A stretch of 64,000 bases of DNA from Puniceicoccaceae bacterium (GCA_040830765.1 JBFOMH010000013.1:1-64000); one strand, 5' to 3'. Positions 1 through 64,000 are shown, counted from the stretch's first letter. Numbers and translations: made by a program. The notes: generated by a model from the sequence alone, not told the origin.

Positions 1-22
1 CCTTATTCATTCCCTTTCCCGT

Positions 23-98
23 GCCGGACTAGCTCAATTGGTAGAGCAGCGGACTCTTAATCCGTTGGTTCAGGGTTCGAGTCCCTGGTCCGGTACCA
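23..98 (+). tRNA. tRNA-Lys (CTT)
   Basis: Cloverleaf: acceptor GCCGGAC/GTCCGGT, anticodon arm GCGGA-CTCTTAA-TCCGT, T-loop TTCGAGT, encoded CCA. Confidence 0.97.
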
Positions 99-101
99 TC
101 G

Positions 102-177
102 GCCAGCTTAGCTCAGTTGGTAGAGCAGCTGATTTGTAATCAGCAGGTCGTCAGTTCGAGTCTGACAGCTGGCTCCA
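102..177 (+). tRNA. tRNA-Thr (TGT)
   Basis: Acceptor GCCAGCT/AGCTGGC, anticodon arm GCTGA-TTTGTAA-TCAGC, T-loop TTCGAGT, encoded CCA. Confidence 0.97.
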
Positions 178-221
178 TGCTTCGCCCCTCGCTCCACTCG
201 GGGCTACGCATGGCGCAGCCA
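175..221 (+). repeat. tRNA-trailer hairpin element, copy 1
   Basis: CCATGC-TTC-[hairpin]-TAC-GCATGG-CGCAGCCA; same scaffold follows tRNA-Pro at 34595-34631. Confidence 0.7.
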
Positions 222-274
222 CTTTTTGTTCAAGACCGTAAACATACGCCCTTCTTCATGCACTCATTAGCGGT

Positions 275-1012
275 CTATCCTATTTTTAGCTTTTGCTCGA
301 TGATGGTCCTTGAGTCCGCGGGATCGAGGGCACAGAGCGGGTTGAGGGAGTCCATCCAGACAAGCCCCGCGCTCTCGGGCAATGTCCGGTTCCATTGAAT
401 ATCACGATGGCGCAGCAGTATGGGGAGAATGCCGGCCCCTCGGGCACCCTGGATATCATTAACCAGGTCGTCGCCAACATAGACGGCCTCTTCAGCTGAA
501 ACCCCCAGTGAAGAAAGCATCCTTTGGAATCCCTCCTTGTGGGGTTTGGCAGGCATGTCCTGTCCGCCGCAAAGGACCACCCTGTCGAACGAGGCATGGA
601 GCTCCGGCAAGCGCTCAAGGCGATGAAAATCTCCACCCGTGGATGAGGCATTCGTTATCAGACCGAGAAGAAAGTGTTTCTTCAGTTTCCCGAGGACGGA
701 AATGGTCTCCGGAAAAAGGGCACTGCCGTTGTCAACGAGGCTCCAGTAGCCATCCCTCCAACTGAGAAGAAGGTCCTCTCCGGGAGGATTTTCAAACTCC
801 TGGCAAAAGGCCCTCCATTGCTCCAGTTTCTGTTCCGGTGTGTCAGCCGAACCCCTCCTCCTGAATTCGCGGTAGCTGGTGATAAAGGGCTCCCATCCGG
901 ACAGCTTCAAGAAGGTGAATATCTCCTTTTGCAGCCAATGTTCAGCGGCCCGGAAACCTTCAGCGGAATTCACCACGGTCTGGTCAAAGTCGAACAGGAC
1001 TGCTTTCAACAT
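275..1012 (-). CDS. HAD-superfamily hydrolase, subfamily IA
   Basis: Motif I DFDQT, motif II ITN, motif III/IV KP...YVGDDLVND. Confidence 0.85.
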   Translation of the reverse strand: MLKAVLFDFDQTVVNSAEGFRAAEHWLQKEIFTFLKLSGWEPFITSYREFRRRGSADTPEQKLEQWRAFCQEFENPPGEDLLLSWRDGYWSLVDNGSALFPETISVLGKLKKHFLLGLITNASSTGGDFHRLERLPELHASFDRVVLCGGQDMPAKPHKEGFQRMLSSLGVSAEEAVYVGDDLVNDIQGARGAGILPILLRHRDIQWNRTLPESAGLVWMDSLNPLCALDPADSRTIIEQKLKIG

Positions 1013-1059
1013 AAGTGCGCCTTGCAGGGGGATTCCAGAAACAATTCCGCAAAGGGGGA

Positions 1060-2448
1060 CTAGTCACGTCCCCACTTTTCCAGGTACTGGCTGAAGAATT
1101 CCTCCTCAGTCGGAATTTTTTCAGGTATCGGAGTCGTGACAAGGGTATAGTTGAGGAAGTGTCGCCAGTCGATGTTTTCGGATGTCATGTTCCCGGCCCA
1201 TGACCCGCAACCGATGGTGTCTGTAGTCGGAATTCCGCTACACCATCCACCGCTGTTGGCGGCAGTGTGGCCCATGTTGCAGACAACACGGCCAACATTT
1301 GCCTTGAGGGATAGCTCGTTTCGACGCTCTTCCTTCATGGAATGGATGGAAACGGAGTGCCCCTCACCGGAGTATTTCAGTATTTGCCCGACCCGGTCGA
1401 CAATCTCGCTGAAATCGTTCCACTTCCAAACCGTCAGGACAGGACTGATCTTCTCACCGGAAAACGGGTCCTCCGGTCCCGGCTTGATTCCCATGACCAT
1501 CAGGACCCGCGTTTCAGGCGGCACCTCAAGTCCTGCCTGGGCGGCGATCCAGGTTGCCTGTTTGGCGACCACATCGCGGTTCAGGTGCTCCCCGTCCGGC
1601 CAGTAATATTGTTTCAGGAGTTCCCGTTCCTTCTCCGAGCAGAGATAACAGCCTTGCGCCTGCAACTCGGCCAGCATGGCCTCGAAGATCGATTCCTCGA
1701 GTGCAACCGCATTCTCCGAAGAACAGGAGGCTGAATTATTGGCCGTCTTTGACTTGATGATCTTGGCCGCTGTCGACTCCAGGTCGACGGTTGAATCGAC
1801 AATCGAAACGACGTTGCCCGAGCCCACCGTGTGACAAGGCTTGCCGGATTCATAGACCACCTTGACGAGGGCCGCGCCGCCCGTGGCCACGGCAAAATCA
1901 CATCGCGACATGAGGTGCCGGGTTTTTTCCCGGCTGGATTCACGGATGCACAAGAGCAGGTCTTCCGGAGCCCCAACTTTCCTGAGAGCCTTGCGCCCCT
2001 GCTCAACTGCCTCGTAGGTGCTTTGCTGGGTCCTCGGATGGGGCGAGGCAATCATCGCGTTGCGTGTCTTGAGGAGGCTCAACCCAATGCAGCAAATCGT
2101 CGATTCCGGATTCGTACAGGGAACGACACTCGCCACCACCCCGATCGGCTTGGCATAGCGTTTCAGGCCCTTTTCCGGGATATCCTCGACCAGGCCGCAG
2201 GTCTTTGCCCCCACTTGGTCACGAAGGGTGCCCATGGTCTTGGTATGGATCTTAGCCACCTTGTCCTCGTAAACACCGATACCCGATTCCTCGACTGCCA
2301 ACCTTGCCAGTACCTTGCGGTTTTCCAGCTTTTGCCATTCCCAGGCGGCCGCGAGAACCATCTCATCAACCCGCTCCTGCGGCCAGAATTCGACCTCCTT
2401 GAAGGCCTTCCTTGCCCGTACATACAGTTCTTCAATGTCCTTTTCCAT
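1060..2448 (-). CDS. CoA-acylating aldehyde dehydrogenase, SauS/AdhE-N-like
   Basis: PCTNP, ATGG, GSGN, catalytic SCSSEN, GEKISPVL, GCGSWAGN. AAAW and DKxxKxHxKTxGxLRD recall sulfoacetaldehyde dehydrogenase SauS. Start set at MEKDIEE (ATG 2448, preceded by GAAAGGG). Confidence 0.85.
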   Translation of the reverse strand: MEKDIEELYVRARKAFKEVEFWPQERVDEMVLAAAWEWQKLENRKVLARLAVEESGIGVYEDKVAKIHTKTMGTLRDQVGAKTCGLVEDIPEKGLKRYAKPIGVVASVVPCTNPESTICCIGLSLLKTRNAMIASPHPRTQQSTYEAVEQGRKALRKVGAPEDLLLCIRESSREKTRHLMSRCDFAVATGGAALVKVVYESGKPCHTVGSGNVVSIVDSTVDLESTAAKIIKSKTANNSASCSSENAVALEESIFEAMLAELQAQGCYLCSEKERELLKQYYWPDGEHLNRDVVAKQATWIAAQAGLEVPPETRVLMVMGIKPGPEDPFSGEKISPVLTVWKWNDFSEIVDRVGQILKYSGEGHSVSIHSMKEERRNELSLKANVGRVVCNMGHTAANSGGWCSGIPTTDTIGCGSWAGNMTSENIDWRHFLNYTLVTTPIPEKIPTEEEFFSQYLEKWGRD

Positions 2449-2458
2449 GACAACCCTT

Positions 2459-3481
2459 TCAATGAGAAGCCTGACTTGGATCCTCAATTTCCTCTTCGAT
2501 GGCATATCCACTGCCATTCAGTTCCTTGCGGCGCTCAAACTCGGCTTTCCATTCTTCAAGGGAGTGGGTCTGAGCCGGTTTGGCTTGCTGCTTCCCTTCT
2601 GCAAATGGGGGAACCGGTCGGTCCCCCGGACCGTCATACAGGTCCTTCGGAGTCAGGGTTTCCCCAAGACGCGTATGGCCCTCGCGTTCAATTTCCTCTA
2701 TGCAATGCGCACCAGTCCCGATGGACCGGGTCACCGCAATCAGGGTCCATGTGGCTTCAGGTGTGAAGCCAAGATCAGCCATGACAGCGGCAATCGCGCC
2801 CAGGAGGTCAATATCGACCGCATCAGCACTCGCTTCCCGGGCCGCCTCGACAATGGCCTCCATCAGGGCAACAGACTCTCCGGCAACACCCAGCTTCACG
2901 GCCCGCGCCAGCAGGCGCTTGGCCGCCGGATCCTTCAACATGAGGTCGGAAACCCCGAAGGCCTCATCATCGCTGAATTCACGGACATATTCGGCGGCCG
3001 CCTCTTCCAGAGTCACCTCACCCGCATGCACTTTCTTCAGCGAGTCTGCCAGCCGGGTACCGATTGCGGCATAGGCACCGTAGGCGTGACCAAAGGCAAG
3101 GATCGAAGCCCCGCAGGCCTGCGTCAGGAAGGTCTTGGACCGGGCCGTCAGGCGAGACATGGCGGCCGGCATGGAGAGGCCGTCCTCGAGGGACAGGATC
3201 AGGATGTAGTTGAGCATCTGTTCCTCTTCCTCCGTCGGGATTCGTGCCTGGAAGTCCACAAACATGACATCAATGACGCCATAGCCTTCCTCGACCAGCT
3301 CCGTAGTGTCATACCCGCGCGTGACGATTCTGTGGATGTTCTTGTAGGCGATTTCGGAAACCCAGCGGAAAGGGTGCCTGCTGGCATCCGGATCCACCGT
3401 CCCGTGCTCCCGGTTCATGTAATCATAGGGCAACTTCGGGTCGCTCAGGTTGCCTATTCTGTTCTCTTCTAAATTACCCAT
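2459..3481 (-). CDS. Citrate synthase/citryl-CoA lyase-fold protein, degenerate subunit B
   Basis: TRGYD..ELV, RIPT..E..ML, DLGF, RSIGTGAH, YDGPGDRPVP; catalytic His/Asp motifs replaced. Confidence 0.75.
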   Translation of the reverse strand: MGNLEENRIGNLSDPKLPYDYMNREHGTVDPDASRHPFRWVSEIAYKNIHRIVTRGYDTTELVEEGYGVIDVMFVDFQARIPTEEEEQMLNYILILSLEDGLSMPAAMSRLTARSKTFLTQACGASILAFGHAYGAYAAIGTRLADSLKKVHAGEVTLEEAAAEYVREFSDDEAFGVSDLMLKDPAAKRLLARAVKLGVAGESVALMEAIVEAAREASADAVDIDLLGAIAAVMADLGFTPEATWTLIAVTRSIGTGAHCIEEIEREGHTRLGETLTPKDLYDGPGDRPVPPFAEGKQQAKPAQTHSLEEWKAEFERRKELNGSGYAIEEEIEDPSQASH

Positions 3482-4395
3482 TGCTTGTATTCTCCTTCCT
3501 CCTTCTGCTTCTTAGCGTAGTCCTGGCGCTCGGAAAGTTTCGGAACGCGCCGGTCCACCGGCCCGACATACTTGATCATTGAAAGGTCCAGCATCTGCAC
3601 CATCGGCTCGTTGCGCGAGGCCGCCCAAGCCCTCCCCTTCTTGAGGGTGAACACCGCATGGGCCGCGCAGCTGTAGCCCCGGACCAGGCTTCCGATACAC
3701 CATGCGGCGTTGGGGGAAAACCCGATGTCACAAAGGGCCGTGTTACCGGCACCAACGCAATTGACCGGAACATAGGAACGGCCCTCCTTCTTGCGGCGGG
3801 CATGGAAGTGCTTCTCGATCGCTCGCTGCAACTTGAGATAAATACCGTCCAGATCGAGTTCTTCCTGCTTGAGATGGGTTGGCTCGGCCCGGGGATCACC
3901 ATCCCTGTGTTGGGGCTGTCCCATCCCCATAACCGGCTGGTTGTGGTCCATGTAGTCGTCGACCAGGATCTTGGCGATTTCCTCCACGGTTTTCCCTTCT
4001 TCAAGCGCGCGCTCGAGATACTTGTTCATCATGTACCCATGGGCCGCTCCCGGACCGTGGGCGCCCCCGAAGGTCATGACCGCGGCCGCCACGGCGGCCG
4101 GTAGATTGGGACGCCCGGCAGTGACAGCGATAGCCGAGGCCGCCGACGGGGACATGGAGTGCTCCATGAATTCCCCCATCTCGTACTTCAGCATCTTTTC
4201 CTCCGCATCCGTGGGAATGCGTCCTTGGAAGAGGACGAAAATCGCATCGCAGAGGGAATATCCCTCCTCTGCAAGATCGCTCAGGTCATATCCACGAAGA
4301 ACGGTCTTTTCTTCCGTCTTGTAGCCGATGGCCGTCTTTCGCTTGAAAAACGGGTCCCGGCAAGCGGGCGTTTTCTGCTTCGTAACTTTACTCAT
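3469..4395 (-). CDS. Citrate synthase/citryl-CoA lyase-fold protein, subunit A
   Basis: TAI..LRGYDL.DL, GRIPT, EHSMSPS, AHGPG, GMGQ..H..GDPR, NCVGA, DIGF, YVGPVDR; overlaps the downstream paralog by 13 bp. Confidence 0.8.
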   Translation of the reverse strand: MSKVTKQKTPACRDPFFKRKTAIGYKTEEKTVLRGYDLSDLAEEGYSLCDAIFVLFQGRIPTDAEEKMLKYEMGEFMEHSMSPSAASAIAVTAGRPNLPAAVAAAVMTFGGAHGPGAAHGYMMNKYLERALEEGKTVEEIAKILVDDYMDHNQPVMGMGQPQHRDGDPRAEPTHLKQEELDLDGIYLKLQRAIEKHFHARRKKEGRSYVPVNCVGAGNTALCDIGFSPNAAWCIGSLVRGYSCAAHAVFTLKKGRAWAASRNEPMVQMLDLSMIKYVGPVDRRVPKLSERQDYAKKQKEEGEYKQWVI

Positions 4396-4457
4396 CTTGG
4401 TCCCTTCTTTGTCTGCTTAATCTGTGTTTCCGGCTGTATCCCCGAGACTGTAAATCG

Positions 4458-5333
4458 TCATATCCGCCGGTCGGAAATTGCCTCGAAAGTATCCTGGACT
4501 GTCTCCAGGGCGCCTGGCCGGATGCCGCAGATCTCGGTAACCAGCAAATCGAGGATGAAGTCCCTTGGTGAATTGGGGAAAATCTCGCATGAAAACGGAT
4601 CCCGGTCGGAGGCCCCGACGAGGGTATAGTCCGCTACCTCACCCAAGGGGGATTTGATAAAAGCGGTCAGGGCCACCACTAGGGCACCCTGTTCCTTGGC
4701 AATGCGGGCTGCATTGACCAGGTCCTTCGTCGCCCCGGAAAAGCTCATTCCGAAAAAGACATCACCCTTCTTCATCGTCGCTGCGCGAATCGCCATGGTA
4801 TAGCCTTCGCAGTCCGCAGCCGAGTATATCCCAACCCGGCTCAAGCGGTAATTCAATCCGTGGGCCAGCGAGGCGGAACCGGCTATGCCGGCAGCCAGGA
4901 CAAAATGAGCCTTGGCCAGGCAACGGGCCACCTTCTCCATCGTTCCGGGATCAATCAGTTTCGCCGTGTTCAGGATATCGGACTGCAATTTCTGGATATT
5001 GCCCTCCAGCGGGGTGTGCCGGTCCGTGGGCTTCCTTTCCTTCGCATCCCGTAATTCCTGCGCCAGCAATACCTTGAAGTCCTGAAAACCTGTACAACCT
5101 ATCTTCTGGCAAAAGCGGATTATCGTACCATACCCAAGGCCCCCTTCCTGGGCCGCTTCAGTAATCGAGAGGTAGACCGCCTCAGGGTGGCGCTGGAAAT
5201 AATCACCGACCCGGGCCTCCGCCTCGGTCAGGGAATTCCGGAGAAGATTCAGGCGCATCGGGAAAGTCAGGTTGCCCAAGGCCTCCGCGCCGTTATCGGG
5301 ACCACTCCCCTTGCTCCTTACCGAACTGTCCAT
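4458..5333 (-). CDS. RpiR/MurR-family transcriptional regulator (HTH + SIS)
   Basis: LTEAE..VGDY, TIIRFCQKIGCTGFQDFK HTH; SFSGAT and SPL SIS motifs. Confidence 0.92.
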   Translation of the reverse strand: MDSSVRSKGSGPDNGAEALGNLTFPMRLNLLRNSLTEAEARVGDYFQRHPEAVYLSITEAAQEGGLGYGTIIRFCQKIGCTGFQDFKVLLAQELRDAKERKPTDRHTPLEGNIQKLQSDILNTAKLIDPGTMEKVARCLAKAHFVLAAGIAGSASLAHGLNYRLSRVGIYSAADCEGYTMAIRAATMKKGDVFFGMSFSGATKDLVNAARIAKEQGALVVALTAFIKSPLGEVADYTLVGASDRDPFSCEIFPNSPRDFILDLLVTEICGIRPGALETVQDTFEAISDRRI

Positions 5334-5421
5334 ACCCCATGGTGAATATTTTATCCAACTTCATCAAGATTAAAGATTATTATATCCACAGGGATGGTGT
5401 GAACGGATTACGAACGGGTGG

Positions 5422-6765
5422 TTACGCATCCCCTTTCGTATCCGCTGGGACCGCGTTCCATTTCGGAATGAGGATGATGGCGGCCAGAAGGACAAACACG
5501 CCCATGCCGTTGAAGAGGACATTCCAGCCCCAGATGGATGAGATGATACCCGGCAGGGAAAGTCCAAGGATCTGACCGGTGGATCCCATTCCGTTGATCA
5601 GTCCGGCAGCCGAACCTGCACCCTTTTTGGTCCCGAAATCCACCGCGGTGGTGCTGGCAATGAGGGCATCCGGGCCGAACAGGAAGAAACCCACGGCCGC
5701 GAGAGCGATGACCATCGAGACAGTTCCACCGCCCGATGTCAGCGTGTTGAAGGAGAACAGAATACCCGCCAATACCAACAACCCGAGGATTATGGCCGGC
5801 ATGCGACGGGCTTGGAACCATTTATCGGAGGCATAACCGAAGAAGATTACCCCGATTGGTCCGGCTGCCTCAAACACGGCGCTGATCAGCGCGCTTTCCC
5901 CGATATTGCTGCCCAGCCGTTCGTACACGATCAGGGGTCCCCAGAAGAGAATTGCGTAACGTGTTGGCTTCAGGAGGAAGTAGATCGCCGCCAGGCGAAG
6001 AATCATGGGGTTCTTGAGGACAACAAGGATTTCCTTCAAGGAACCTCCTTCGCCCTCGCTGGCGGTTTGGTCGCCGGCCTGTTGTGGGGAGCGCCTCTCA
6101 CCCTTGTATTCCTCAATTTCGCACAATCCGACATCCTCCGGCCGGTTCCGCTGGAGAATCCAGAACAAGCCTGCAATGCCCGCCAGGACGAGCGCGCAGG
6201 CGAAAAAGGCAGCGCGCCAAGTGCCGTACATGAGAGCGATATACCCTGCAAAGGCGCTGGCGAGCATTCCCCCGATGGCATAGTTGGTCGACCAAAAGCC
6301 ATAGACCCGGCCGCGTTCCCGGCGGGCAAACCAGTAGCTGACATTCTTGGTCAGGGGCGCCCAACCGGATGCCTGGCACAGTCCCTGGAAGAAGAGCAGG
6401 AGTCCGAATATGATGAAGTGATAGGACAGGCCGAACAGGATCGCCACAACCACGGAGCCCATCATGCCGCTCAAGACAATGCGACGGGAGCCAAAACGGT
6501 CGCCCAGCGCACCCCAAATGAATTGCCCGAGCGCGTAAGCCACACCATAGGCGCCGTCAACAATACCAAGGGCAGACTTGCTGACCTCGATCGCCGGATC
6601 CTCAAGGATACCAATCTTGGCGACGGCGTAGGCCTTTCGCGTGAAATAGAATCCAACATACCCCAGCCAGGTAATAAAGAAAATCCTCCACCGCCACCGC
6701 TCGTATTTAGCCTTGAAGTCATGATCCATGGGTTCGGGAGCGGTTTCATTTTCCATTGTATTCAT
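5422..6765 (-). CDS. MFS transporter, organophosphate:Pi antiporter (GlpT/UhpT) family
   Basis: YFTRK, G.LGDRFGSR, WFARRERG..YGFWST, multiple hydrophobic TM segments. Confidence 0.88.
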   Translation of the reverse strand: MNTMENETAPEPMDHDFKAKYERWRWRIFFITWLGYVGFYFTRKAYAVAKIGILEDPAIEVSKSALGIVDGAYGVAYALGQFIWGALGDRFGSRRIVLSGMMGSVVVAILFGLSYHFIIFGLLLFFQGLCQASGWAPLTKNVSYWFARRERGRVYGFWSTNYAIGGMLASAFAGYIALMYGTWRAAFFACALVLAGIAGLFWILQRNRPEDVGLCEIEEYKGERRSPQQAGDQTASEGEGGSLKEILVVLKNPMILRLAAIYFLLKPTRYAILFWGPLIVYERLGSNIGESALISAVFEAAGPIGVIFFGYASDKWFQARRMPAIILGLLVLAGILFSFNTLTSGGGTVSMVIALAAVGFFLFGPDALIASTTAVDFGTKKGAGSAAGLINGMGSTGQILGLSLPGIISSIWGWNVLFNGMGVFVLLAAIILIPKWNAVPADTKGDA

Positions 6766-6785
6766 GCCAGTTCTTTCCCCTTTCT

Positions 6786-7886
6786 TCAGGATTCGGATTC
6801 GATACGGACACCCACGCGATGCGCCCCGGAGGAAAGGGCGTAGGAGAAGGCCTCGTCAACAGAATCGAGATCAAAGCGGTCATGCACCAGTTCGAGAAAA
6901 GGAAAGTCGGAATAGTGTTGCTCCATGAACTCGACCGCGGCCACAAAGTCCTCCAGGTTGTAATTGTGCAGGCCCTTAATGACATGCAGGTTCCGGACGG
7001 CCTGCTCGGCGTTCACGGCGACGGCCCGCTGAGGAGAAACGGCGCCGACCCAGACGGCAGTGCCACCAATTCCCAATGACTGGAGAGATGCCTCCATCGC
7101 ATCAGGTGACCCACTGAAATCAAGGGCGACATCCAGGGAATCCTCCCCGAGAATATTCGTCACCAAGTCCTTCAGGGGCGGCCCGTCGGGTTTCACGATA
7201 AGGGTATCGTCCACCCCGAAAGCCCTGGCTGTTGCCAGGCGCTCCTCGCTGATGTCGACGGCGATAACCCGGCGCGCTCCATGCGCCCGGCACATGGAGC
7301 AGGCAATGATACCCAGCATTCCCGCACCCGTGATCATCACATTACGGTTCTCGACCACTTCAGCCAACCGCAGGGAACCGGCGACCGTGGCCACCGAGCA
7401 GTTGATGAGGGCAATCAACTGCAGGGGAACAGCTTCGCGAAGTTTGAGGATGGGCGTATAGCGGCGAAGGATGCAATACTCGCTCAATCCCCCATGCAAG
7501 TGGCTGTCCGGTTCGATCCGTTCATGCCCATACTTGAAAAGGTCCTCGCTCTTCTGGGGGATCCCCCGTCGTGCCATCGCCGATTCGGGATTGGCGGCAT
7601 AGATAGCCCAGGAAAGCCGATCACCCACAGCAAGCGCATCACCCCTGGCATCATGGGTCGGTGCACCGGGACCAAACGCCTCAATTGAACCAGCGATCTC
7701 GTGCCCGAGTATGGTCGGTGTCTTTTCGGTACGCAGGCCTGAGAATGTGTGAAGGTCGCTACGGCAAATCGTTGTGTACTCGTTCCTGACAAGGATTTCA
7801 CCTTCCTTCAATTGGGGGATCTCGACGGCTTCGCTCGCAAAGGGAGCATTCGGCTGGTTAAAAATGGCCGTCCTGCTTGTTTTCAT
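6786..7886 (-). CDS. Zn-dependent alcohol dehydrogenase, HpnZ-like (phosphonate-catabolism-associated family)
   Basis: ICRSDLH, ILGHE, RGIPQK..LFKYGHE, NCSVAT, GAGMLG, GLHNY; start taken at MKTSRT. Confidence 0.8.
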   Translation of the reverse strand: MKTSRTAIFNQPNAPFASEAVEIPQLKEGEILVRNEYTTICRSDLHTFSGLRTEKTPTILGHEIAGSIEAFGPGAPTHDARGDALAVGDRLSWAIYAANPESAMARRGIPQKSEDLFKYGHERIEPDSHLHGGLSEYCILRRYTPILKLREAVPLQLIALINCSVATVAGSLRLAEVVENRNVMITGAGMLGIIACSMCRAHGARRVIAVDISEERLATARAFGVDDTLIVKPDGPPLKDLVTNILGEDSLDVALDFSGSPDAMEASLQSLGIGGTAVWVGAVSPQRAVAVNAEQAVRNLHVIKGLHNYNLEDFVAAVEFMEQHYSDFPFLELVHDRFDLDSVDEAFSYALSSGAHRVGVRIESES

Positions 7887-8013
7887 GGATAAATGCATAA
7901 GTGGATTCGCAGTGGACGGCAATCATGAAGCGTCCCGGGAATGAGTACGGAAGGACTTTAAAATTGCAGACCGGTGGTTAATCGGCCAATATCCTTTCCG
8001 AAAGGAACACGCC

Positions 8014-9096
8014 ATGACCCGATTATCCCGACTCTCCGTTTTCACCGTAATCCTCACATCAATCGTCGGACCAACCTTCGCAGGTCAATGGTACCGGGGC
8101 AACACCCATGCCCATACCGAAATCTGCGGCCACGCCGACTCGACTCCTGACGCAGTGGCCCGGTGGTATCTTGACCACGGCTACCACTTCCTCGTGTTGA
8201 GTGAACATAACCATTTCATCGATCCCGCAACGGTGGAATTACCGGATCCGCGCCGGGAGGACTTCATCCTCATACCCGGTGAGGAAGTGACCGGCAAGAA
8301 AACCATCCACACGACCGCCTTGAACATTGGTGCTCTCGTCCCCTGGGACTTCGACCACGACGAAAAGTGGCGGATCATTCAGAATCATGTCGACGGCATC
8401 CGCCATGAAAGCGGTCATCCGATCATCAACCACCCCAACTACAAGTTTGCGGTTGGGGCTGAGGACCTTCTCCCGGTCAAGGGCTTGCACATGCTGGAAC
8501 TTTACAATGGCCATCCGGCTGTAAAAAACTTCGGCGACGAGGAACACCCTTCCATTGAAGAGATGTGGGACCAGTTGCTTTCAGCCGGGATGATGATTTA
8601 CGGGGTCGCCAGTGACGACATGCACGAGTTGAAAACGATTCAGCCAGACAAGTCCAATCCGGGACGGGGATGGGTCATGGTCAAGGCCGCTGAACTGACG
8701 CCCGACGCTATTTCGGAAGCAATGGCAGAAGGTGCATTCTACTCCAGCAGCGGGGTTTTCCTCAAGAAGTGCGGTGTGAAGGACGGTGCCTATGTCGTCG
8801 AGGTCGATGAGCAAGCGACGGTCGGCGAATTGGCCCAATCGGTCAATATTTGGGCCTACATGGTCCATGAAGGGAAGGAAGGATTCGAGATCGCGTTCAT
8901 TGGTCCTGAAGGGGCTGTCCTGGCTTCATCCCGTGGTAATTCTGCGAGCTTCACCCTTGATCCTTCCATCTCCTATGTACGGCCGAAGGTAACCTTCACC
9001 CGCCGCTATCCGGAACATGGCTTCGAGCAATATTTTGCCTGGGGCCAGCCGGTATTCATGGATGGCCGCGACGGCAACGGAACGCCTGAGCACTGA
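8014..9096 (+). CDS. Secreted PHP-domain (CehA/McbA-like) metallohydrolase
   Basis: Signal peptide; GNTHAHT, SEHN, GEE, INHP, ELYNG, SDDMH metal ligands. Confidence 0.8.
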   Translation: MTRLSRLSVFTVILTSIVGPTFAGQWYRGNTHAHTEICGHADSTPDAVARWYLDHGYHFLVLSEHNHFIDPATVELPDPRREDFILIPGEEVTGKKTIHTTALNIGALVPWDFDHDEKWRIIQNHVDGIRHESGHPIINHPNYKFAVGAEDLLPVKGLHMLELYNGHPAVKNFGDEEHPSIEEMWDQLLSAGMMIYGVASDDMHELKTIQPDKSNPGRGWVMVKAAELTPDAISEAMAEGAFYSSSGVFLKKCGVKDGAYVVEVDEQATVGELAQSVNIWAYMVHEGKEGFEIAFIGPEGAVLASSRGNSASFTLDPSISYVRPKVTFTRRYPEHGFEQYFAWGQPVFMDGRDGNGTPEH

Positions 9097-9212
9097 ACAT
9101 TTCCTCAGGGATCGCTGGTCCCCTGCCGTCGCGCTTCGAAAGACCGGGCTACGGATTGAACCCCCAAATTCAAAACCTCTTCCCCCTGTTAACCCAATAA
9201 CCATTGCCCATC

Positions 9213-9989
9213 ATGAATGTTTACCTCGCTGAATTTGTCGGCACATTGATCCTGATCCTCCTCGGCAATGGGGCGGTGGCCAATGTGGTTCTCAAACAAT
9301 CAAAAGGCCACGGTGGCGGCTGGATCGTCATAACAGCCGGATGGGGGTTTGCGGTTGCCATTGCAGTGTATTCCGTCGGACGGATCAGCGGGGCGCATAT
9401 TAACCCGGCAGTGACGGTCGCGCTGGCCAGCGTGGGTGAATTTGAGTGGTCATTCGTTCCTGGATACGTGATATCCCAAACGGCGGGTGCCTTCACCGGT
9501 GCAGTCCTTGTCTACCTGACCTACCTGCCTCATTGGGCCTTAACCGACGACCAAGGGTTGAAACTGGCCACCTTTTCCACCGCTCCCGCCGTCCGGAAAC
9601 CGGTAGCCAACCTGCTTACGGAAATCATTGGCACCATCGTGCTCGTCTTTGGTGTCTTGAGCCTTGTTTCCATCAGTGCCGGGATGGGGACTCCAGACGG
9701 AACAGATGTAGCCGCTCTCTCACTACATGAGACAATGGTAGCCGGACTCAGCACCTTCATAACGCCGATGCTGGTCGGCATTCTGGTCTTCTCGATTGGC
9801 CTCAGCCTCGGGGGCCCAACCGGCTATGCGATCAATCCCGCCCGTGATCTTGGACCACGGCTTGCCCATGCTGTTCTTCCCATAGCCGGCAAGGGAAAGA
9901 GCGACTGGAGCTATGCCTGGATTCCGGTGGTCGGCCCCCTCGCAGGAGGGGTTATCGGCGCGACCCTGTTCAAGCTGTGCGGATTTTGA
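9213..9989 (+). CDS. glpF: Aquaglyceroporin / glycerol uptake facilitator
   Basis: SGAHINPAVT and GYAINPARDLGPR (NPA-R-D glyceroporin signature). Confidence 0.92.
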   Translation: MNVYLAEFVGTLILILLGNGAVANVVLKQSKGHGGGWIVITAGWGFAVAIAVYSVGRISGAHINPAVTVALASVGEFEWSFVPGYVISQTAGAFTGAVLVYLTYLPHWALTDDQGLKLATFSTAPAVRKPVANLLTEIIGTIVLVFGVLSLVSISAGMGTPDGTDVAALSLHETMVAGLSTFITPMLVGILVFSIGLSLGGPTGYAINPARDLGPRLAHAVLPIAGKGKSDWSYAWIPVVGPLAGGVIGATLFKLCGF

Positions 9990-10026
9990 CGGGATTCTGT
10001 AACCGGCCTGACGGAGCGGTACTGCT

Positions 10027-11418
10027 CTAATCTGCCCTGGAACGGATGTGCTCCATCAGCAGTTGTGCATGTCTGTCGATTCTGGATTCCCAAGTGGAAA
10101 CGCCGTTAACCAAATCGGAAGCATGGAGCACAAAGGGTCTCCAAATTGGCCGACCATCCGTACCGATGACGTTGAACGTGAGCTTGGCTTCCCCACTGAA
10201 GTCGAATTCAATGAGACCGAAGTTCGGCGACTGGGAAAACGGCACACGGATGCGGGATTCCTGTGGATCGTCGGGCATACGGAAGAGCGCGCCCCGCAAG
10301 GGGACCTGGGCCAGTGGTGAACTGACGAGGTCGTAGAGGTCGTATCCGCCATGGTCCGACCATGGAATCACATTCAGCTCCGCCGTGTGCGTATCCCCGG
10401 AAACAAGGACCACCCCGGAGATTTCCTCGTCCCGGATGAAGTCGAACAACCCGTTGCGCTCATGCAGAAAGTCTCCCCAGGAGTCGGATGACTTGAAGCT
10501 GGTCCAGGGACCCCCGTTGACCAGCACCTTGAACACCGCGTCGCTTTTACCAAGCTGGGTCTTCAGCCAGGCCAGCTGTGCGGTTCCGAGATGGGTTTTC
10601 CCCGGGGAATCCGGCTTATCCTCGGGGTCGCGGTAGTAGCGATCATCGAGGAAGAAAAAATCGACCCCGCCATAGTGGTACTCGAAAAACACGCCCGGGG
10701 TCTCATCGGTCCCATAGGAGGGATTTGCCCAGTAACGGCGAAACGCCTCGAGCATACCGGCCTTCGAGGGGTTTGTCCGGTCACTGTTGTTGAGACCGTA
10801 ATCGTGGTCGTCCCAAATGGCCAACTGGGGGACCTCCTTGAGGAATTCAACGATGTTCGGGATATCCCTTTGGCGCCGGTATTCCTCTGCGATGATATCG
10901 GGATCGAGGCTGTCGCCATAGATATTGTCCCCGGTCCAGAAGAACAGGTCCGGCCGGTAGCGGGGAAGGATCGTCCAGATCTCCTGCTTGCGGTCGTACT
11001 GGAAGCGGGCACAGGAACCGAAGGCAACGCGGAACACGCCCTTGTAGTCCTCCCCGGGGGCTGTCTTGAACGTCGATGGAGGATGCAGGCCAGTATATTT
11101 GTCGGGCTTGCCCTCGACCAACACGCGATAGAAATAACGCGTGTCCGGCTGGAGGCCTTCAACGCGCAGGGTGGCGCAATAATCGGCGTCCTTGGACAGG
11201 ATCACCGGTTCAGTGCGCCGGGCTTCCGTCATCTGCAGGTTATCGGCATATTCCACCTGCATGCTGAACTCGCCCGTTCCCCGCACCCAGACAAGGGCAT
11301 GGTCGGGGCCAACCGCCCCCAGCATGGGCCCGTTCATCATCCGTAGATATTGCCCGTTCAACAAACCTGCCGCCAGCAGCAGGCCAACAACGATTACCTT
11401 TCTTGTCTGCATTCCCAT
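10027..11418 (-). CDS. phoD: Alkaline phosphatase D family protein
   Basis: AFGSC, GDNIY.D, WDDHDY, DDRYYR, SGDTH; N-terminal signal peptide. Confidence 0.88.
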   Translation of the reverse strand: MGMQTRKVIVVGLLLAAGLLNGQYLRMMNGPMLGAVGPDHALVWVRGTGEFSMQVEYADNLQMTEARRTEPVILSKDADYCATLRVEGLQPDTRYFYRVLVEGKPDKYTGLHPPSTFKTAPGEDYKGVFRVAFGSCARFQYDRKQEIWTILPRYRPDLFFWTGDNIYGDSLDPDIIAEEYRRQRDIPNIVEFLKEVPQLAIWDDHDYGLNNSDRTNPSKAGMLEAFRRYWANPSYGTDETPGVFFEYHYGGVDFFFLDDRYYRDPEDKPDSPGKTHLGTAQLAWLKTQLGKSDAVFKVLVNGGPWTSFKSSDSWGDFLHERNGLFDFIRDEEISGVVLVSGDTHTAELNVIPWSDHGGYDLYDLVSSPLAQVPLRGALFRMPDDPQESRIRVPFSQSPNFGLIEFDFSGEAKLTFNVIGTDGRPIWRPFVLHASDLVNGVSTWESRIDRHAQLLMEHIRSRAD

Positions 11419-11498
11419 CCCTCCGTTTTGAGTTCAACTTAGTTAATCAAATGGCCGCCCCTTTGCCAATGCATAACTATTCTATGCTGCCAATTATT

Positions 11499-12905
11499 TC
11501 AGGCGCGCGGTTTCGATTTCCACATGAAAGCGAGGATGGCGATACATATCAGTCCGCACCCGACAATGAGATACAGGACAAGATTCCACGCCGCGGCCTG
11601 GCCGTGAACCTGTCCATATTCCTCGGAGATCGCCCCGAATCCCACCGCCTGGCCCGCCCGGCCGATATAGCCGAACAACCCGATGAAGCCGGCAGCCGTC
11701 CCAATCGCTTTCTTGGAGGTGAAGTCCAGCGCCATGATGGTGAACAAGTTGATCACCGGGTAGATGAAGCACCCGATGATGGAGAGGAAGACCATGTCCA
11801 GCCACAGGTACCCGGCAGGATTGATAATCAGGCCGAGGAAGGCCGCCACCACCGGAACCATACACAGGGTCGCTACCATGCCGCGCCGTCCGGAAAGCTT
11901 GTCCGAGACCCATCCGAAGAAGATGGTCGAGGGAATGGCCCCGAAATTTTGCACCATCACGGCAATCCCGCCACCGGTAATGCCGGCGCCCTTCACTTCA
12001 CGCAGATACATCGGGCCCCAGTCCCACATGCTGTACCGGGTTACATAAGCGAAGAAATTCGCAAAGGCCAGCAGCCAGATGTATTTGTTTTTCAATACAT
12101 TGTCGATGAACAGCTCCTTCGTTGTCAGCTCCTTCTCGACTGTCCCGTGCTCGCGTTCATGCTTTGTGAAGTCGTCCTTGTATTCCTCAATCGAGGGCAG
12201 GCCTTTCGACTGTGGCGTATCCATCAGCCGCAGGAACAAGTAGCCGGCCCCAATCGCGGAAATCAAGCCGGGTATGTAAAAGGCATATTGCCAGCCTCCG
12301 AAGCGGATTACCGCCCAGGCCGCCAGCACCCCGGCAATGCCTCCGCCCAGATTATGCGAGGTGTTCCAGATGCTGAAGGTCAGACCCCGCTCCTTGACGC
12401 TGAACCAATGCCCCATCGACCGCCCGCAGGGAGCCCAACCCATTCCTTGGATGAAGCCGTTCAGGGACCACAGGAACAGATGCACCGGAAAGGATGACAT
12501 CGAACCAAAGGCAAAATTGCACACTGCCGTCAGCAGCAACCCCAATGACATGAACTTACGCGGGTCGCTCCGGTCCGAAATCGAACCCATCAAAAACTTG
12601 CTCAGGCCATAACACAAAGCTGTCACCGCCGTTATCATCCCGATTTGCGTGTGCGTGTATCCCAGCGCCACGTCCATGTCCTTCGCCACCACTGCCAGGT
12701 TGTTCCGGACCAGATAAAACATGCTGTAACCCAGGAAGGTCGCTTCCAGGATCCGCCACCGGAACCGCGGATACAACCGCTTCACTTCCGCTTCCGGTAA
12801 GCGCTCAGCGTGCGGGGCCGGCCTCAGGAATTTCGGGATCCCCAGTCGCCACCGCTTTTCCGTCCGATCCTTGCCCGCATGCCCGCCTTTATTGTCTTTT
12901 TCCAT
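11499..12905 (-). CDS. glpT: Glycerol-3-phosphate transporter (OPA family MFS)
   Basis: YLVRNN, YGLSKFLMG.ISDRS, QGMGWAPCGR, WFS.KERG..WNTSHNLGG, GTAAGFIGLFGY. Confidence 0.85.
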   Translation of the reverse strand: MEKDNKGGHAGKDRTEKRWRLGIPKFLRPAPHAERLPEAEVKRLYPRFRWRILEATFLGYSMFYLVRNNLAVVAKDMDVALGYTHTQIGMITAVTALCYGLSKFLMGSISDRSDPRKFMSLGLLLTAVCNFAFGSMSSFPVHLFLWSLNGFIQGMGWAPCGRSMGHWFSVKERGLTFSIWNTSHNLGGGIAGVLAAWAVIRFGGWQYAFYIPGLISAIGAGYLFLRLMDTPQSKGLPSIEEYKDDFTKHEREHGTVEKELTTKELFIDNVLKNKYIWLLAFANFFAYVTRYSMWDWGPMYLREVKGAGITGGGIAVMVQNFGAIPSTIFFGWVSDKLSGRRGMVATLCMVPVVAAFLGLIINPAGYLWLDMVFLSIIGCFIYPVINLFTIMALDFTSKKAIGTAAGFIGLFGYIGRAGQAVGFGAISEEYGQVHGQAAAWNLVLYLIVGCGLICIAILAFMWKSKPRA

Positions 12906-12974
12906 TTGTATCCATGTTTTGACAATTGTTAAGTGGAGCAAGCTTTTTCTGGTCGGGAGGCCCGCGCAGGCCGC

Positions 12975-15533
12975 TCAATTGGCGTCGCTGATCCGGACCC
13001 GGAAGAAGAGCTGCCCATCAGTGAGGTTTTCGAGGAGAAGACGGACCGATTCCGTTCCGTCCATTTGGTCGGTGACCTGTTCCTGAATGTTGACCAGAGG
13101 CAGTCCCGCGGGAATCCAACCAGCCATATCGGCGGAAACCTCGTAAGTCCATTCCATCCCGGTTCCTCCCAGACGGACGTAGGACAATTGGGCATCACCG
13201 GAAACCAGTATCACTGAGGAAAGCGCCACTTCCACGCGCCCTGGTTCCTTCGGATTTCCCGAAAAAACAAATTCCTGATAGTTGGTGTAATTGTCATCGT
13301 CCGGATCGGCTTCCCGATCGCCTTCGAGATCACCCTCAGTGAAAAATCCAGCCCGCCAGTCGGAGTAAGTGCGCGCTGCGGAATGAAAGCGGGCCACCGG
13401 GCCGGTCGTTACCTTCCTCCCGTCATCGGCAACGACGAACCAATCGTAGGGAGTGGACGGATTGAGGCCATCCCATGAGAAAGTCACGGACGACCCGTTG
13501 GTCACTCCCTCGACCCGGTCCACCTCCTCGAAGGGCTGGATCTCGGTTCCCAGATCATAGGACAAGGAAAAGGCGCCACCAAATTCATCAAGATAAGCAT
13601 CCAGCCATGGGGAATAGGTCGAAAAATGGATCGCATTCTCAACCGGGGAGAAACGGAGCAGGCGCAGGTATCCGCTGCCACCTTGCGGATACGCCTGATA
13701 GTCCTGAACCATGGCATAGACTGTGTTGCCATTGTATTCGTTGACCCGCAGTCCCTCACCGGTCACGTGACCACCAAACATGAGGTGCAGGTTGGGATTG
13801 TCCTTCAAGACTTCATAGATGGCCTCGCCATAGGGGCTCCACACAGCTGGATTGCCTGGGTTCACCATATGGTGGCTGACGACGATGCCGCGGTGCCCCG
13901 GGTATTGTTTGAGAATGGAGTCAGCCCATTCGAAGAGATTCGGATCTATGGGATCCCGCGCAGGATCGCTGTACTCAAGGCTGATGACGATAAAGTCATA
14001 GCCGCCAGCACGGAAGAGACAGAAGAAGTTGTCGTTGTTTTCCCCGTAATGCCCGCCGTAGTAGCTGAACTTACTGTAGTGATCGATTCCGAAATAGCGG
14101 TTGAAGTAGGTGGTCGTACCCGATGAGCGCCAGATGGGCTCCTGGTCATGGTTCCCGACGTTGACCGCGTAGGGGATGCCTTCTTCAAGGCCGGTGTTAT
14201 CGGCATTGTTCAAGCGGTACATGGCGTTTATGGCGATAAGCCATTCTGCAAGGTTGTTGACTCCGCTTATTAAGTCACCCGACTCCGTGATATCTCCCAT
14301 GTGAAGGACGAAGGGGATGTTCAAGGCTTCCCTGTTTTCCACCACCCAATCCGTTTGCCGGTAGAAGATGTGACGGGAACCACCCCGGGTCTCGCCGGTA
14401 TAGAACTGAGTGTCAGGAAGGAGGACCACGGTGAAGGGTTCTTCGTCTGTGGTCGGGGCTTTCCGCCCATAAAGGGTGACGTCCATCGGATCCCCGTTTG
14501 CATCCGTTATCTCGACCATTGGAAGGGCAGGCTCATGAACGCCCGTCGAACCATCCATTGGTTCAAAGACTTCCCCGACAACCGGGGCCATGTTATCCGG
14601 ATCCGTGTCGAAGGTGACAACAAGTTCCGGCCTGCGTTCAGGTACGGTATTGTGGGTCATGTAATAGGCATACCCGTCGCTCCAGCCCGTGCGGATCAAC
14701 CACCCATGTTGTGCCTCTCCGTTCAACCAGGCCATGACTGCCGGGGTCACATCCAGCTCGTAGGTATAATCGGTCTTGCCGAAAGTATTGATGTCATCGT
14801 AGATGGCTTTGGCCTCCACATCATCAATCTGCACGCCGTCACCTCCCAGTTCGGCAGCATTCCAGGATGTGTTAATTCCCCATGGGACCAGCATCTGGTG
14901 AAAGGAAACCGTCTTGTAACTCTGGGCATTGGAGTTTGTCCCAAGATAAATGCGCAGGATGGCCCGGCTCAGGGATGCTCCCGGGGGCAGGCGATCCGGC
15001 TCCTCGCCAATGATCCCACTGAAATCGAGCAATGCCTGATTGTCCCCATTGGAGCCATTGTTATCCACCCAGACGTAGCTTGTCTTGAAACTCTCCGTGG
15101 GCTGATCTTCCCGGATCCCAACGTCAACCGCACCTTCGTAGTTCCCGAGTCCTTGTACGAAGCTCAGGCTCCGCATACCGAAGGCCTTGTCATCGGTAAT
15201 GGCTTGGGCCAAACCACTGCTGGCGGCCCCGTCCTGGTTGCGGGCCGATACCCGGTATTGGTAGAATTCACCCGCTACCAAACCCTCATCGAGGTACATG
15301 CTGGTGTTCGGTTGCAAGCCATCCACGAGCAGGACCCAGTCGCCCTCGCGACCGTCCCGCCGGAAAACCTCGTAGCTCAACTCATCGGCCGCGGTGTCCT
15401 GCCAGGACAGTTGGATGCCGGACTCGGAAATTGGCCATGCCCTCAATTGAGCTGGACTCGCCGGTACGGCCGCGTAGCCATGGCAATAAAAGACGAAGAG
15501 GGAGAAGATAAGGAAATAGGCTTTCTGATTCAT
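12975..15533 (-). CDS. Secreted multidomain calcineurin-like metallophosphoesterase (FnIII + DNRLRE-like + phosphoesterase + C-terminal module)
   Basis: Signal peptide; FnIII LSW..Y.YRVSA; PDTQ, HMGD, GNHD, SHH, GGH motifs; start at MNQKAY. Confidence 0.8.
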   Translation of the reverse strand: MNQKAYFLIFSLFVFYCHGYAAVPASPAQLRAWPISESGIQLSWQDTAADELSYEVFRRDGREGDWVLLVDGLQPNTSMYLDEGLVAGEFYQYRVSARNQDGAASSGLAQAITDDKAFGMRSLSFVQGLGNYEGAVDVGIREDQPTESFKTSYVWVDNNGSNGDNQALLDFSGIIGEEPDRLPPGASLSRAILRIYLGTNSNAQSYKTVSFHQMLVPWGINTSWNAAELGGDGVQIDDVEAKAIYDDINTFGKTDYTYELDVTPAVMAWLNGEAQHGWLIRTGWSDGYAYYMTHNTVPERRPELVVTFDTDPDNMAPVVGEVFEPMDGSTGVHEPALPMVEITDANGDPMDVTLYGRKAPTTDEEPFTVVLLPDTQFYTGETRGGSRHIFYRQTDWVVENREALNIPFVLHMGDITESGDLISGVNNLAEWLIAINAMYRLNNADNTGLEEGIPYAVNVGNHDQEPIWRSSGTTTYFNRYFGIDHYSKFSYYGGHYGENNDNFFCLFRAGGYDFIVISLEYSDPARDPIDPNLFEWADSILKQYPGHRGIVVSHHMVNPGNPAVWSPYGEAIYEVLKDNPNLHLMFGGHVTGEGLRVNEYNGNTVYAMVQDYQAYPQGGSGYLRLLRFSPVENAIHFSTYSPWLDAYLDEFGGAFSLSYDLGTEIQPFEEVDRVEGVTNGSSVTFSWDGLNPSTPYDWFVVADDGRKVTTGPVARFHSAARTYSDWRAGFFTEGDLEGDREADPDDDNYTNYQEFVFSGNPKEPGRVEVALSSVILVSGDAQLSYVRLGGTGMEWTYEVSADMAGWIPAGLPLVNIQEQVTDQMDGTESVRLLLENLTDGQLFFRVRISDAN

Positions 15534-15543
15534 CGGTATCGGA

Positions 15544-16593
15544 TCACGGGGTTGCATTGCAGGTAAGGACCGGCGCATCGGGTACTTGAAGGAAATATTG
15601 CGGAGAATCACCTTCACGAACGACTGAGGTGTAAAGGACCTCAATTCCTTGGCCGAGCAATGAATTCACCAGTTGAATTTCATTTGGAATTTCCTTCAGC
15701 GTTGAGCATATCCGCAGCTCGACCATTCCATCATGAAGGTCACCCGGATTTTCACTAGCACCATGGGCAATGTCATGGGCTGACATGGAATAGGTCCGGA
15801 GGCTTATCGATCCCCTTTCCATTGGTTCACCGTCAATCGAAAGGGAAAAGTGAGAGGCCATGAAATCCTTGATCGTCTCGATGTCCGGTTCCCGTGAAAG
15901 AGACAGCTTCTCAAGCAGAAATCTTGCCGGGATAAACACCCTCCAGCTCATCTCTTCGTGGCCCAATGTCAGGATGGCGTTCACCGGCCGGTTACGCCAG
16001 CCGGCCACAGACGAAGACAGGCCAGTCTGTTCTGCCACTGGTACTGGTCGGGAGATCCAGTCAAGCGATACAGCCAACGGTAAACCTATACCGATACCGG
16101 CCGGAAGCATGAGCAGTTCCCCCTCTTGCCGAATAATTATCTGTGCCGGAAAGCCCCCACCCTTGGACCCGGTGACAAAGTTCGCCCAGAAAATGAGGTT
16201 TTCAGGCGCGCTGGACAAAGAGTGCTTCACACCAATGGAAACGGATTGCTGGTTCGCCGGAAGCCACCGGTCAGGGCCGGATTCCACATCCGGCAGGTTG
16301 ATCTCGAAAGAACCGGCGGGTGGCAGCAACTCACCATCCGCAACCACTCGGATCCGCCCGACCAGCAGTTCGGATCCATGACGAAGGATCTGCCCCCGCT
16401 CATCCGTGGACAGGCTCTCCCAATCAGCCAGGGTGGTTCCCGTCAACTCAAGCAAGTCAACAACGACCGCATTGATGGCGATCCGTACTTCATCCTTCCG
16501 CACATCCGCACGGATGCTCGTTGAATTCCGGCCATGGCCTTCCAGGAGAGAAGGCAGGACCAACAGGATGAGTAACGGTAGTACCCGGTTCAT
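15544..16593 (-). CDS. Secreted hypothetical protein (His right after the signal peptide, two internally similar halves)
   Basis: Signal MNRVLPLLILLVLPSLLEG-HG; co-oriented within the operon; repeated ..DGE.. segments. Confidence 0.6.
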   Translation of the reverse strand: MNRVLPLLILLVLPSLLEGHGRNSTSIRADVRKDEVRIAINAVVVDLLELTGTTLADWESLSTDERGQILRHGSELLVGRIRVVADGELLPPAGSFEINLPDVESGPDRWLPANQQSVSIGVKHSLSSAPENLIFWANFVTGSKGGGFPAQIIIRQEGELLMLPAGIGIGLPLAVSLDWISRPVPVAEQTGLSSSVAGWRNRPVNAILTLGHEEMSWRVFIPARFLLEKLSLSREPDIETIKDFMASHFSLSIDGEPMERGSISLRTYSMSAHDIAHGASENPGDLHDGMVELRICSTLKEIPNEIQLVNSLLGQGIEVLYTSVVREGDSPQYFLQVPDAPVLTCNATP

Positions 16594-16660
16594 TTCAACT
16601 CGATGGTTACGAAGCTCCCCGTCCGGGGAAGCGTTCATTGGCAGGCGTTTTCGTCCGCCG

Positions 16661-17575
16661 TCAGTCAGCTCCATGCACCAATGCCATGGCCTTCCAGAGA
16701 ATAGCGGTGTTGTTGGTTATGACACCGTCCACGCCAGCTTCCAAAAGACGTTTTGCAGGCTCCAGCTCATTGATGGTGTAGATATACAGCTTAAATCCCT
16801 TTTCATGTGCATAGCTGATCGTTTCCGGTGTAATCTGGGCATTCCAGACAAGAACCTTGGCACCTGTTTTAGCCGCTTCGTCAATCCATTCGCGGGAAAG
16901 TGCACGTTCCTCCTTTGAAAGTTTCTTTCCTTTCCAGACCCTGCTCGGACCAATGGCCCCAAGGACTTGCTCCGGAAGCATCTCATGGACGGCAGTGACA
17001 TATTCCCAATCGAACGACTGGACAATGACTTCATTGACCAGATCCTTGTCCTTAAGGAGAGCCACGATATGCTCCGCGCTCCCGGCCTTCCTCTCGACAA
17101 GGGTCATCCCCCCCTCCTGGATGGCGTCAATAGCCTCCTCAAGGGTGGGCAGGCGAATCCCGGCAAACATCGGGTCGTACCAAGTCCCGGCATCGAGCGT
17201 TTGCATTTCAGCACGTGACCTTTCGACCACCTTGACCTCGGTCCCACCCCAGGCTGCGGTGACATTGGTAGTCCGGTCAAGGGTCTTGTCATGAATGACA
17301 ATCCCCTCGCCGTCCCGGTCGACATGATAATCGAGTTCGACAAGGTCGGCACCAGCAAGGTTGGCCAGACGGAATCCCACGATTGAGTTCTCAGGAGCGA
17401 CGGTCGGATAGCCCCGGTGGGCGATCACCAGAGGCCGGTCAACTTCCAGCATTTTCTCCGCGGGACTTGTTGCCTGGGCCGACAAACACATGCCCAAGCA
17501 TACTGCCAGGGCAGTCGCCGGGACAAGACGCATTTGGCTGAAACGATGGTTTAATGTTTGAATAGATGATTTCAT
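16661..17575 (-). CDS. Glycerophosphodiester phosphodiesterase (GDPD)
   Basis: IAHRG..APENS, VELD, IVIHD.TLDRTT, QSFD, GVDGVITN; signal peptide. Confidence 0.92.
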   Translation of the reverse strand: MKSSIQTLNHRFSQMRLVPATALAVCLGMCLSAQATSPAEKMLEVDRPLVIAHRGYPTVAPENSIVGFRLANLAGADLVELDYHVDRDGEGIVIHDKTLDRTTNVTAAWGGTEVKVVERSRAEMQTLDAGTWYDPMFAGIRLPTLEEAIDAIQEGGMTLVERKAGSAEHIVALLKDKDLVNEVIVQSFDWEYVTAVHEMLPEQVLGAIGPSRVWKGKKLSKEERALSREWIDEAAKTGAKVLVWNAQITPETISYAHEKGFKLYIYTINELEPAKRLLEAGVDGVITNNTAILWKAMALVHGAD

Positions 17576-17618
17576 AATATGTCTCCGGTTAAAGTTTCGG
17601 GTTTCGACAATAAAGGGG

Positions 17619-19778
17619 TTATTCATGCTCAACCAGGACCCGGTAGAATCGCTCCCTTACCGGCTCGCCGGTTGAAAGGGTCTGGAGGGTATCCGTTCCT
17701 CGCCGGTGCTCCGAGCCCTCAATGGTGATCCATGTCAACAAGTCTGATGTCTCCTGAAGGGTATAGAATCGCTCGAGTGAAGTGTGGAGTTTAACACCCG
17801 TGAAATCCATGGCAACCGTCGAATCGGGATAGCTGAGTGGATTGCCGGGATCGGTATCCCAATCGTATTCCTGCCGAAGGCTGAATCCATCCCCATCCAT
17901 ATCAACGTCAGGATCCTGCTGGCCGAACAACCCGTGGCCAGCTTCCCATTGTTCATTGATCCCGTTGTCGTTGGGATCGACATTCGCGCTGGCATCCAAT
18001 GCACACAGAAACGGGAAAAAGTCGGTCCAGGGGTTGGTCCGCTTCTGGTAATACAGGGAACCTGATTCAGAGGTCAGCCACAACCTTTTATCAATCGAGA
18101 AAACCTCTTCCAGGCCGGCGGGCATTCGCATCACCTCTGAACCAAAGGGAGCCTCCCGACCGGTCAAATAATTGTAGCTGTAGAGAACACTGTCGTTGTT
18201 GCCGTAACTGGTTGCCTGGAAGTTCTTCCATGCCGTTCGATCCGAGACATCGCTCTCGAAGTAGTAGTGGACGGACTGTGTTCTGCGGTGGGATTCGATA
18301 TGCGTCACTTCATAAGTCAACTCGGGCGCCTCGCCTTCTGAAACATTCATCTGGAACAGGTGCACCGGTGCCGCCGAATTGCTTTGGAAGTTACCAAGAT
18401 GAAGCATGAGTTGCCGCTTTGCATTCATGTGGATGCCCATGAAGGAAATACTGTTGAACCGGGCCCCGTCCCCCAAAACCCCGATCGGGTCCCTGAGCTT
18501 CCAGGTGGCATCCAGGTTCATTCCGGTAAATCCCTCCAAGGTGTGCGGATTGAAAGTGGCAGGCGGCAACCCGGAAAGATCATAGACATAAATGTCCGGG
18601 TCCATTGTCGTGCTGCGCGGCGGCCCGGGAACAAAGAGGAGATTGTCCCAGTAGGCAATACCTCCAACGTGCGACTTCAAGGAGGCCCCCGTCTCGTCAT
18701 GCAGGACGAACACACGCTCGAGACGGTAATCCGTCAGGCTGATCTCAACCACCACGCTGGGATAGGTGTAGGAAACTCCGCTAACCGTCCGGTGATACAT
18801 GGAGAGATAAAGGCGTCTGTTTTCGGCATCCCCGGCCATGCCCTGGACAACGTATCCGTCATTCAACAAGGGAAGGATGCGATGGTCCAATTCCAGCACA
18901 GTATATTCGGAATACTTCTCCGTTCCATCCGGATTGAAGACGGTCTCGAAAAGGCGTCGTTCCAGAGGATTGCCACCTGTTCCTCCGTCCAGTCCGATAT
19001 AGTTATGGAAGGCAGGAATACCGAAGTACGGTGATCCGTCCCGGATGACCGGAGCGGACAGGAAGTAGTCGCTTAGAGCATAATCATGTACTTGCACAGC
19101 CATTACATCGGCACTCAGCCAGTCCGTGAAACTGGCACCTCCGGCCCGTGCTGCGCCGACAACCGGTGTCGAGGGACTGGGTTGCCGCCCGTTCCCGTCA
19201 ATTACCGATCCATGAGCCACCCGTTGGCTGTCCAGCCACAGGTCGTGCTCGTGGAGGGAATTCCCACTATCAAAGTTATAACGGTAGACCAAGCGGTACC
19301 AGGTGCCCGGTACAAGAGCGCTCTCCGCGACCAGGTCATGGGGAATCCCGCCCCCCTCCGGCCAGAAGCGCCCAGCTGGCTTGCCATCAACCAGAAAGAG
19401 CGACCATCCGCTCCCTCCCGATACAGGTTCGTCACCTGCAATCACACGCATTCCAGCAAGATCCTCCGTCACCCGGAAGAATGCCTCTACCGTGAATTCG
19501 GCCTCCATCAATCCCTCCCCCGGAAAGCTCTCAAAAACGTAGGCACTATCATCGCGAAATACACCGAAGAGAACATTGCCGAAGGCGTCTCCACTCGCCC
19601 CCCTGACAAGCTGACCAAAGCCCGGCTCCAAGGTTTCCACCGGATCCGCAGCGGTTACATTGGCGGGTCGGTTCCCCGGGTAAAATCCTTCATAACGGTA
19701 CAGTGTTTGCCCGGCAGGCAGGACCAATGCCGGCAGAAAAAACAACCACGGAAACAGCAGGATACTTTTGTAACGCAA
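17619..19778 (-). CDS. Secreted LamG-like + probable beta-propeller protein with C-terminal S-x-DL-xx-W/FYR module
   Basis: FTVEAFF..GTWY LamG-like segment; VQGMA, HVGGIA, PAGLEE propeller-like blades; start uncertain (TTG 19778 gives a signal peptide and avoids overlap). Confidence 0.65.
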   Translation of the reverse strand: MRYKSILLFPWLFFLPALVLPAGQTLYRYEGFYPGNRPANVTAADPVETLEPGFGQLVRGASGDAFGNVLFGVFRDDSAYVFESFPGEGLMEAEFTVEAFFRVTEDLAGMRVIAGDEPVSGGSGWSLFLVDGKPAGRFWPEGGGIPHDLVAESALVPGTWYRLVYRYNFDSGNSLHEHDLWLDSQRVAHGSVIDGNGRQPSPSTPVVGAARAGGASFTDWLSADVMAVQVHDYALSDYFLSAPVIRDGSPYFGIPAFHNYIGLDGGTGGNPLERRLFETVFNPDGTEKYSEYTVLELDHRILPLLNDGYVVQGMAGDAENRRLYLSMYHRTVSGVSYTYPSVVVEISLTDYRLERVFVLHDETGASLKSHVGGIAYWDNLLFVPGPPRSTTMDPDIYVYDLSGLPPATFNPHTLEGFTGMNLDATWKLRDPIGVLGDGARFNSISFMGIHMNAKRQLMLHLGNFQSNSAAPVHLFQMNVSEGEAPELTYEVTHIESHRRTQSVHYYFESDVSDRTAWKNFQATSYGNNDSVLYSYNYLTGREAPFGSEVMRMPAGLEEVFSIDKRLWLTSESGSLYYQKRTNPWTDFFPFLCALDASANVDPNDNGINEQWEAGHGLFGQQDPDVDMDGDGFSLRQEYDWDTDPGNPLSYPDSTVAMDFTGVKLHTSLERFYTLQETSDLLTWITIEGSEHRRGTDTLQTLSTGEPVRERFYRVLVEHE

Positions 19779-19780
19779 TA

Positions 19781-19816
19781 TTGACAATTGAATTCCAGAC
19801 TGGCATTCGATGTCAA
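19781..19816. promoter_or_regulatory. Imperfect palindrome in a divergent promoter region; candidate operator
   Basis: TTGACAATTGAATTCCAG-A-CTGGCATTCGATGTCAA with TTGACA on both strands. Confidence 0.45.
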
Positions 19817-19857
19817 GCTTAGTACAATGGAGAAACGAAATGAATGAGGCCTCTACA

Positions 19858-20661
19858 ATGCGACCCTTGTCCGAATATCCTGCCAGTGATCTTGCCTCTG
19901 TCAGCCATGTCCTGACGGACATAGATGACACCATGACGACGGATGGGCGGATGCCGTCGGCCAGCCTCCGGGCGATGGAGGAACTGGAAGCCATTGGGGT
20001 TCAAATTATCCCTGTGACGGGACGACCGGCAGGCTGGTGTGACCACATTGCGCGGATGTGGCCGGTAGCTGCCGTTGTCGGTGAAAATGGGGCCCTGTAC
20101 TTTTCCTACGACCGTTCGGCAAGGGAGATGCGAACCTGGTACGCGCGGGCGGATAAGGCGGCTGCGGATCGCAAGGCATTGGGCCTGCTGGCGGAAAAAG
20201 TCCTCCGCGAGGTGCCCGGTTCAGCACTTGCATCGGACCAGCCTTACCGCCTCACGGACCTTGCGGTGGATTTTTGCGAGGATGTCCCGCGGCTGGATGA
20301 GGTCGCCGTCGGCAGGATTGTGGACATCCTGAAAGCCGGTGGCGCAACAACGAAGATCAGTTCGATCCACGTCAATGCCTGGTTCGGTCAGCACGACAAG
20401 CTGACAACATCCCTGAAGTGCCTGCAGGACCTGTTTGACATGGACGAGACAAAGGCACAGGCGACAGTGATTTTTTCGGGGGATTCACCAAACGACGAAC
20501 CGATGTTCAAGTATTTCAGGAATTCGGTCGGGGTAGCGAACGTGCGCAATTTCAGCTTGCGCCATCCTCCCCGATGGATCACCAAGAATAGGAGTGGGGA
20601 TGGATTTGCCGAGATGGCCTTTGCTATCCTGGACGCAAAAAGAAATCAACGGAATGGCTAA
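19858..20661 (+). CDS. HAD-IIB family hydrolase
   Basis: TDIDDT, VTGR, ENG, GDSPNDEPM. Confidence 0.88.
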   Translation: MRPLSEYPASDLASVSHVLTDIDDTMTTDGRMPSASLRAMEELEAIGVQIIPVTGRPAGWCDHIARMWPVAAVVGENGALYFSYDRSAREMRTWYARADKAAADRKALGLLAEKVLREVPGSALASDQPYRLTDLAVDFCEDVPRLDEVAVGRIVDILKAGGATTKISSIHVNAWFGQHDKLTTSLKCLQDLFDMDETKAQATVIFSGDSPNDEPMFKYFRNSVGVANVRNFSLRHPPRWITKNRSGDGFAEMAFAILDAKRNQRNG

Positions 20662-21607
20662 ACAACAATCATTGGGTGAAGAGGAACAATTCCAGGTACG
20701 CACGGCCTGGCTGTACCACATGGAGGGCCTGACCCAGGGGCAGATCGCGAAGCACCTGAATGTTACCCGACTGAAGGTCAACCGGGCCCTGCAGGACGCG
20801 AGGAAGAATGGTATCATCCGAATCCAGATAAATTCGCCCTACTCCCCCTGCGCTCAACTGGAAGCAGCCTTCAAGGAGCGATTCAAGCTCTCCGATGTTT
20901 CTATCGTTCCGACTGTCTCCGATGACTCCAAAATCCCGATGATTGTGGGATCACAACTAGGCCTTCACCTTTCCAAACTGCTCCAAAATCCCGAAATCAA
21001 GGTCTTCGGCATCGCCTGGGGCAGCGCCTTGCGATATGCCACCCAGGCCTTGGTCCCTTGCGACCGTCCCGACCTGGAAGTCGTCTGCACGATGGGCGGC
21101 CTGCCACACGGGGCCAATGTCAACGGATTTGAAATCACAACCCGCTTCGCGGAGCACTTTTCCGCCAAGCGAACCTACTTTACCGCCCCACTTTATGCCA
21201 ACACCAAGGATTCCCGCAACACCATCATGGTGCAGGGAGTCTTTCAGGAGATCCTCAGGATGATCCACAGGGCGGACGCCACCGCCACGAGTGTGGGCGA
21301 CATGAGCAATTCCATTATAATCCGCTATGGGTTGCCGGAGAACGTCACCCGACAGAGTCTGCTTGATGCAGGTGCTGTGGGTGAACTAATGGGCTTCTTC
21401 CTGGACGAGGACGGCAACCTGATCGACCATCCGATCAACGACTGCATTGTCGGCATAACGCCGGTCGACCTCAAGAAGATGCCCAACGCCATCCTCGCAG
21501 CCGGCGGACAGACCAAGGTCCCTATCATTTCCGCCGTCCTCAAAATGGGTATTTTCAATACCTTTGTGACCGACCAGCGGACAGCGGAAAGCGTCCTCAA
21601 ACATTAG
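20654..21607 (+). CDS. SorC/DeoR (LsrR-like) sugar-binding transcriptional regulator
   Basis: AWLYHMEGLTQ.QIA.HL.VTR.KV HTH; GIAWG, AAGG.K. Confidence 0.9.
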   Translation: MAKQQSLGEEEQFQVRTAWLYHMEGLTQGQIAKHLNVTRLKVNRALQDARKNGIIRIQINSPYSPCAQLEAAFKERFKLSDVSIVPTVSDDSKIPMIVGSQLGLHLSKLLQNPEIKVFGIAWGSALRYATQALVPCDRPDLEVVCTMGGLPHGANVNGFEITTRFAEHFSAKRTYFTAPLYANTKDSRNTIMVQGVFQEILRMIHRADATATSVGDMSNSIIIRYGLPENVTRQSLLDAGAVGELMGFFLDEDGNLIDHPINDCIVGITPVDLKKMPNAILAAGGQTKVPIISAVLKMGIFNTFVTDQRTAESVLKH

Positions 21608-23189
21608 CCGGGGCAAGAACCGAGGCAGCGTCCGTGTAGACGTAATGCCGGGCCATGGATGCGAAGCCGTCCACCTGTTCCTGTACCCATTGCCCGTTAT
21701 GACCGAGCTCTCCAGCAAGCAGGGTTGCTGTTTCTCCTGCTGCCTCGATGCTGGCCCGGGCATTCAGGAGGAGTGACCGGGTACGCCGGGAAAGGACATC
21801 CTCCACCGTCATGGCCATTTCATTACGGGCATGCCAGACCACCTCCCCCTTCCGGTAAGGCAAGTCAGGATGCAGTAACGCGTCCATCCCTGGCTCAGTT
21901 TGACATAGTTTCCTCACACCAGCGGCATCCGATCCGTAGACCTTCATGGTGTCCTCAGGATCGGTCTCCTCTGTCCATCCGTGGATCTTCAGCTCTTCCG
22001 TGGCACACTCCCGCTGCTCCAGCCCTGCGGACTTGATGGACATGTTGACAACATCCTCAGCCATCTTCCGGTAGGTGGTCCACTTTCCCCCGGTAACGGT
22101 TACCAATCCCGAATTGCCCACCAGGATGGTATGGTCCCGGGAGAGTTTGGATGTACTTTTTGCACCAGTGGCGCGGACCAAAGGTCGCAGGCCGGCGAAG
22201 ATGGAAAGGACATCGCTGTCGGAGGGATCCTTGGCCAGGTACTTGCAGGCATGTGACATGACAAACTCGCGCTCTTCCTCCAAGGCGATCGGCTCCAGAT
22301 TTGGTTGTTCAACCTGGATATCAGTTGTCCCGACCACCACGCAGCCGTGCCAGGGAATAGCAAACAAGACCCTGCCATCGGCAGTCTTGGGGACCATCAG
22401 GGCACAATTTCCGGGAAGGAATTCCCCCGGAAGGACGAAATGAATGCCCTGGCTGACCGTAACGATCGGGGCATGGTCCCGGTCGTCGAAATTCAAAAGA
22501 TCATCCACGAAAACCCCGGTTGCGTTCACGACAACACGTGCGGACAGTTCATGCTCTTCGCCGCTCAAGGTATCCCTTGCGAGGATGCCACTGACGCGAC
22601 CCGACTCCTTTATCAATCCAACACACTGGACGTAGTTAAGAACATCCGCCCCTGCCTCCACGGCCGTCTGGGCAAGGTTTATCAACAGGCGGGAATCATC
22701 AAACTGCCCGTCATGATAAACAACCCCGCCACGCAGTCCCTCGGGCTCGATTGTTGGTATGTTGCGAACGGCCTCATCCCTGCCGACCATCCGGGATCGC
22801 CCGAAGGAATATCTACCGGCTAGCCGATCATATGCCTTCAGACCGATTCCATAGTAAGGACCTTCCCACCAGTTATAGCTGGGAATCATGAACTCAAGGT
22901 CATGAACCAGATGCGGTGCGTTGCGCAGCATCAGGCCGCGTTCCTTGAGCGCATGCAGGACCAGGGATAAGTTGCCTTGCTTGAGATAGCGTACACCTCC
23001 GTGCACCAGCTTGGTACTCCGGCTGCTTGTTCCCTTGCCGAAGTCACTCTGCTCCACCAACAGCACCCGGAATCCCCGGTTGCTGGCATCAACTGCCGTT
23101 CCCAGGCCTGTGGCCCCACCTCCGACGATTATCATGTCGTAGGGCACATTTTCGGCAGACAGGCCTTCTAGCATCACTTGTCTATTCAT
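21597..23189 (-). CDS. glpD: FAD-dependent glycerol-3-phosphate dehydrogenase
   Basis: VGGGATG, GTSSRSTKLVHGGVRYL, DGQFDD.R, AGLRPL, GGKWTTYRKMAED. Confidence 0.93.
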   Translation of the reverse strand: MNRQVMLEGLSAENVPYDMIIVGGGATGLGTAVDASNRGFRVLLVEQSDFGKGTSSRSTKLVHGGVRYLKQGNLSLVLHALKERGLMLRNAPHLVHDLEFMIPSYNWWEGPYYGIGLKAYDRLAGRYSFGRSRMVGRDEAVRNIPTIEPEGLRGGVVYHDGQFDDSRLLINLAQTAVEAGADVLNYVQCVGLIKESGRVSGILARDTLSGEEHELSARVVVNATGVFVDDLLNFDDRDHAPIVTVSQGIHFVLPGEFLPGNCALMVPKTADGRVLFAIPWHGCVVVGTTDIQVEQPNLEPIALEEEREFVMSHACKYLAKDPSDSDVLSIFAGLRPLVRATGAKSTSKLSRDHTILVGNSGLVTVTGGKWTTYRKMAEDVVNMSIKSAGLEQRECATEELKIHGWTEETDPEDTMKVYGSDAAGVRKLCQTEPGMDALLHPDLPYRKGEVVWHARNEMAMTVEDVLSRRTRSLLLNARASIEAAGETATLLAGELGHNGQWVQEQVDGFASMARHYVYTDAASVLAPANV

Positions 23190-23281
23190 CGATTTCAAGG
23201 AGCGCCAGGCTCCATGTAATTTGCCAACGCTGATTTAAAATTACCAAAGTAAAGCCATCCGCCCTCGTCGGGGCGGGAAGC

Positions 23282-23311
23282 CCGGGGCTCCCCGTGAAAG
23301 GGAAGCCCCGG
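23282..23311. terminator. GC-rich hairpin downstream of the lamin-tail gene
   Basis: CCGGGGCT.CCC...GGG.AGCCCCGG inverted repeat; no clear U-tract. Confidence 0.4.
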
Positions 23312-23340
23312 CGAATTATCAAGGCCGGGAAAGCCTGTTT

Positions 23341-26253
23341 CTACATTCTCGATTCCCAGGAAGCTGTACCGTAATTGTACACCCAGGGATAGAAGACATA
23401 GTTGCTGTACCACCATGCACCCACGCCGAAGTCATAGGCCCAGATGTTCCCGGTGAAGGAGAACGGATTCACGTACCACCAGGTACCCAGGTCATAGCTG
23501 TAGACCCAAGGCGTATCGGTCGTCGGGGGTCCGCTCGTGGCCATCCATCCGAATAGAGGATCGAAGTGGACCCCAGTATCATCAATATAGCTGATGTTGA
23601 TGAACTTCTTTGGCAGATAAACTGAACCGTTGCCCGCGAAGGCAAGTCCGTCCTTGTCCGCTCCGGGTGAAGCCAGGAGGAACGAGCCGGACACCTCGAG
23701 GTGCAGGGCAAGTTCGCCGGTCAGGTCCGGATTGCGGGTCAGGGCCATGCCTTGGGTAATCGAGGCATTGGCAATGTCCTCAATGATCTCGACCAGGAAC
23801 CCATGCTCATTGAAGAGCTTGATTTCGAAGTCAGTATCTATCCGCATATCCAGGCCGTTCTTCTTGATGCCTCCACGCGAATTACTGGCCGTCTGGACCG
23901 TTGCATTGGCAAATGTTGCATCCATGGCCTTATCCGGTGCAATCTTACCAAACACGACGATAGAACCACCATCCGGCAGCCATGTTCCATCCGGGAACCA
24001 ATGAATCGGTCGGTCGGCAGCAAACGTGCCGCCCGTATCCCAAGTGAGATACCACCCGCTCAGGTTGACCAGACGTCCGGAGGTGTTCACCAGTTCGACA
24101 TATTGGTCGCCGAGTTCGTCGTCAACCAACCCATCGAGGTTATAGTCGGTGGCCGTTTCATTCACGTCCGTGTTGATCTCGTTAATGACCACGCTGAGGT
24201 CGCTGACCGCGACATCCTCCACTGTGAGGGTGGCAGAGCCGGGCAGTGCATAGGTGCCTCCGCGTGCTTCGAATGTTACCAGCCGGTCCCCGTCAAGGAC
24301 GTTATCATCGACCGCATCGATCGCGAAGGTAGCCTGTGTGCTGCCTTCGGGAACGGTCACGACAAGGGAGGCCAGATCAATTTCATCCGGTGAATAGGTC
24401 CCGTCGCCATGCATCATGACGCCGCTGGTGACCAGGCTGACGTCGTATCCGCCAGATGGGGCAGCAGTGGCCAGGGTGATGGTACCGGTGGCTGCACTGG
24501 CGCCTGCCGATTCCAGAACGGTGGCAGGCTCAACGGTCAACGTAATGACATTTTCCGGCTCGAAGTATGGCGTGCCATCATACCAGACGCCCGGTGAAAA
24601 GAGAGTCTGGCCAGAGCCCGCGATATTCGAGTGCAGGTTGGCTTCCCTGTATTCACGCCCGTAGTCAAACGGACCATCCTTGGACAGGATGTGCCATGAC
24701 CCGGTGGTGTCCTTCCCTTTATGTCCTTCCGGGAAGCCCGCCGTGATGGCGAGGACGTCATCCTGGATCAACGGCATGTTGATCAGGTCAACCGCCGCCC
24801 CGAATGGTGCATCCAGGAACGCGATCTCCGCGCGGCTGTTGATATTGAATCCGAGGCCATTTCCGCCACCACTGGGCAGCTGGACAATCGCGCCCCCAAA
24901 GGTGCCGATGGGTGTTCCGCCGCCGAAAACCACGAGAACCTGATTCGGGGCCAGAACGGTCCCGTCCGGTATCAGGTGGCGGTCGGCAAGGTCATCACCA
25001 ATTCGCCAGCCGCTCATATCAACCGGGTAATCACTCAGGTTGACGATTTCGATGTACTGGTCGCGAGTGTTGTGGCGAACTCCATCCCCATTCGCATCAC
25101 CAAAGAGGTCTTCATCCAAGTTGCCGGGAACCAGGTTCTGGACTTCCATAATGACTACATTGGGCTTTTCGGTGACATTGGTCACAAGGACCCGCGCCTG
25201 TTCACGGTTGTAACCGGGTGCGTCAACATAGAGGTCAACGACCTTCACCCCGGTGAACTGCCCGTCCTGGACAATCTCAACGGGAACCACCACGGAGGAC
25301 TGTCCCTCTGGAATAGTAACCTCGCTTGAAGGCATACTGAGGGAGGAAGCCGAGCGACTGTCAGAAGGGGTCAGGGTGAAGGTGACTCCACCGGCAGGCG
25401 CTGGTGATCCCAACGTCAAGGTCAATGGATTGGCAAGCCCTCCGCTTTCCGGTTCCGTCACTTCAGTGGCCTGGACGGCCACGTCGACGAAGTTCACACC
25501 GGGGGTTCCATAAAGGCGAAATTCGCCGATATGGTAGTCCTCGTTCCCGGCATTACCAGTCCCGGTCAAATGGACTTCAATAATCGAGCCATGGCCAATC
25601 ACCGGGAAGTCCCAATCGCCGAAGAAACCAAGGATGAGACGATCATCCATAACGGCGGTGGTCACAGTGTCCCTGGGTCCCAGGTAATAGGCGGGGACAT
25701 TGTTACTTGACGGAGCCTTGAACCCGCCGATTTCGATCCAGTCACCCCCGTCGATACGGGTACGGATGTAGAAATCGTCATCGGGCTCATTGCCAGCACC
25801 AAATCCTGCCGCGATAGTCAGCTCGATCCGGAGGTTACCATAGCTGGCAATATCGATGTTCGGAAACTTCAAACGGCAACTTTTGGCAATCATGTCCTCA
25901 CCCGGGAATTCATCAGCTCTCGGAAGGCCGGTACCATCAAAGTCCATATCCTGCATACTGAAGACCCAGTCACCGACCAGGGTCCCACCTGCGCGGACCT
26001 GCAATCCGTCCGAACCGATCATGCGGCGGGCATTCATGTTGTTGCCGCCGTCGTCACGACCGCCGATGACAATGTATTTGCCAGCCTCCACCGTTGAGAC
26101 GTCAGGATTATTTTCCGGAGTGGCTATGATCTCCCTGGCGGGATCCTCGAAGTTCTCCATGTACAACAGTTCCTCCTGTCCTGATAATGGAACGGAGAAC
26201 AACAACAGGCCCCCAAGGAGCCAGTGTAATTTCTGGGTAGGTTTATTATTCAT
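23341..26253 (-). CDS. Secreted lamin-tail-domain (x2) / Calx-beta-like surface protein with aromatic-rich C-terminal module
   Basis: Signal peptide; two VINE/IME...YVELVN..VNLSGW repeats; Calx-beta-like VTIPEGQSS and VTVPEGSTQATF; W/Y-rich tail. Confidence 0.75.
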   Translation of the reverse strand: MNNKPTQKLHWLLGGLLLFSVPLSGQEELLYMENFEDPAREIIATPENNPDVSTVEAGKYIVIGGRDDGGNNMNARRMIGSDGLQVRAGGTLVGDWVFSMQDMDFDGTGLPRADEFPGEDMIAKSCRLKFPNIDIASYGNLRIELTIAAGFGAGNEPDDDFYIRTRIDGGDWIEIGGFKAPSSNNVPAYYLGPRDTVTTAVMDDRLILGFFGDWDFPVIGHGSIIEVHLTGTGNAGNEDYHIGEFRLYGTPGVNFVDVAVQATEVTEPESGGLANPLTLTLGSPAPAGGVTFTLTPSDSRSASSLSMPSSEVTIPEGQSSVVVPVEIVQDGQFTGVKVVDLYVDAPGYNREQARVLVTNVTEKPNVVIMEVQNLVPGNLDEDLFGDANGDGVRHNTRDQYIEIVNLSDYPVDMSGWRIGDDLADRHLIPDGTVLAPNQVLVVFGGGTPIGTFGGAIVQLPSGGGNGLGFNINSRAEIAFLDAPFGAAVDLINMPLIQDDVLAITAGFPEGHKGKDTTGSWHILSKDGPFDYGREYREANLHSNIAGSGQTLFSPGVWYDGTPYFEPENVITLTVEPATVLESAGASAATGTITLATAAPSGGYDVSLVTSGVMMHGDGTYSPDEIDLASLVVTVPEGSTQATFAIDAVDDNVLDGDRLVTFEARGGTYALPGSATLTVEDVAVSDLSVVINEINTDVNETATDYNLDGLVDDELGDQYVELVNTSGRLVNLSGWYLTWDTGGTFAADRPIHWFPDGTWLPDGGSIVVFGKIAPDKAMDATFANATVQTASNSRGGIKKNGLDMRIDTDFEIKLFNEHGFLVEIIEDIANASITQGMALTRNPDLTGELALHLEVSGSFLLASPGADKDGLAFAGNGSVYLPKKFINISYIDDTGVHFDPLFGWMATSGPPTTDTPWVYSYDLGTWWYVNPFSFTGNIWAYDFGVGAWWYSNYVFYPWVYNYGTASWESRM

Positions 26254-26295
26254 GTTTCGTTATGGTTTAGGATTTGTAGTGAATATTTGAGTCAG

Positions 26296-29200
26296 TTAGA
26301 GATTCCATTTCACTCCGACGGTGAAGACGCGCTCGGTGTATTGCTTGAATACCGGAAGCGACTCATGCTTGATAACCCGCACCACCGGTTCGTTGGTCAG
26401 GTTAATGGCTTCAAAGAACACCTGCAGGTTCGGCGTGATCTTGTAGCGCATGGTAAAATCGATACGAGCCGTTCCCTCCACGTACTGGTCCCGCGAGCTG
26501 GCGGGGATTCCAAGCCGTTCATGTTGCTGCAGGGTGCCCCGGCCGGCGACAATGGAGTTCAGGTACTCGCCACGGTAGTTGTAGCTAAGACGGGCAAAGA
26601 GGCCATGCTTGTCGTAATAGAGGGAGACATTGGCGGTCTTGTCCGGCTGCTTGAACAAGGGGACAATTTCTCCCACCCGCAGGTCCGTTACGAGGGTCGC
26701 CTCGGATTCAAACCAGGCGATGTTCGAATTGAATCCCAGCCCGTTCAGGAACGAGGGCAGGAAATTCAGTTGGCGGTCGAAAGTGATTTCCAACCCCATG
26801 AGCTCGCCCTTCCCGGAATTGCGTATTTGGGACAACGTCCACGAGGCCGAATTGATGCCAGTTGACGTGTATTTTTCCGCATAGACGGCGGTCTCGTCAT
26901 CAGGCCCCACTTCATAGCGGTTCTCCTCGTAAATGGGTCCGTCCAGGTCCTTGTAGAACACCGCCGCCGAGAACACCCCGATGGGCTCAAGGTAATAGTC
27001 AAAGGATAGGTCGTAGTTAACCGACTCCATCGGCACCAGGTCAAAGGCGGGCAACTGCAGGGTGGTACCAAAGTTGGAACCGGATATACTGGGGATTTCC
27101 CTCGGGATCAGGTCCGTGAACTTTGGCCGGGCAATGGTCTTGGAGGCGGAGGCGCGCACAATCATGTTATCCCCGATATTGCGGATGACATGGAATGCCG
27201 GCAGGAAGTGGCTATAATCGCGCACGTTCGTCACCTGTTGAGAGAAGCCACCTTCACCAAATTCATCATTCTGGGCCAGCAATCTCCAAAAGCCTGGACG
27301 GATGAACTTGATCGTCGGGGGCAGATCCTCATTTCGGGTCAGGATTTCCAGGTTGGTGAAGGTGTTCTCCGTCATCTCAACCCGTGCCCCGAAAATGAAT
27401 TTCCACTTCTTCCAGTTTATGGTCTGCTGAAAGTAATAGGCTGACACATCCTCGGTCGCGTCATAATTAAGGCGGACCCGGGAAGTGAAGTTGTCATTTA
27501 GGTGGTTAGCGTCCTGGCCAAAGACTGCACCGTAGGACTCAGGATCCTGCATGAAGGCCAGTGTGTTTTCCTCATGGAAGGAAGGGCCAAACCGCAAGCC
27601 CTCGCCAAAGTTGTCCTCGAAGCCCTCGATCTCGCCCCCGTCAAAGAATTCGTCCTCAAGGGAGGCTTGCCGGTTGATGTTGGGCCAAAAGTCCGGATCC
27701 AGACTGCCGGTCCCGTCGAGACCATAGTCATTCTCATTCACGTTGTAGGTCTTGTCCCGTGCATCTTCCGCGTAGCCCACGGCGATGGTCCAGATGGAGC
27801 TGCCCACTTCAAACTGCTTCTCCAAGTTCGCTGTATAGCCCTTACGCTCGTCGATACTCTCGAACAGGTTGTGCAAAAGAATGCCGGAGCCGACATTCGG
27901 ATTTGTTGGTTCCTTCATCTTGAAGGAGATCTTGTTGTACAGTGCCGGGCTTTCAGCGGCATCAAGGATATAGGGATTCTGATAGTCGGGACCCGCCAGA
28001 GGAAAGCCGCCAGTCCCGGTCACGCCGTTCCCGTTGGTGCCGTCGAGCGAGAAGCGCAGTTGGTATCGCTCGGAGTTCTGGGACGCTTCAGAAGAGTAGA
28101 CGGTCCAGTCAAACTTGATGTCCTTCCAGAGGGTGTGTTCGCCGCCGAAGTTCAAGGTGTCGATCTCGTCGTTCTTGACGCGGTGGTTGAAATAGCGGCG
28201 CAACGACATGCCCCAGAGGCCGCCTTTGGTGAACAACCGTAAATCAGGATCATATTCCAGCTCGCCAAGCGCGATGGCTTCATTGTAGGTCAGGGCGGCA
28301 TTGAAATTTGGCGGGCCAAGAGCAAGGCGTTTGGCGACAAAAGGATCATTCGGATCCAGCCCCAGTTCCTCAACGATAGGCAAGGTCAAGAAGGTCTCGC
28401 CTGAATAAAACTGGGCCAGGCTCTGCGTATTCTGGTCAAAAATGTGCTCCCGCGCGATGTCATCAAACTTGTTGGTGCTCATCGAGGCATAAACCTCGTG
28501 ATTGTCATTGAACCTTAGTTCCAACCGGGCAGAACCGCCGGTGCGTTCCCGGTCAATATTGAAATTGCGCTTGGCCAGGTTATCGAGGGTGAAGCCCCAT
28601 GGCCGCTCTTCACCGGGATCCGTGAGGAACGGGTAATCCTTGTCCACAATCCAGCCCCAAGTTACGGTGTCTGAGCCAAGGAAGTCTTCGCTCTGGTTCA
28701 CGGAAATCTGAAAGCCGATGGCAAATTCATCGCTCAGCCAGGCGAGTCCTTCGCGCTCCCCTTTTTCCCAAAAATCCCCGTAAGTGACCGCATAACGCCA
28801 ACTGTCCTCATCTTCCGCAATCTCCCGCCGGGTATAGGCCCCTTCAATGGAGGCGAACCGCTCCCCACGGTCAAGGGCGCTCCGGGTGATCATGTTCACC
28901 GTGCCGGCAATCACGTTCGCGCTTTGAGATGGCAGCCAGGTCTTGGAAAGCTCGATGCGCTCCAACTGGTCCACCGTGATCACGTTCAAGTTCACCTGCC
29001 TGCCGTCCTCCTCCGGCGTGGCCAGGTTAACCCCGTCAATTTGAATATTGCTCAAGTCCGGTGACCCGCCGCGGATCAAGACAAAGGAACCCTCCCCCTG
29101 GTCGCTTTCAACCGTCACCCCTGCCACCCGCTGCAGGGCTTCAGCTGGATTACGGTCGGTGAACTGGCCAAAGGCGTCCGAGGCAATTACTTCCCGGAAG

Positions 29201-29616
29201 TCGACCGCGGATCGGCGGATATCGAGGCTCTTGGCCGCACCAATCAAGGATCCCTCAACCACGAATTCCTCCAATTCAAAGACATGCTCCTCGGTGATGG
29301 TGAAATTGGCCACCTTCTCTTCATAGTCAGCATTGATGACCACTTCATTGCGGATCGAGGGTCGCCCGGAAACCTGGGCCACGATGACGTACTCTCCGGG
29401 ATCGACTCCAATTAACCGGTAATAGCCCCGGCGGTCGGTGACGGTTTCCACATCCGTGCCCATGATGCTGACACGGGCGGATTCAAGGTAAATGTCGTTC
29501 AGGCCATCATAAACCCGGCCTGAGATGGTTGCTGACCATGATAGCGGTGCGGCCGCGATAAAAAGTAAAATGGGCAAAGTTAGGGAACACTTTTTATACA
29601 AATGCAAAGAGCTCAT
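26296..29616 (-). CDS. TonB-dependent receptor with N-terminal carboxypeptidase-regulatory-like domain
   Basis: Signal peptide, ISGRVYD, plug AEALQRVAGV..EG..VLIRG, C-terminal NLTNE...VGVKWNL. Confidence 0.92.
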   Translation of the reverse strand: MSSLHLYKKCSLTLPILLFIAAAPLSWSATISGRVYDGLNDIYLESARVSIMGTDVETVTDRRGYYRLIGVDPGEYVIVAQVSGRPSIRNEVVINADYEEKVANFTITEEHVFELEEFVVEGSLIGAAKSLDIRRSAVDFREVIASDAFGQFTDRNPAEALQRVAGVTVESDQGEGSFVLIRGGSPDLSNIQIDGVNLATPEEDGRQVNLNVITVDQLERIELSKTWLPSQSANVIAGTVNMITRSALDRGERFASIEGAYTRREIAEDEDSWRYAVTYGDFWEKGEREGLAWLSDEFAIGFQISVNQSEDFLGSDTVTWGWIVDKDYPFLTDPGEERPWGFTLDNLAKRNFNIDRERTGGSARLELRFNDNHEVYASMSTNKFDDIAREHIFDQNTQSLAQFYSGETFLTLPIVEELGLDPNDPFVAKRLALGPPNFNAALTYNEAIALGELEYDPDLRLFTKGGLWGMSLRRYFNHRVKNDEIDTLNFGGEHTLWKDIKFDWTVYSSEASQNSERYQLRFSLDGTNGNGVTGTGGFPLAGPDYQNPYILDAAESPALYNKISFKMKEPTNPNVGSGILLHNLFESIDERKGYTANLEKQFEVGSSIWTIAVGYAEDARDKTYNVNENDYGLDGTGSLDPDFWPNINRQASLEDEFFDGGEIEGFEDNFGEGLRFGPSFHEENTLAFMQDPESYGAVFGQDANHLNDNFTSRVRLNYDATEDVSAYYFQQTINWKKWKFIFGARVEMTENTFTNLEILTRNEDLPPTIKFIRPGFWRLLAQNDEFGEGGFSQQVTNVRDYSHFLPAFHVIRNIGDNMIVRASASKTIARPKFTDLIPREIPSISGSNFGTTLQLPAFDLVPMESVNYDLSFDYYLEPIGVFSAAVFYKDLDGPIYEENRYEVGPDDETAVYAEKYTSTGINSASWTLSQIRNSGKGELMGLEITFDRQLNFLPSFLNGLGFNSNIAWFESEATLVTDLRVGEIVPLFKQPDKTANVSLYYDKHGLFARLSYNYRGEYLNSIVAGRGTLQQHERLGIPASSRDQYVEGTARIDFTMRYKITPNLQVFFEAINLTNEPVVRVIKHESLPVFKQYTERVFTVGVKWNL

Positions 29617-29681
29617 AACATTTGTAATATCATGGCCAGCCGTGACTTCAAGGAAAAACTCAAAAGTAAATTACCAGGGGA

Positions 29682-31475
29682 TCAGGGAATCCACCTAGCT
29701 TGCGAGAAGTCATAGTAGGTTCTCAATGGGCCCGCGGGCAGCTGGAAATAGATCCAAGAGCCTGATTCCAACCTGAATGCGTAAGGATAAAGGGTTGTAG
29801 AGGAAAACCACCAGCCCAGCTCCTCGTCCCAGAACCACACACCCTCTTCGCTCAGATGGGAGAAAAGAAATCCGTGCAGGGGGCTATAAAGGAAGGACTG
29901 GTCAAGATGGAACAGCCACCCGAGCCATCGGGAATCGATCCAACCGGGAACATCTGTATCCTCAGCCAACCATGCGTAATCAACCTGCCTGGGTACAAAA
30001 TCGGCGATCAGGAGGAGGTGGTCTGACTCCCGGGCATCAGCCGCAAAAAGCCCATTCTGCTCCAGAAAATCAGCAGGCATGCTCTGGGTATCGACAACGT
30101 AAGCCTTTCGCCTGGTGAGGCGGCTCTGCTGGTAAAAGATATAGTCCAGTCGCTGGGTGGATGTGGTGGTTCTCCAGGTATAAAGCCGGGGAGGAACCGG
30201 ATGGGTGTGGCGAGGCGCAACATCGACCAGTGGAAGCCTGTAGTCGTCCGTCCAGTAATTCAGATCCTGCAATTCAGGATCGGCAAAGGTACCAGTGCGG
30301 GGGGAAGCCAACTCAAGCTTTGGAGAATTGGCGTTGAGATCTCCTGTCAGAAAGACGGTGAATTCCGTCTCCGGAGCATCCTGCCTTGAGCCGTTGAGGA
30401 GGCTGCGCAGGAGCAGCATGAAGCTTCTGGTTTCACTTAAGCGGGCGTCCTGGTTCTCGACATGGGCAGGTGTGTGGGCGTTCAGGATAACGGCATCGAA
30501 TCCCCAGATCGGTTCGGTCTGCACAAGGACAACCAGATTGCCATTGATCGACCAGGAATTGAGGATTGGGAAACGGCTGACCGTTATGCAGTCACTCTGT
30601 TTCGCCGCGTACCACTGGCCCTGGGAGATCGGTATCCATTTGTTGACAAGATCCCGCGCCCAGGTGGTGGAGGCTTCGTACAATTCCTGGAAATTGATAA
30701 TGTCAGGCTTGGTTGCTGCCAGAATACGGCCAAAGGCGTCCTCCTTCCCGGAATCCATCGGGCCATTCACGAGAACATTCCATGAGGCAATGCGGATGTC
30801 ATCAGGATTCTCCTTTTCAAGACTAACCAAAGGGGCCGGCGGACGAATATGGTAGGGGACATCGACATGATAGGTACTACCGAAATCCGGGGCAAAGTCA
30901 GCGACACGGTTGCGCAGAAGAATTCCCAAGCGCCCCCCGGGCACGAGACCGCGTAAGGCCTCCAGGGGAACAAGAATCTCAAACTCAGCGCTGGCGGGAT
31001 GCGTCCTGAAGTCGTTTAACCCGTTGGGAAAGAAATCGGCGATGACCTCGGCCGCCGGCAGGTTGTCGCCTTCGGGAAAATACACGCCCTCGGCCGGGAA
31101 AAAACGCTGGTCGTCCTGCACCACATCGAAATTCAGCATCAAGTCTGCCCCAAGACCGCCGAATGCCGTTCCCGTTTCCAGGTTGCCGTCGACATCGAGG
31201 TAGATCTTCAGGTTCGAGCTGCTGAGGACCTGCGGTTCGGCAAGGCGAATGTAGATCGACAAGCCATCGACTGAGACATGGCCGCCAAGCGTCACAAAAT
31301 CGATCGTGCCGGACGGGGCGTCGCCCGCCGGGTCCTGATGGAGATCCTTTGCATGTATCCAGTCTGTAAATACACCGTCAACCTTGATCCCGATGTCCAG
31401 AGTGCCATGGGCGTCCCCCACCAACAGAAAGCCCACCATCGCGGCAAGGGATCGACTGAGGATGTTACCGGCCAT
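29682..31475 (-). CDS. Secreted endonuclease/exonuclease/phosphatase (EEP) family protein with aromatic-rich C-terminal module
   Basis: ASWNV, FQE, NAH, GDLN, RLDY, SDH; start ATG 31475 or 31484 (the track's longer ORF overlaps the sulfatase). Confidence 0.82.
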   Translation of the reverse strand: MAGNILSRSLAAMVGFLLVGDAHGTLDIGIKVDGVFTDWIHAKDLHQDPAGDAPSGTIDFVTLGGHVSVDGLSIYIRLAEPQVLSSSNLKIYLDVDGNLETGTAFGGLGADLMLNFDVVQDDQRFFPAEGVYFPEGDNLPAAEVIADFFPNGLNDFRTHPASAEFEILVPLEALRGLVPGGRLGILLRNRVADFAPDFGSTYHVDVPYHIRPPAPLVSLEKENPDDIRIASWNVLVNGPMDSGKEDAFGRILAATKPDIINFQELYEASTTWARDLVNKWIPISQGQWYAAKQSDCITVSRFPILNSWSINGNLVVLVQTEPIWGFDAVILNAHTPAHVENQDARLSETRSFMLLLRSLLNGSRQDAPETEFTVFLTGDLNANSPKLELASPRTGTFADPELQDLNYWTDDYRLPLVDVAPRHTHPVPPRLYTWRTTTSTQRLDYIFYQQSRLTRRKAYVVDTQSMPADFLEQNGLFAADARESDHLLLIADFVPRQVDYAWLAEDTDVPGWIDSRWLGWLFHLDQSFLYSPLHGFLFSHLSEEGVWFWDEELGWWFSSTTLYPYAFRLESGSWIYFQLPAGPLRTYYDFSQARWIP

Positions 31476-32910
31476 TTCGGTCATCCCAAACAGGAGATAG
31501 CGTGTAGAACTGCGGCTCACCAGGCTCCATCTGCTCGACATGTTTCGCCGCCAATTTGGACAATTCCTCGACAATGGCTGGATTGTCCTGCGCAATGTCG
31601 TGCTTTTCCGAGGGATCCATTTCAAGATTGAAGAGAAGGGGGGGATCGTGCACCTCAGCAGGAACACGGGAATACCCGTCCCATGTCGAGAAGTGGGCTT
31701 TGTAGATTCCTTTACGAACCGCATATAATTCATTTCCCCGGTAGTAAAAGTAAGTATCCCGTGGACTGGTCTTGTTCCGCAGGAAACCATCCCGCATATC
31801 GATCCCGTCTAAAATGCGGTCCGTGGGGACATCCGCCCCGGCCAATCCGGCCAGTGTCGGAAGCAGGTCCATCGTCGAAACCATTCCATGATGAACCGAT
31901 CCGGCCGGTAGCTTCCCCGGCCACCATGCAATGGCCGGCACCCGGAATCCGCCTTCCCAGCATCCACCCTTTCCGTCGCGCAAAAGGCCCCCGGAACCAC
32001 CATTGACCTGCATCCTCAGCCAAGGCCCGTTGTCACTGGTGAAAAGAATCAGGGTCTTCTTATCAATGCCAGCCTCCCTGAGCGCGCGGACGATCTCCCC
32101 GACGCCCCAGTCGATTTCCTCCACCGTGTCACCGTACCGGCCCCGCGGGCTCTTGTCCTCAAAATCCTTCGAGGCGAACAGCGGTACGTGCGGCATCGTA
32201 TGGGGCAAATAGAGGAGGAATGGCTCATCCTTGTGCCGATGGATGAACTGGACCGCTTCCTCCGCGTATCGCCTTGTCAATGTGTGCTGCTCCACCGGGC
32301 GCTCGATGATACTGCGGTTGCGGTAGAGTGGTATGTCGTACCACCCGGGATCCGCGTTGGGATTCATACTGGCCTCGTAACGGACACGGCCCTCCTCGAT
32401 ATTCATGTCATTCGAGTAAAGAAGCCCATAGTAGTAATCAAAACCCTGGCTATTCGGCAGGTGTTCCTCCCCTACTCCAAGATGCCACTTACCGACACAT
32501 CCAGTGGCATAACCTGCTCCCTTCAGGACCTCGGCAATAGTGACTTCCCCGGCCACCAGTCCACCTTCATGATGGGGGTAAAGGACACGGCGCTTGGCGT
32601 CTCCACTCATGCCACTCCGGATGGGTAGCCGTCCAGTAAGCAACGCGGCCCGGCTTGGGGTACAGACGGATGAGGCAACATAGAAACTGGTCAGCTTCAT
32701 TCCCTCGCTGGCCAACCGGTCCAAATGCGGCGTGCGAATCGTCGGGTGACCGAAACCCCCCAGATCCCCGTAGCCAAGGTCATCGGCGAATATGATAATG
32801 AAATTTGGTTTGCCGACTTCGTTCCCGGACTCCTCGTCACCCGTTAAAAGAACTCCCGCCAGCAAATGAACAATTAAGGCCAGTGTAAGGCCTCTTTTCA
32901 TTTTACTCAT
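31465..32910 (-). CDS. Arylsulfatase A-like (formylglycine-dependent) sulfatase
   Basis: ADDLGYGD, CTPSRAALLTG, GKWHLG, SDNG; signal peptide. Confidence 0.93.
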   Translation of the reverse strand: MSKMKRGLTLALIVHLLAGVLLTGDEESGNEVGKPNFIIIFADDLGYGDLGGFGHPTIRTPHLDRLASEGMKLTSFYVASSVCTPSRAALLTGRLPIRSGMSGDAKRRVLYPHHEGGLVAGEVTIAEVLKGAGYATGCVGKWHLGVGEEHLPNSQGFDYYYGLLYSNDMNIEEGRVRYEASMNPNADPGWYDIPLYRNRSIIERPVEQHTLTRRYAEEAVQFIHRHKDEPFLLYLPHTMPHVPLFASKDFEDKSPRGRYGDTVEEIDWGVGEIVRALREAGIDKKTLILFTSDNGPWLRMQVNGGSGGLLRDGKGGCWEGGFRVPAIAWWPGKLPAGSVHHGMVSTMDLLPTLAGLAGADVPTDRILDGIDMRDGFLRNKTSPRDTYFYYRGNELYAVRKGIYKAHFSTWDGYSRVPAEVHDPPLLFNLEMDPSEKHDIAQDNPAIVEELSKLAAKHVEQMEPGEPQFYTLSPVWDDRNGR

Positions 32911-33075
32911 GATGCTTAGCCCTCGTTTCTCTTCATCTACCTATACAAATGTTTAGAATCGTCAACATCTGTTTCGATAGTTAAGAGCCGGGCTAATGAA
33001 AGATTCATCTTCCGTATCCGCAATTTCCCTTTTCAGGAACCTTCGTGGAGGTACCGGATGAGAGAACAAACAAGT

Positions 33076-33148
33076 ACCGTTTGCGAAATGATGGGTTCGC
33101 TGACTTCCGGTCAGCAGGTCGTCAGTTCGAGTCTGACAAATGGTTCCA
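33076..33148 (+). ncRNA. tRNA-like cloverleaf related to tRNA-Thr (loop CTTCCGG); also the candidate attR site
   Basis: ACCGTTT/AAATGGT acceptor, GAA/TTC D-stem, GCTGA/TCAGC anticodon stem, T-arm identical to tRNA-Thr, T-CCA end. Confidence 0.55.
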
Positions 33149-33169
33149 CTTGAATTGGAATGCCCCGCT

Positions 33170-34399
33170 TTATTTCACTTTACCGCTTTTCACCTTAAGC
33201 TGCTCAGCACTCTTACCTCGTCCCTTCAAGAGATTGGAACGAGAAGGTGTTTCGAGAATAGCTGACTGCTGTGCCGGTACGTTACGGGCCAGGCGGAGAC
33301 CATATTCTCCGCTAACAGTATCTATGGCTGATTGCGGCATCGGAAACGCAATGACCGCCCTGGAGGCATCCCTCAAGTAACTTCCCCCGGGGATATACCT
33401 GAGCCCATCGGTAGGCCCATCAAAGACCCACTCCCTGACATTGCCCGACATATCGTAAAGCCCCAACTCATTCGGCAACAAACCTCCGGCCGGCCAGGCT
33501 CCATAGGGAAGTTCTGGGATTATAGGACACTCAGAACCAAGGGAGTTATTTATATACCGGGCAACCTCGTCTGCAACATTGCTGCCGCTGTAGGTATAAT
33601 CCAGGCTCAATTGCCCACCGTGAGCAGCGTAAATCCACTCATCCCGCGTAGGCAGGCGGTAACCGTCAGCACCAGCGTCTGTATAAATAAGGCTGGGAGC
33701 AAGGCTGCCGGATTGATAAACAAGGGTGTACGACGCATCGGTAAAGTACGCCGGACTCAAGCCTTCATACTCACTCCGGGCATTACACCACTTCACGGCG
33801 TCATACCAGTTGAGATTGTTAATCGGATGGGCGGGCTTTACACATCCCCCAGCATTCCAGTTCACGCCAGCATTGTTGGTGAAACTGTAGCCGTTGGACA
33901 GCGCCCAGACATACACCTCATCCCATAATTCCTGGGTAATCTCGAAACGACCGATCTGGAAGTCGCTGGTGGTGACATCGACACCGGCGACATTGACCGT
34001 TCCGCCCTGTACCGAAACAAACTCGTCGGAGGTGTCATCCTCCTTGATGCGGTAAAACTTCTTAGTCCCGGTGACATCGTAGGCACCGGCCAATTCCGTG
34101 GACCAACTGGACAAATCGGAGCTGCTCTCCAAACGGACATGGGCCGGGCTTCCAACCGGGCGATTGACCAGAATGACATTCGAAACAAACGTTGCTTCCC
34201 CATCAGGCGTAACAGCGGCCCGGTAATAGACCGGTGAACTGTCCGAAGCGACCATTCCGGGTGTTGCGGAGGTCCAGGTGGACCCGTCCGGACTTGACTG
34301 GACGTCAACATCCAGACTGGTGGCGAAGGCGACCGAAAAGAGACAAGACAACCCAATGAAGGTTCGAATCCAATTTGCAGCAGATGAAGGTGTTTGCAT
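33170..34399 (-). CDS. Secreted FGE-sulfatase (SUMF1/CLec-fold) domain protein
   Basis: FEITQ, WYDAVKWCN, YRLPT..EW, PNELGLYDMSGNVREW; no FGE catalytic Cys pair seen. Confidence 0.85.
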   Translation of the reverse strand: MQTPSSAANWIRTFIGLSCLFSVAFATSLDVDVQSSPDGSTWTSATPGMVASDSSPVYYRAAVTPDGEATFVSNVILVNRPVGSPAHVRLESSSDLSSWSTELAGAYDVTGTKKFYRIKEDDTSDEFVSVQGGTVNVAGVDVTTSDFQIGRFEITQELWDEVYVWALSNGYSFTNNAGVNWNAGGCVKPAHPINNLNWYDAVKWCNARSEYEGLSPAYFTDASYTLVYQSGSLAPSLIYTDAGADGYRLPTRDEWIYAAHGGQLSLDYTYSGSNVADEVARYINNSLGSECPIIPELPYGAWPAGGLLPNELGLYDMSGNVREWVFDGPTDGLRYIPGGSYLRDASRAVIAFPMPQSAIDTVSGEYGLRLARNVPAQQSAILETPSRSNLLKGRGKSAEQLKVKSGKVK

Positions 34400-34520
34400 T
34401 TCGCCCGTATAGCTAGTTACCCGGAAAAATTCCGACAAGACTAATCAATATTGGACAAAATTTTATTGTTATTTGACAATTGGCGGGAAATATCCGCAAT
34501 TCTCCAACCTTCGGGGTCAT

Positions 34521-34597
34521 CGGGGCGTAGCTCAGCCTGGTAGAGCGCTTGCTTTGGGAGCAAGAAGTCGTCGGTTCGAATCCGGCCGCCCCGACCA
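34521..34597 (+). tRNA. tRNA-Pro (TGG)
   Basis: CGGGGCG/CGCCCCG acceptor, CTTGC-TTTGGGA-GCAAG anticodon arm, TTCGAAT, CCA. Confidence 0.97.
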
Positions 34598-34659
34598 TGC
34601 TTCGTTCTTCGAACTTCGCATGGCGCAGCCATGCTGAAGTGAGATTAGAACGAAGCATG
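34595..34659 (+). repeat. tRNA-trailer hairpin element, copy 2, plus 13-bp inverted repeat
   Basis: CCATGC-TTC-GTTCTTCGAAC-TTC-GCATGG-CGCAGCCA; 34596-34608 is the reverse complement of 34647-34659. Confidence 0.7.
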
Positions 34660-34665
34660 CCCTGC

Positions 34666-34740
34666 GTAGCGCAGCGAAGCACGGGCAGTAGCGCAGCGAA
34701 GCACGGGCAGTAGCGCAGCGAAGCACGGGCAGTAGCGCAG
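34666..34740 (+). repeat. 22-bp tandem repeat, 3 full copies plus a partial
   Basis: GTAGCGCAGCGAAGCACGGGCA at 34666, 34688 and 34710; partial at 34732. Confidence 0.95.
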
Positions 34741-34798
34741 TAGCCCTGCGGGAGTAAGCTTGTCAAACCGTGAAATGGCGCCTTAACTAGCATCCAAG

Positions 34799-35926
34799 AT
34801 GGCGAAATCGAAGGGAACGATTGGCATTCTGACCGCAGGAGGGGATTGCCCTGGATTGAACGCTGTCATCCGGGGAGTCAGCAAGGCAGCCATGCATTAC
34901 GGATGGAAGGTCCTTGGCATCCAGGATGGCTTCCGCGGGCTGGTAGAAAACCGGATGATTCCCATCGAGAACATCAATGTCAGTGGCATCCTGACCCAGG
35001 GCGGGACATTCCTTGGCAGCAGCCGTGACAAGCCGCACAAGATGCTGATGGGCGACAAGATCATGGACATGACGGACGTCGCCGTGGCCAACTACAACCG
35101 GCAACGGATCGACTGCCTGGTCTGCCTCGGTGGCAACGGTACCCAGAAAAATGCCTACCGGCTCCAGAAGGCGGGAATGAACGTCATTACCCTGCCCAAG
35201 ACAATCGACAATGACGTTGCCGGAACGGACATCACCTTCGGATTTGATTCTGCTATGGCGATTGCTACCAACGCCATTGACCAGCTCCATACCACGGCCA
35301 CCAGCCACCACCGGATCATCCTGTGTGAGATCATGGGGCACGATGCCGGATGGCTCTGCCTCGGGGCTGGCATCGCCGGAGGGGCGGACGTCATCCTGAT
35401 CCCCGAGATTCCCTACAAGCTGGACGTAGTTGCGGATAGCATTCTCAACCGTCGCCGAACCGGAAAGCGGTTCTCCATCATTGCGGTCGCTGAAGGCGTC
35501 CATCCCCATGACCCGAACCAGAACGGGAAGCGCTCCAAGAAGCAAAAGTCCCCCAAGGAAGTCGAGCTGATGGAGCATGCCAAAAACAGTGGCGTTCACC
35601 TGGTGCAGGAACCGGTGGCCAGCCGCATTGCCCGCGAGCTGCAGGGCCTGACCGGCGTGGAGGCACGGGTCACGTCACTCGGTCACGTCCAGCGCGGCGG
35701 AACCCCGACGCCCTTTGACCGGCTGCTCTGCACGCGTCTGGGGACCAAGGTGGGCGAGCTTCTTGATCAGAATCACTTCAACGTGCTCGTCGCTTTCAAG
35801 GGGAATCGCTGCGTACCGGTTCCGCTCGAGGAAGTTGCCGGTAAAAAGCGGATTGTCCCGGTCAACCATCCTTGGATTGCGACCGCCCGACTGGTCGAAA
35901 CCTGCCTCGGGGATGTTGTTGTTTAA
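34799..35926 (+). CDS. pfkA: 6-phosphofructokinase
   Basis: [33 protein letters not shown]. Confidence 0.93.
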
Positions 35927-35935
35927 GAAAGGACC

Positions 35936-36943
35936 TCAGGCCTTCAGCTTGATGACTTCCTCGGCGATCTGGACCGCGTTGAGTGCGGCCCCCTTGAGCA
36001 GCTGATCACCCACGACGAAAAAGGCCAGTCCGTTGTCGAGGGCGGAATCGATTCGCAGGCGCCCCACCCCGCACTTGTCCTTGCCGGAGTACTGCAACGG
36101 CGTCGGATAAACATTGTTCGCGGGATCATCGCACAATTCCGCTCCGTCAAAGGAACGCACTGCCTCGCGAGCGGCTTCCAGATCAACCGGTCGTTCAAAC
36201 TCCGCATGGACCGCTATCGCGTGTGCCCGCATTACCGGCACCCGGACGCAAGTGGTACTGGCTCCCAATTCTGGCAAAGACATGATCTTGCGGCTCTCGT
36301 TGAGCATCTTGTGCTCCTCCTTGGTGTAACCGTCGTCGAAGAAAACATCCACATGCGGAAAGAGGTTGAAGGCGATCGGGTGGGCGTAATTTTCCGGGGG
36401 GCACTCAGTGCCCTCGTACCATGCCCGGAGCTGCTTCTCCAGTTCCTGCATCCCGGCTACACCGCTCCCCGAAACCGCCTGGTAAGTGCAGGCGACGAAG
36501 CGCTTGACGCCAAATGCCTGATGTAAGGGATGCAATCCCATCAGGGTAATAGCTGTTGAGCAGTTCGGGTTGGCGATAATGCCCTTGTGACCAGCCACTG
36601 CCCTGGCATTGATTTCCGGAACTACCAGGGGAACCTCCGGATCCATGCGGAAAGCGGAGCTGTTGTCGACAACCACACATCCCCGCGCGGCCGCCTCCGG
36701 AGCAAGGGTCTTGGTAATGGTTGCCCCCGCGCTGAAGAGCGCGATGTCCATCCCGTCAAACGCTTCGGGCCGGGCTTCCTCAATGACAAAGGTCTTGTCT
36801 TCGAAGCGGATTTCCTTGCCTGCGGAACGCCCGGAGGCCAATAACTTGAGCGAGGAGAAAGGGATTCCCCGCTCATGCACCAATCGAATGAGCTCCTGGC
36901 CAACCGCTCCGGTTGCGCCGACTATGCCAATTGAAACTGCCAT
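35936..36943 (-). CDS. asd: Aspartate-semialdehyde dehydrogenase
   Basis: GATGAVG, DNSSAFRM, ANPNCST, CVRVPV, KGAALNAVQIAE. Confidence 0.96.
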   Translation of the reverse strand: MAVSIGIVGATGAVGQELIRLVHERGIPFSSLKLLASGRSAGKEIRFEDKTFVIEEARPEAFDGMDIALFSAGATITKTLAPEAAARGCVVVDNSSAFRMDPEVPLVVPEINARAVAGHKGIIANPNCSTAITLMGLHPLHQAFGVKRFVACTYQAVSGSGVAGMQELEKQLRAWYEGTECPPENYAHPIAFNLFPHVDVFFDDGYTKEEHKMLNESRKIMSLPELGASTTCVRVPVMRAHAIAVHAEFERPVDLEAAREAVRSFDGAELCDDPANNVYPTPLQYSGKDKCGVGRLRIDSALDNGLAFFVVGDQLLKGAALNAVQIAEEVIKLKA

Positions 36944-36949
36944 TTTCCA

Positions 36950-37504
36950 GTGACTGATTTGAATGCTTATTTCGCCTGCCTCGAAGGACATGGCCTGAAA
37001 CGAACGGACCATGTCCTCCTGGCCTCGCTTGGCGAGAAAATTCTACACCACTGGCAGGGCGACACCTGCATTTCCAGCTACCCGATTTCCTTCAGCAAGC
37101 GTCCCCTCTCCTGCCAGGAAGGCTCACTTGGAACACCCTGGGGATTGCATGTCATTGCGGCCAAGCATGGACAGGATTCCCCACCAGGAATGGTCTTCAA
37201 GGGACGGGTTGCCACTGGCGAGCGCTGGCAGGACATGGCACCGGACACAGAGGACCGCAGCCTGGTGACCACCCGTATCCTCCGGTTGAAAGGCCTTGAA
37301 CCGGGGCTCAATAAAGGTCCCGGAATGGATTCCTTCGATCGCTACATCTACATCCACGGGACCAATCACCCGGAGCGGTTCCCGGACAACATATCCGCCG
37401 GCTGCATCCTCATGCTCGATGAGCCGCTGATGGAGCTTTTCGAGAGGGTTCCCGAAGGCAGCCATGTCTTCATCAGCCCGCCAGAGACGGGCCCTCCTTC
37501 ATGA
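36950..37504 (+). CDS. L,D-transpeptidase (YkuD) family protein
   Basis: TPWG, IYIHGT...SAGCI catalytic motif; start uncertain. Confidence 0.82.
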   Translation: MTDLNAYFACLEGHGLKRTDHVLLASLGEKILHHWQGDTCISSYPISFSKRPLSCQEGSLGTPWGLHVIAAKHGQDSPPGMVFKGRVATGERWQDMAPDTEDRSLVTTRILRLKGLEPGLNKGPGMDSFDRYIYIHGTNHPERFPDNISAGCILMLDEPLMELFERVPEGSHVFISPPETGPPS

Positions 37505-37581
37505 CTCCCGGAGGGTCCGCGTCCCGCGGACCAATCCATTGATTGAATTGCCAACCACTTCGGAACAACTACCCTGATATC

Positions 37582-38934
37582 ATGCGCTTGAGCGTCCTCG
37601 ATCTCTATACCATCGGTATTGGCCCGTCCTCTTCGCATACGGTCGGGCCGATGCGGGCCGCTGCACAGTTCGCCGCAAAAGTTGCCGGACAGTCGCCTAA
37701 CCGCATCAAGGTTGAGCTATTCGGCTCCCTGGCCATGACCGGGCGCGGTCACGGGACCCATCTGGCTATTGTCGCCGGACTGTCAGGTGAACTGCCGGAA
37801 AGCGTCAATCCGCAAAGCCTCCCCGAAACATGGAAGGCCGCCGAAACCAGCCATACCGTTCCACTGGATGGCAAATCCCCTTTTCCCTTTAAACCCGAGA
37901 AGGACCTGATTTTCAACCGCCGCAAGGTGCTCCCCTTTCATCCCAACGGGATGCAGTTCACGGCCTTTGATGAAAACGAAAAGGTACTGGCCAGTGAAAC
38001 CCTCTACTCCGTCGGCGGCGGATTTGTCGTTCGGGAGACGGATCCGCAGGCGGAAACACGTCCTTGCGCCTATCCTTTTACGACCGGAGAAGAGTTGCTC
38101 GAGTGGACCCAAAAGTGCCCCTTGCCAGTTTCGGCAATCGTCCGGGAGAACGAGACTGCCTGGCGACCGGCCAGGGAGACCAGCAAACGCCTCGATGCCA
38201 TTTGGTCGGCCATGCAGGGCTGTGTCGATGCCGGGTTGCATGCCGAAGGTTCCCTGCCGGGCGGCTTGAAGGTTCCCCGCCGCGCCCCTGGTCTCTACCG
38301 CAAGCTTTGCGAACGCCCGGAATCCGCCCTGCGCGATTCCCTGACTATCCTCGACTGGGTCGATGTCTACGCGATCGCGGTTAACGAGGAGAATGCCTGT
38401 GGCGGGCGCGTGGTAACAGCCCCTACCAACGGGGCTGCGGGGATTATCCCGGCGGTCATGCACTACTGTGATCGCTTCCTTTCTTCTCCGACCAAAAACT
38501 GGCACCGTGACTTCCTCCTGACCGCGGGGGCCATTGGCCTCCTCTTCAAGGAAAATGCCTCCATCAGCGGAGCTGACGTTGGCTGCCAGGGGGAAGTTGG
38601 CGTGGCTTGTTCGATGGCCGCCGGAGCGCTCGCGGAATTCATGGGCGGCTCACCACTACAAGTGGAAAACGCCGCCGAGATCGGCATGGAACACAACCTC
38701 GGCCTGACCTGCGACCCGGTCGGTGGCCTGGTCCAGATTCCCTGCATCGAGCGCAACGCAATGGGCGCGGTCAAGGCCATCAATGCCGCCCGTATAGCTG
38801 TGCGCGGCGATGGACAGCACTCCGTCAGTCTCGATGCCGTCATCCGCACCATGCGGGAAACCGGCAAGGACATGCGCCGCAAATACAAGGAAACCTCCCG
38901 CGGCGGCCTCGCCGTGAATGTGGTTGAGTGTTGA
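37582..38934 (+). CDS. sdaA: L-serine ammonia-lyase (Fe-S, single chain)
   Basis: [41 protein letters not shown]. Confidence 0.96.
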
Positions 38935-38939
38935 GCCAG

Positions 38940-39045
38940 CTACAGGCGGGACGCCTGTAGTCTGTTGACGTACAGACGAGAGGCCTGTCCTACGTTCCAT
39001 CGCTGAGCGCTAAAGCCCAAAGGACTACAGGCATCTTGCCTGTAG
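38940..39045. repeat. Cluster of REP-like 21-bp palindromes between convergent genes
   Basis: CTACAGGCGGGACGCCTGTAG (38940), degenerate copy (38970), CTACAGGCATCTTGCCTGTAG (39025). Confidence 0.8.
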
Positions 39046-39048
39046 ATC

Positions 39049-41613
39049 CTAAAACCGGTAACCCGCGGTCAGCTGCCAGCGACGGCCGGAGCCCTGCAAT
39101 ATTAGCGTGCTGGCGGAAAACACCGGTTCCTGGCCAATCCAATACTCCTTGTCGAAGATGTTTTCGACGTGCAGACGGGCCCACCAGTTGTCGGCATCGT
39201 AACGCAATTGCGCTCCCCAGAGGACATAACCGGGAATGTGCAGCGCATGCTGCATGTCATGGTAGTATCCATCCCGCCAGATGGGTCCGCCGGCCACCTG
39301 CCAGCCCTCAGCAAATTCCCAGGCGGCATAGAGGTGGGCGGAAACTTCCGGCAGCCCGGCAAAAACCATTTCCGGATTATCGGGCGCGGAGCGACCGCCA
39401 GTGGCACTGAGGATGCCCCCGTTCAAGGCCCAGCCCTCCTCGGTTTGCGGAAGAGCCCCAAATCCAAGGACATCGCTGCGCAGGTAAACCCGCTGGGCCG
39501 TAAATGCCCCCAGGACGGTCAATATTTCCACCGGTGACCAGGTCACCTCCACCTCAAGGCCCTTGGCCCGCAGCGGGCGCGCTGAGGCATCACGGGTGGA
39601 AAAGGTCGCCTGGTCCCAATGGTACAGACTGACCGAGGCATAGAGGGTGTCATCGAGCAGGCTGGTCTTGATACCGCCTTCGAACAGCTCCACGTCGGTA
39701 AAGCTATCCGGCCCGGAAACTGTCCCCCCGTCACCCGGGGCAAGCGCCTTGCCCATTTGCAGCGCTCCATAGACGAAAACCCCCGGCATCACCTCCAAAT
39801 GCGGATTCAAGTGAACCTGCCAAAGGAACTCGTCCCCGTCCGCGGCACTGGACTCCCGCTGCGCATCCGAAACCCGGTCGACTTGCGGCGGCAGGGCCAC
39901 ATCGTAGAATGCTTCCTCGACGCGGCCCCCGTAGTAGAGTTTAAACCGGTCACCGGCCTGCAGAACCCCGCTCGTGTAGAGGGCAGCTTGGGTCAGCTCC
40001 GAATCCAAGCTCGCCGTGCCGAAACTGGACCAGGAATTCAGCCCGTCTGGTCCATCCGCCCCGCCTGCCCGGATGAGACTGTTGCCACTGATTGTTTCAC
40101 GGGTCAGGTCACGCCGGGAGAAGGGCTCCGCGTCGAAGTCCTGCAGGACATGGGCATCCGTGTAGCGCAGGTCCAGCCCGACTGAGAAACGGTTCTCCGG
40201 ATTGGCAATGAATCCCTGGTACTCGGTTTTCCCCTGCAGGACCAACTGGTCATGCTTGAAGGCGAATCCGTAGGTGGAAATCTTCTCCGTCTGGAGCCGT
40301 TCCATAAAAAAGCGCGTCACCAGCCGACTGTCGTTATCAAGGCGCGTTTCGAGGTCCGCAAAGGCGATGTAGTCCCGCGAGTCCGCCTTGTCGTCGGGAT
40401 CGGCAAGGACCCGGTTATTTTGTAGTGTATCGGTCAATACACTTCCGCCGGCGGCAAAGTATTCCGGAGTGTAGACATAGGCATCCTGCGCCTGGCGGTC
40501 GACCTGCCCGAGATATTCAACCGCATCATCATATCCCCATGCGGCGAAGCCGGGCACTTCGGAGATCGGCAGCGGGGTCAGCAGATCCTCGACCACGGAG
40601 AGGTCATTGAGGTCATACATTGTATCCAACAAAGCCGGATCGATCCGCTCGCGGGCCACGTTGCCGGGAACGGCCAGCGCGAAGAGTCCCGGGTTGACGG
40701 AAAATGTATAAGGAAAGGCCACCAGTGGACGGACCACTTCACCACCCCATTGGGCGGACGTCAGCAGGGCCGGCTCCCCGATGACGTAGCTGTAGTCCTC
40801 CAGCAGCTCCCGGGTCGGCCGGTTGATGCCCGGAACCTCGCTGCTGCGGAAGTCATAGATCTCCCCACCGACAAAGAGGCGATTCCGCTCCGAAAGCTTC
40901 ATCTTCACCGAAGCGTAGAAGGAGTCAAAGTCATGGGGGACATTCTCATAATAACGGTCGGACCGGTGGTGCGTGTATGAGACCCGGTAAGCCGCCGGTT
41001 TGCCCAGCAGCATCAACGGAGCGCCATAATCCAGGTGCACCTCCCGCTGATCCCACGAGCCGACCTCCAGCTCAATGGATCCCCGGGCCTTGTCAAAGTA
41101 CGGGCTCTTGGGCCGCTGGTTGACCGCTCCCCCGACAAGTGTCGGGCTCATCGAGGCGGGGACCGGGCCCTTGATGATCTCGAGGCCGTCGAGGGCCCCG
41201 AAACTCATCGGCATCTCATTGCGCTGGTAGGCGCGGAGCATGCCGTTGAAGTAAGTACCCGCGCGTGTCCCGCGGAGAAAGGCCGACCCCGCAAGGCCGA
41301 AGTAATTCAGCCGCTGGGTGCCCGCCCCGAAGCGGTCAAGAGACTCATAGGAGTCAATCTGAAGAAGCTCGCGCAGCTCCGGCGACAACACTGTCACGGC
41401 ACGGGGAATCTCCAGCACCGTCTGGTCCTCCCCGAAGAAGGAGTCCAGCCGCATGCTGAGCGGTGAGAGCGTTTCCGGTTGAGTCTGGGCGGTTTCCTCG
41501 ACGATAAACGCCTCTAGCTCATGCACAACATGGCTTTCCTCGTTATCTCCTCGAAGGCTGGTTGCTGCTAACAGCCCCATGGCCCAGACAGGCCATCGTT
41601 TGATCGATTTCAT
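39049..41613 (-). CDS. TonB-dependent receptor
   Basis: Signal peptide, PRAVTV plug, EIIKGP, ENIFDKEY, C-terminal YRF. Confidence 0.88.
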   Translation of the reverse strand: MKSIKRWPVWAMGLLAATSLRGDNEESHVVHELEAFIVEETAQTQPETLSPLSMRLDSFFGEDQTVLEIPRAVTVLSPELRELLQIDSYESLDRFGAGTQRLNYFGLAGSAFLRGTRAGTYFNGMLRAYQRNEMPMSFGALDGLEIIKGPVPASMSPTLVGGAVNQRPKSPYFDKARGSIELEVGSWDQREVHLDYGAPLMLLGKPAAYRVSYTHHRSDRYYENVPHDFDSFYASVKMKLSERNRLFVGGEIYDFRSSEVPGINRPTRELLEDYSYVIGEPALLTSAQWGGEVVRPLVAFPYTFSVNPGLFALAVPGNVARERIDPALLDTMYDLNDLSVVEDLLTPLPISEVPGFAAWGYDDAVEYLGQVDRQAQDAYVYTPEYFAAGGSVLTDTLQNNRVLADPDDKADSRDYIAFADLETRLDNDSRLVTRFFMERLQTEKISTYGFAFKHDQLVLQGKTEYQGFIANPENRFSVGLDLRYTDAHVLQDFDAEPFSRRDLTRETISGNSLIRAGGADGPDGLNSWSSFGTASLDSELTQAALYTSGVLQAGDRFKLYYGGRVEEAFYDVALPPQVDRVSDAQRESSAADGDEFLWQVHLNPHLEVMPGVFVYGALQMGKALAPGDGGTVSGPDSFTDVELFEGGIKTSLLDDTLYASVSLYHWDQATFSTRDASARPLRAKGLEVEVTWSPVEILTVLGAFTAQRVYLRSDVLGFGALPQTEEGWALNGGILSATGGRSAPDNPEMVFAGLPEVSAHLYAAWEFAEGWQVAGGPIWRDGYYHDMQHALHIPGYVLWGAQLRYDADNWWARLHVENIFDKEYWIGQEPVFSASTLILQGSGRRWQLTAGYRF

Positions 41614-41696
41614 GCAGTTTTCGTTTGAGGATAAGAACACTTCAATGATCAGTGAACCATTGAAGAATCCGCACAGTGGCGAAATCGAAACGGATT

Positions 41697-42725
41697 TCAA
41701 CCAGCTTTTTGGAAAAGATAGTGGGAGACCATCCATTCCTTTCCGTTACGGTAACGGAAGAGCTCGCTGCAGGCCATGTAGAACATCCTCCAGCGCTGGA
41801 TCCAGAGACGGGCGGCCTCCGGTGAGCCATAGGTTTCCTCAAACAGGGGAACCAGTTCCTTTTCCACCGCGTCCTGCTTCTCCAGCCATGCCTCAAGGGT
41901 CTTGCTGTAATGGACCCCGTTAACCCGCCAGTGCTGCTCGATCGTCAGGTCATCCTGGAAACGGAGGAGAAGGTCGTCACTTGGCATCGTTCCTCCGGTG
42001 AAGAAGTAATTGGCCATCCAGTCATCCGGGTCACCGGTATCATCGAAGTGGTAGGCAAAATGACGGTGAGTGAAGATGTGGACGAATAGCTTACCGCCCG
42101 GCTTGAGCCAGGAGTGGATACGCCGGAGCAGCTCCTGGTAGTTCTTCATGTGCTCGAACATTTCCACCGAGACAACCCGGTCAAACGTCCCTTCCGGTTG
42201 AAAGCCATTCATATCGGCCGTGATGACCTCGACGTTGTCCAGTCCCCGCTCGCGAGCCCGTTCGAGAATGAAGGCCCGCTGGGTCCGCGAGTTGGAGACC
42301 GCTGTCACCGTCGCCTCCGGGTAGTGCTGCGCCATCCACAGGGTGAGACTCCCCCACCCGCACCCGAGTTCCAGGATGCGCTGCCCATTAGCCAGGCCGG
42401 CCCGCCGGCAACTGAGCTCCAGCATGGCCGCTTCACTCTCCTCCAAGGTAGTTGAAGTCGACTCCCACCAACCACAGCTGTACTTCAGGCAAGGGCCAAG
42501 GACCTTGAGGAAATACTCCGTCGGCAGTTCGTAGTGCTGCTCATTGGCCTTGTCGGTCTCGATGGCCACCGGGCTTGCTTTCAATTCCTCGACAAAGGCA
42601 TTGATGCTCTCCTCCTTGCCTTCCGCCTGTTCCTTGCGCAGCCGCTCAGCGAGCAGGCGGCGCATGCCGATACGGATCAGAAAATCGGGGAGAAGGCGTT
42701 TGTCGGCTAAGTGTACTAGATTCAT
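41697..42725 (-). CDS. SAM-dependent methyltransferase, cyclopropane-fatty-acid synthase / coclaurine N-methyltransferase-like
   Basis: ANEQHYE, KYS, LELGCGWGS, SVEMFEHMKNY, FFTGG. Confidence 0.9.
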   Translation of the reverse strand: MNLVHLADKRLLPDFLIRIGMRRLLAERLRKEQAEGKEESINAFVEELKASPVAIETDKANEQHYELPTEYFLKVLGPCLKYSCGWWESTSTTLEESEAAMLELSCRRAGLANGQRILELGCGWGSLTLWMAQHYPEATVTAVSNSRTQRAFILERARERGLDNVEVITADMNGFQPEGTFDRVVSVEMFEHMKNYQELLRRIHSWLKPGGKLFVHIFTHRHFAYHFDDTGDPDDWMANYFFTGGTMPSDDLLLRFQDDLTIEQHWRVNGVHYSKTLEAWLEKQDAVEKELVPLFEETYGSPEAARLWIQRWRMFYMACSELFRYRNGKEWMVSHYLFQKAG

Positions 42726-42731
42726 GTGTCG

Positions 42732-44117
42732 TTACTCCGTTTTACGAGAAAGGATTTCCGCCTTGGCCTGTTGGATGGATTCCTGACGCTCCCTGTTGAT
42801 CGGTGTAAGCAGAAAAACAAAACTGGCCAGAATAAACAAACTGCCCACACCGGCACCGAACAACCAGGCAAGGTTGCGGCCGGTCTGCTCGGATTGTTCG
42901 GCAAGGGACTCCTCATAACCGATCAGGTTCAAGAGGATGCCGGAAAGACCAAGGGTAATTGAACGGGCGACCTTTTGACCCATTCGCCAGAATCCGAAGT
43001 AGATCCCCTCGCGGTCCTCCCGGTTGCGGACAAAATCCTCGTCGGCAATATCCGTCAGGAGGGACTCGACGAGGATAACCGCCCCGACGGCAATGCCGCC
43101 TATGATAGCGGCGATGATCGGCCCCTGCACCGAGCCTTGGGGAAAGAGCGGATAGGCGATAACCGTCATGAGCCCGAGGGTCAGCATCCCGCTGAATGCC
43201 GGGAGCTTCTTGCCATATCGGCGCCCGATCCAGACCCAGAAGGGAACGGACAGGACAATGCACAAGGTGAAGATGCTGAGAATGGGTCCCTGGACTGCCG
43301 CCTCAGGGAGTTTCAGGCTGTCCTTGTAATATGGCAGGGCCAGCGTCGAGTTCATCGTCCGGGCCATGGCGGCAATGATGAAGGCGGCAAAGAAAGGCAG
43401 GAAGACCGGATTGGTCAGGATGCGGCTGAGGTTATGGATGAAGTCCTTCCAATGAAAGGTTCCTTCCGGTGCAGGCAGATCAAGGGAGCGTTTCCACGTC
43501 GCCATCACAGTGATTCCCGCTGTCAGGATGACAATCCCTCCCATGAACAGGCTGCCCAGTCCCCGGCTTTGTCCCAGGCCCTCAAGGGTGGCCACGTCAT
43601 TGCCGTTAACCGAGGCCGCCAGCAATGGCGACAGGATGCCGGCAAAGAGCCCCAGCGTCCCGAAGACCAGTCGCCAGCCGTAAAGCTCCGTCCGCTCGTG
43701 GGTGTCCGACGATAAAACCCCGCCCATCGCGATGTGCGGCACACCGATAATGGTCAAGCCGGTATTGACCAGAATGTAGCTGAATAGCAGATACAAAAAG
43801 ATCATCCACTGGCCGTCCCAGCCCGGCGGATTGAAGAGCGCCATCAGGCCCAGTCCGAAAAGCAGTCCACCGGCGGCAAAATAGGGAGCGAACCGGCCGA
43901 AGCGGCTCCGCGTGCGGTCGACAATCCCACCCATGAGCGGATCCGTGATCGCGTCCCAGAGAATGGCCAGGGCGAGTGCGATGCCGGCCAGTGCCGGGGA
44001 CAGTCCGGCCGAGCGGATGTAGAACTCAAGCAGGTATAATTGCAGGAGCAGCTCGCCCCCGGCCAGCCCCAGCTCGGCGGTTCCGTAGCCCGCCTTGATG
44101 CGTTTTGGGAGAGGCAT
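42732..44117 (-). CDS. MFS transporter, GPH/MelB family
   Basis: WDAITDPLMG..DRTRSRFGR, ERT.L, REGIYFG. Confidence 0.88.
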   Translation of the reverse strand: MPLPKRIKAGYGTAELGLAGGELLLQLYLLEFYIRSAGLSPALAGIALALAILWDAITDPLMGGIVDRTRSRFGRFAPYFAAGGLLFGLGLMALFNPPGWDGQWMIFLYLLFSYILVNTGLTIIGVPHIAMGGVLSSDTHERTELYGWRLVFGTLGLFAGILSPLLAASVNGNDVATLEGLGQSRGLGSLFMGGIVILTAGITVMATWKRSLDLPAPEGTFHWKDFIHNLSRILTNPVFLPFFAAFIIAAMARTMNSTLALPYYKDSLKLPEAAVQGPILSIFTLCIVLSVPFWVWIGRRYGKKLPAFSGMLTLGLMTVIAYPLFPQGSVQGPIIAAIIGGIAVGAVILVESLLTDIADEDFVRNREDREGIYFGFWRMGQKVARSITLGLSGILLNLIGYEESLAEQSEQTGRNLAWLFGAGVGSLFILASFVFLLTPINRERQESIQQAKAEILSRKTE

Positions 44118-44121
44118 TCGT

Positions 44122-44862
44122 TCAAGCCCTCGGCTTGGGCACGATAGTACCCATGCCCCCATCCATGGAAATCACCTGGCCGGTCATCCATGAAGCATCA
44201 TCGGAGAGCATCCATGCCGCAAGGGAAGAAATTTCGTCGGCTTCCCCCACTCGTCCAAGCGGATGCATCCGCTCGGAAATGCGCAAGGCCTGCTCACTGG
44301 AAGTCAGCATGGAAGTCGCCGGTGTCTTGACCAGACCCGGGGCAATGGCGTTGGCCCGGATACCGTTGGAGGCATAGGTCGCCGCAATGGAACGGACCAG
44401 TCCGGAAACACCTCCCTTGGCCGCGGCGATCGCCTCGTGGTTGGAGAGACCGGCCTGGGCGGCTACCGAACTGAAAAATAACAATGTTCCTTGCCGCTGC
44501 TTGCGCATGTGTCCGATACAGGCCCGGGCGGCGTAGAAGGCCGAATCCAGATTAATACCAATCACCTCCCGCCAATCCTCATCCGAGAGCATGTGCAAAG
44601 GCTTTAGGGAAACATTCCCCACCGCATGGACATAGGCATCCAGCCCGCCCTTTTCATCAACAAAGGATTCAACCGCTTGGGCAACTGCTGCGGAGTCGGT
44701 CGCGTCTGCAGGATAGATGGACAATTCCGGGACAGCACCCTTGAGGGCATCGAGTTTCTCACCCGGACGCCCAAATCCGCCGACAGCATGGCCATCGGAC
44801 AATAGTCGTTTAACCAGGGTTGAACCAATCCCCCCAGCGACACCTCCTAATAATATTCGCAT
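44122..44862 (-). CDS. SDR family oxidoreductase
   Basis: GVAGGIG, NLDS, SS, atypical IAAAK in place of YxxxK, NAIAPG, TGQ...DGG. Confidence 0.88.
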   Translation of the reverse strand: MRILLGGVAGGIGSTLVKRLLSDGHAVGGFGRPGEKLDALKGAVPELSIYPADATDSAAVAQAVESFVDEKGGLDAYVHAVGNVSLKPLHMLSDEDWREVIGINLDSAFYAARACIGHMRKQRQGTLLFFSSVAAQAGLSNHEAIAAAKGGVSGLVRSIAATYASNGIRANAIAPGLVKTPATSMLTSSEQALRISERMHPLGRVGEADEISSLAAWMLSDDASWMTGQVISMDGGMGTIVPKPRA

Positions 44863-45010
44863 GTTGGTATAAAACCACGGGATTAGCCGATTCGCCAGCA
44901 AGGGGCCTGTTTCTGGTCAAAATCAGGGAAGAACGGGGATTTTGTCTGGATTACGGTGCTTCTGCCATTGCCTGTACAGGGAATAATTCCACACTGTGCC
45001 CCTTTGCCTG

Positions 45011-46981
45011 ATGTTGCTGACGGTCAACAACCTCAATCTTGCCTATGGCCCGAAGACCATCTTCCGGGATGCTTCCTGCATGGTGCAGCCTCGGGCGCGG
45101 ACGGGGCTGGTCGGTCCAAACGGCAGCGGCAAAACCACCCTGTTGAAAATCATCAACGGCAGGGGTGAGGCCGACCAAGTCGTCATCGAAACCCGTAATG
45201 ATGTCTGCTTCGGCTACCTGCAACAGGAAGGCATTGTCCTTCAGGACCGGGCCATCATCGATGAGGTGGAGGCGGCCGCCAGCGACGTCCAATCGCTGAA
45301 GGAACACCTTCACCGGACGGAAGTGGAGTTGCAAAAGCTTCCCGAGGACTCGGAGGAATACGCCGAATGCCTCGACCGCTTCAGCCACTATACCACGCAA
45401 CTCCAGGACCTTGAGGCCCACAAGCTGCGGTCCAAGGCGGAAAGCATTCTCTTCGGACTGGGGTTCCGGCAAGCCGACCTTGAACGGCCCTGCGGGGAAT
45501 TCTCCGGTGGCTGGCAGATGCGCATCGCTCTTGCCCGGTTGCTGCTGGAAGAGCCCGACCTGTTGATGCTGGACGAACCGACCAATCACCTCGACCTCGA
45601 TTCACTGCGCTGGTTGGAGAATTTTCTCAAGACCTACGCTGGGGCAGTCCTCCTGATCTCCCACGACCGGGCTCTGCTGGACCAGCTCTGCTCCAGCATC
45701 CTCTCGATTGAAGCCGGCAAGCTGGTACCCTACACCGGCAACTATTCTTCCTTCCTGGAGCAGCGCGTGGAACGTCTGGAGCAGTTGGAGAAGGCCCGCA
45801 AGAGCCAGGACCGGAAGATCGCCCAGACAGAGCGCTTTATTGAGCGCTTCCGCTACAAGGCGACCAAGGCCCGCCAGGTCCAGAGCCGGATCAAGCAATT
45901 GGACAAGATCGAGCGCATCGGGACCGAGCAGTCCGACAAGACCATCCACTTTGAATTCCCTTTATCCCGCAAAAGCGGGCACCAAATCGTGGCCGCGGAG
46001 AACATCGACAAGGCCTACGGGGATATCCGGGTTTTCAAAAACTTCTCTCTTAATATCGAAAAGGGCGACCGCATCGGGGTAGTCGGGCTCAACGGGGCCG
46101 GGAAGTCCACCCTGGCCCGGATCCTTGCCGGTCGCGAGTCCGCAGATGCTGGCGAAGTCACATCGGGTTACCAAGTCGACATTGGCTACTTTGCCCAAGA
46201 CCAGAGTGAGGAGCTGGATACGGAACAAAGCGTCTTCACCGTTGCCTCCGCTCCACCGGTGAAGGCCACCGACACGCATATCCGGTCCATCCTCGGTGCC
46301 TTCCTTTTTACGGAAGACGACATGGCCAAGCCGGTCAGTGTCCTCTCCGGGGGAGAAAAGAACCGTCTCGCGCTGGCCCGGCTCCTTCTCTGCCCCTCGA
46401 ATTTCCTCATCCTCGACGAGCCGACCAACCACCTCGACATGGCCAGCAAGGAGGTCCTGCAGGAGGCATTGCAGACCTTTCCCGGAACAACTTTCGTCGT
46501 CTCCCACGACCGGCACTTCCTTAATCCGGTGGTCAACAAGATACTCGAGATTCAGCCCGGCAGCTACCGCAGTTTTCCCGGGAACCTTGATGACTACATG
46601 TGGAAGATCGATCAAGAGGCGGGACAGGGCGCTAGCGACAAGCGGCTGGCACCTTCCCAAGCGGGCTCATCGCCGAATACCTCCCGCCCTGCTTCCCCTG
46701 AAAATCCCAAGGAGCGTCGCCGCCGCCAGGCACAGCTACAACAGAAGCGGGCCCCATTGAGGAAGAAGTTGCAACAGCTGGAGGCAACCATCGAGTCACT
46801 GGAATCGAACATTGCTTCCCGGGAAACCGAAATGGCGGACAAGGCCTTCTTTGAACAAGGGGAATCCACTGCCAACAAGGTGCGGGAATATGAGGATTGG
46901 AAACGGAAGCTGGCCGTTGCCATGGAGGATTGGGAACAAGCCGCAGCTGAATTGGAATCACTGGAGTCAGAAAACAGGTAA
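45011..46981 (+). CDS. ABC-F family ATPase
   Basis: Two ABC cassettes (GPNGSGKT/SGG/LDEPTNHLD; GLNGAGKS/SGGE/LDEPTNHLD), no TM segments, C-terminal coiled coil. Confidence 0.93.
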   Translation: MLLTVNNLNLAYGPKTIFRDASCMVQPRARTGLVGPNGSGKTTLLKIINGRGEADQVVIETRNDVCFGYLQQEGIVLQDRAIIDEVEAAASDVQSLKEHLHRTEVELQKLPEDSEEYAECLDRFSHYTTQLQDLEAHKLRSKAESILFGLGFRQADLERPCGEFSGGWQMRIALARLLLEEPDLLMLDEPTNHLDLDSLRWLENFLKTYAGAVLLISHDRALLDQLCSSILSIEAGKLVPYTGNYSSFLEQRVERLEQLEKARKSQDRKIAQTERFIERFRYKATKARQVQSRIKQLDKIERIGTEQSDKTIHFEFPLSRKSGHQIVAAENIDKAYGDIRVFKNFSLNIEKGDRIGVVGLNGAGKSTLARILAGRESADAGEVTSGYQVDIGYFAQDQSEELDTEQSVFTVASAPPVKATDTHIRSILGAFLFTEDDMAKPVSVLSGGEKNRLALARLLLCPSNFLILDEPTNHLDMASKEVLQEALQTFPGTTFVVSHDRHFLNPVVNKILEIQPGSYRSFPGNLDDYMWKIDQEAGQGASDKRLAPSQAGSSPNTSRPASPENPKERRRRQAQLQQKRAPLRKKLQQLEATIESLESNIASRETEMADKAFFEQGESTANKVREYEDWKRKLAVAMEDWEQAAAELESLESENR

Positions 46982-47015
46982 TGCCAAGTATTTGATCGGT
47001 CAGTTTTCCAAAGGA

Positions 47016-47108
47016 GTACAGGCCTCTGGCCTGTACCACCGCCTACAGGCGGGACGCCTGTAGTCCTTTGCACCAGCCCGGCCATAACTGCAGGCGGGAC
47101 GCCTGTAG
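47016..47108. repeat. Second cluster of REP-like palindromes
   Basis: GTACAGGCCTCTGGCCTGTAC (47016), CTACAGGCGGGACGCCTGTAG (47043), CTGCAGGCGGGACGCCTGTAG (47088). Confidence 0.8.
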
Positions 47109-47178
47109 TCCTTGAGAGAGTATCGGCAAAGGCCCAATTTGGCTTCCCTCCAGCGTAACTTTTGGTTAAGCTGGCCAC

Positions 47179-47871
47179 ATGAGTGTGGAGAAAAGTTCAC
47201 TGGAGCGCTGCCAGTCATTCATTGACAGCAATTTTGTCAAAACCCGGCAGGAGAAGCCGCGCAAGCGCCTTGCCATTACCCTCTCCCGCCAGAAGTTCAG
47301 CAAGAGTCACGCGATTGCCGATCAGTTGATGCCCCTCCTGCAGCGGGACAAGATCCTCGGCACGGACCACTGGGCCCTCTTCGACCGGGATCTTGTCCAT
47401 CGGATCCTTGAGGACCATAACCTTCCCGAAACCATTGCCCGCTACATGCCGGAAGACCGGGACCACGACGTGACCGGGCTCATCAACGAGATCCTCGGTC
47501 TCCATCCCTCTTCATGGAAGCTCTTCCACTATACCTGCGACACCATCCACAAGCTGGCCTCAGTGGGCAATGTCATCGTCATTGGCCGCGGCTCCCACAT
47601 TATTACCCGGTCCATGCCGCATGTCCTCAAGGTACGGATAATTTGTCCCCTCGAGAAACGTGTCGAACGGGCAGCCCGTCTCCTCGACCTGACACTCGAG
47701 GAGGCGCAGAAGATCGTGAAACAGGACGATGCTGCCCGGACCGCCTTTGTCCGTTCCCACTTTGATGAGGATATCGCCGATCCCCTCGCCTACGATCTGA
47801 CTATCAACACGGAACACCTGTCGGTGGAGGACGGGGCCTACATCCTGCTCCAAGCGCTTCGGGATCACTGA
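47179..47871 (+). CDS. Cytidylate kinase-like family protein
   Basis: ITLSRQ, VIVIGRG, D..R..F....F, YDLTINT. Confidence 0.8.
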   Translation: MSVEKSSLERCQSFIDSNFVKTRQEKPRKRLAITLSRQKFSKSHAIADQLMPLLQRDKILGTDHWALFDRDLVHRILEDHNLPETIARYMPEDRDHDVTGLINEILGLHPSSWKLFHYTCDTIHKLASVGNVIVIGRGSHIITRSMPHVLKVRIICPLEKRVERAARLLDLTLEEAQKIVKQDDAARTAFVRSHFDEDIADPLAYDLTINTEHLSVEDGAYILLQALRDH

Positions 47872-47907
47872 GTTGACAAATGATGGCTTCCAGCCGTCCT
47901 TTAGACC

Positions 47908-48225
47908 ATGCCGACCGTCCCCCCGCCCGAGTCCATTGAACTGATAGGAACCATGGTGGCCATCCGCTGGCCGGATGGACGCGAGGACTTCTATCCCATG
48001 GAGCGGCTCCGCGCCCTCTCCCCCAGCGCCGACAACATCGGCGAGCCGGATATCTTCGGCAACATCCATGGAGCCGATCCGCGGACCGAGTTTCCCGGCG
48101 TCACCGTCAACGACTACGAAATTGTCGGCCGCTATGCCGTCCGCTTCATCTTCAGCGATGGCCACCAGACCGGCTTGTTCTCCTTCCCCTATCTGCTTAA
48201 GATTGGGGATGAGATGGCGGACTAA
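47908..48225 (+). CDS. DUF971 / GBBH-like N-terminal domain protein
   Basis: IRWPDG, LRALSPSA, VGRYAV...FSDGH.TGLFS..YL. Confidence 0.85.
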   Translation: MPTVPPPESIELIGTMVAIRWPDGREDFYPMERLRALSPSADNIGEPDIFGNIHGADPRTEFPGVTVNDYEIVGRYAVRFIFSDGHQTGLFSFPYLLKIGDEMAD

Positions 48226-48289
48226 GGACGAAAGACCCATGACAGAGGACAATTTTCGCCCTTCGTCCAGAGTCTTTCGTCCTTAGTCC
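48219..48289. terminator. 18-bp perfect inverted repeat spanning both stop codons of convergent genes
   Basis: GGACTAAGGACGAAAGAC (48219-48236) / GTCTTTCGTCCTTAGTCC (48272-48289). Confidence 0.6.
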
Positions 48290-49248
48290 ACTCGCATCTG
48301 CCGTTCCTCGAGGAACGGTTCCGGATCGGAGGCAAAGTGCCCGGGGGATACTTCCGTCATTTCCGCGCGGGCGCGCTCACCGGCACCCAGCATGAAGAGC
48401 GGTGACGGCGGATCCCCTTCAAGGACAATGCGCTTGCGGGAGCGTTCGACATCAGGATCGGGGACGGGAATGGCGCTGATCAGCGCCTTGGTGTACGGAT
48501 GGTACGGATTGTCCATGATCTCGGTGGCCTCGCCCAGCTCAACCAGGCGTCCGAGGTACATGACCGCGATGCGGTCGGAGATGTATTTCACCACGGAGAG
48601 GTCATGGGAAATGAAAATCATCGTCAGGCCCATCTCCGCAGTCAGCTTCTTGAGCAGGTTGAGGATCTGCGACTGGATGGAGACGTCGAGGGCGGAGACC
48701 GGTTCGTCGGCAATGACCAGCTTTGGTTCCGGCGCGAGGGCCCGGGCAATGGCGATGCGCTGGCGCTGGCCACCGGAGAACTCGTGCGGGTACTTCTTCA
48801 TCTGGGCCGGGTTGAGGCCGACGGTCCTCATCAGGACCCCGACCGCATCCGCCAGTTTGGATCCCTTGAAATCATGCCGCGTGCGGATGGCCTCGGAAAG
48901 GGTGTCATAGACCGTCAGGCGCGGATTCAGGGAAGCGTACGGATCCTGGAAAATCATCTGGAAGTTGAGCCGCTCCTGGCGCACCGCTTCCTGCGAAAGA
49001 CTGGTCAGTTCCTTCCCCTCAAGGGTGATGCGCCCCTCGGTGGCAGGCTGGAGCTGCATGATGGTCCGGGAAAGCGTGGTCTTCCCACAACCCGACTCGC
49101 CCACCAATCCAAGGATTTCCCCTTTCCGCAGGGAAAGGCTGATCCCGTCTACCGCCCGGACATGCCCGATGGTGTGCTTCCGGATAACGCCCTTGGTGAT
49201 CGGGAACCAGGTCTTGACCCCTTCCATGTTCAGGAAATCCTCAGCCAT
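48283..49248 (-). CDS. oppF: Oligopeptide ABC transporter ATP-binding protein
   Basis: GESGCGKT, FQDPYASLNPR, FSGGQRQR, DEPVSALD, HPYT. Confidence 0.9.
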   Translation of the reverse strand: MAEDFLNMEGVKTWFPITKGVIRKHTIGHVRAVDGISLSLRKGEILGLVGESGCGKTTLSRTIMQLQPATEGRITLEGKELTSLSQEAVRQERLNFQMIFQDPYASLNPRLTVYDTLSEAIRTRHDFKGSKLADAVGVLMRTVGLNPAQMKKYPHEFSGGQRQRIAIARALAPEPKLVIADEPVSALDVSIQSQILNLLKKLTAEMGLTMIFISHDLSVVKYISDRIAVMYLGRLVELGEATEIMDNPYHPYTKALISAIPVPDPDVERSRKRIVLEGDPPSPLFMLGAGERARAEMTEVSPGHFASDPEPFLEERQMRVD

Positions 49249-50239
49249 CGAGCACCTCCTCCAGTGGTGGTAGAATAACATCCGATTCCCGTACCCAATG
49301 GGTATCGGAAACCTGCCTTAGCGGCGGTGGGGTGTTGTCCCACTTGCCGCCACTGGTGATGCCTTCCCGCAGGGCAAAGGCATCGCCGGGAATCGGCCGC
49401 GAAAGATCCGGCGGGAGGCCTGGGATGGTGTAAAGCGGCTTCCCTTTACTCCCAAGTGACGGAATGCTCCGCTGCAGGGCAACGGTGTAGGGATGCTGGG
49501 CGTTCTTGAAAATGTCGTCCGCGGTCCCGCTTTCGACAATCTTGCCGGCGTACATGACGTTGATCCGGTCGCACATGCCCGCGACAACCCCGAGGTCGTG
49601 GGTGATGAGGATGACCGCACTGTTGTTGGCCCTCTGGCGCTCGCGGATCAGCTCCAGGATCTGGGCCTGCACGGTCACGTCGAGTGCCGTTGTTGGCTCG
49701 TCGGCAATGAGCAGTTCCGGGTGGGTAATCATCGACATGGCGATCATCACCCGCTGGCGCATGCCACCGGAAAACTCGTGCGGATAAAACTGGATACGGG
49801 TCGAGGCCTCCGTGATGCCGACTTCCTCCAATGACTTGATGGCCCGGGCGAGGGCTTCCTTCTTGCTCAGCTTTTCATGGATGCGGAGGGCCTCGATCAA
49901 CTGCGTGGAAACCCGCAGGTACGGATTCAGGGAGGTCATCGGATCCTGGAAAATCATCGAGATCTTCTTGCCCCGGATGCCCTGCAGGGTCTTCTCGCTG
50001 GCGGAAAGCAGGTCGACCTTGCCGTCAAGGATAGCTTGGCCGCCCTCAATGCGACCGGGTGGCTGGGGAATCAGTCCCAGCAGGGAATAGCAACTGACCG
50101 ACTTGCCGGATCCCGACTCGCCGACAATCCCTAGCGTCTCGCCCCGGGAAACGGAGAAGGACACCCCATCCACTGCCCGGACAACGCCGTTGCGGGTATG
50201 GAAGTAGGTCTTCAGGTCCTTGACTTCAAGAATGGGCAT
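49241..50239 (-). CDS. oppD: Oligopeptide ABC transporter ATP-binding protein
   Basis: GESGSGKS, FQDPMTSLNP, FSGGMRQR, DEPTTALD. Confidence 0.9.
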   Translation of the reverse strand: MPILEVKDLKTYFHTRNGVVRAVDGVSFSVSRGETLGIVGESGSGKSVSCYSLLGLIPQPPGRIEGGQAILDGKVDLLSASEKTLQGIRGKKISMIFQDPMTSLNPYLRVSTQLIEALRIHEKLSKKEALARAIKSLEEVGITEASTRIQFYPHEFSGGMRQRVMIAMSMITHPELLIADEPTTALDVTVQAQILELIRERQRANNSAVILITHDLGVVAGMCDRINVMYAGKIVESGTADDIFKNAQHPYTVALQRSIPSLGSKGKPLYTIPGLPPDLSRPIPGDAFALREGITSGGKWDNTPPPLRQVSDTHWVRESDVILPPLEEVLDG

Positions 50240-50242
50240 CGA

Positions 50243-51166
50243 TCAATCCTTGCTGGACTTCGGGTCGAGGGCGTCGCGCAGGCCGTCGCCGAGAAAGTTG
50301 AGGGAGAAGAGGGTCACGGAGAAAAACAGGGCCGGGATAATCAGCAGGTAGGGGAAGAGCTGGATGTTGTCCGCCCCGAGCTTGATGAGGCTTCCCCATG
50401 AGGGCATCGGCGGTTGCACCCCGAGACCAAGGAAGCTGAGGAAGCTTTCCAGCAGCATGACAGCCGGCACCGTCAGGGTCGCATAGACCACGACCACCCC
50501 GAGGACATTCGGGATGATGTGCCGCAGAATGATGCGGCGCGTGGAGTATCCCAGCGAGACCGCGGCCTCGACAAATTCCTGCTTCTTCAGGCTAAGCACC
50601 TGGCCGCGGACAATACGGGCCATGGTCAGCCATTCCACTGCCCCGATGACGATAAACAGGAGCACAATACTTCGCTCGAAAATCGTCATTAGGAGAATGA
50701 CAAAGATCGTGAACGGCAGGGCGTAGAGAACATCGACCACGCGCATCATGGCCGCATCAACTTTCCCCCCGATATAGGCCGCCGTGGCCCCGTAGGTAAT
50801 CCCGATGAGGAGCGAGACGGTGGTGGCGATGATCCCCACCCCGAGGGAAACGCGCCCCCCGACCATGACCCGGGTCAACTGGTCGCGGCCAAGGTCATCG
50901 GTCCCGAAGGGATGCTGCAGGCTCGGGGAAAGAAGCGTCTTTTCCAAGTCGTTGCTGCGATAGTCATGGGGGGAAAGAAACGGTCCGATGAAACAGAAGA
51001 CGCCCATGAAGATGAGGACCCAGAAGGAAATCAAGGCGAGGTGGTTCTTCTTCAGGCGGTGCCAGGCATCCTGCCACAGGGAGGTCCCGGCCTCGATGGC
51101 ATCAAGGTCGACCGTTGCCTCCGGGAGGCGCTTTTCGGATGGACTGAGGTTGGCTTTCACGGACAT
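50243..51166 (-). CDS. oppC: Oligopeptide ABC transporter permease
   Basis: [15 protein letters not shown] loop, [17 protein letters not shown]. Confidence 0.92.
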
Positions 51167-52086
51167 CAGGAATCTTCGAAGCGCAGGCGCGGGTTAAGGA
51201 TGACCTGCACGATATCAACGAGCAGGTTGGCAGCGGTGATAAGGACGGCGTAGAGGATGACCGTCCCCAGCACGAGGGTGTAGTCACGGTCAAAGGCGGA
51301 GCTGACAAACTCGCGCCCCATGCCGGGAATCTGGAAAATAGTCTCGACGACGAAACTGCCGGAAATGATTCCCGCCAGCGCAGGCCCGAGGAAGGAAATG
51401 ACCGGTAGCAATCCACCCTTCAGAGTGTGCAGGACAATGATGCGGATAAAGGGGACCCCCTTGGCCTTGGCCGTACGGATAAAGTCCTGGGAAAGGATTT
51501 CCAGCATGCCGCCGCGGGTAATCCGGGCAATGAAGGCCGCATAGACCAGCCCGATGGTCAGGGCAGGCAGGACACGGTCCGCCGGGATAAACCAGCCGGA
51601 GACATTAAACCACCCGAGCCAGACCCCGAAGACCAGGGCCAGGATCGGGCCAAGGACAAAGGTGGGCAGGCATATCCCGATCATGGCCATCGCCATGGGA
51701 AAGTAGTCGGCAAAAGAATTGCGGAAGACCGCTGCCGTTATTCCCACCGGCAGGCCGATGCACAACGCGATCAGCAGTGCCCAACCACCCAGCTCAAGAC
51801 TGACCGGGAAACTGGCTTTCAGGATCTGGTTAACCGAGCGGGTTTCGGTGAAGGAGGGCCCAAGGTCCCCTTTCAGCAGCTGGCCGAGGTAATTCCCATA
51901 CTGCACCATCAAGGGCTGATCGAGGCCGTAGTGCTCCATCAAGCGCTGCTTGATATGCTCCGGCATCTTGCGCTCCGCACTGAACGGATCGCCCGGTGCA
52001 AAGCGAACCATGAAAAAAGTGACTGTAATAATGACGAAGATGACCAGTACCGACTGGGCGATTCGTCTGAGGATGAACTTTAACAT
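51166..52086 (-). CDS. oppB: Oligopeptide ABC transporter permease
   Basis: APGDPF, GDLGPS, FIRTAKAKG, ETIF.IPGMG. Confidence 0.92.
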   Translation of the reverse strand: MLKFILRRIAQSVLVIFVIITVTFFMVRFAPGDPFSAERKMPEHIKQRLMEHYGLDQPLMVQYGNYLGQLLKGDLGPSFTETRSVNQILKASFPVSLELGGWALLIALCIGLPVGITAAVFRNSFADYFPMAMAMIGICLPTFVLGPILALVFGVWLGWFNVSGWFIPADRVLPALTIGLVYAAFIARITRGGMLEILSQDFIRTAKAKGVPFIRIIVLHTLKGGLLPVISFLGPALAGIISGSFVVETIFQIPGMGREFVSSAFDRDYTLVLGTVILYAVLITAANLLVDIVQVILNPRLRFEDS

Positions 52087-52143
52087 GGATTCCGAATTCC
52101 TTGGCCGCGGATGCAGACTCTGCGGGAGTGGTTTCCCGGCCGC

Positions 52144-53781
52144 TTATTCGCTCAAATAAATGTATTTGTAGGGACGGTTGTCCAGTAGTTTCGGGTTCCA
52201 GTTCTTCACCCGGGGATCCTTGAGGTAGATGCGGGTATACCAGTAGAGTGGCGCGATGGGCAGCTCATCCAGAAGGATCTGCTCAGCCTCAAGGAGGTAA
52301 CCGAAGTGCTCCTCCTCGGTCCCGGACCGGAAGGCGGCTGCGATCAGCTCGTCGTACCGTTCATTGGACCACCCGGTGTCATTGTTACCATTACCGGTGG
52401 TGAACATTTCGAGGAAAGTAATCGGGTCCATGTAATCCCCGATCCAGCCGGAGCGGCAGATGTCGTAATCAAGGTGGGACTGGGCATCGAGGAAGACCTT
52501 CCATTCCTTGTTCTCCAGCTGCATGTTGATGCCGAGGTTCTTGTTCCACATGGCAACAATGGCCTCGGCAATCTTGCGGTGGCCCTCCGAGGTGTTGAAA
52601 AGCATGTAGAGCTCGGGGAATCCTTCCCCGTTGGGATAACCGGCCTCGGCCAGAAGCTGGCGGGCCCTTTCGGGATCGTAGCCAAGCGTGTCCGGTGAGG
52701 GGTAACCATTAAATCCAGCCGGGACAAAGGCATGCGCCGGCTTCTGGTCCCCAAGGGCAACCTTTTCCACAATGGCCGTACGGTCGATGGCCAGGTTGAA
52801 GGCCTGGCGGACCAGTGGATTATCCAGCGGTGGCCGGGTAACATTGAACCGGTAGAAGTATGTCCCGAGGTAATCATCAATATGGATGAGGTCCGGCTCC
52901 GTTTCCTTGAGCACCGGCACATCGTTGGTTGGGACCGTGCTGGTGAGGTGCATGAGACCGGAATCAAACATCCGGTTCTCGGTATTGTCATCCTCCACCG
53001 GGTAAAAATAGATCGCGTTAAGTCGCATGGTCTCGCGGTCCCAGTAGGTCGGGCTCTTGGATACCCGGATGAACTGGTTCGGCCGCCATTCATCGAGGAT
53101 GAAGGGCCCGTTGCCGACGAAGTTCTCCGGCAGGGTCCACTCCCCGCTCATGTCGAACATTCCCCCATGGGCCTCGATGGTCGGGCCATGGACCGGAAAC
53201 CAGCTGTAATGCTTCAACATGTTGAGGAAGTACGGAGTCGGGCCGATGAGGTCCATCTGCAGCGTCTTCTCATCCAGCGCAGTCACGCCGACGTCCGCGA
53301 AATCACTCACTTCTCCACGATGGTACTCCTCCCCGTTTTTCAGCATAAAGAGCATCTGCAGATACTCACCGGGGGAATCCGGATGGAGCATGCGATTGTA
53401 GGAATAGACAAAATCCTGCGCAGTGACCGGATCACCATTGCTCCAATAGGCATCCTCACGGATACGGAAGGTCCATGAGGAGGCATCCTCGTTGGATTCC
53501 CAGCTTTCCGCCATGCCCGGCTCCGGCAGGTTGTCATCCAGCGGATGGTAGGTGATAAGCCCCTCGATGAGGGCGGAGATAATGTGGTTCTCGGTCACCC
53601 CGGTGGCCCGTTGCGGGTCCAGGGTCTTCGGCTCGGCCCCGTTGCCGTAAAGCAGGATACCCTGCTCGACCGCCTCATCGGCATTGGGGACGCCTTCCCC
53701 GCAGCCGGAAAGAAAGAGCCCGGCCCCCGCCAGCAGGAAGAGCATGGAGGCCTTGGAAATACAGGAAACTAGCGAATTCAT
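52144..53781 (-). CDS. oppA: Oligopeptide ABC transporter substrate-binding lipoprotein
   Basis: Lipobox LSGC, EPKTLDP, WSNGDPVTA.DF, GNGPF, GWIGDY. Confidence 0.92.
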   Translation of the reverse strand: MNSLVSCISKASMLFLLAGAGLFLSGCGEGVPNADEAVEQGILLYGNGAEPKTLDPQRATGVTENHIISALIEGLITYHPLDDNLPEPGMAESWESNEDASSWTFRIREDAYWSNGDPVTAQDFVYSYNRMLHPDSPGEYLQMLFMLKNGEEYHRGEVSDFADVGVTALDEKTLQMDLIGPTPYFLNMLKHYSWFPVHGPTIEAHGGMFDMSGEWTLPENFVGNGPFILDEWRPNQFIRVSKSPTYWDRETMRLNAIYFYPVEDDNTENRMFDSGLMHLTSTVPTNDVPVLKETEPDLIHIDDYLGTYFYRFNVTRPPLDNPLVRQAFNLAIDRTAIVEKVALGDQKPAHAFVPAGFNGYPSPDTLGYDPERARQLLAEAGYPNGEGFPELYMLFNTSEGHRKIAEAIVAMWNKNLGINMQLENKEWKVFLDAQSHLDYDICRSGWIGDYMDPITFLEMFTTGNGNNDTGWSNERYDELIAAAFRSGTEEEHFGYLLEAEQILLDELPIAPLYWYTRIYLKDPRVKNWNPKLLDNRPYKYIYLSE

Positions 53782-53870
53782 GCCATGCACGGTCACGAAT
53801 TTGCGGGAAATTGCAATTCCGATTGAATTTCTCCGGCGATCGAGGACACTGCAGCTCAAATCTTATAGAA

Positions 53871-54704
53871 ATGCCGCTGTCCACCACTCACAAACGTTTC
53901 GACTGCCACATGCACACACCCCTCTGCGGGCACGCTTCCGGCGATCCAGAGGAGTATGTCGACGCAGCCGCCATCCGTGACATCCGCCTCATCACCTTCA
54001 CCTGTCACATCCCGATGGCTGATGCCGCCTTTGCCCAGGAAGGGATCCGCATGACGCCGAATGAAATCAGTGAGTACCGCCGGATCATTAACCGGGCCCG
54101 CAAATACGGGGAATCGATAGGAGTGGAAGTTCTCTATGGCATTGAGGCGGAAATCCACCCGGATGAGGCTGCGATGCGGGAGATGGACAAGGTCCTGGCC
54201 GCCGAGCCATTCGACTTCGTGCTCGGTTCCCTTCACCACATGCTCCCGGCTTTCCGGGATTGGCTGGCGGAAAACCAGTATGAGACCGATGCGGAGAAAA
54301 TCGCCGCTTATTTCCATTGTCTCGGCGAAGGCGCCCGCAGCGGGCGCTACCACAGCCTTTCGCATCCGGATGTGATCCGTATCTATGGTTCATTGGCCAG
54401 GCCCTTCGAACCGGAAAAACACGAAGCCGTCATCAGCAGCTTCCTCGACATTGTCGCGGATGCTGGCATCTGCCTGGAGATCAATACCAGCGGCCTGATC
54501 AAGGGCGATTATGTCGTCCATCCCGATCCCTGCATCATGCAGTGGGCACTGGAGCGCGATATTCCCTTCACCATCGGATCCGATTCCCATGCTCCCCGGA
54601 TGGTGGGACAGTTCTTCGAGGAGGTCATTGCCGACTTCAAGCCGATGGGCCTGCGTCAGCTCCACTACTTCCGGCAGGGCCAGCGCATTGCCGTACCCCT
54701 GTAA
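53871..54704 (+). CDS. Histidinol-phosphatase, HisJ/PHP family
   Basis: DCHMHTPLCGHA, GSLH, SHPD, EINTSG, GSDSH. Confidence 0.85.
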   Translation: MPLSTTHKRFDCHMHTPLCGHASGDPEEYVDAAAIRDIRLITFTCHIPMADAAFAQEGIRMTPNEISEYRRIINRARKYGESIGVEVLYGIEAEIHPDEAAMREMDKVLAAEPFDFVLGSLHHMLPAFRDWLAENQYETDAEKIAAYFHCLGEGARSGRYHSLSHPDVIRIYGSLARPFEPEKHEAVISSFLDIVADAGICLEINTSGLIKGDYVVHPDPCIMQWALERDIPFTIGSDSHAPRMVGQFFEEVIADFKPMGLRQLHYFRQGQRIAVPL

Positions 54705-54710
54705 CCCATC

Positions 54711-54735
54711 CCTCGTCCTTCGTCCTTCGTCCTTG
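54711..54735 (+). repeat. Short heptamer tandem repeat (TCGTCCT)
   Basis: CCTCGTCCTTCGTCCTTCGTCCTTG; same unit as in the 48219-48289 element. Confidence 0.6.
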
Positions 54736-54794
54736 GTCCAACCAAGGTTTCTTCTCGCCTTGGGGCGTGACACCGCCCAAAGTCTGGGCCCAAC

Positions 54795-56531
54795 ATGGCA
54801 AAGGCAGCGAAAGAATCATGGAATTCGCGTATCGGGGTCATTTTGGCTGTCTCCGGAAGCGCGGTGGGATTGGGTAATTTCCTCCGGTTTCCGGGACAAG
54901 TGGCCGAATACGGTGGCGGCGCCTTCATGGTGGCCTATTTCATCTCCTTTCTGCTAATTGGGCTGCCCATCTGTTGGGCGGAATGGACTATGGGGCGCTA
55001 TGGCGGGGAGAGGGGCTTCCATACCGCGGTCGGGATCTTCAACGCCATTACCAAGCATCCGGCTGGCAAGTACCTCGGCATCATCGGCATCAATATTCCC
55101 GTGATCATCTACATGTACTATGTCCTCATTGAGGCATGGTGCCTGGGTTACGCGGTCAATTTCATGGCCGGCCGGATGAACTTTGAAAACGCCGGCGAGG
55201 TAGGTACGTTCTTTGCCGCCTTTACCGGGGCCGCCGCTGACGGGAGCGGCCTGGGATTCAGCGGTATCTCCCAGGTTGGCATCTTCCTGCTCATCTGCTT
55301 TGCCTTGAATTTCTACCTCATCTACCGGGGGCTGTCCAAAGGCATCGAGCTCTTCTGTAAATACGCCATGCCCGCCCTGGTGGTCCTTGCCGTCATTATC
55401 CTCATCCGCGTCCTGACCCTCGGTACACCCGACCCAAGTACTCCGGAGAAGTCCATCAACGCCGGACTTGGCTTCATGTGGAATCCGAACAAGGTGATGC
55501 TGGTGGAAACGGTCACCCAGGCTGACGGAAGCGTCTCGACCACGGAAAAGCCGGTCTTTGGAAAGGCCTTCATCGCGGAGGCCGAAGCAGCGGCCGCGGC
55601 ATCGGAGTCCCTGGCCATCCGCCGCATCGGCATTGGCCAGCAATTGAAGAATCCGCAACTCTGGCTGGCCGCTGCCGGGCAGATCTTCTTTTCCCTCTCC
55701 GTTGGCTTTGGCATCATCATGACCTATGCCAGCTACCTGAAAAAGTCCGATGATGTGGTCCTCAGCGGCCTTGCCGCCACCAGTGCCAATGAATTCTGCG
55801 AAGTCGCGCTGGGTGGCCTGATCACCATTCCAGCGGCAGTGGCCTTCCTTGGGACCGCCGGGGCCGTGGGCAGCACCTTCGCCCTTGGGTTCAATGTGCT
55901 TCCCATGGTCTTTAGCTCCATGCCGGCAGGAAGCTTCTTCGGCTTCCTCTTCTTCTTCTTGCTTTTCCTCGCGGCAGTTACCAGTTCCCTCTCCATGCTG
56001 CAGCCTGGCATCGCCTTCCTGGAAAACGCCCTCAGCATCAACCGGAAACAATCAGTGGCCATTCTCGGCTTCATGACCGGCATCGGCACCCTTATGGTGG
56101 TCTACTTCTCCAAGGACTTGAAGGCACTGGACACGCTCGACTTCTGGTGCGGCACCTTCCTCATTTTCATCCTCGCGACGACCCAGATCATCGTCTTTGC
56201 CTGGGTCATGGGCATTCCCAAAGGATTTCAGGAAGCGCACAAGGGGGCCAACATGCACATTCCGAGGATATTCGGCCCCATCATGAAGTATGTGACCCCT
56301 GTCTTCCTGCTGGGCATTTTCTTCTTCTGGATTTCCGAGAACATCTTTGGCTACAACCTGATCACGGGCCAGGCCCAGCCCTCCGGGTACGTCCAGGATC
56401 TGTTCGGGGAGAATCCCAACCAGGTCGCCTGGCTTTCCATGGTTATCATTCTCTTGCTCATTGGGTTTACTTTCCTAATCGTCAACTCCAGCGCACATTT
56501 CCGGAAAACCTCGCATACCAACATTAAATAA
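54795..56531 (+). CDS. Sodium-dependent transporter, neurotransmitter:sodium symporter (NSS) family
   Basis: GSAVGLGNFLRFP, GGGAF, GQIFFSLSVGFG..TYASY. Confidence 0.93.
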   Translation: MAKAAKESWNSRIGVILAVSGSAVGLGNFLRFPGQVAEYGGGAFMVAYFISFLLIGLPICWAEWTMGRYGGERGFHTAVGIFNAITKHPAGKYLGIIGINIPVIIYMYYVLIEAWCLGYAVNFMAGRMNFENAGEVGTFFAAFTGAAADGSGLGFSGISQVGIFLLICFALNFYLIYRGLSKGIELFCKYAMPALVVLAVIILIRVLTLGTPDPSTPEKSINAGLGFMWNPNKVMLVETVTQADGSVSTTEKPVFGKAFIAEAEAAAAASESLAIRRIGIGQQLKNPQLWLAAAGQIFFSLSVGFGIIMTYASYLKKSDDVVLSGLAATSANEFCEVALGGLITIPAAVAFLGTAGAVGSTFALGFNVLPMVFSSMPAGSFFGFLFFFLLFLAAVTSSLSMLQPGIAFLENALSINRKQSVAILGFMTGIGTLMVVYFSKDLKALDTLDFWCGTFLIFILATTQIIVFAWVMGIPKGFQEAHKGANMHIPRIFGPIMKYVTPVFLLGIFFFWISENIFGYNLITGQAQPSGYVQDLFGENPNQVAWLSMVIILLLIGFTFLIVNSSAHFRKTSHTNIK

Positions 56532-56548
56532 TCCCAGGAGAATTGAAT

Positions 56549-56713
56549 ATGAACAGTGGCGGATGGTTTATCATGTTTTTATCGGTGGGCACGGTCAGCC
56601 TGCTGTTTGTCTATTGCATTTACCGGGTTCTCACCACGCCCGGAGAGACCGAAAAGCTCCACGGGTTTGAAATGGAGACCCCTGACGAGAAGGAACTGCG
56701 CGAGGACAGCTGA
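56549..56713 (+). CDS. 54-aa single-TM protein, MetS-like NSS small subunit (not in the ORF track)
   Basis: AGGAG RBS at 56536; MNSGGWFIMFLSVGTVSLLFVYCIYRVLTTPGETEKLHGFEMETPDEKELREDS*. Confidence 0.75.
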   Translation: MNSGGWFIMFLSVGTVSLLFVYCIYRVLTTPGETEKLHGFEMETPDEKELREDS

Positions 56714-56781
56714 GGTGGCTGGCAGCCGATTTAGGGTTGCCTCCGATTGCCCCATTGGCCACGAATTTAGTTTTCGCAACA

Positions 56782-58278
56782 ATGGAAGCAAATACCGACT
56801 ACACCAAACTCCTTGAACAACTAAAGCGCCTCAACCGCCTGGGCTCGATCGGCGGTATCGTGGGATGGGACGAACAGGTGAACATGCCGCCCGAGAGCGC
56901 CCCCCTGCGGGCGGAGCAGCGCGCGGTCTTTACCGAAATCTATCACCGCGAAGCCTCCAGCTCAACCATCGGAGGGCTGATTGAACAAATCGAGGCCGTC
57001 CGGGACCAGCTGACCCCGGAGCAGGCAGCCGTCATCCGCGACGCCCGCAAGGACTACGACCGCCTGACAAAAATCCCGGCGGAATTCGCCGCCCGCAAGG
57101 CCAAGACAGAGAGCCTCGCCTTCCAGGCATGGATCAAGGCCCGGGAAGCGGATGACTATTCAGCCTTCCAGCCCCATCTGGAGGAGCAATTGCAACTGGC
57201 CAAGGAGGAAACCACCTACCTCGGGGTTGAGAATGCCTACGATTACTGGGTCGACCAGTTCGATCCGGGCATGAACTGCGCCACCATTGAGCGTCTCTTC
57301 AACGAGTTGCAGCCGGAACTGAAGGCCATCGTCGATACTATCCTGGCCTCTCCCAATCAACCGGACACGTCCATTTTCAAGGGATTCCCGGTGGACAAGC
57401 AGGAGATCTTCCTTCGCGAAGTGGTCACTGCGATGGGCTTTAATTTCAATAAGGGAAGGCTAGACACTGCTGTCCATCCATTCTGCGGCGGCCACCCGCA
57501 GGATACCCGGATGACAACCCGCTACAACGCGGACAATCCACTGGACTCCCTTTCCAGTTCCATGCACGAGACCGGGCATGCCCTTTACGAGCAGGGGCTG
57601 CGGGACGAGTACGCCGGGACTGCCCTTGGCGACTCCGTCGGCATGGCCGTCCACGAATCGCAATCGCGCATCTGGGAAAACCAGGTTGGTCGCAGCCGCG
57701 CCTTCTGGCAGCGCTGGGAGCCACGGTACCGGGAATTGTTCGGCGAGCAATTGAAGTCGGTCTCCTCGGAGGACCTCTACCGTGCGGTCAACAAGGTCGG
57801 CCTGACCCCCATTCGGGTCGACGCGGATGAAGTCACCTACAACCTCCATGTGATGATCCGGTTTGAACTCGAGAAACGCCTCTTTTCCGGAGAACTACTG
57901 ACAAAGGACCTTCCGGAGGCATGGAATGAGGCATCAACCCGCATCCTCGGCTATACCCCGAAGAACAACGCCGAAGGGTGTCTTCAGGATGTCCATTGGT
58001 CGGGCGGCATGTTCGGGTATTTCCCGTCCTACTGTCTCGGCAACATCGTGGCCGGACAACTGTGGTACACCATCCTCGATGCCATACCCGACCTCAAGGA
58101 GCAGTTTGCCGCCGGCAACTACCAGCCACTTCTCGGCTGGCTGCGGGAGAACGTCCACTCCAAGGGTCGGCGTCATTATACGCTCGAGTTCACCCGCGAA
58201 GTCACCGGGGAGGAACTATCTCCGCGTTTCCTTGTCAGATACCTCAAGGAACGCTACCTGCCTCTTTACGAAAACTAG
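56782..58278 (+). CDS. Carboxypeptidase, M32 family
   Basis: HPF, HETGH, HESQ, IRVDADE, QDVHW, YFPSY. Confidence 0.94.
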   Translation: MEANTDYTKLLEQLKRLNRLGSIGGIVGWDEQVNMPPESAPLRAEQRAVFTEIYHREASSSTIGGLIEQIEAVRDQLTPEQAAVIRDARKDYDRLTKIPAEFAARKAKTESLAFQAWIKAREADDYSAFQPHLEEQLQLAKEETTYLGVENAYDYWVDQFDPGMNCATIERLFNELQPELKAIVDTILASPNQPDTSIFKGFPVDKQEIFLREVVTAMGFNFNKGRLDTAVHPFCGGHPQDTRMTTRYNADNPLDSLSSSMHETGHALYEQGLRDEYAGTALGDSVGMAVHESQSRIWENQVGRSRAFWQRWEPRYRELFGEQLKSVSSEDLYRAVNKVGLTPIRVDADEVTYNLHVMIRFELEKRLFSGELLTKDLPEAWNEASTRILGYTPKNNAEGCLQDVHWSGGMFGYFPSYCLGNIVAGQLWYTILDAIPDLKEQFAAGNYQPLLGWLRENVHSKGRRHYTLEFTREVTGEELSPRFLVRYLKERYLPLYEN

Positions 58279-58302
58279 AAAGGCAGCGTTTTCGCCTGCT
58301 CA

Positions 58303-59694
58303 ATGAACAAAGTCGCTCTCAGTCTAATCTTGATATTGGCCGGTATTCTGCCCCTGCAGGGGGACATCCTGGTCAATACCCGTCTCAGCCCGGAAGCAAG
58401 TGTCACAAAGTCCCAGGCGCTGGAGCTGGACTTGCGGGATTTTTTCCAAGTTTACCCGGAGCCGGGTCCGGTGGCTACCTTCAATTTCCGTATGCCGGTC
58501 CAGGCCGGGCCGCGACAGCTGTCCCTTAATGACGGAGGCCAGACTTACCAAATCATGACCTACGAGCTGGAGTCAGGCGGAACCTATGACAACTTCTATG
58601 ATGTCCGGGCCACTGACTTCAAATGGGAAAGCCATTCCCTGCAATGGCAACTGCTGGCCGATGTTGCCCCTGTCACGGTCGCCAATTTCATGACCTATGC
58701 TGATTCCGGAGCCTATACGAACACAGTAATTCACCGGAGCGAGATCGACGTCCTCCAAGGCGGTGGCTGGGTTCATGACTGGGATGGCAGTTTCCCACTC
58801 GGATGGATCGAGACCAACCCACCAATTCCACTCGAGCGGACCCTGGCTAACCCAGCGGGCTCCCTCGCGATGGCCCGGCGGGCGGAGGAGAACTCCGCGA
58901 CTTCCCAGTTTTATATCAATGTGGCCGATAACAGTTCCGGCTTCGGGGACAATTACGCTGTTTTCGGGCAACTGCTTTCCCCGGCCAACGCACTGCCGGT
59001 CCTTGAGGATATGAGCAATGTCACTGTCTGGAATTACGGGGGTGCCTTTTCCGCCCTGCCCATCTATGCCGGATATCTCGAGGATGTGGATAGCTGGATG
59101 CACTTTGATTCCATAGTCGTCTCAGAGGGCAATCCGGATGGTGTCAATTACAGCTGGGAATGGATGGATACGGATGGCGATGACATCCTGACGGATGCAG
59201 AACTCAACAACCGCTCAGTATTTTCAATCTCGCTGGAGAACGGCATCCTGAAGATTGACCGCAATGATTCGGGCGACGGCCGCATCCGTATCACGGGTTC
59301 CGCCATTGGGCAGTCCAAGAGTATCGAAGTCTACCTGCTGGGCATGAATCCCGATGCCCTGTTCACCTTTCCGGAATCCAGCATCCACCGGGGAGGCTTC
59401 ATCAGCAACGACTGGTACGGGTGGATCGCCGCCGAAGACTATCCGTATATCCAGCATCTCAATCACGGGTACCAGTATGTCTGGTTCTATTATGGGGATG
59501 ATCCCAGCCAGGATGCCTGGTATTTCTATGACTTCACCATGGAGAGCTGGCTCTACACAAGACCCTCCTTCTATCCATACCTGTTTGCCTATGGCCGCGA
59601 CGCCTGGCTCTGGTACGTAATCGATACAGGGAACGGAGTGAGTGAGAAACGCTGGTTCTACGATTTCAAACTGGGCGATTGGATACAGGAATAA
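58303..59694 (+). CDS. Secreted cyclophilin-type PPIase with aromatic-rich C-terminal module, paralog 1
   Basis: APVTVANF, IHR, QGGG, GSLAMAR, SQFYIN, YAVFG. Confidence 0.82.
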   Translation: MNKVALSLILILAGILPLQGDILVNTRLSPEASVTKSQALELDLRDFFQVYPEPGPVATFNFRMPVQAGPRQLSLNDGGQTYQIMTYELESGGTYDNFYDVRATDFKWESHSLQWQLLADVAPVTVANFMTYADSGAYTNTVIHRSEIDVLQGGGWVHDWDGSFPLGWIETNPPIPLERTLANPAGSLAMARRAEENSATSQFYINVADNSSGFGDNYAVFGQLLSPANALPVLEDMSNVTVWNYGGAFSALPIYAGYLEDVDSWMHFDSIVVSEGNPDGVNYSWEWMDTDGDDILTDAELNNRSVFSISLENGILKIDRNDSGDGRIRITGSAIGQSKSIEVYLLGMNPDALFTFPESSIHRGGFISNDWYGWIAAEDYPYIQHLNHGYQYVWFYYGDDPSQDAWYFYDFTMESWLYTRPSFYPYLFAYGRDAWLWYVIDTGNGVSEKRWFYDFKLGDWIQE

Positions 59695-59780
59695 TCGTCA
59701 AGATGCCCGCCCCCGCCTCGGTTTCCGCCATTTGTCCCTTTACACCATCTGTTAAAAATTCAATAAGTCTGCCAATCACC

Positions 59781-61214
59781 ATGCGTCAGATTCTTAAATT
59801 TGCCCTTCCCCTGCTGGCTCTCTCCGGCTCTGCCAGCGCGGAAGTACTCGTCAATACCCGTCTCTATGATTCCGAGATTATCGGCAAGGACACCACTTTC
59901 CAACTCGACCTGCGGGAGTTTTTCCAGCTTTACGCTGATCCGGGCCCTGTGGCCACTTTCACGCTCTACATGCCGAACCAGTCCGGATTCAGGGAACTTG
60001 TCCGCGCCGACGGGTCGCTCCTCGAGGTAACTGAGGAAACGCCGGAAGATGACCAGTACATGACCTATGAGCTGACGGGTGGCGGAACCTACGACAATGC
60101 CTATGACGCGCGGGCCGAGGATTTTGTGTGGTCACAAACGGACATTCAGTACCAGCTGCTGGCAGATGAGGCCCCGATTACCATCGCCAATTTCCTGAGT
60201 TACCTCCGGGACGGGGTTTACGAGAACACGATTGTCCACCGCAGCGATGTCAACGTGGTCCAGGCGGGTGGCTGGTCGATCAGCGAATCCGATGATTTTC
60301 TCCTCAAGTTCATCGAGAAGCGCAGCCCCATTGTCCTTGAGCAAACCCGGGACAATACACAGGGCACGCTCGCCATGGCTCGTCAGCAGACAGCCAATAC
60401 CGCCACCTCGGAGTTCTTCATCAACCTCGAGGACAATACCGGCTTTTTCCGCAATTTCTACGCGGTCTTTGGCGAGCTCCTGAATCCGGAGACGGCCCTG
60501 CCCTTGTTGCAGCAAATGGGCGATGCCTTCGTCTATAACATCAGCCCGTTTATCCGCACAGCCCCCTTGGTCACGACCCCGTTGTATACTCCCTACTGGG
60601 ATGACAAGGACAGCTTCCTTCGCTTCCAGTCGATCAGCGTCCCGGAAGGCAATCCGGACGGTGTCAGCTACAGCTTTGAATGGGTCGATGTGGATGGTGT
60701 TGAAGGAACCAGCGAGGAAGAAGCCGCCAATCAGGCCCTCTTCAATGTTTCCATTGACGGATCCACGCTTAATATCTCCCGCTCCGGAACCGGCACTGCT
60801 CCCATTTCCATTATCGGCGAAGGTGGCGGCGATACCCGTAACTTCGAGATTTTCCTTATCGCCTTCAACCCGAGTGCACTCGAGGCTTTTCCCGCTTCGA
60901 ATATCCTCGCGGACGGCTGGCTGGAAAACTCCTGGTTCGGATTCCTCGTGGCGGACGACTTCCCCTATATCCAGCACCTGAACCACGGATTCCAGTACGT
61001 AGTCTACGTGGAGGGAGAGAGCACCCTTTCATCCACCTTCTACCTGTACGACTACCAATTGGGAAGTTGGCTCTACACAACGCCGAATACCTATCCGTTC
61101 CTCTTCTCCTATGCTCTCGATACGTGGCTCTGGTATGAGGAGGAAACCGGCAATGGCGTGGATGGGGACCGTACCTTCTTCAACTACGCAACTGGCGAAT
61201 ACATCCAGGGCTAA
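59781..61214 (+). CDS. Secreted cyclophilin-type PPIase with aromatic-rich C-terminal module, paralog 2
   Basis: APITIANF, VHR, QAGG, GTLAMAR, SEFFIN, YAVFG; collinear similarity to paralog 1. Confidence 0.82.
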   Translation: MRQILKFALPLLALSGSASAEVLVNTRLYDSEIIGKDTTFQLDLREFFQLYADPGPVATFTLYMPNQSGFRELVRADGSLLEVTEETPEDDQYMTYELTGGGTYDNAYDARAEDFVWSQTDIQYQLLADEAPITIANFLSYLRDGVYENTIVHRSDVNVVQAGGWSISESDDFLLKFIEKRSPIVLEQTRDNTQGTLAMARQQTANTATSEFFINLEDNTGFFRNFYAVFGELLNPETALPLLQQMGDAFVYNISPFIRTAPLVTTPLYTPYWDDKDSFLRFQSISVPEGNPDGVSYSFEWVDVDGVEGTSEEEAANQALFNVSIDGSTLNISRSGTGTAPISIIGEGGGDTRNFEIFLIAFNPSALEAFPASNILADGWLENSWFGFLVADDFPYIQHLNHGFQYVVYVEGESTLSSTFYLYDYQLGSWLYTTPNTYPFLFSYALDTWLWYEEETGNGVDGDRTFFNYATGEYIQG

Positions 61215-61247
61215 TAAGGCGCGACAACTGCCAGCGCTCACGTCCGA

Positions 61248-61541
61248 TCAGGAATCTTCCGGCTTCCAGCGCTGGACCTGGTTGAACTCCGCCTTGAGCA
61301 ATTCCTTCATCTCCTTTTGCAGGGATTCCGGGATTTTCTGCAACGCCTCCTGCAGCTGGAGTTGACTTGTCGAACGGTCCGCCGGGGGTCCGTCCTCAAC
61401 CGGCTTCTCTTCCGCTAAAACATCTGGCTTGGATAAACTTTCCGGGACATCGGCAGGCACTGCCTCGTCAACCCGGTTCTCGATCTCTGGCTCCTTGAGA
61501 ATGATCGGCCGGACCTCAAGCGCCCGGGGCGGAATCAGGCT
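61248..61541 (-). CDS. -1 frame C-terminal extension of DnaX (tau-like tail)
   Basis: Stop-free 97-codon frame starting at the A10 run: [10 protein letters not shown]...[21 protein letters not shown]. Confidence 0.6.
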
Positions 61542-62671
61542 TTTTTTTTTCCGCTTTCCTCCGGAGCTTCCTTGAGCCCCTTCAGTTCACGGACCAGGTT
61601 GTCCAATGCCCGGACCTGGCTCGCTTCGACCGCCCGCAAGAGGGCAACCTCGAAATTGACTTTCTCCGAGAGTCCCTTCTGCAGGGCAAATTCACTCTTC
61701 TGGAGGGCATCCAGCATCCGCAGAAGGGATTCCGAGGATAGGGAAGCACCCAGCTTTTCGGAACTGCCACCATTTTGGATGGCCTCCATCAGGGCTTCGC
61801 GGACCAGCGTCTCCACATCATGCAGCACCCGGTACAAGTCCCGCCCCTCGGCGCTGAACGTCTCTACCAGTTCCACCAGTTTCGGGTAATCCCCTGACCC
61901 CATGGCGACTCCAAGCTCATGGATCCGGTCGGGTCCAACCAGGCCATAGACATCCAGCACATCAGCTTCGGAGATATTGTCCCCACAAAAGGAAATCATC
62001 TGGTCAAGGATCGACTGGGCATCGCGCATTCCCCCACTGGCCAAACGGGCGATGGAACGCAGGGCTCCCTCATCCACCTTGACCTTTTCCGACTCAGCGA
62101 TGCGGGTCAGCCGCTCAACCAGAACCTCTTCGGAAATGGGCCGGAATTCAAAGCGCTGGCATCGGGAAATGATCGTCGGGAGGACCTTTTGAGACTCCGT
62201 CGTGGCGAAGATGAACTTAACGTGCGACGGTGGTTCCTCGAGCGTCTTCAAGAGGGCATTGAAGGCGGAGGCCGAGAGCATGTGGACCTCGTCGATGATG
62301 TAGATCTTGAAGGTGCACTGCGCCGGGGCGTACTGGCATTCCTCCCGCAGGTCGCGGATCTGGTCAACCGAGTTGTTGGAGGCCCCGTCGATTTCAATCA
62401 CGTCCATGCAACTGCCGTTCATGATTGCCTGGCTGAGGTCGGAATCGTCGGAAGGAGCGATATTGGGCCCACCCTCCGCGTTGAGCGCCTTGGCAAAGAC
62501 CCGTGCAGTTGAGGTCTTGCCGGTCCCCCGTGGTCCAACAAAGAGGTAGGCATGGGCAATCCGGCCAGTCTCGATGGCATTGCTCAACGTGCGGACGATG
62601 TGGTCCTGTCCCACGATGTCCTCAAACTGCTGGGGGCGCCAGCGTCGCGCAATAACCTGGTAGTCTGCCAT
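61535..62671 (-). CDS. dnaX: DNA polymerase III subunit gamma/tau
   Basis: [41 protein letters not shown]. Confidence 0.96.
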
Positions 62672-62698
62672 TCCGGATAAACAAGAAAGTTAAAAAAG

Positions 62699-62797
62699 TG
62701 GGCCAGGCACCCTACGGCACATGCGGGTTCCGGTTACCGTTGCTGCCTTCCGGCCCTGGCGGGATTCACCACCCCACATTGCATAGGACCCGGCCCA
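62699..62797 (-). ncRNA. ffs: Signal recognition particle RNA (4.5S)
   Basis: Minus strand carries GCCAGGGCCGGAAGGCAGCA (helix 8, GGAA loop); terminal stem TGGGCCGGG/CCTGGCCCA; usual position upstream of dnaX. Confidence 0.93.
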
Positions 62798-62866
62798 TCG
62801 TGACCTTCCTGCATCGGCCCTTTCATTTCAACCCCTTTTTTCGGAAGTTTGCTCAGGTGCCATCAA

Positions 62867-62914
62867 TGTTACAGTCATGTTACAATGTTACATATAGGTT
62901 ACCAATCTGTCGCA
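62867..62914 (+). promoter_or_regulatory. Direct-repeat array, Pho-box/OmpR-family-like
   Basis: TGTTACA at 62867, 62878 and 62886; GGTTACC at 62897; TGTCGCA at 62908; mostly 11-bp period. Confidence 0.55.
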
Positions 62915-62987
62915 ATTGCGTTGACCATTAGCAGAGCTTAACCTACGTTGACGTAACATTAAGAATTAACCTCAACCATCCGATTAT

Positions 62988-63377
62988 ATGAAAACACTGG
63001 TTAAATTTCTTGTCGCTGCCGCGTTGACGCTAAGTGCTGTCAATCTTAACGCTGACCAAACTGAGCCGAAGCTGGTCGTTGGTGAATTGCCGGATTATTC
63101 CGTCTTTGCCCGCTCCCATGATGTGCAGGGAACCGTAGTTGTTGAAGCCCTCATCGATGAGGAAGGTCGCGTCTTTGCGGCGGACATCGTCGAATCCGTA
63201 CACAAGGAACTCGACAACGCGGTGCTGGCGGCGGTTACTGACTGGACTTTCGAGCCGGCCACCGAGGACGGGGAACCTGTCATGAAAGTGGTCCGGATAC
63301 CGGTCAACTTCAACCTCGTTGACCCACTCAAGGAATCTCTACGGTCCCACGATTCGGCGCTTGCGTCGAAGAAGTGA
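62988..63377 (+). CDS. Small secreted TonB C-terminal domain protein
   Basis: Signal peptide; PDY...AR...QGTVVVEALIDEEG, LDNA.L.AV..W.FEPA. Confidence 0.85.
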   Translation: MKTLVKFLVAAALTLSAVNLNADQTEPKLVVGELPDYSVFARSHDVQGTVVVEALIDEEGRVFAADIVESVHKELDNAVLAAVTDWTFEPATEDGEPVMKVVRIPVNFNLVDPLKESLRSHDSALASKK

Positions 63378-63410
63378 AGGCTGTTAGGAACAAAAATATA
63401 TAATCGGAGG

Positions 63411-63438
63411 CGGTGTTCCGGCAACGGAACACCGTTTT
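63411..63438 (+). terminator. Rho-independent terminator
   Basis: CGGTGTTCCG-GCAA-CGGAACACCG followed by TTTT. Confidence 0.85.
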
Positions 63439-63481
63439 CTGTTTCAAAAAGGGAAACAGAGGCTCGGGCAACCCGGGTTGC

Positions 63482-63994
63482 CTACTGGTGCTTGAAAGCG
63501 ACCTCAACCATCAGGTCGCTGGCGAGATTCTCAAGGTTGGCCTGAAGGGCATCAAGGGAGACTCCTTCCGGAATGCGAAGACTGGCCCTGGCCTCAAAAA
63601 CAGGCGTTCCGGACCAGGGAGCCGCCTGTAATCCAGTACTCAATTCCTCCACGTTGACACCGCTTTCGCGGAAAGCACTGAAGATAGCATGGACGATTCC
63701 CGGATGGTCCTGACCGGAGAGCTCAAGGCGGGCTGCTGCACCCTTTGACTCGCCGGGTATCAGTTCGGCGGGCTGAATGGCAAATTGGAATCCAGCTCCC
63801 TTGAGGAAGGCCTCCACTTCATCGCCGAACGACGCCAAGGCACCCTCCGGAATGGAAATGCGGAGGATTCCCGAGAAGTAACCACCGAGCCGAATCATCC
63901 GGCTATCCAACCAGTTACCCCCGCGGGCCTCCACGATGGCAGCAATACGGGCAACGATTCCGGTGGCATCCGGACCAATCAAGGTGAGCATCAC
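63482..63994 (-). CDS. GcvR-like double-ACT-domain protein (start may lie at or beyond the window edge)
   Basis: GPD.TGIV..GGNWLDSRM..LGG.F; GQDHPGIV..VNVEEL. Confidence 0.85.
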   Translation of the reverse strand: MMLTLIGPDATGIVARIAAIVEARGGNWLDSRMIRLGGYFSGILRISIPEGALASFGDEVEAFLKGAGFQFAIQPAELIPGESKGAAARLELSGQDHPGIVHAIFSAFRESGVNVEELSTGLQAAPWSGTPVFEARASLRIPEGVSLDALQANLENLASDLMVEVAFKHQ

Positions 63995-64000
63995 ATCCTT

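Follow-up and report, generated by a model that had tools for sequence, protein, structure and literature searches.

Phosphonates form a sizeable reservoir of organic phosphorus in the sea and, to our knowledge, the ways of breaking their C–P bond are few (PhnX, PhnA, PalA, PhnZ and C–P lyase). Whether this bond might also be broken by way of a CoA thioester and citrate-synthase-like proteins is the question raised by a gene locus of Puniceicoccaceae bacterium, within the 64,000 nt stretch GCA_040830765.1 JBFOMH010000013.1:1-64000 (the window, by which we mean that whole stretch). The ORF listing gives seven co-oriented minus-strand ORFs at positions 275–7922, which were assigned to families by Pfam and NCBIfam profile searches; gene number, orientation and families agree with a preliminary description of this DNA. 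In gene order they are:

6786..7922, minus strand: HpnZ-like Zn-dependent alcohol dehydrogenase (ADH); ADH_N and ADH_zinc_N domains; TIGR03366, 308.6 bits
5422..6765, minus strand: organophosphate:phosphate antiporter-type MFS transporter resembling GlpT/PgtP/UhpC; MFS_1; TIGR00881, 225.5 bits
4458..5333, minus strand: RpiR/MurR-family regulator (RpiR); HTH_6 and SIS domains
3469..4395, minus strand: CSA, citryl-CoA-lyase-fold protein; Citrate_synt; closest structure 6hxp
2459..3481, minus strand: CSB, degenerate CSA paralogue; Citrate_synt
1060..2517, minus strand: CoA-acylating aldehyde dehydrogenase (ALDH), closest to SauS; NF047625, 479.1 bits
275..1012, minus strand: HAD-IA hydrolase (HAD), TIGR02253-like, 87.6 bits; motif DFDQT

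The ADH end previously given as 7886 is an internal ATG of ORF 6786–7922; this gene probably begins inside the ORF, at 7898 or 7886, and the likely start of the ALDH is the ATG at 2448. In the ORF listing the start of CSB overlaps the end of CSA by 13 nt and the remaining intergenic gaps are 20–88 nt. A promoter and terminator scan of the window returned counts no higher than those in shuffled sequences, so operon boundaries cannot be drawn from that scan. Among the RNA or RNA-guessed libraries of two studies there are contigs that match the window at 99% or more and span the CSB/CSA and CSA/RpiR junctions; as DNA was possibly present in those libraries and contigs are not transcripts, the matches are only compatible with operon expression. 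The bin at 5375–5629 has no contig coverage from the RNA libraries, an observation that carries no meaning.

CSA and CSB match Pfam Citrate_synt (PF00285; 62.2 and 35.3 bits, respectively), and their best curated NCBIfam is NF004868 (117.6 and 100 bits; cut-off 193), no cut-off for a citryl-CoA lyase (CCL) or citrate synthase (CS) family being passed. The closest solved structure to CSA by sequence is 6hxp (E 3.5e-19), the citryl-CoA lyase Ccl of Hydrogenobacter thermophilus, and this was also the top Foldseek match (E 1.9e-13, TM 0.83) of an AlphaFold model of CSA built on a diverse alignment (pLDDT 92; a model from a shallow alignment, with pLDDT 45.8, was discarded). Citryl-CoA lyase and the CCL module of ATP-citrate lyase thus share the fold and offer the best match in sequence and structure; the likeness is to an enzyme that forms dimers, acts on CoA thioesters and generates the enolate of acetyl-CoA, and CSA retains the first of the catalytic His residues (H113) together with two Arg (R169 and R239). 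However, the second catalytic His is replaced by Gln in CSA (Q160) and by Val in CSB, and the catalytic Asp by Val in CSA (V214) and by Leu in CSB (L227); the four catalytic positions of CSB read Y134, V177, A186 and L227, with R252 kept. We take the Asp position to correspond to Asp375 of pig CS and D1026 of ACLY, and the His pair to be the equivalents of His274 and His320. The Asp is also missing from all intermediate relatives, ordinary CCL-like proteins retaining N-x-D-G, and PDB titles record D-to-A mutants at this position crystallised with intact (3S)-citryl-CoA bound. The catalytic Asp being absent from CSA and CSB alike, the two are not ordinary lyases or synthases, in line with the preliminary description. 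No obvious general base or acid takes the place of the lost Asp in CSA, which counts against a role in C–P cleavage. CSB is 32% identical to CSA, and a model of the CSA–CSB complex gave an ipSAE of 0.80 (best of three controls, 0.00), passing a mark that 116 of 157 solved complexes attain, as do two of 215 mismatches, with at least 79% of contacts agreeing between runs and a partner pLDDT of at least 82; this pass may reflect the likeness to solved CS and CCL dimers. We propose that CSA is the catalytic subunit of a phosphonoacetyl-CoA C–P hydrolase and that CSB is its non-catalytic heterodimer partner, an obligate A/B pair in contrast to the homo-oligomeric citryl-CoA lyase.

The loci of 80 of 227 relatives were examined, with crude ORF calling. 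CSA and CSB were present in all 80 and were followed by the ALDH in 70, nine of the ten misses being contig ends; according to record titles the loci span about nine phyla, across which CSA is 74–97% identical. The recurrence of the order CSA–CSB–ALDH in loci of many phyla indicates that the arrangement is not due to chance, and these genes form a conserved cassette. PhnW was found in 41 of the 80 loci, mostly between CSB and the ALDH, and all 39 members scanned match PhnW equivalogs with E no worse than 1e-30. Further markers were phn_DUF6-like proteins (17 loci), PbfA (10), HpnZ-like ADHs (10, adjoining the cassette), PhnS2 (8), PhnA (7) and PhnD-like proteins (6). At least one phosphonate marker was present in 58 loci, which bears out the association of CSA/CSB homologues with phosphonate genes that had been predicted; the 22 loci in which crude ORF calling yielded no marker include the seven closest Verrucomicrobia relatives after L003, the locus of a sister genome. 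Sulfonate gene families were not among the recurrent neighbours of the cassette in the 80 loci. The cassette keeps company with phosphonate genes, not sulfonate genes, a context that also differs from the reductive TCA cycle of citryl-CoA lyase.

Profile searches found no PhnX, PhnA or PhnJ in the window, in agreement with the claim that it holds no known C–P-cleaving enzyme. The same was true of the window's genome (96.9% complete), where the best PhnX score was 38.9 bits (cut-off 220), PhnA, PhnJ and PEP mutase gave no match, and the best scores of PhnW and Xsc were 161.7 (cut-off 360.8) and 212.8 (cut-off 676.4). Among 50 cassette genomes, which are MAGs of unknown completeness, PhnX exceeded its cut-off in none, PhnA in 16 and PhnJ in two, all three being missing in 32. 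The idea that the cassette replaces phnX and phnA is therefore in keeping with those 32 genomes but not with the 16 that have PhnA; together with the PhnA genes adjoining seven of the 80 loci and sub-cut-off PhnX-like HADs (98–155 bits) in 17 genomes, the latter indicate that the cassette is not always alone.

HpnZ-like was an apt name for the ADH as regards its best family, TIGR03366 (HpnZ_proposed), the next family scoring 113.6 bits, although the match is a near miss of the cut-off (328.1); in the window this ADH is the first gene of the operon. By sequence, the MFS carrier resembles organophosphate:Pi antiporters (GlpT/UhpT/PgtP) but is not a member of any named transporter family, all scores being under the cut-offs (TIGR00881, cut-off 407.75; UhpC, 199.8 bits; GlpT, 190.3 bits, cut-off 632.55). 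In L003 a copy 85% identical to it adjoins a PhnX-like gene. Both RpiR/MurR domains are present in the regulator (PF01418, 56.7 bits; PF01380, 43.2 bits); an RpiR of 51–93% identity precedes CSA in Verrucomicrobia and Planctomycetes loci (nine of the 80 by clustering), and the probable ligand of the protein is a phosphonate or a phosphorylated compound. The SauS family (NF047625) is the top-scoring one for the ALDH, with residues 25–484 aligned, ahead of AdhE (367.7 bits) and the EutE type (300.1 bits), so that the earlier label of SauS type holds for the best family but not for the cut-off, which is 600. Excerpts of PMC10413351 describe SauS as an acylating sulfoacetaldehyde dehydrogenase of Cupriavidus necator and Bilophila wadsworthia. 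The ALDH would share with SauS its CoA-acylating activity and an anionic C2 aldehyde substrate, yet it has phosphonate neighbours and no sauT, xsc or isethionate genes; we propose that it is an acylating phosphonoacetaldehyde dehydrogenase. The HAD falls short of the TIGR02253 cut-off (169.75), and PhnX does not figure in the 25 top-scoring of the 32 families that it matches. Its motif DFDQT, previously set apart from that of PhnX, is indeed present in the window but is a minority form, occurring in five of 34 family members, whereas the other 29 have DFGQT. The HAD lies directly 3' of the ALDH in 35 of the 61 loci with room for it and, because 20 of the 61 have no copy, it is dispensable, an optional accessory of the predicted operon.

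Most likely, the operon degrades a natural C2 phosphonate through an initial CoA thioester whose C–P bond the altered citrate-synthase-like pair then cuts; from sequence comparison, we put the probability that it is a substrate-inducible catabolic operon acting in this way, with CSA/CSB as the C–P-cutting enzyme, at roughly 0.6. The pathway that we favour, in which we infer all substrates and reactions, leads from 2-hydroxyethylphosphonate via phosphonoacetaldehyde and phosphonoacetyl-CoA to acetyl-CoA and Pi. The OPA-type MFS carrier would bring in 2-hydroxyethylphosphonate, possibly against Pi, the HpnZ-like ADH would convert it to phosphonoacetaldehyde, and the SauS-like ALDH would use CoA and NAD(P)+ to form phosphonoacetyl-CoA, whose C–P bond would be cut by the CSA/CSB heterodimer. 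In this last step, His113 of CSA would polarize the thioester carbonyl, Arg169 and Arg239 would hold the phosphonate and the acetyl-CoA enolate would be the leaving group, with CSB as a catalytically dead scaffold subunit, RpiR as operon regulator and the HAD as an optional helper. A bolder version has the phosphoryl group going first to an enzyme residue or acceptor, not to water; this would provide a role for the linked HAD and for the Ocnus-family (phosphohistidine-phosphatase-like) proteins of some cassette loci, whereas our main reading gives neither these proteins nor the conserved HAD a place. The proposed pathway resembles the 2-aminoethylphosphonate-degrading pathways PhnW–PhnX (phosphonatase) and PhnW–PhnY–PhnA in having phosphonoacetaldehyde as its hub, in the feeder genes PhnW, PbfA and PhnS2 of cassette relatives, and in a beta-carbonyl that turns the carbanion into a leaving group. 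It differs from them not only in the lack of PhnX over cut-off from all 50 cassette genomes and of PhnA from 34, but also in entry via the ADH, not PhnW, in the window, in activation as a thioester rather than a Schiff base or metal-bound carboxylate, and in yielding acetyl-CoA rather than acetaldehyde or acetate.

In AEP clusters, a sister family of Asp-less CCL-like proteins comes after paired CoA-transferase genes and an ALDH of the non-acylating type. Of 53 sister loci, 40 have the CCL-like protein after CoA-transferase subunit B, 21 have a non-acylating ALDH, 21 a class-III aminotransferase and one PhnA; PhnW and PhnS2/T2/U2 exceed their cut-offs in some. This sister cassette would offer another way of reaching the thioester that the acylating-ALDH cassette forms. 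The citrate lyase cycle comprises the acyl transferase CitF and the lyase CitE, and the sister cassette would likewise let the acetyl thioester product re-prime its transferase; unlike that cycle, it would use other protein families for the lyase step and another substrate, and the window has an acylating ALDH, not a transferase.

Other functions for these proteins are less probable. Citrate synthase naturally hydrolyses citryl-CoA, and a CSA/CSB thioesterase would release phosphonoacetate from phosphonoacetyl-CoA for cleavage by PhnA or another enzyme, the ALDH and the CS pair replacing PhnY. Such a role would suit the PhnA-bearing genomes and loci, but we consider it unlikely given that the remaining 34 cassette genomes and the window's own have no PhnA and that three proteins standing in for one PhnY, with the thioester energy wasted, would be unparsimonious; moreover, in the sister cassette the CoA-transferase would turn the free acid into the thioester, which would render a thioesterase there futile and argues against a simple thioesterase role. 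No more likely is a PhnX-like HAD that hydrolyses the C–P bond of phosphonoacetyl-CoA while the CS-fold pair does something else. It is true that the HAD superfamily includes PhnX, the motif I of which presumably lacks the Asp+2 general acid as does the DFGQT of the 29 family members, and that the HAD often comes next after the ALDH. However, a protein missing from 20 loci with room, and with an identity of 82% in L003 but only 33–45% beyond the sister genome when CSA is 74–88% identical, fits this role poorly, and the best-conserved proteins would be left without a function.

The preliminary description took a sulfonate version, from isethionate through sulfoacetaldehyde and sulfoacetyl-CoA to acetyl-CoA and sulfite, as its main alternative; no sulfonate marker was found in the 80 loci. 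We regard it as very unlikely: the top-scoring family of the ALDH and the isostery of sulfoacetaldehyde with phosphonoacetaldehyde are in its favour, but the SauS cut-off is not reached, the neighbours include PhnW, PbfA, PhnS2, PhnA and HpnZ-like proteins, Xsc was not found in the genome and the carrier is of the organophosphate type. More improbable still is a carboxylate version, in which 3-hydroxypropionate or beta-alanine would give malonate semialdehyde and then malonyl-CoA, decarboxylated by the CS pair to acetyl-CoA; its leaving-group logic is identical, and class-III aminotransferases do occur beside the sister cassette, yet the neighbourhood of the CSA/CSB family is phosphonate-specific and the carrier and ADH of the window are OPA-type and HpnZ-like. 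That CSA and CSB are ordinary CCL or CS paralogues of central metabolism is scarcely credible, despite the Citrate_synt matches and the database label ‘citrate synthase’ on their relatives, in view of scores below every curated CCL and CS cut-off, the loss of the catalytic Asp and second His, the phosphonate context and a normal citrate synthase encoded elsewhere in the genome (450.4 bits).

The reading of the locus as a CoA-dependent phosphonate pathway is supported by the sequence evidence, its chemistry being what we infer. In our literature search neither phosphonoacetyl-CoA catabolism nor a CS-fold C–P enzyme came up as the subject of a paper; excerpts of a flavophos preprint mention phosphonoacetyl-CoA only as a predicted, unobserved biosynthetic product, and the terms ‘CoA’ and ‘citrate’ are absent from the main text of the Peracchi-lab papers that were searched. 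A CoA-dependent route to C–P cleavage of this kind is described in none of the literature found. On balance, we favour CSA/CSB as the first representative of a new C–P-cleaving enzyme class, a citrate-synthase-fold phosphonoacetyl-CoA hydrolase, in a pathway that would yield acetyl-CoA directly, be widespread in sediment anaerobes and be adapted here to 2-hydroxyethylphosphonate in a Verrucomicrobium. If this is true, it would represent a further, CoA-dependent mechanism of C–P cleavage with a new enzyme fold and would account for the orphan phnW genes that many lineages of sediments and of anaerobes carry; as CSA and CSB genes are now annotated ‘citrate synthase’, gene-based estimates of phosphonate mineralizers would also shift.

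On the minus strand of the window, seven open reading frames lie within 275-7922 (ORF listing), as the preliminary description had observed, and scans with Pfam and NCBIfam bore out every family that it named:

6786-7922, minus strand: ADH; TIGR03366 (HpnZ_proposed) 308.6 bits (cut-off 328.1), next family 113.6
5422-6765, minus strand: MFS carrier; nearest PgtP, UhpC and GlpT
4458-5333, minus strand: RpiR regulator; HTH_6 and SIS
3469-4395, minus strand: CSA; Pfam Citrate_synt, citryl-CoA-lyase subfamilies nearest, under their cut-offs
2459-3481, minus strand: CSB; Pfam Citrate_synt, citryl-CoA-lyase subfamilies nearest, under their cut-offs
1060-2517, minus strand: ALDH; SauS nearest, 479.1 bits (cut-off 600)
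275-1012, minus strand: HAD-IA hydrolase

The ADH (HpnZ) and ALDH (SauS) scores are both under the family cut-offs. Position 7886, previously given as the end of the gene group, is an in-frame ATG inside the ADH ORF, and the start of CSB lies within the end of CSA, a 13-nt overlap. Because the SauS model aligns with the ALDH only from residue 25, translation of the ALDH probably starts at the ATG at 2448. CSA and CSB are 32 % identical to each other and are captured by no NCBIfam model (June 2026 release). The HAD family motif is DFGQT in 29 of 34 members and DFDQT in five, the window's HAD included.

Searched with CSA, a set containing a single genome of each prokaryotic species yielded 227 stretches that code for a relative, of which the best 80 were analysed (CSA 74-97 % identical to that of the window); by their record titles these come from Verrucomicrobia/Opitutales, Chloroflexota, Planctomycetota, Desulfobacterota, Alpha- and Gammaproteobacteria, Bacteroidota, Spirochaetota, Nitrospirota and SAR324. 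By tblastn, CSA and CSB were present in all 80 loci and the ALDH in 70, contig ends explaining nine of the ten misses and one locus (L079) being a true exception. Of the 61 loci offering 900 nt or more of room, 35 have the HAD directly after the ALDH, six have it elsewhere and 20 lack it; on these counts the HAD is optional and the core is CSA-CSB-ALDH, a cassette that is conserved and mobile. The CSA family is tight: at E ≤1e-30, a library clustered at 50 % identity gave no more than 27 matching proteins, mostly fragments, named at source, where a name was given, ‘citrate synthase’ or ‘hypothetical’. A tRNA-Lys(CTT) and tRNA-Thr(TGT) pair on the opposite strand at 23-177, just past the HAD stop, might mark where a mobile cassette integrated. 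RNA-labelled libraries from two studies (X2-X5) contain contigs that match most of 275-7922 at ≥99 %, some spanning the CSB/CSA and CSA/RpiR junctions, which is no sign of transcription per se.

Neighbours in the 80 loci were surveyed by greedy ORF calling and clustering, each cluster being named from one representative; the calling is crude, and some genes were hidden by antisense ORFs. PhnW was present in 41 loci, mostly between CSB and the ALDH (representative, TIGR03301 416.9 bits, cut-off 360.8), and all 39 of the 41 members scanned matched three PhnW models at E ≤1e-30. Other recurrent neighbours were a phn_DUF6-like membrane protein (17 loci), PbfA (10; 715.4 bits, cut-off 525), an HpnZ-like ADH (10), PhnS2 (8; 451 bits, cut-off 392.75), PhnA (7; 479.1 bits, cut-off 407.55) and a PhnD-like binding protein (6), so that at least one phosphonate marker occurred in 58 of the 80. 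None of the sulfonate families Xsc, Tau, Suy and Isl was found among the recurrent clusters. Judged from its neighbours, the context of the cassette is phosphonate and not sulfonate; comparative genomics thus supports the phosphonate reading proposed earlier and lends no support to its isethionate/sulfoacetyl-CoA alternative. Seven of the 22 loci without a marker are verrucomicrobial (L004, L006-L011), with RpiR, another MFS carrier, a CehA-like hydrolase and an EEP-family protein as neighbours.

Several loci carry further genes. The sister genome locus L003:1-5257 (CSA 97 % identical) has five genes between MFS and RpiR, none of them found in the window's genome: a PhnX-like hydrolase (TIGR03351 161.9 bits, cut-off 218.9), PhnA (455.3 bits, over cut-off), a 2-hydroxyacid dehydrogenase, a beta-PGM-like HAD and a class II aldolase, which may form a route for a larger phosphonate. 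MtmB-like genes (monomethylamine methyltransferase family) lie between PbfA and CSA in L019, L028, L036 and L051, and DAO-GCV_T oxidases occur in four loci; their products may demethylate N-methylated aminophosphonates. Proteins of the Janus/Ocnus family, to which phosphohistidine phosphatase belongs, follow the HAD in six of the 80 loci (L061:13790-14332, L071, L072 and other Desulfobacterota loci), such proteins are fused to a 2-hydroxyacid dehydrogenase in three more and NUDIX proteins follow in three, hinting at a phospho-intermediate or at CoA-ester housekeeping.

In the window's genome (completeness 96.93 %) no PhnA, PhnJ or PEP mutase was found, and the best matches to PhnX (38.9 bits, cut-off 220), PhnW (161.7, cut-off 360.8) and Xsc (212.8, cut-off 676.4) fell short. 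Among 50 of the 80 cassette genomes, PhnX was over its cut-off in none, PhnA in 16 and PhnJ was present in two, while PhnX-like HADs under the cut-off (98-155 bits) occurred in 17, often adjoining PhnA. All three enzymes were absent from 32 of the 50, and these together with the sub-cut-off HADs from 25; MAG completeness was not given, and these absences are soft. PhnA and PhnX-like genes thus occur in a minority of carriers, and the common state, as far as such soft absences indicate, is phnW within the cassette without a known phosphonoacetaldehyde consumer. Close to HpnZ-like ADHs in three cassette loci (L019:2847-3596, L038 and L070) are PhnX-like HADs whose motif reads DLSGT.

The nearest solved structure to both proteins is citryl-CoA lyase 6hxp (E 3.5e-19 for CSA, 3.8e-14 for CSB), which is also the best Foldseek match (E 1.9e-13, TM 0.83) of a CSA model of pLDDT 92 built on a diverse alignment. 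Both were aligned with a citrate synthase from the same genome (450.4 bits) and CCL-like proteins, the catalytic positions being assigned from known motifs. In CSA the first catalytic His (H113) is retained along with two substrate-binding Arg residues (R169, R239), while Q160 takes the place of the second His and V214 that of the catalytic Asp; CSB has Y134, V177, A186 and L227 at these positions and retains R252. Within the family alignments, these residues show no or almost no variation. CCL-like proteins keep N-x-D-G, whereas the Asp is missing from CSA, CSB and the intermediate relatives P0121, P0124, P0134, P0142, P0155 and P0160, and no residue that could replace it as acid or base is evident in CSA. 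PDB titles record crystals of D-to-A mutants of this Asp that contain intact (3S)-citryl-CoA; an Asp-less enzyme should therefore not cleave citryl-CoA, and the pair is most unlikely to be a lyase or synthase. The modelled CSA/CSB complex passed the mark with a score of 0.80 (best of three controls, 0.00), ≥79 % of contacts being shared between runs and partner pLDDT being ≥82; for calibration, 116 of 157 solved complexes pass the same mark, as do 2 of 215 mismatched pairs. This supports an A/B heterodimer, although, with solved CS and CCL dimers at hand, the pass might reflect no more than resemblance to them.

CSA and CSB might instead act as a thioesterase, and the strongest argument against this comes from a sister cassette. 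A metagenome search with P0155 (32 % identical to CSA, Asp-less) gave 53 loci (L097-L149), many of them short; the cassette there has the general order LysR, both CoA-transferase subunits (A, B), one Asp-less CCL-like protein and a non-acylating ALDH, then PhnS2/T2/U2 with PhnW or a class-III aminotransferase. By tblastn with representatives, transferase subunit B lies directly upstream of the CCL-like gene in 40 of the 53; subunit A was found in 30, the ALDH and the aminotransferase in 21 each, PhnT2-like proteins in 16, PhnW in nine, PhnS2 and PhnU2 in six each and PhnA in one. Both transferase subunits match Pfam CoA_trans, and the PhnW, PhnS2, PhnT2 and PhnU2 representatives are over their cut-offs. 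The sister cassette would reach phosphonoacetyl-CoA, the thioester expected from the window's ALDH, by another path, the free acid from an ordinary ALDH being activated by the transferase. A thioesterase would be futile after such activation, so that the CCL-like protein has to alter the acyl group itself. Should acetyl-CoA be what it makes, that product could re-prime the transferase, much as happens in the citrate lyase cycle.

Adjoining the operon (8014-34438) is an organophosphate-scavenging island with a CehA/McbA-like metallohydrolase, aquaglyceroporin, PhoD-like phosphatase, GlpT-like carrier (407.3 bits), fn3-metallophosphoesterase, GDPD, HAD-IIB, SorC-type regulator, GlpD-like dehydrogenase, TonB-dependent receptor, EEP-family protein, sulfatase and FGE-like protein, which might release phosphonates from esters. 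The genome lacks PhnW, an HpnZ-like ADH heads the operon, and the substrate that we propose is 2-hydroxyethylphosphonate. The OPA-type MFS carrier would import it, the ADH would oxidize it to phosphonoacetaldehyde and the ALDH would yield phosphonoacetyl-CoA. CSA, dimerized with a dead subunit CSB, would then bind the phosphonate through R169 and R239 and stabilize an acetyl-CoA enolate via H113 as the C-P bond is cleaved, with acetyl-CoA and Pi as products. We put the probability of C-P cleavage by this pair at about 0.6. The proposal shares with PhnX, PhnA and PalA the logic by which a beta-carbonyl makes the carbanion a leaving group, but departs from them in its activating group and its fold, both of which are new. 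In the literature, mainly that outside subscription journals, we found no CoA-dependent phosphonate pathway of this kind; phosphonoacetyl-CoA was met only as a predicted, unobserved product in a biosynthesis preprint. If true, the pathway is categorically new.
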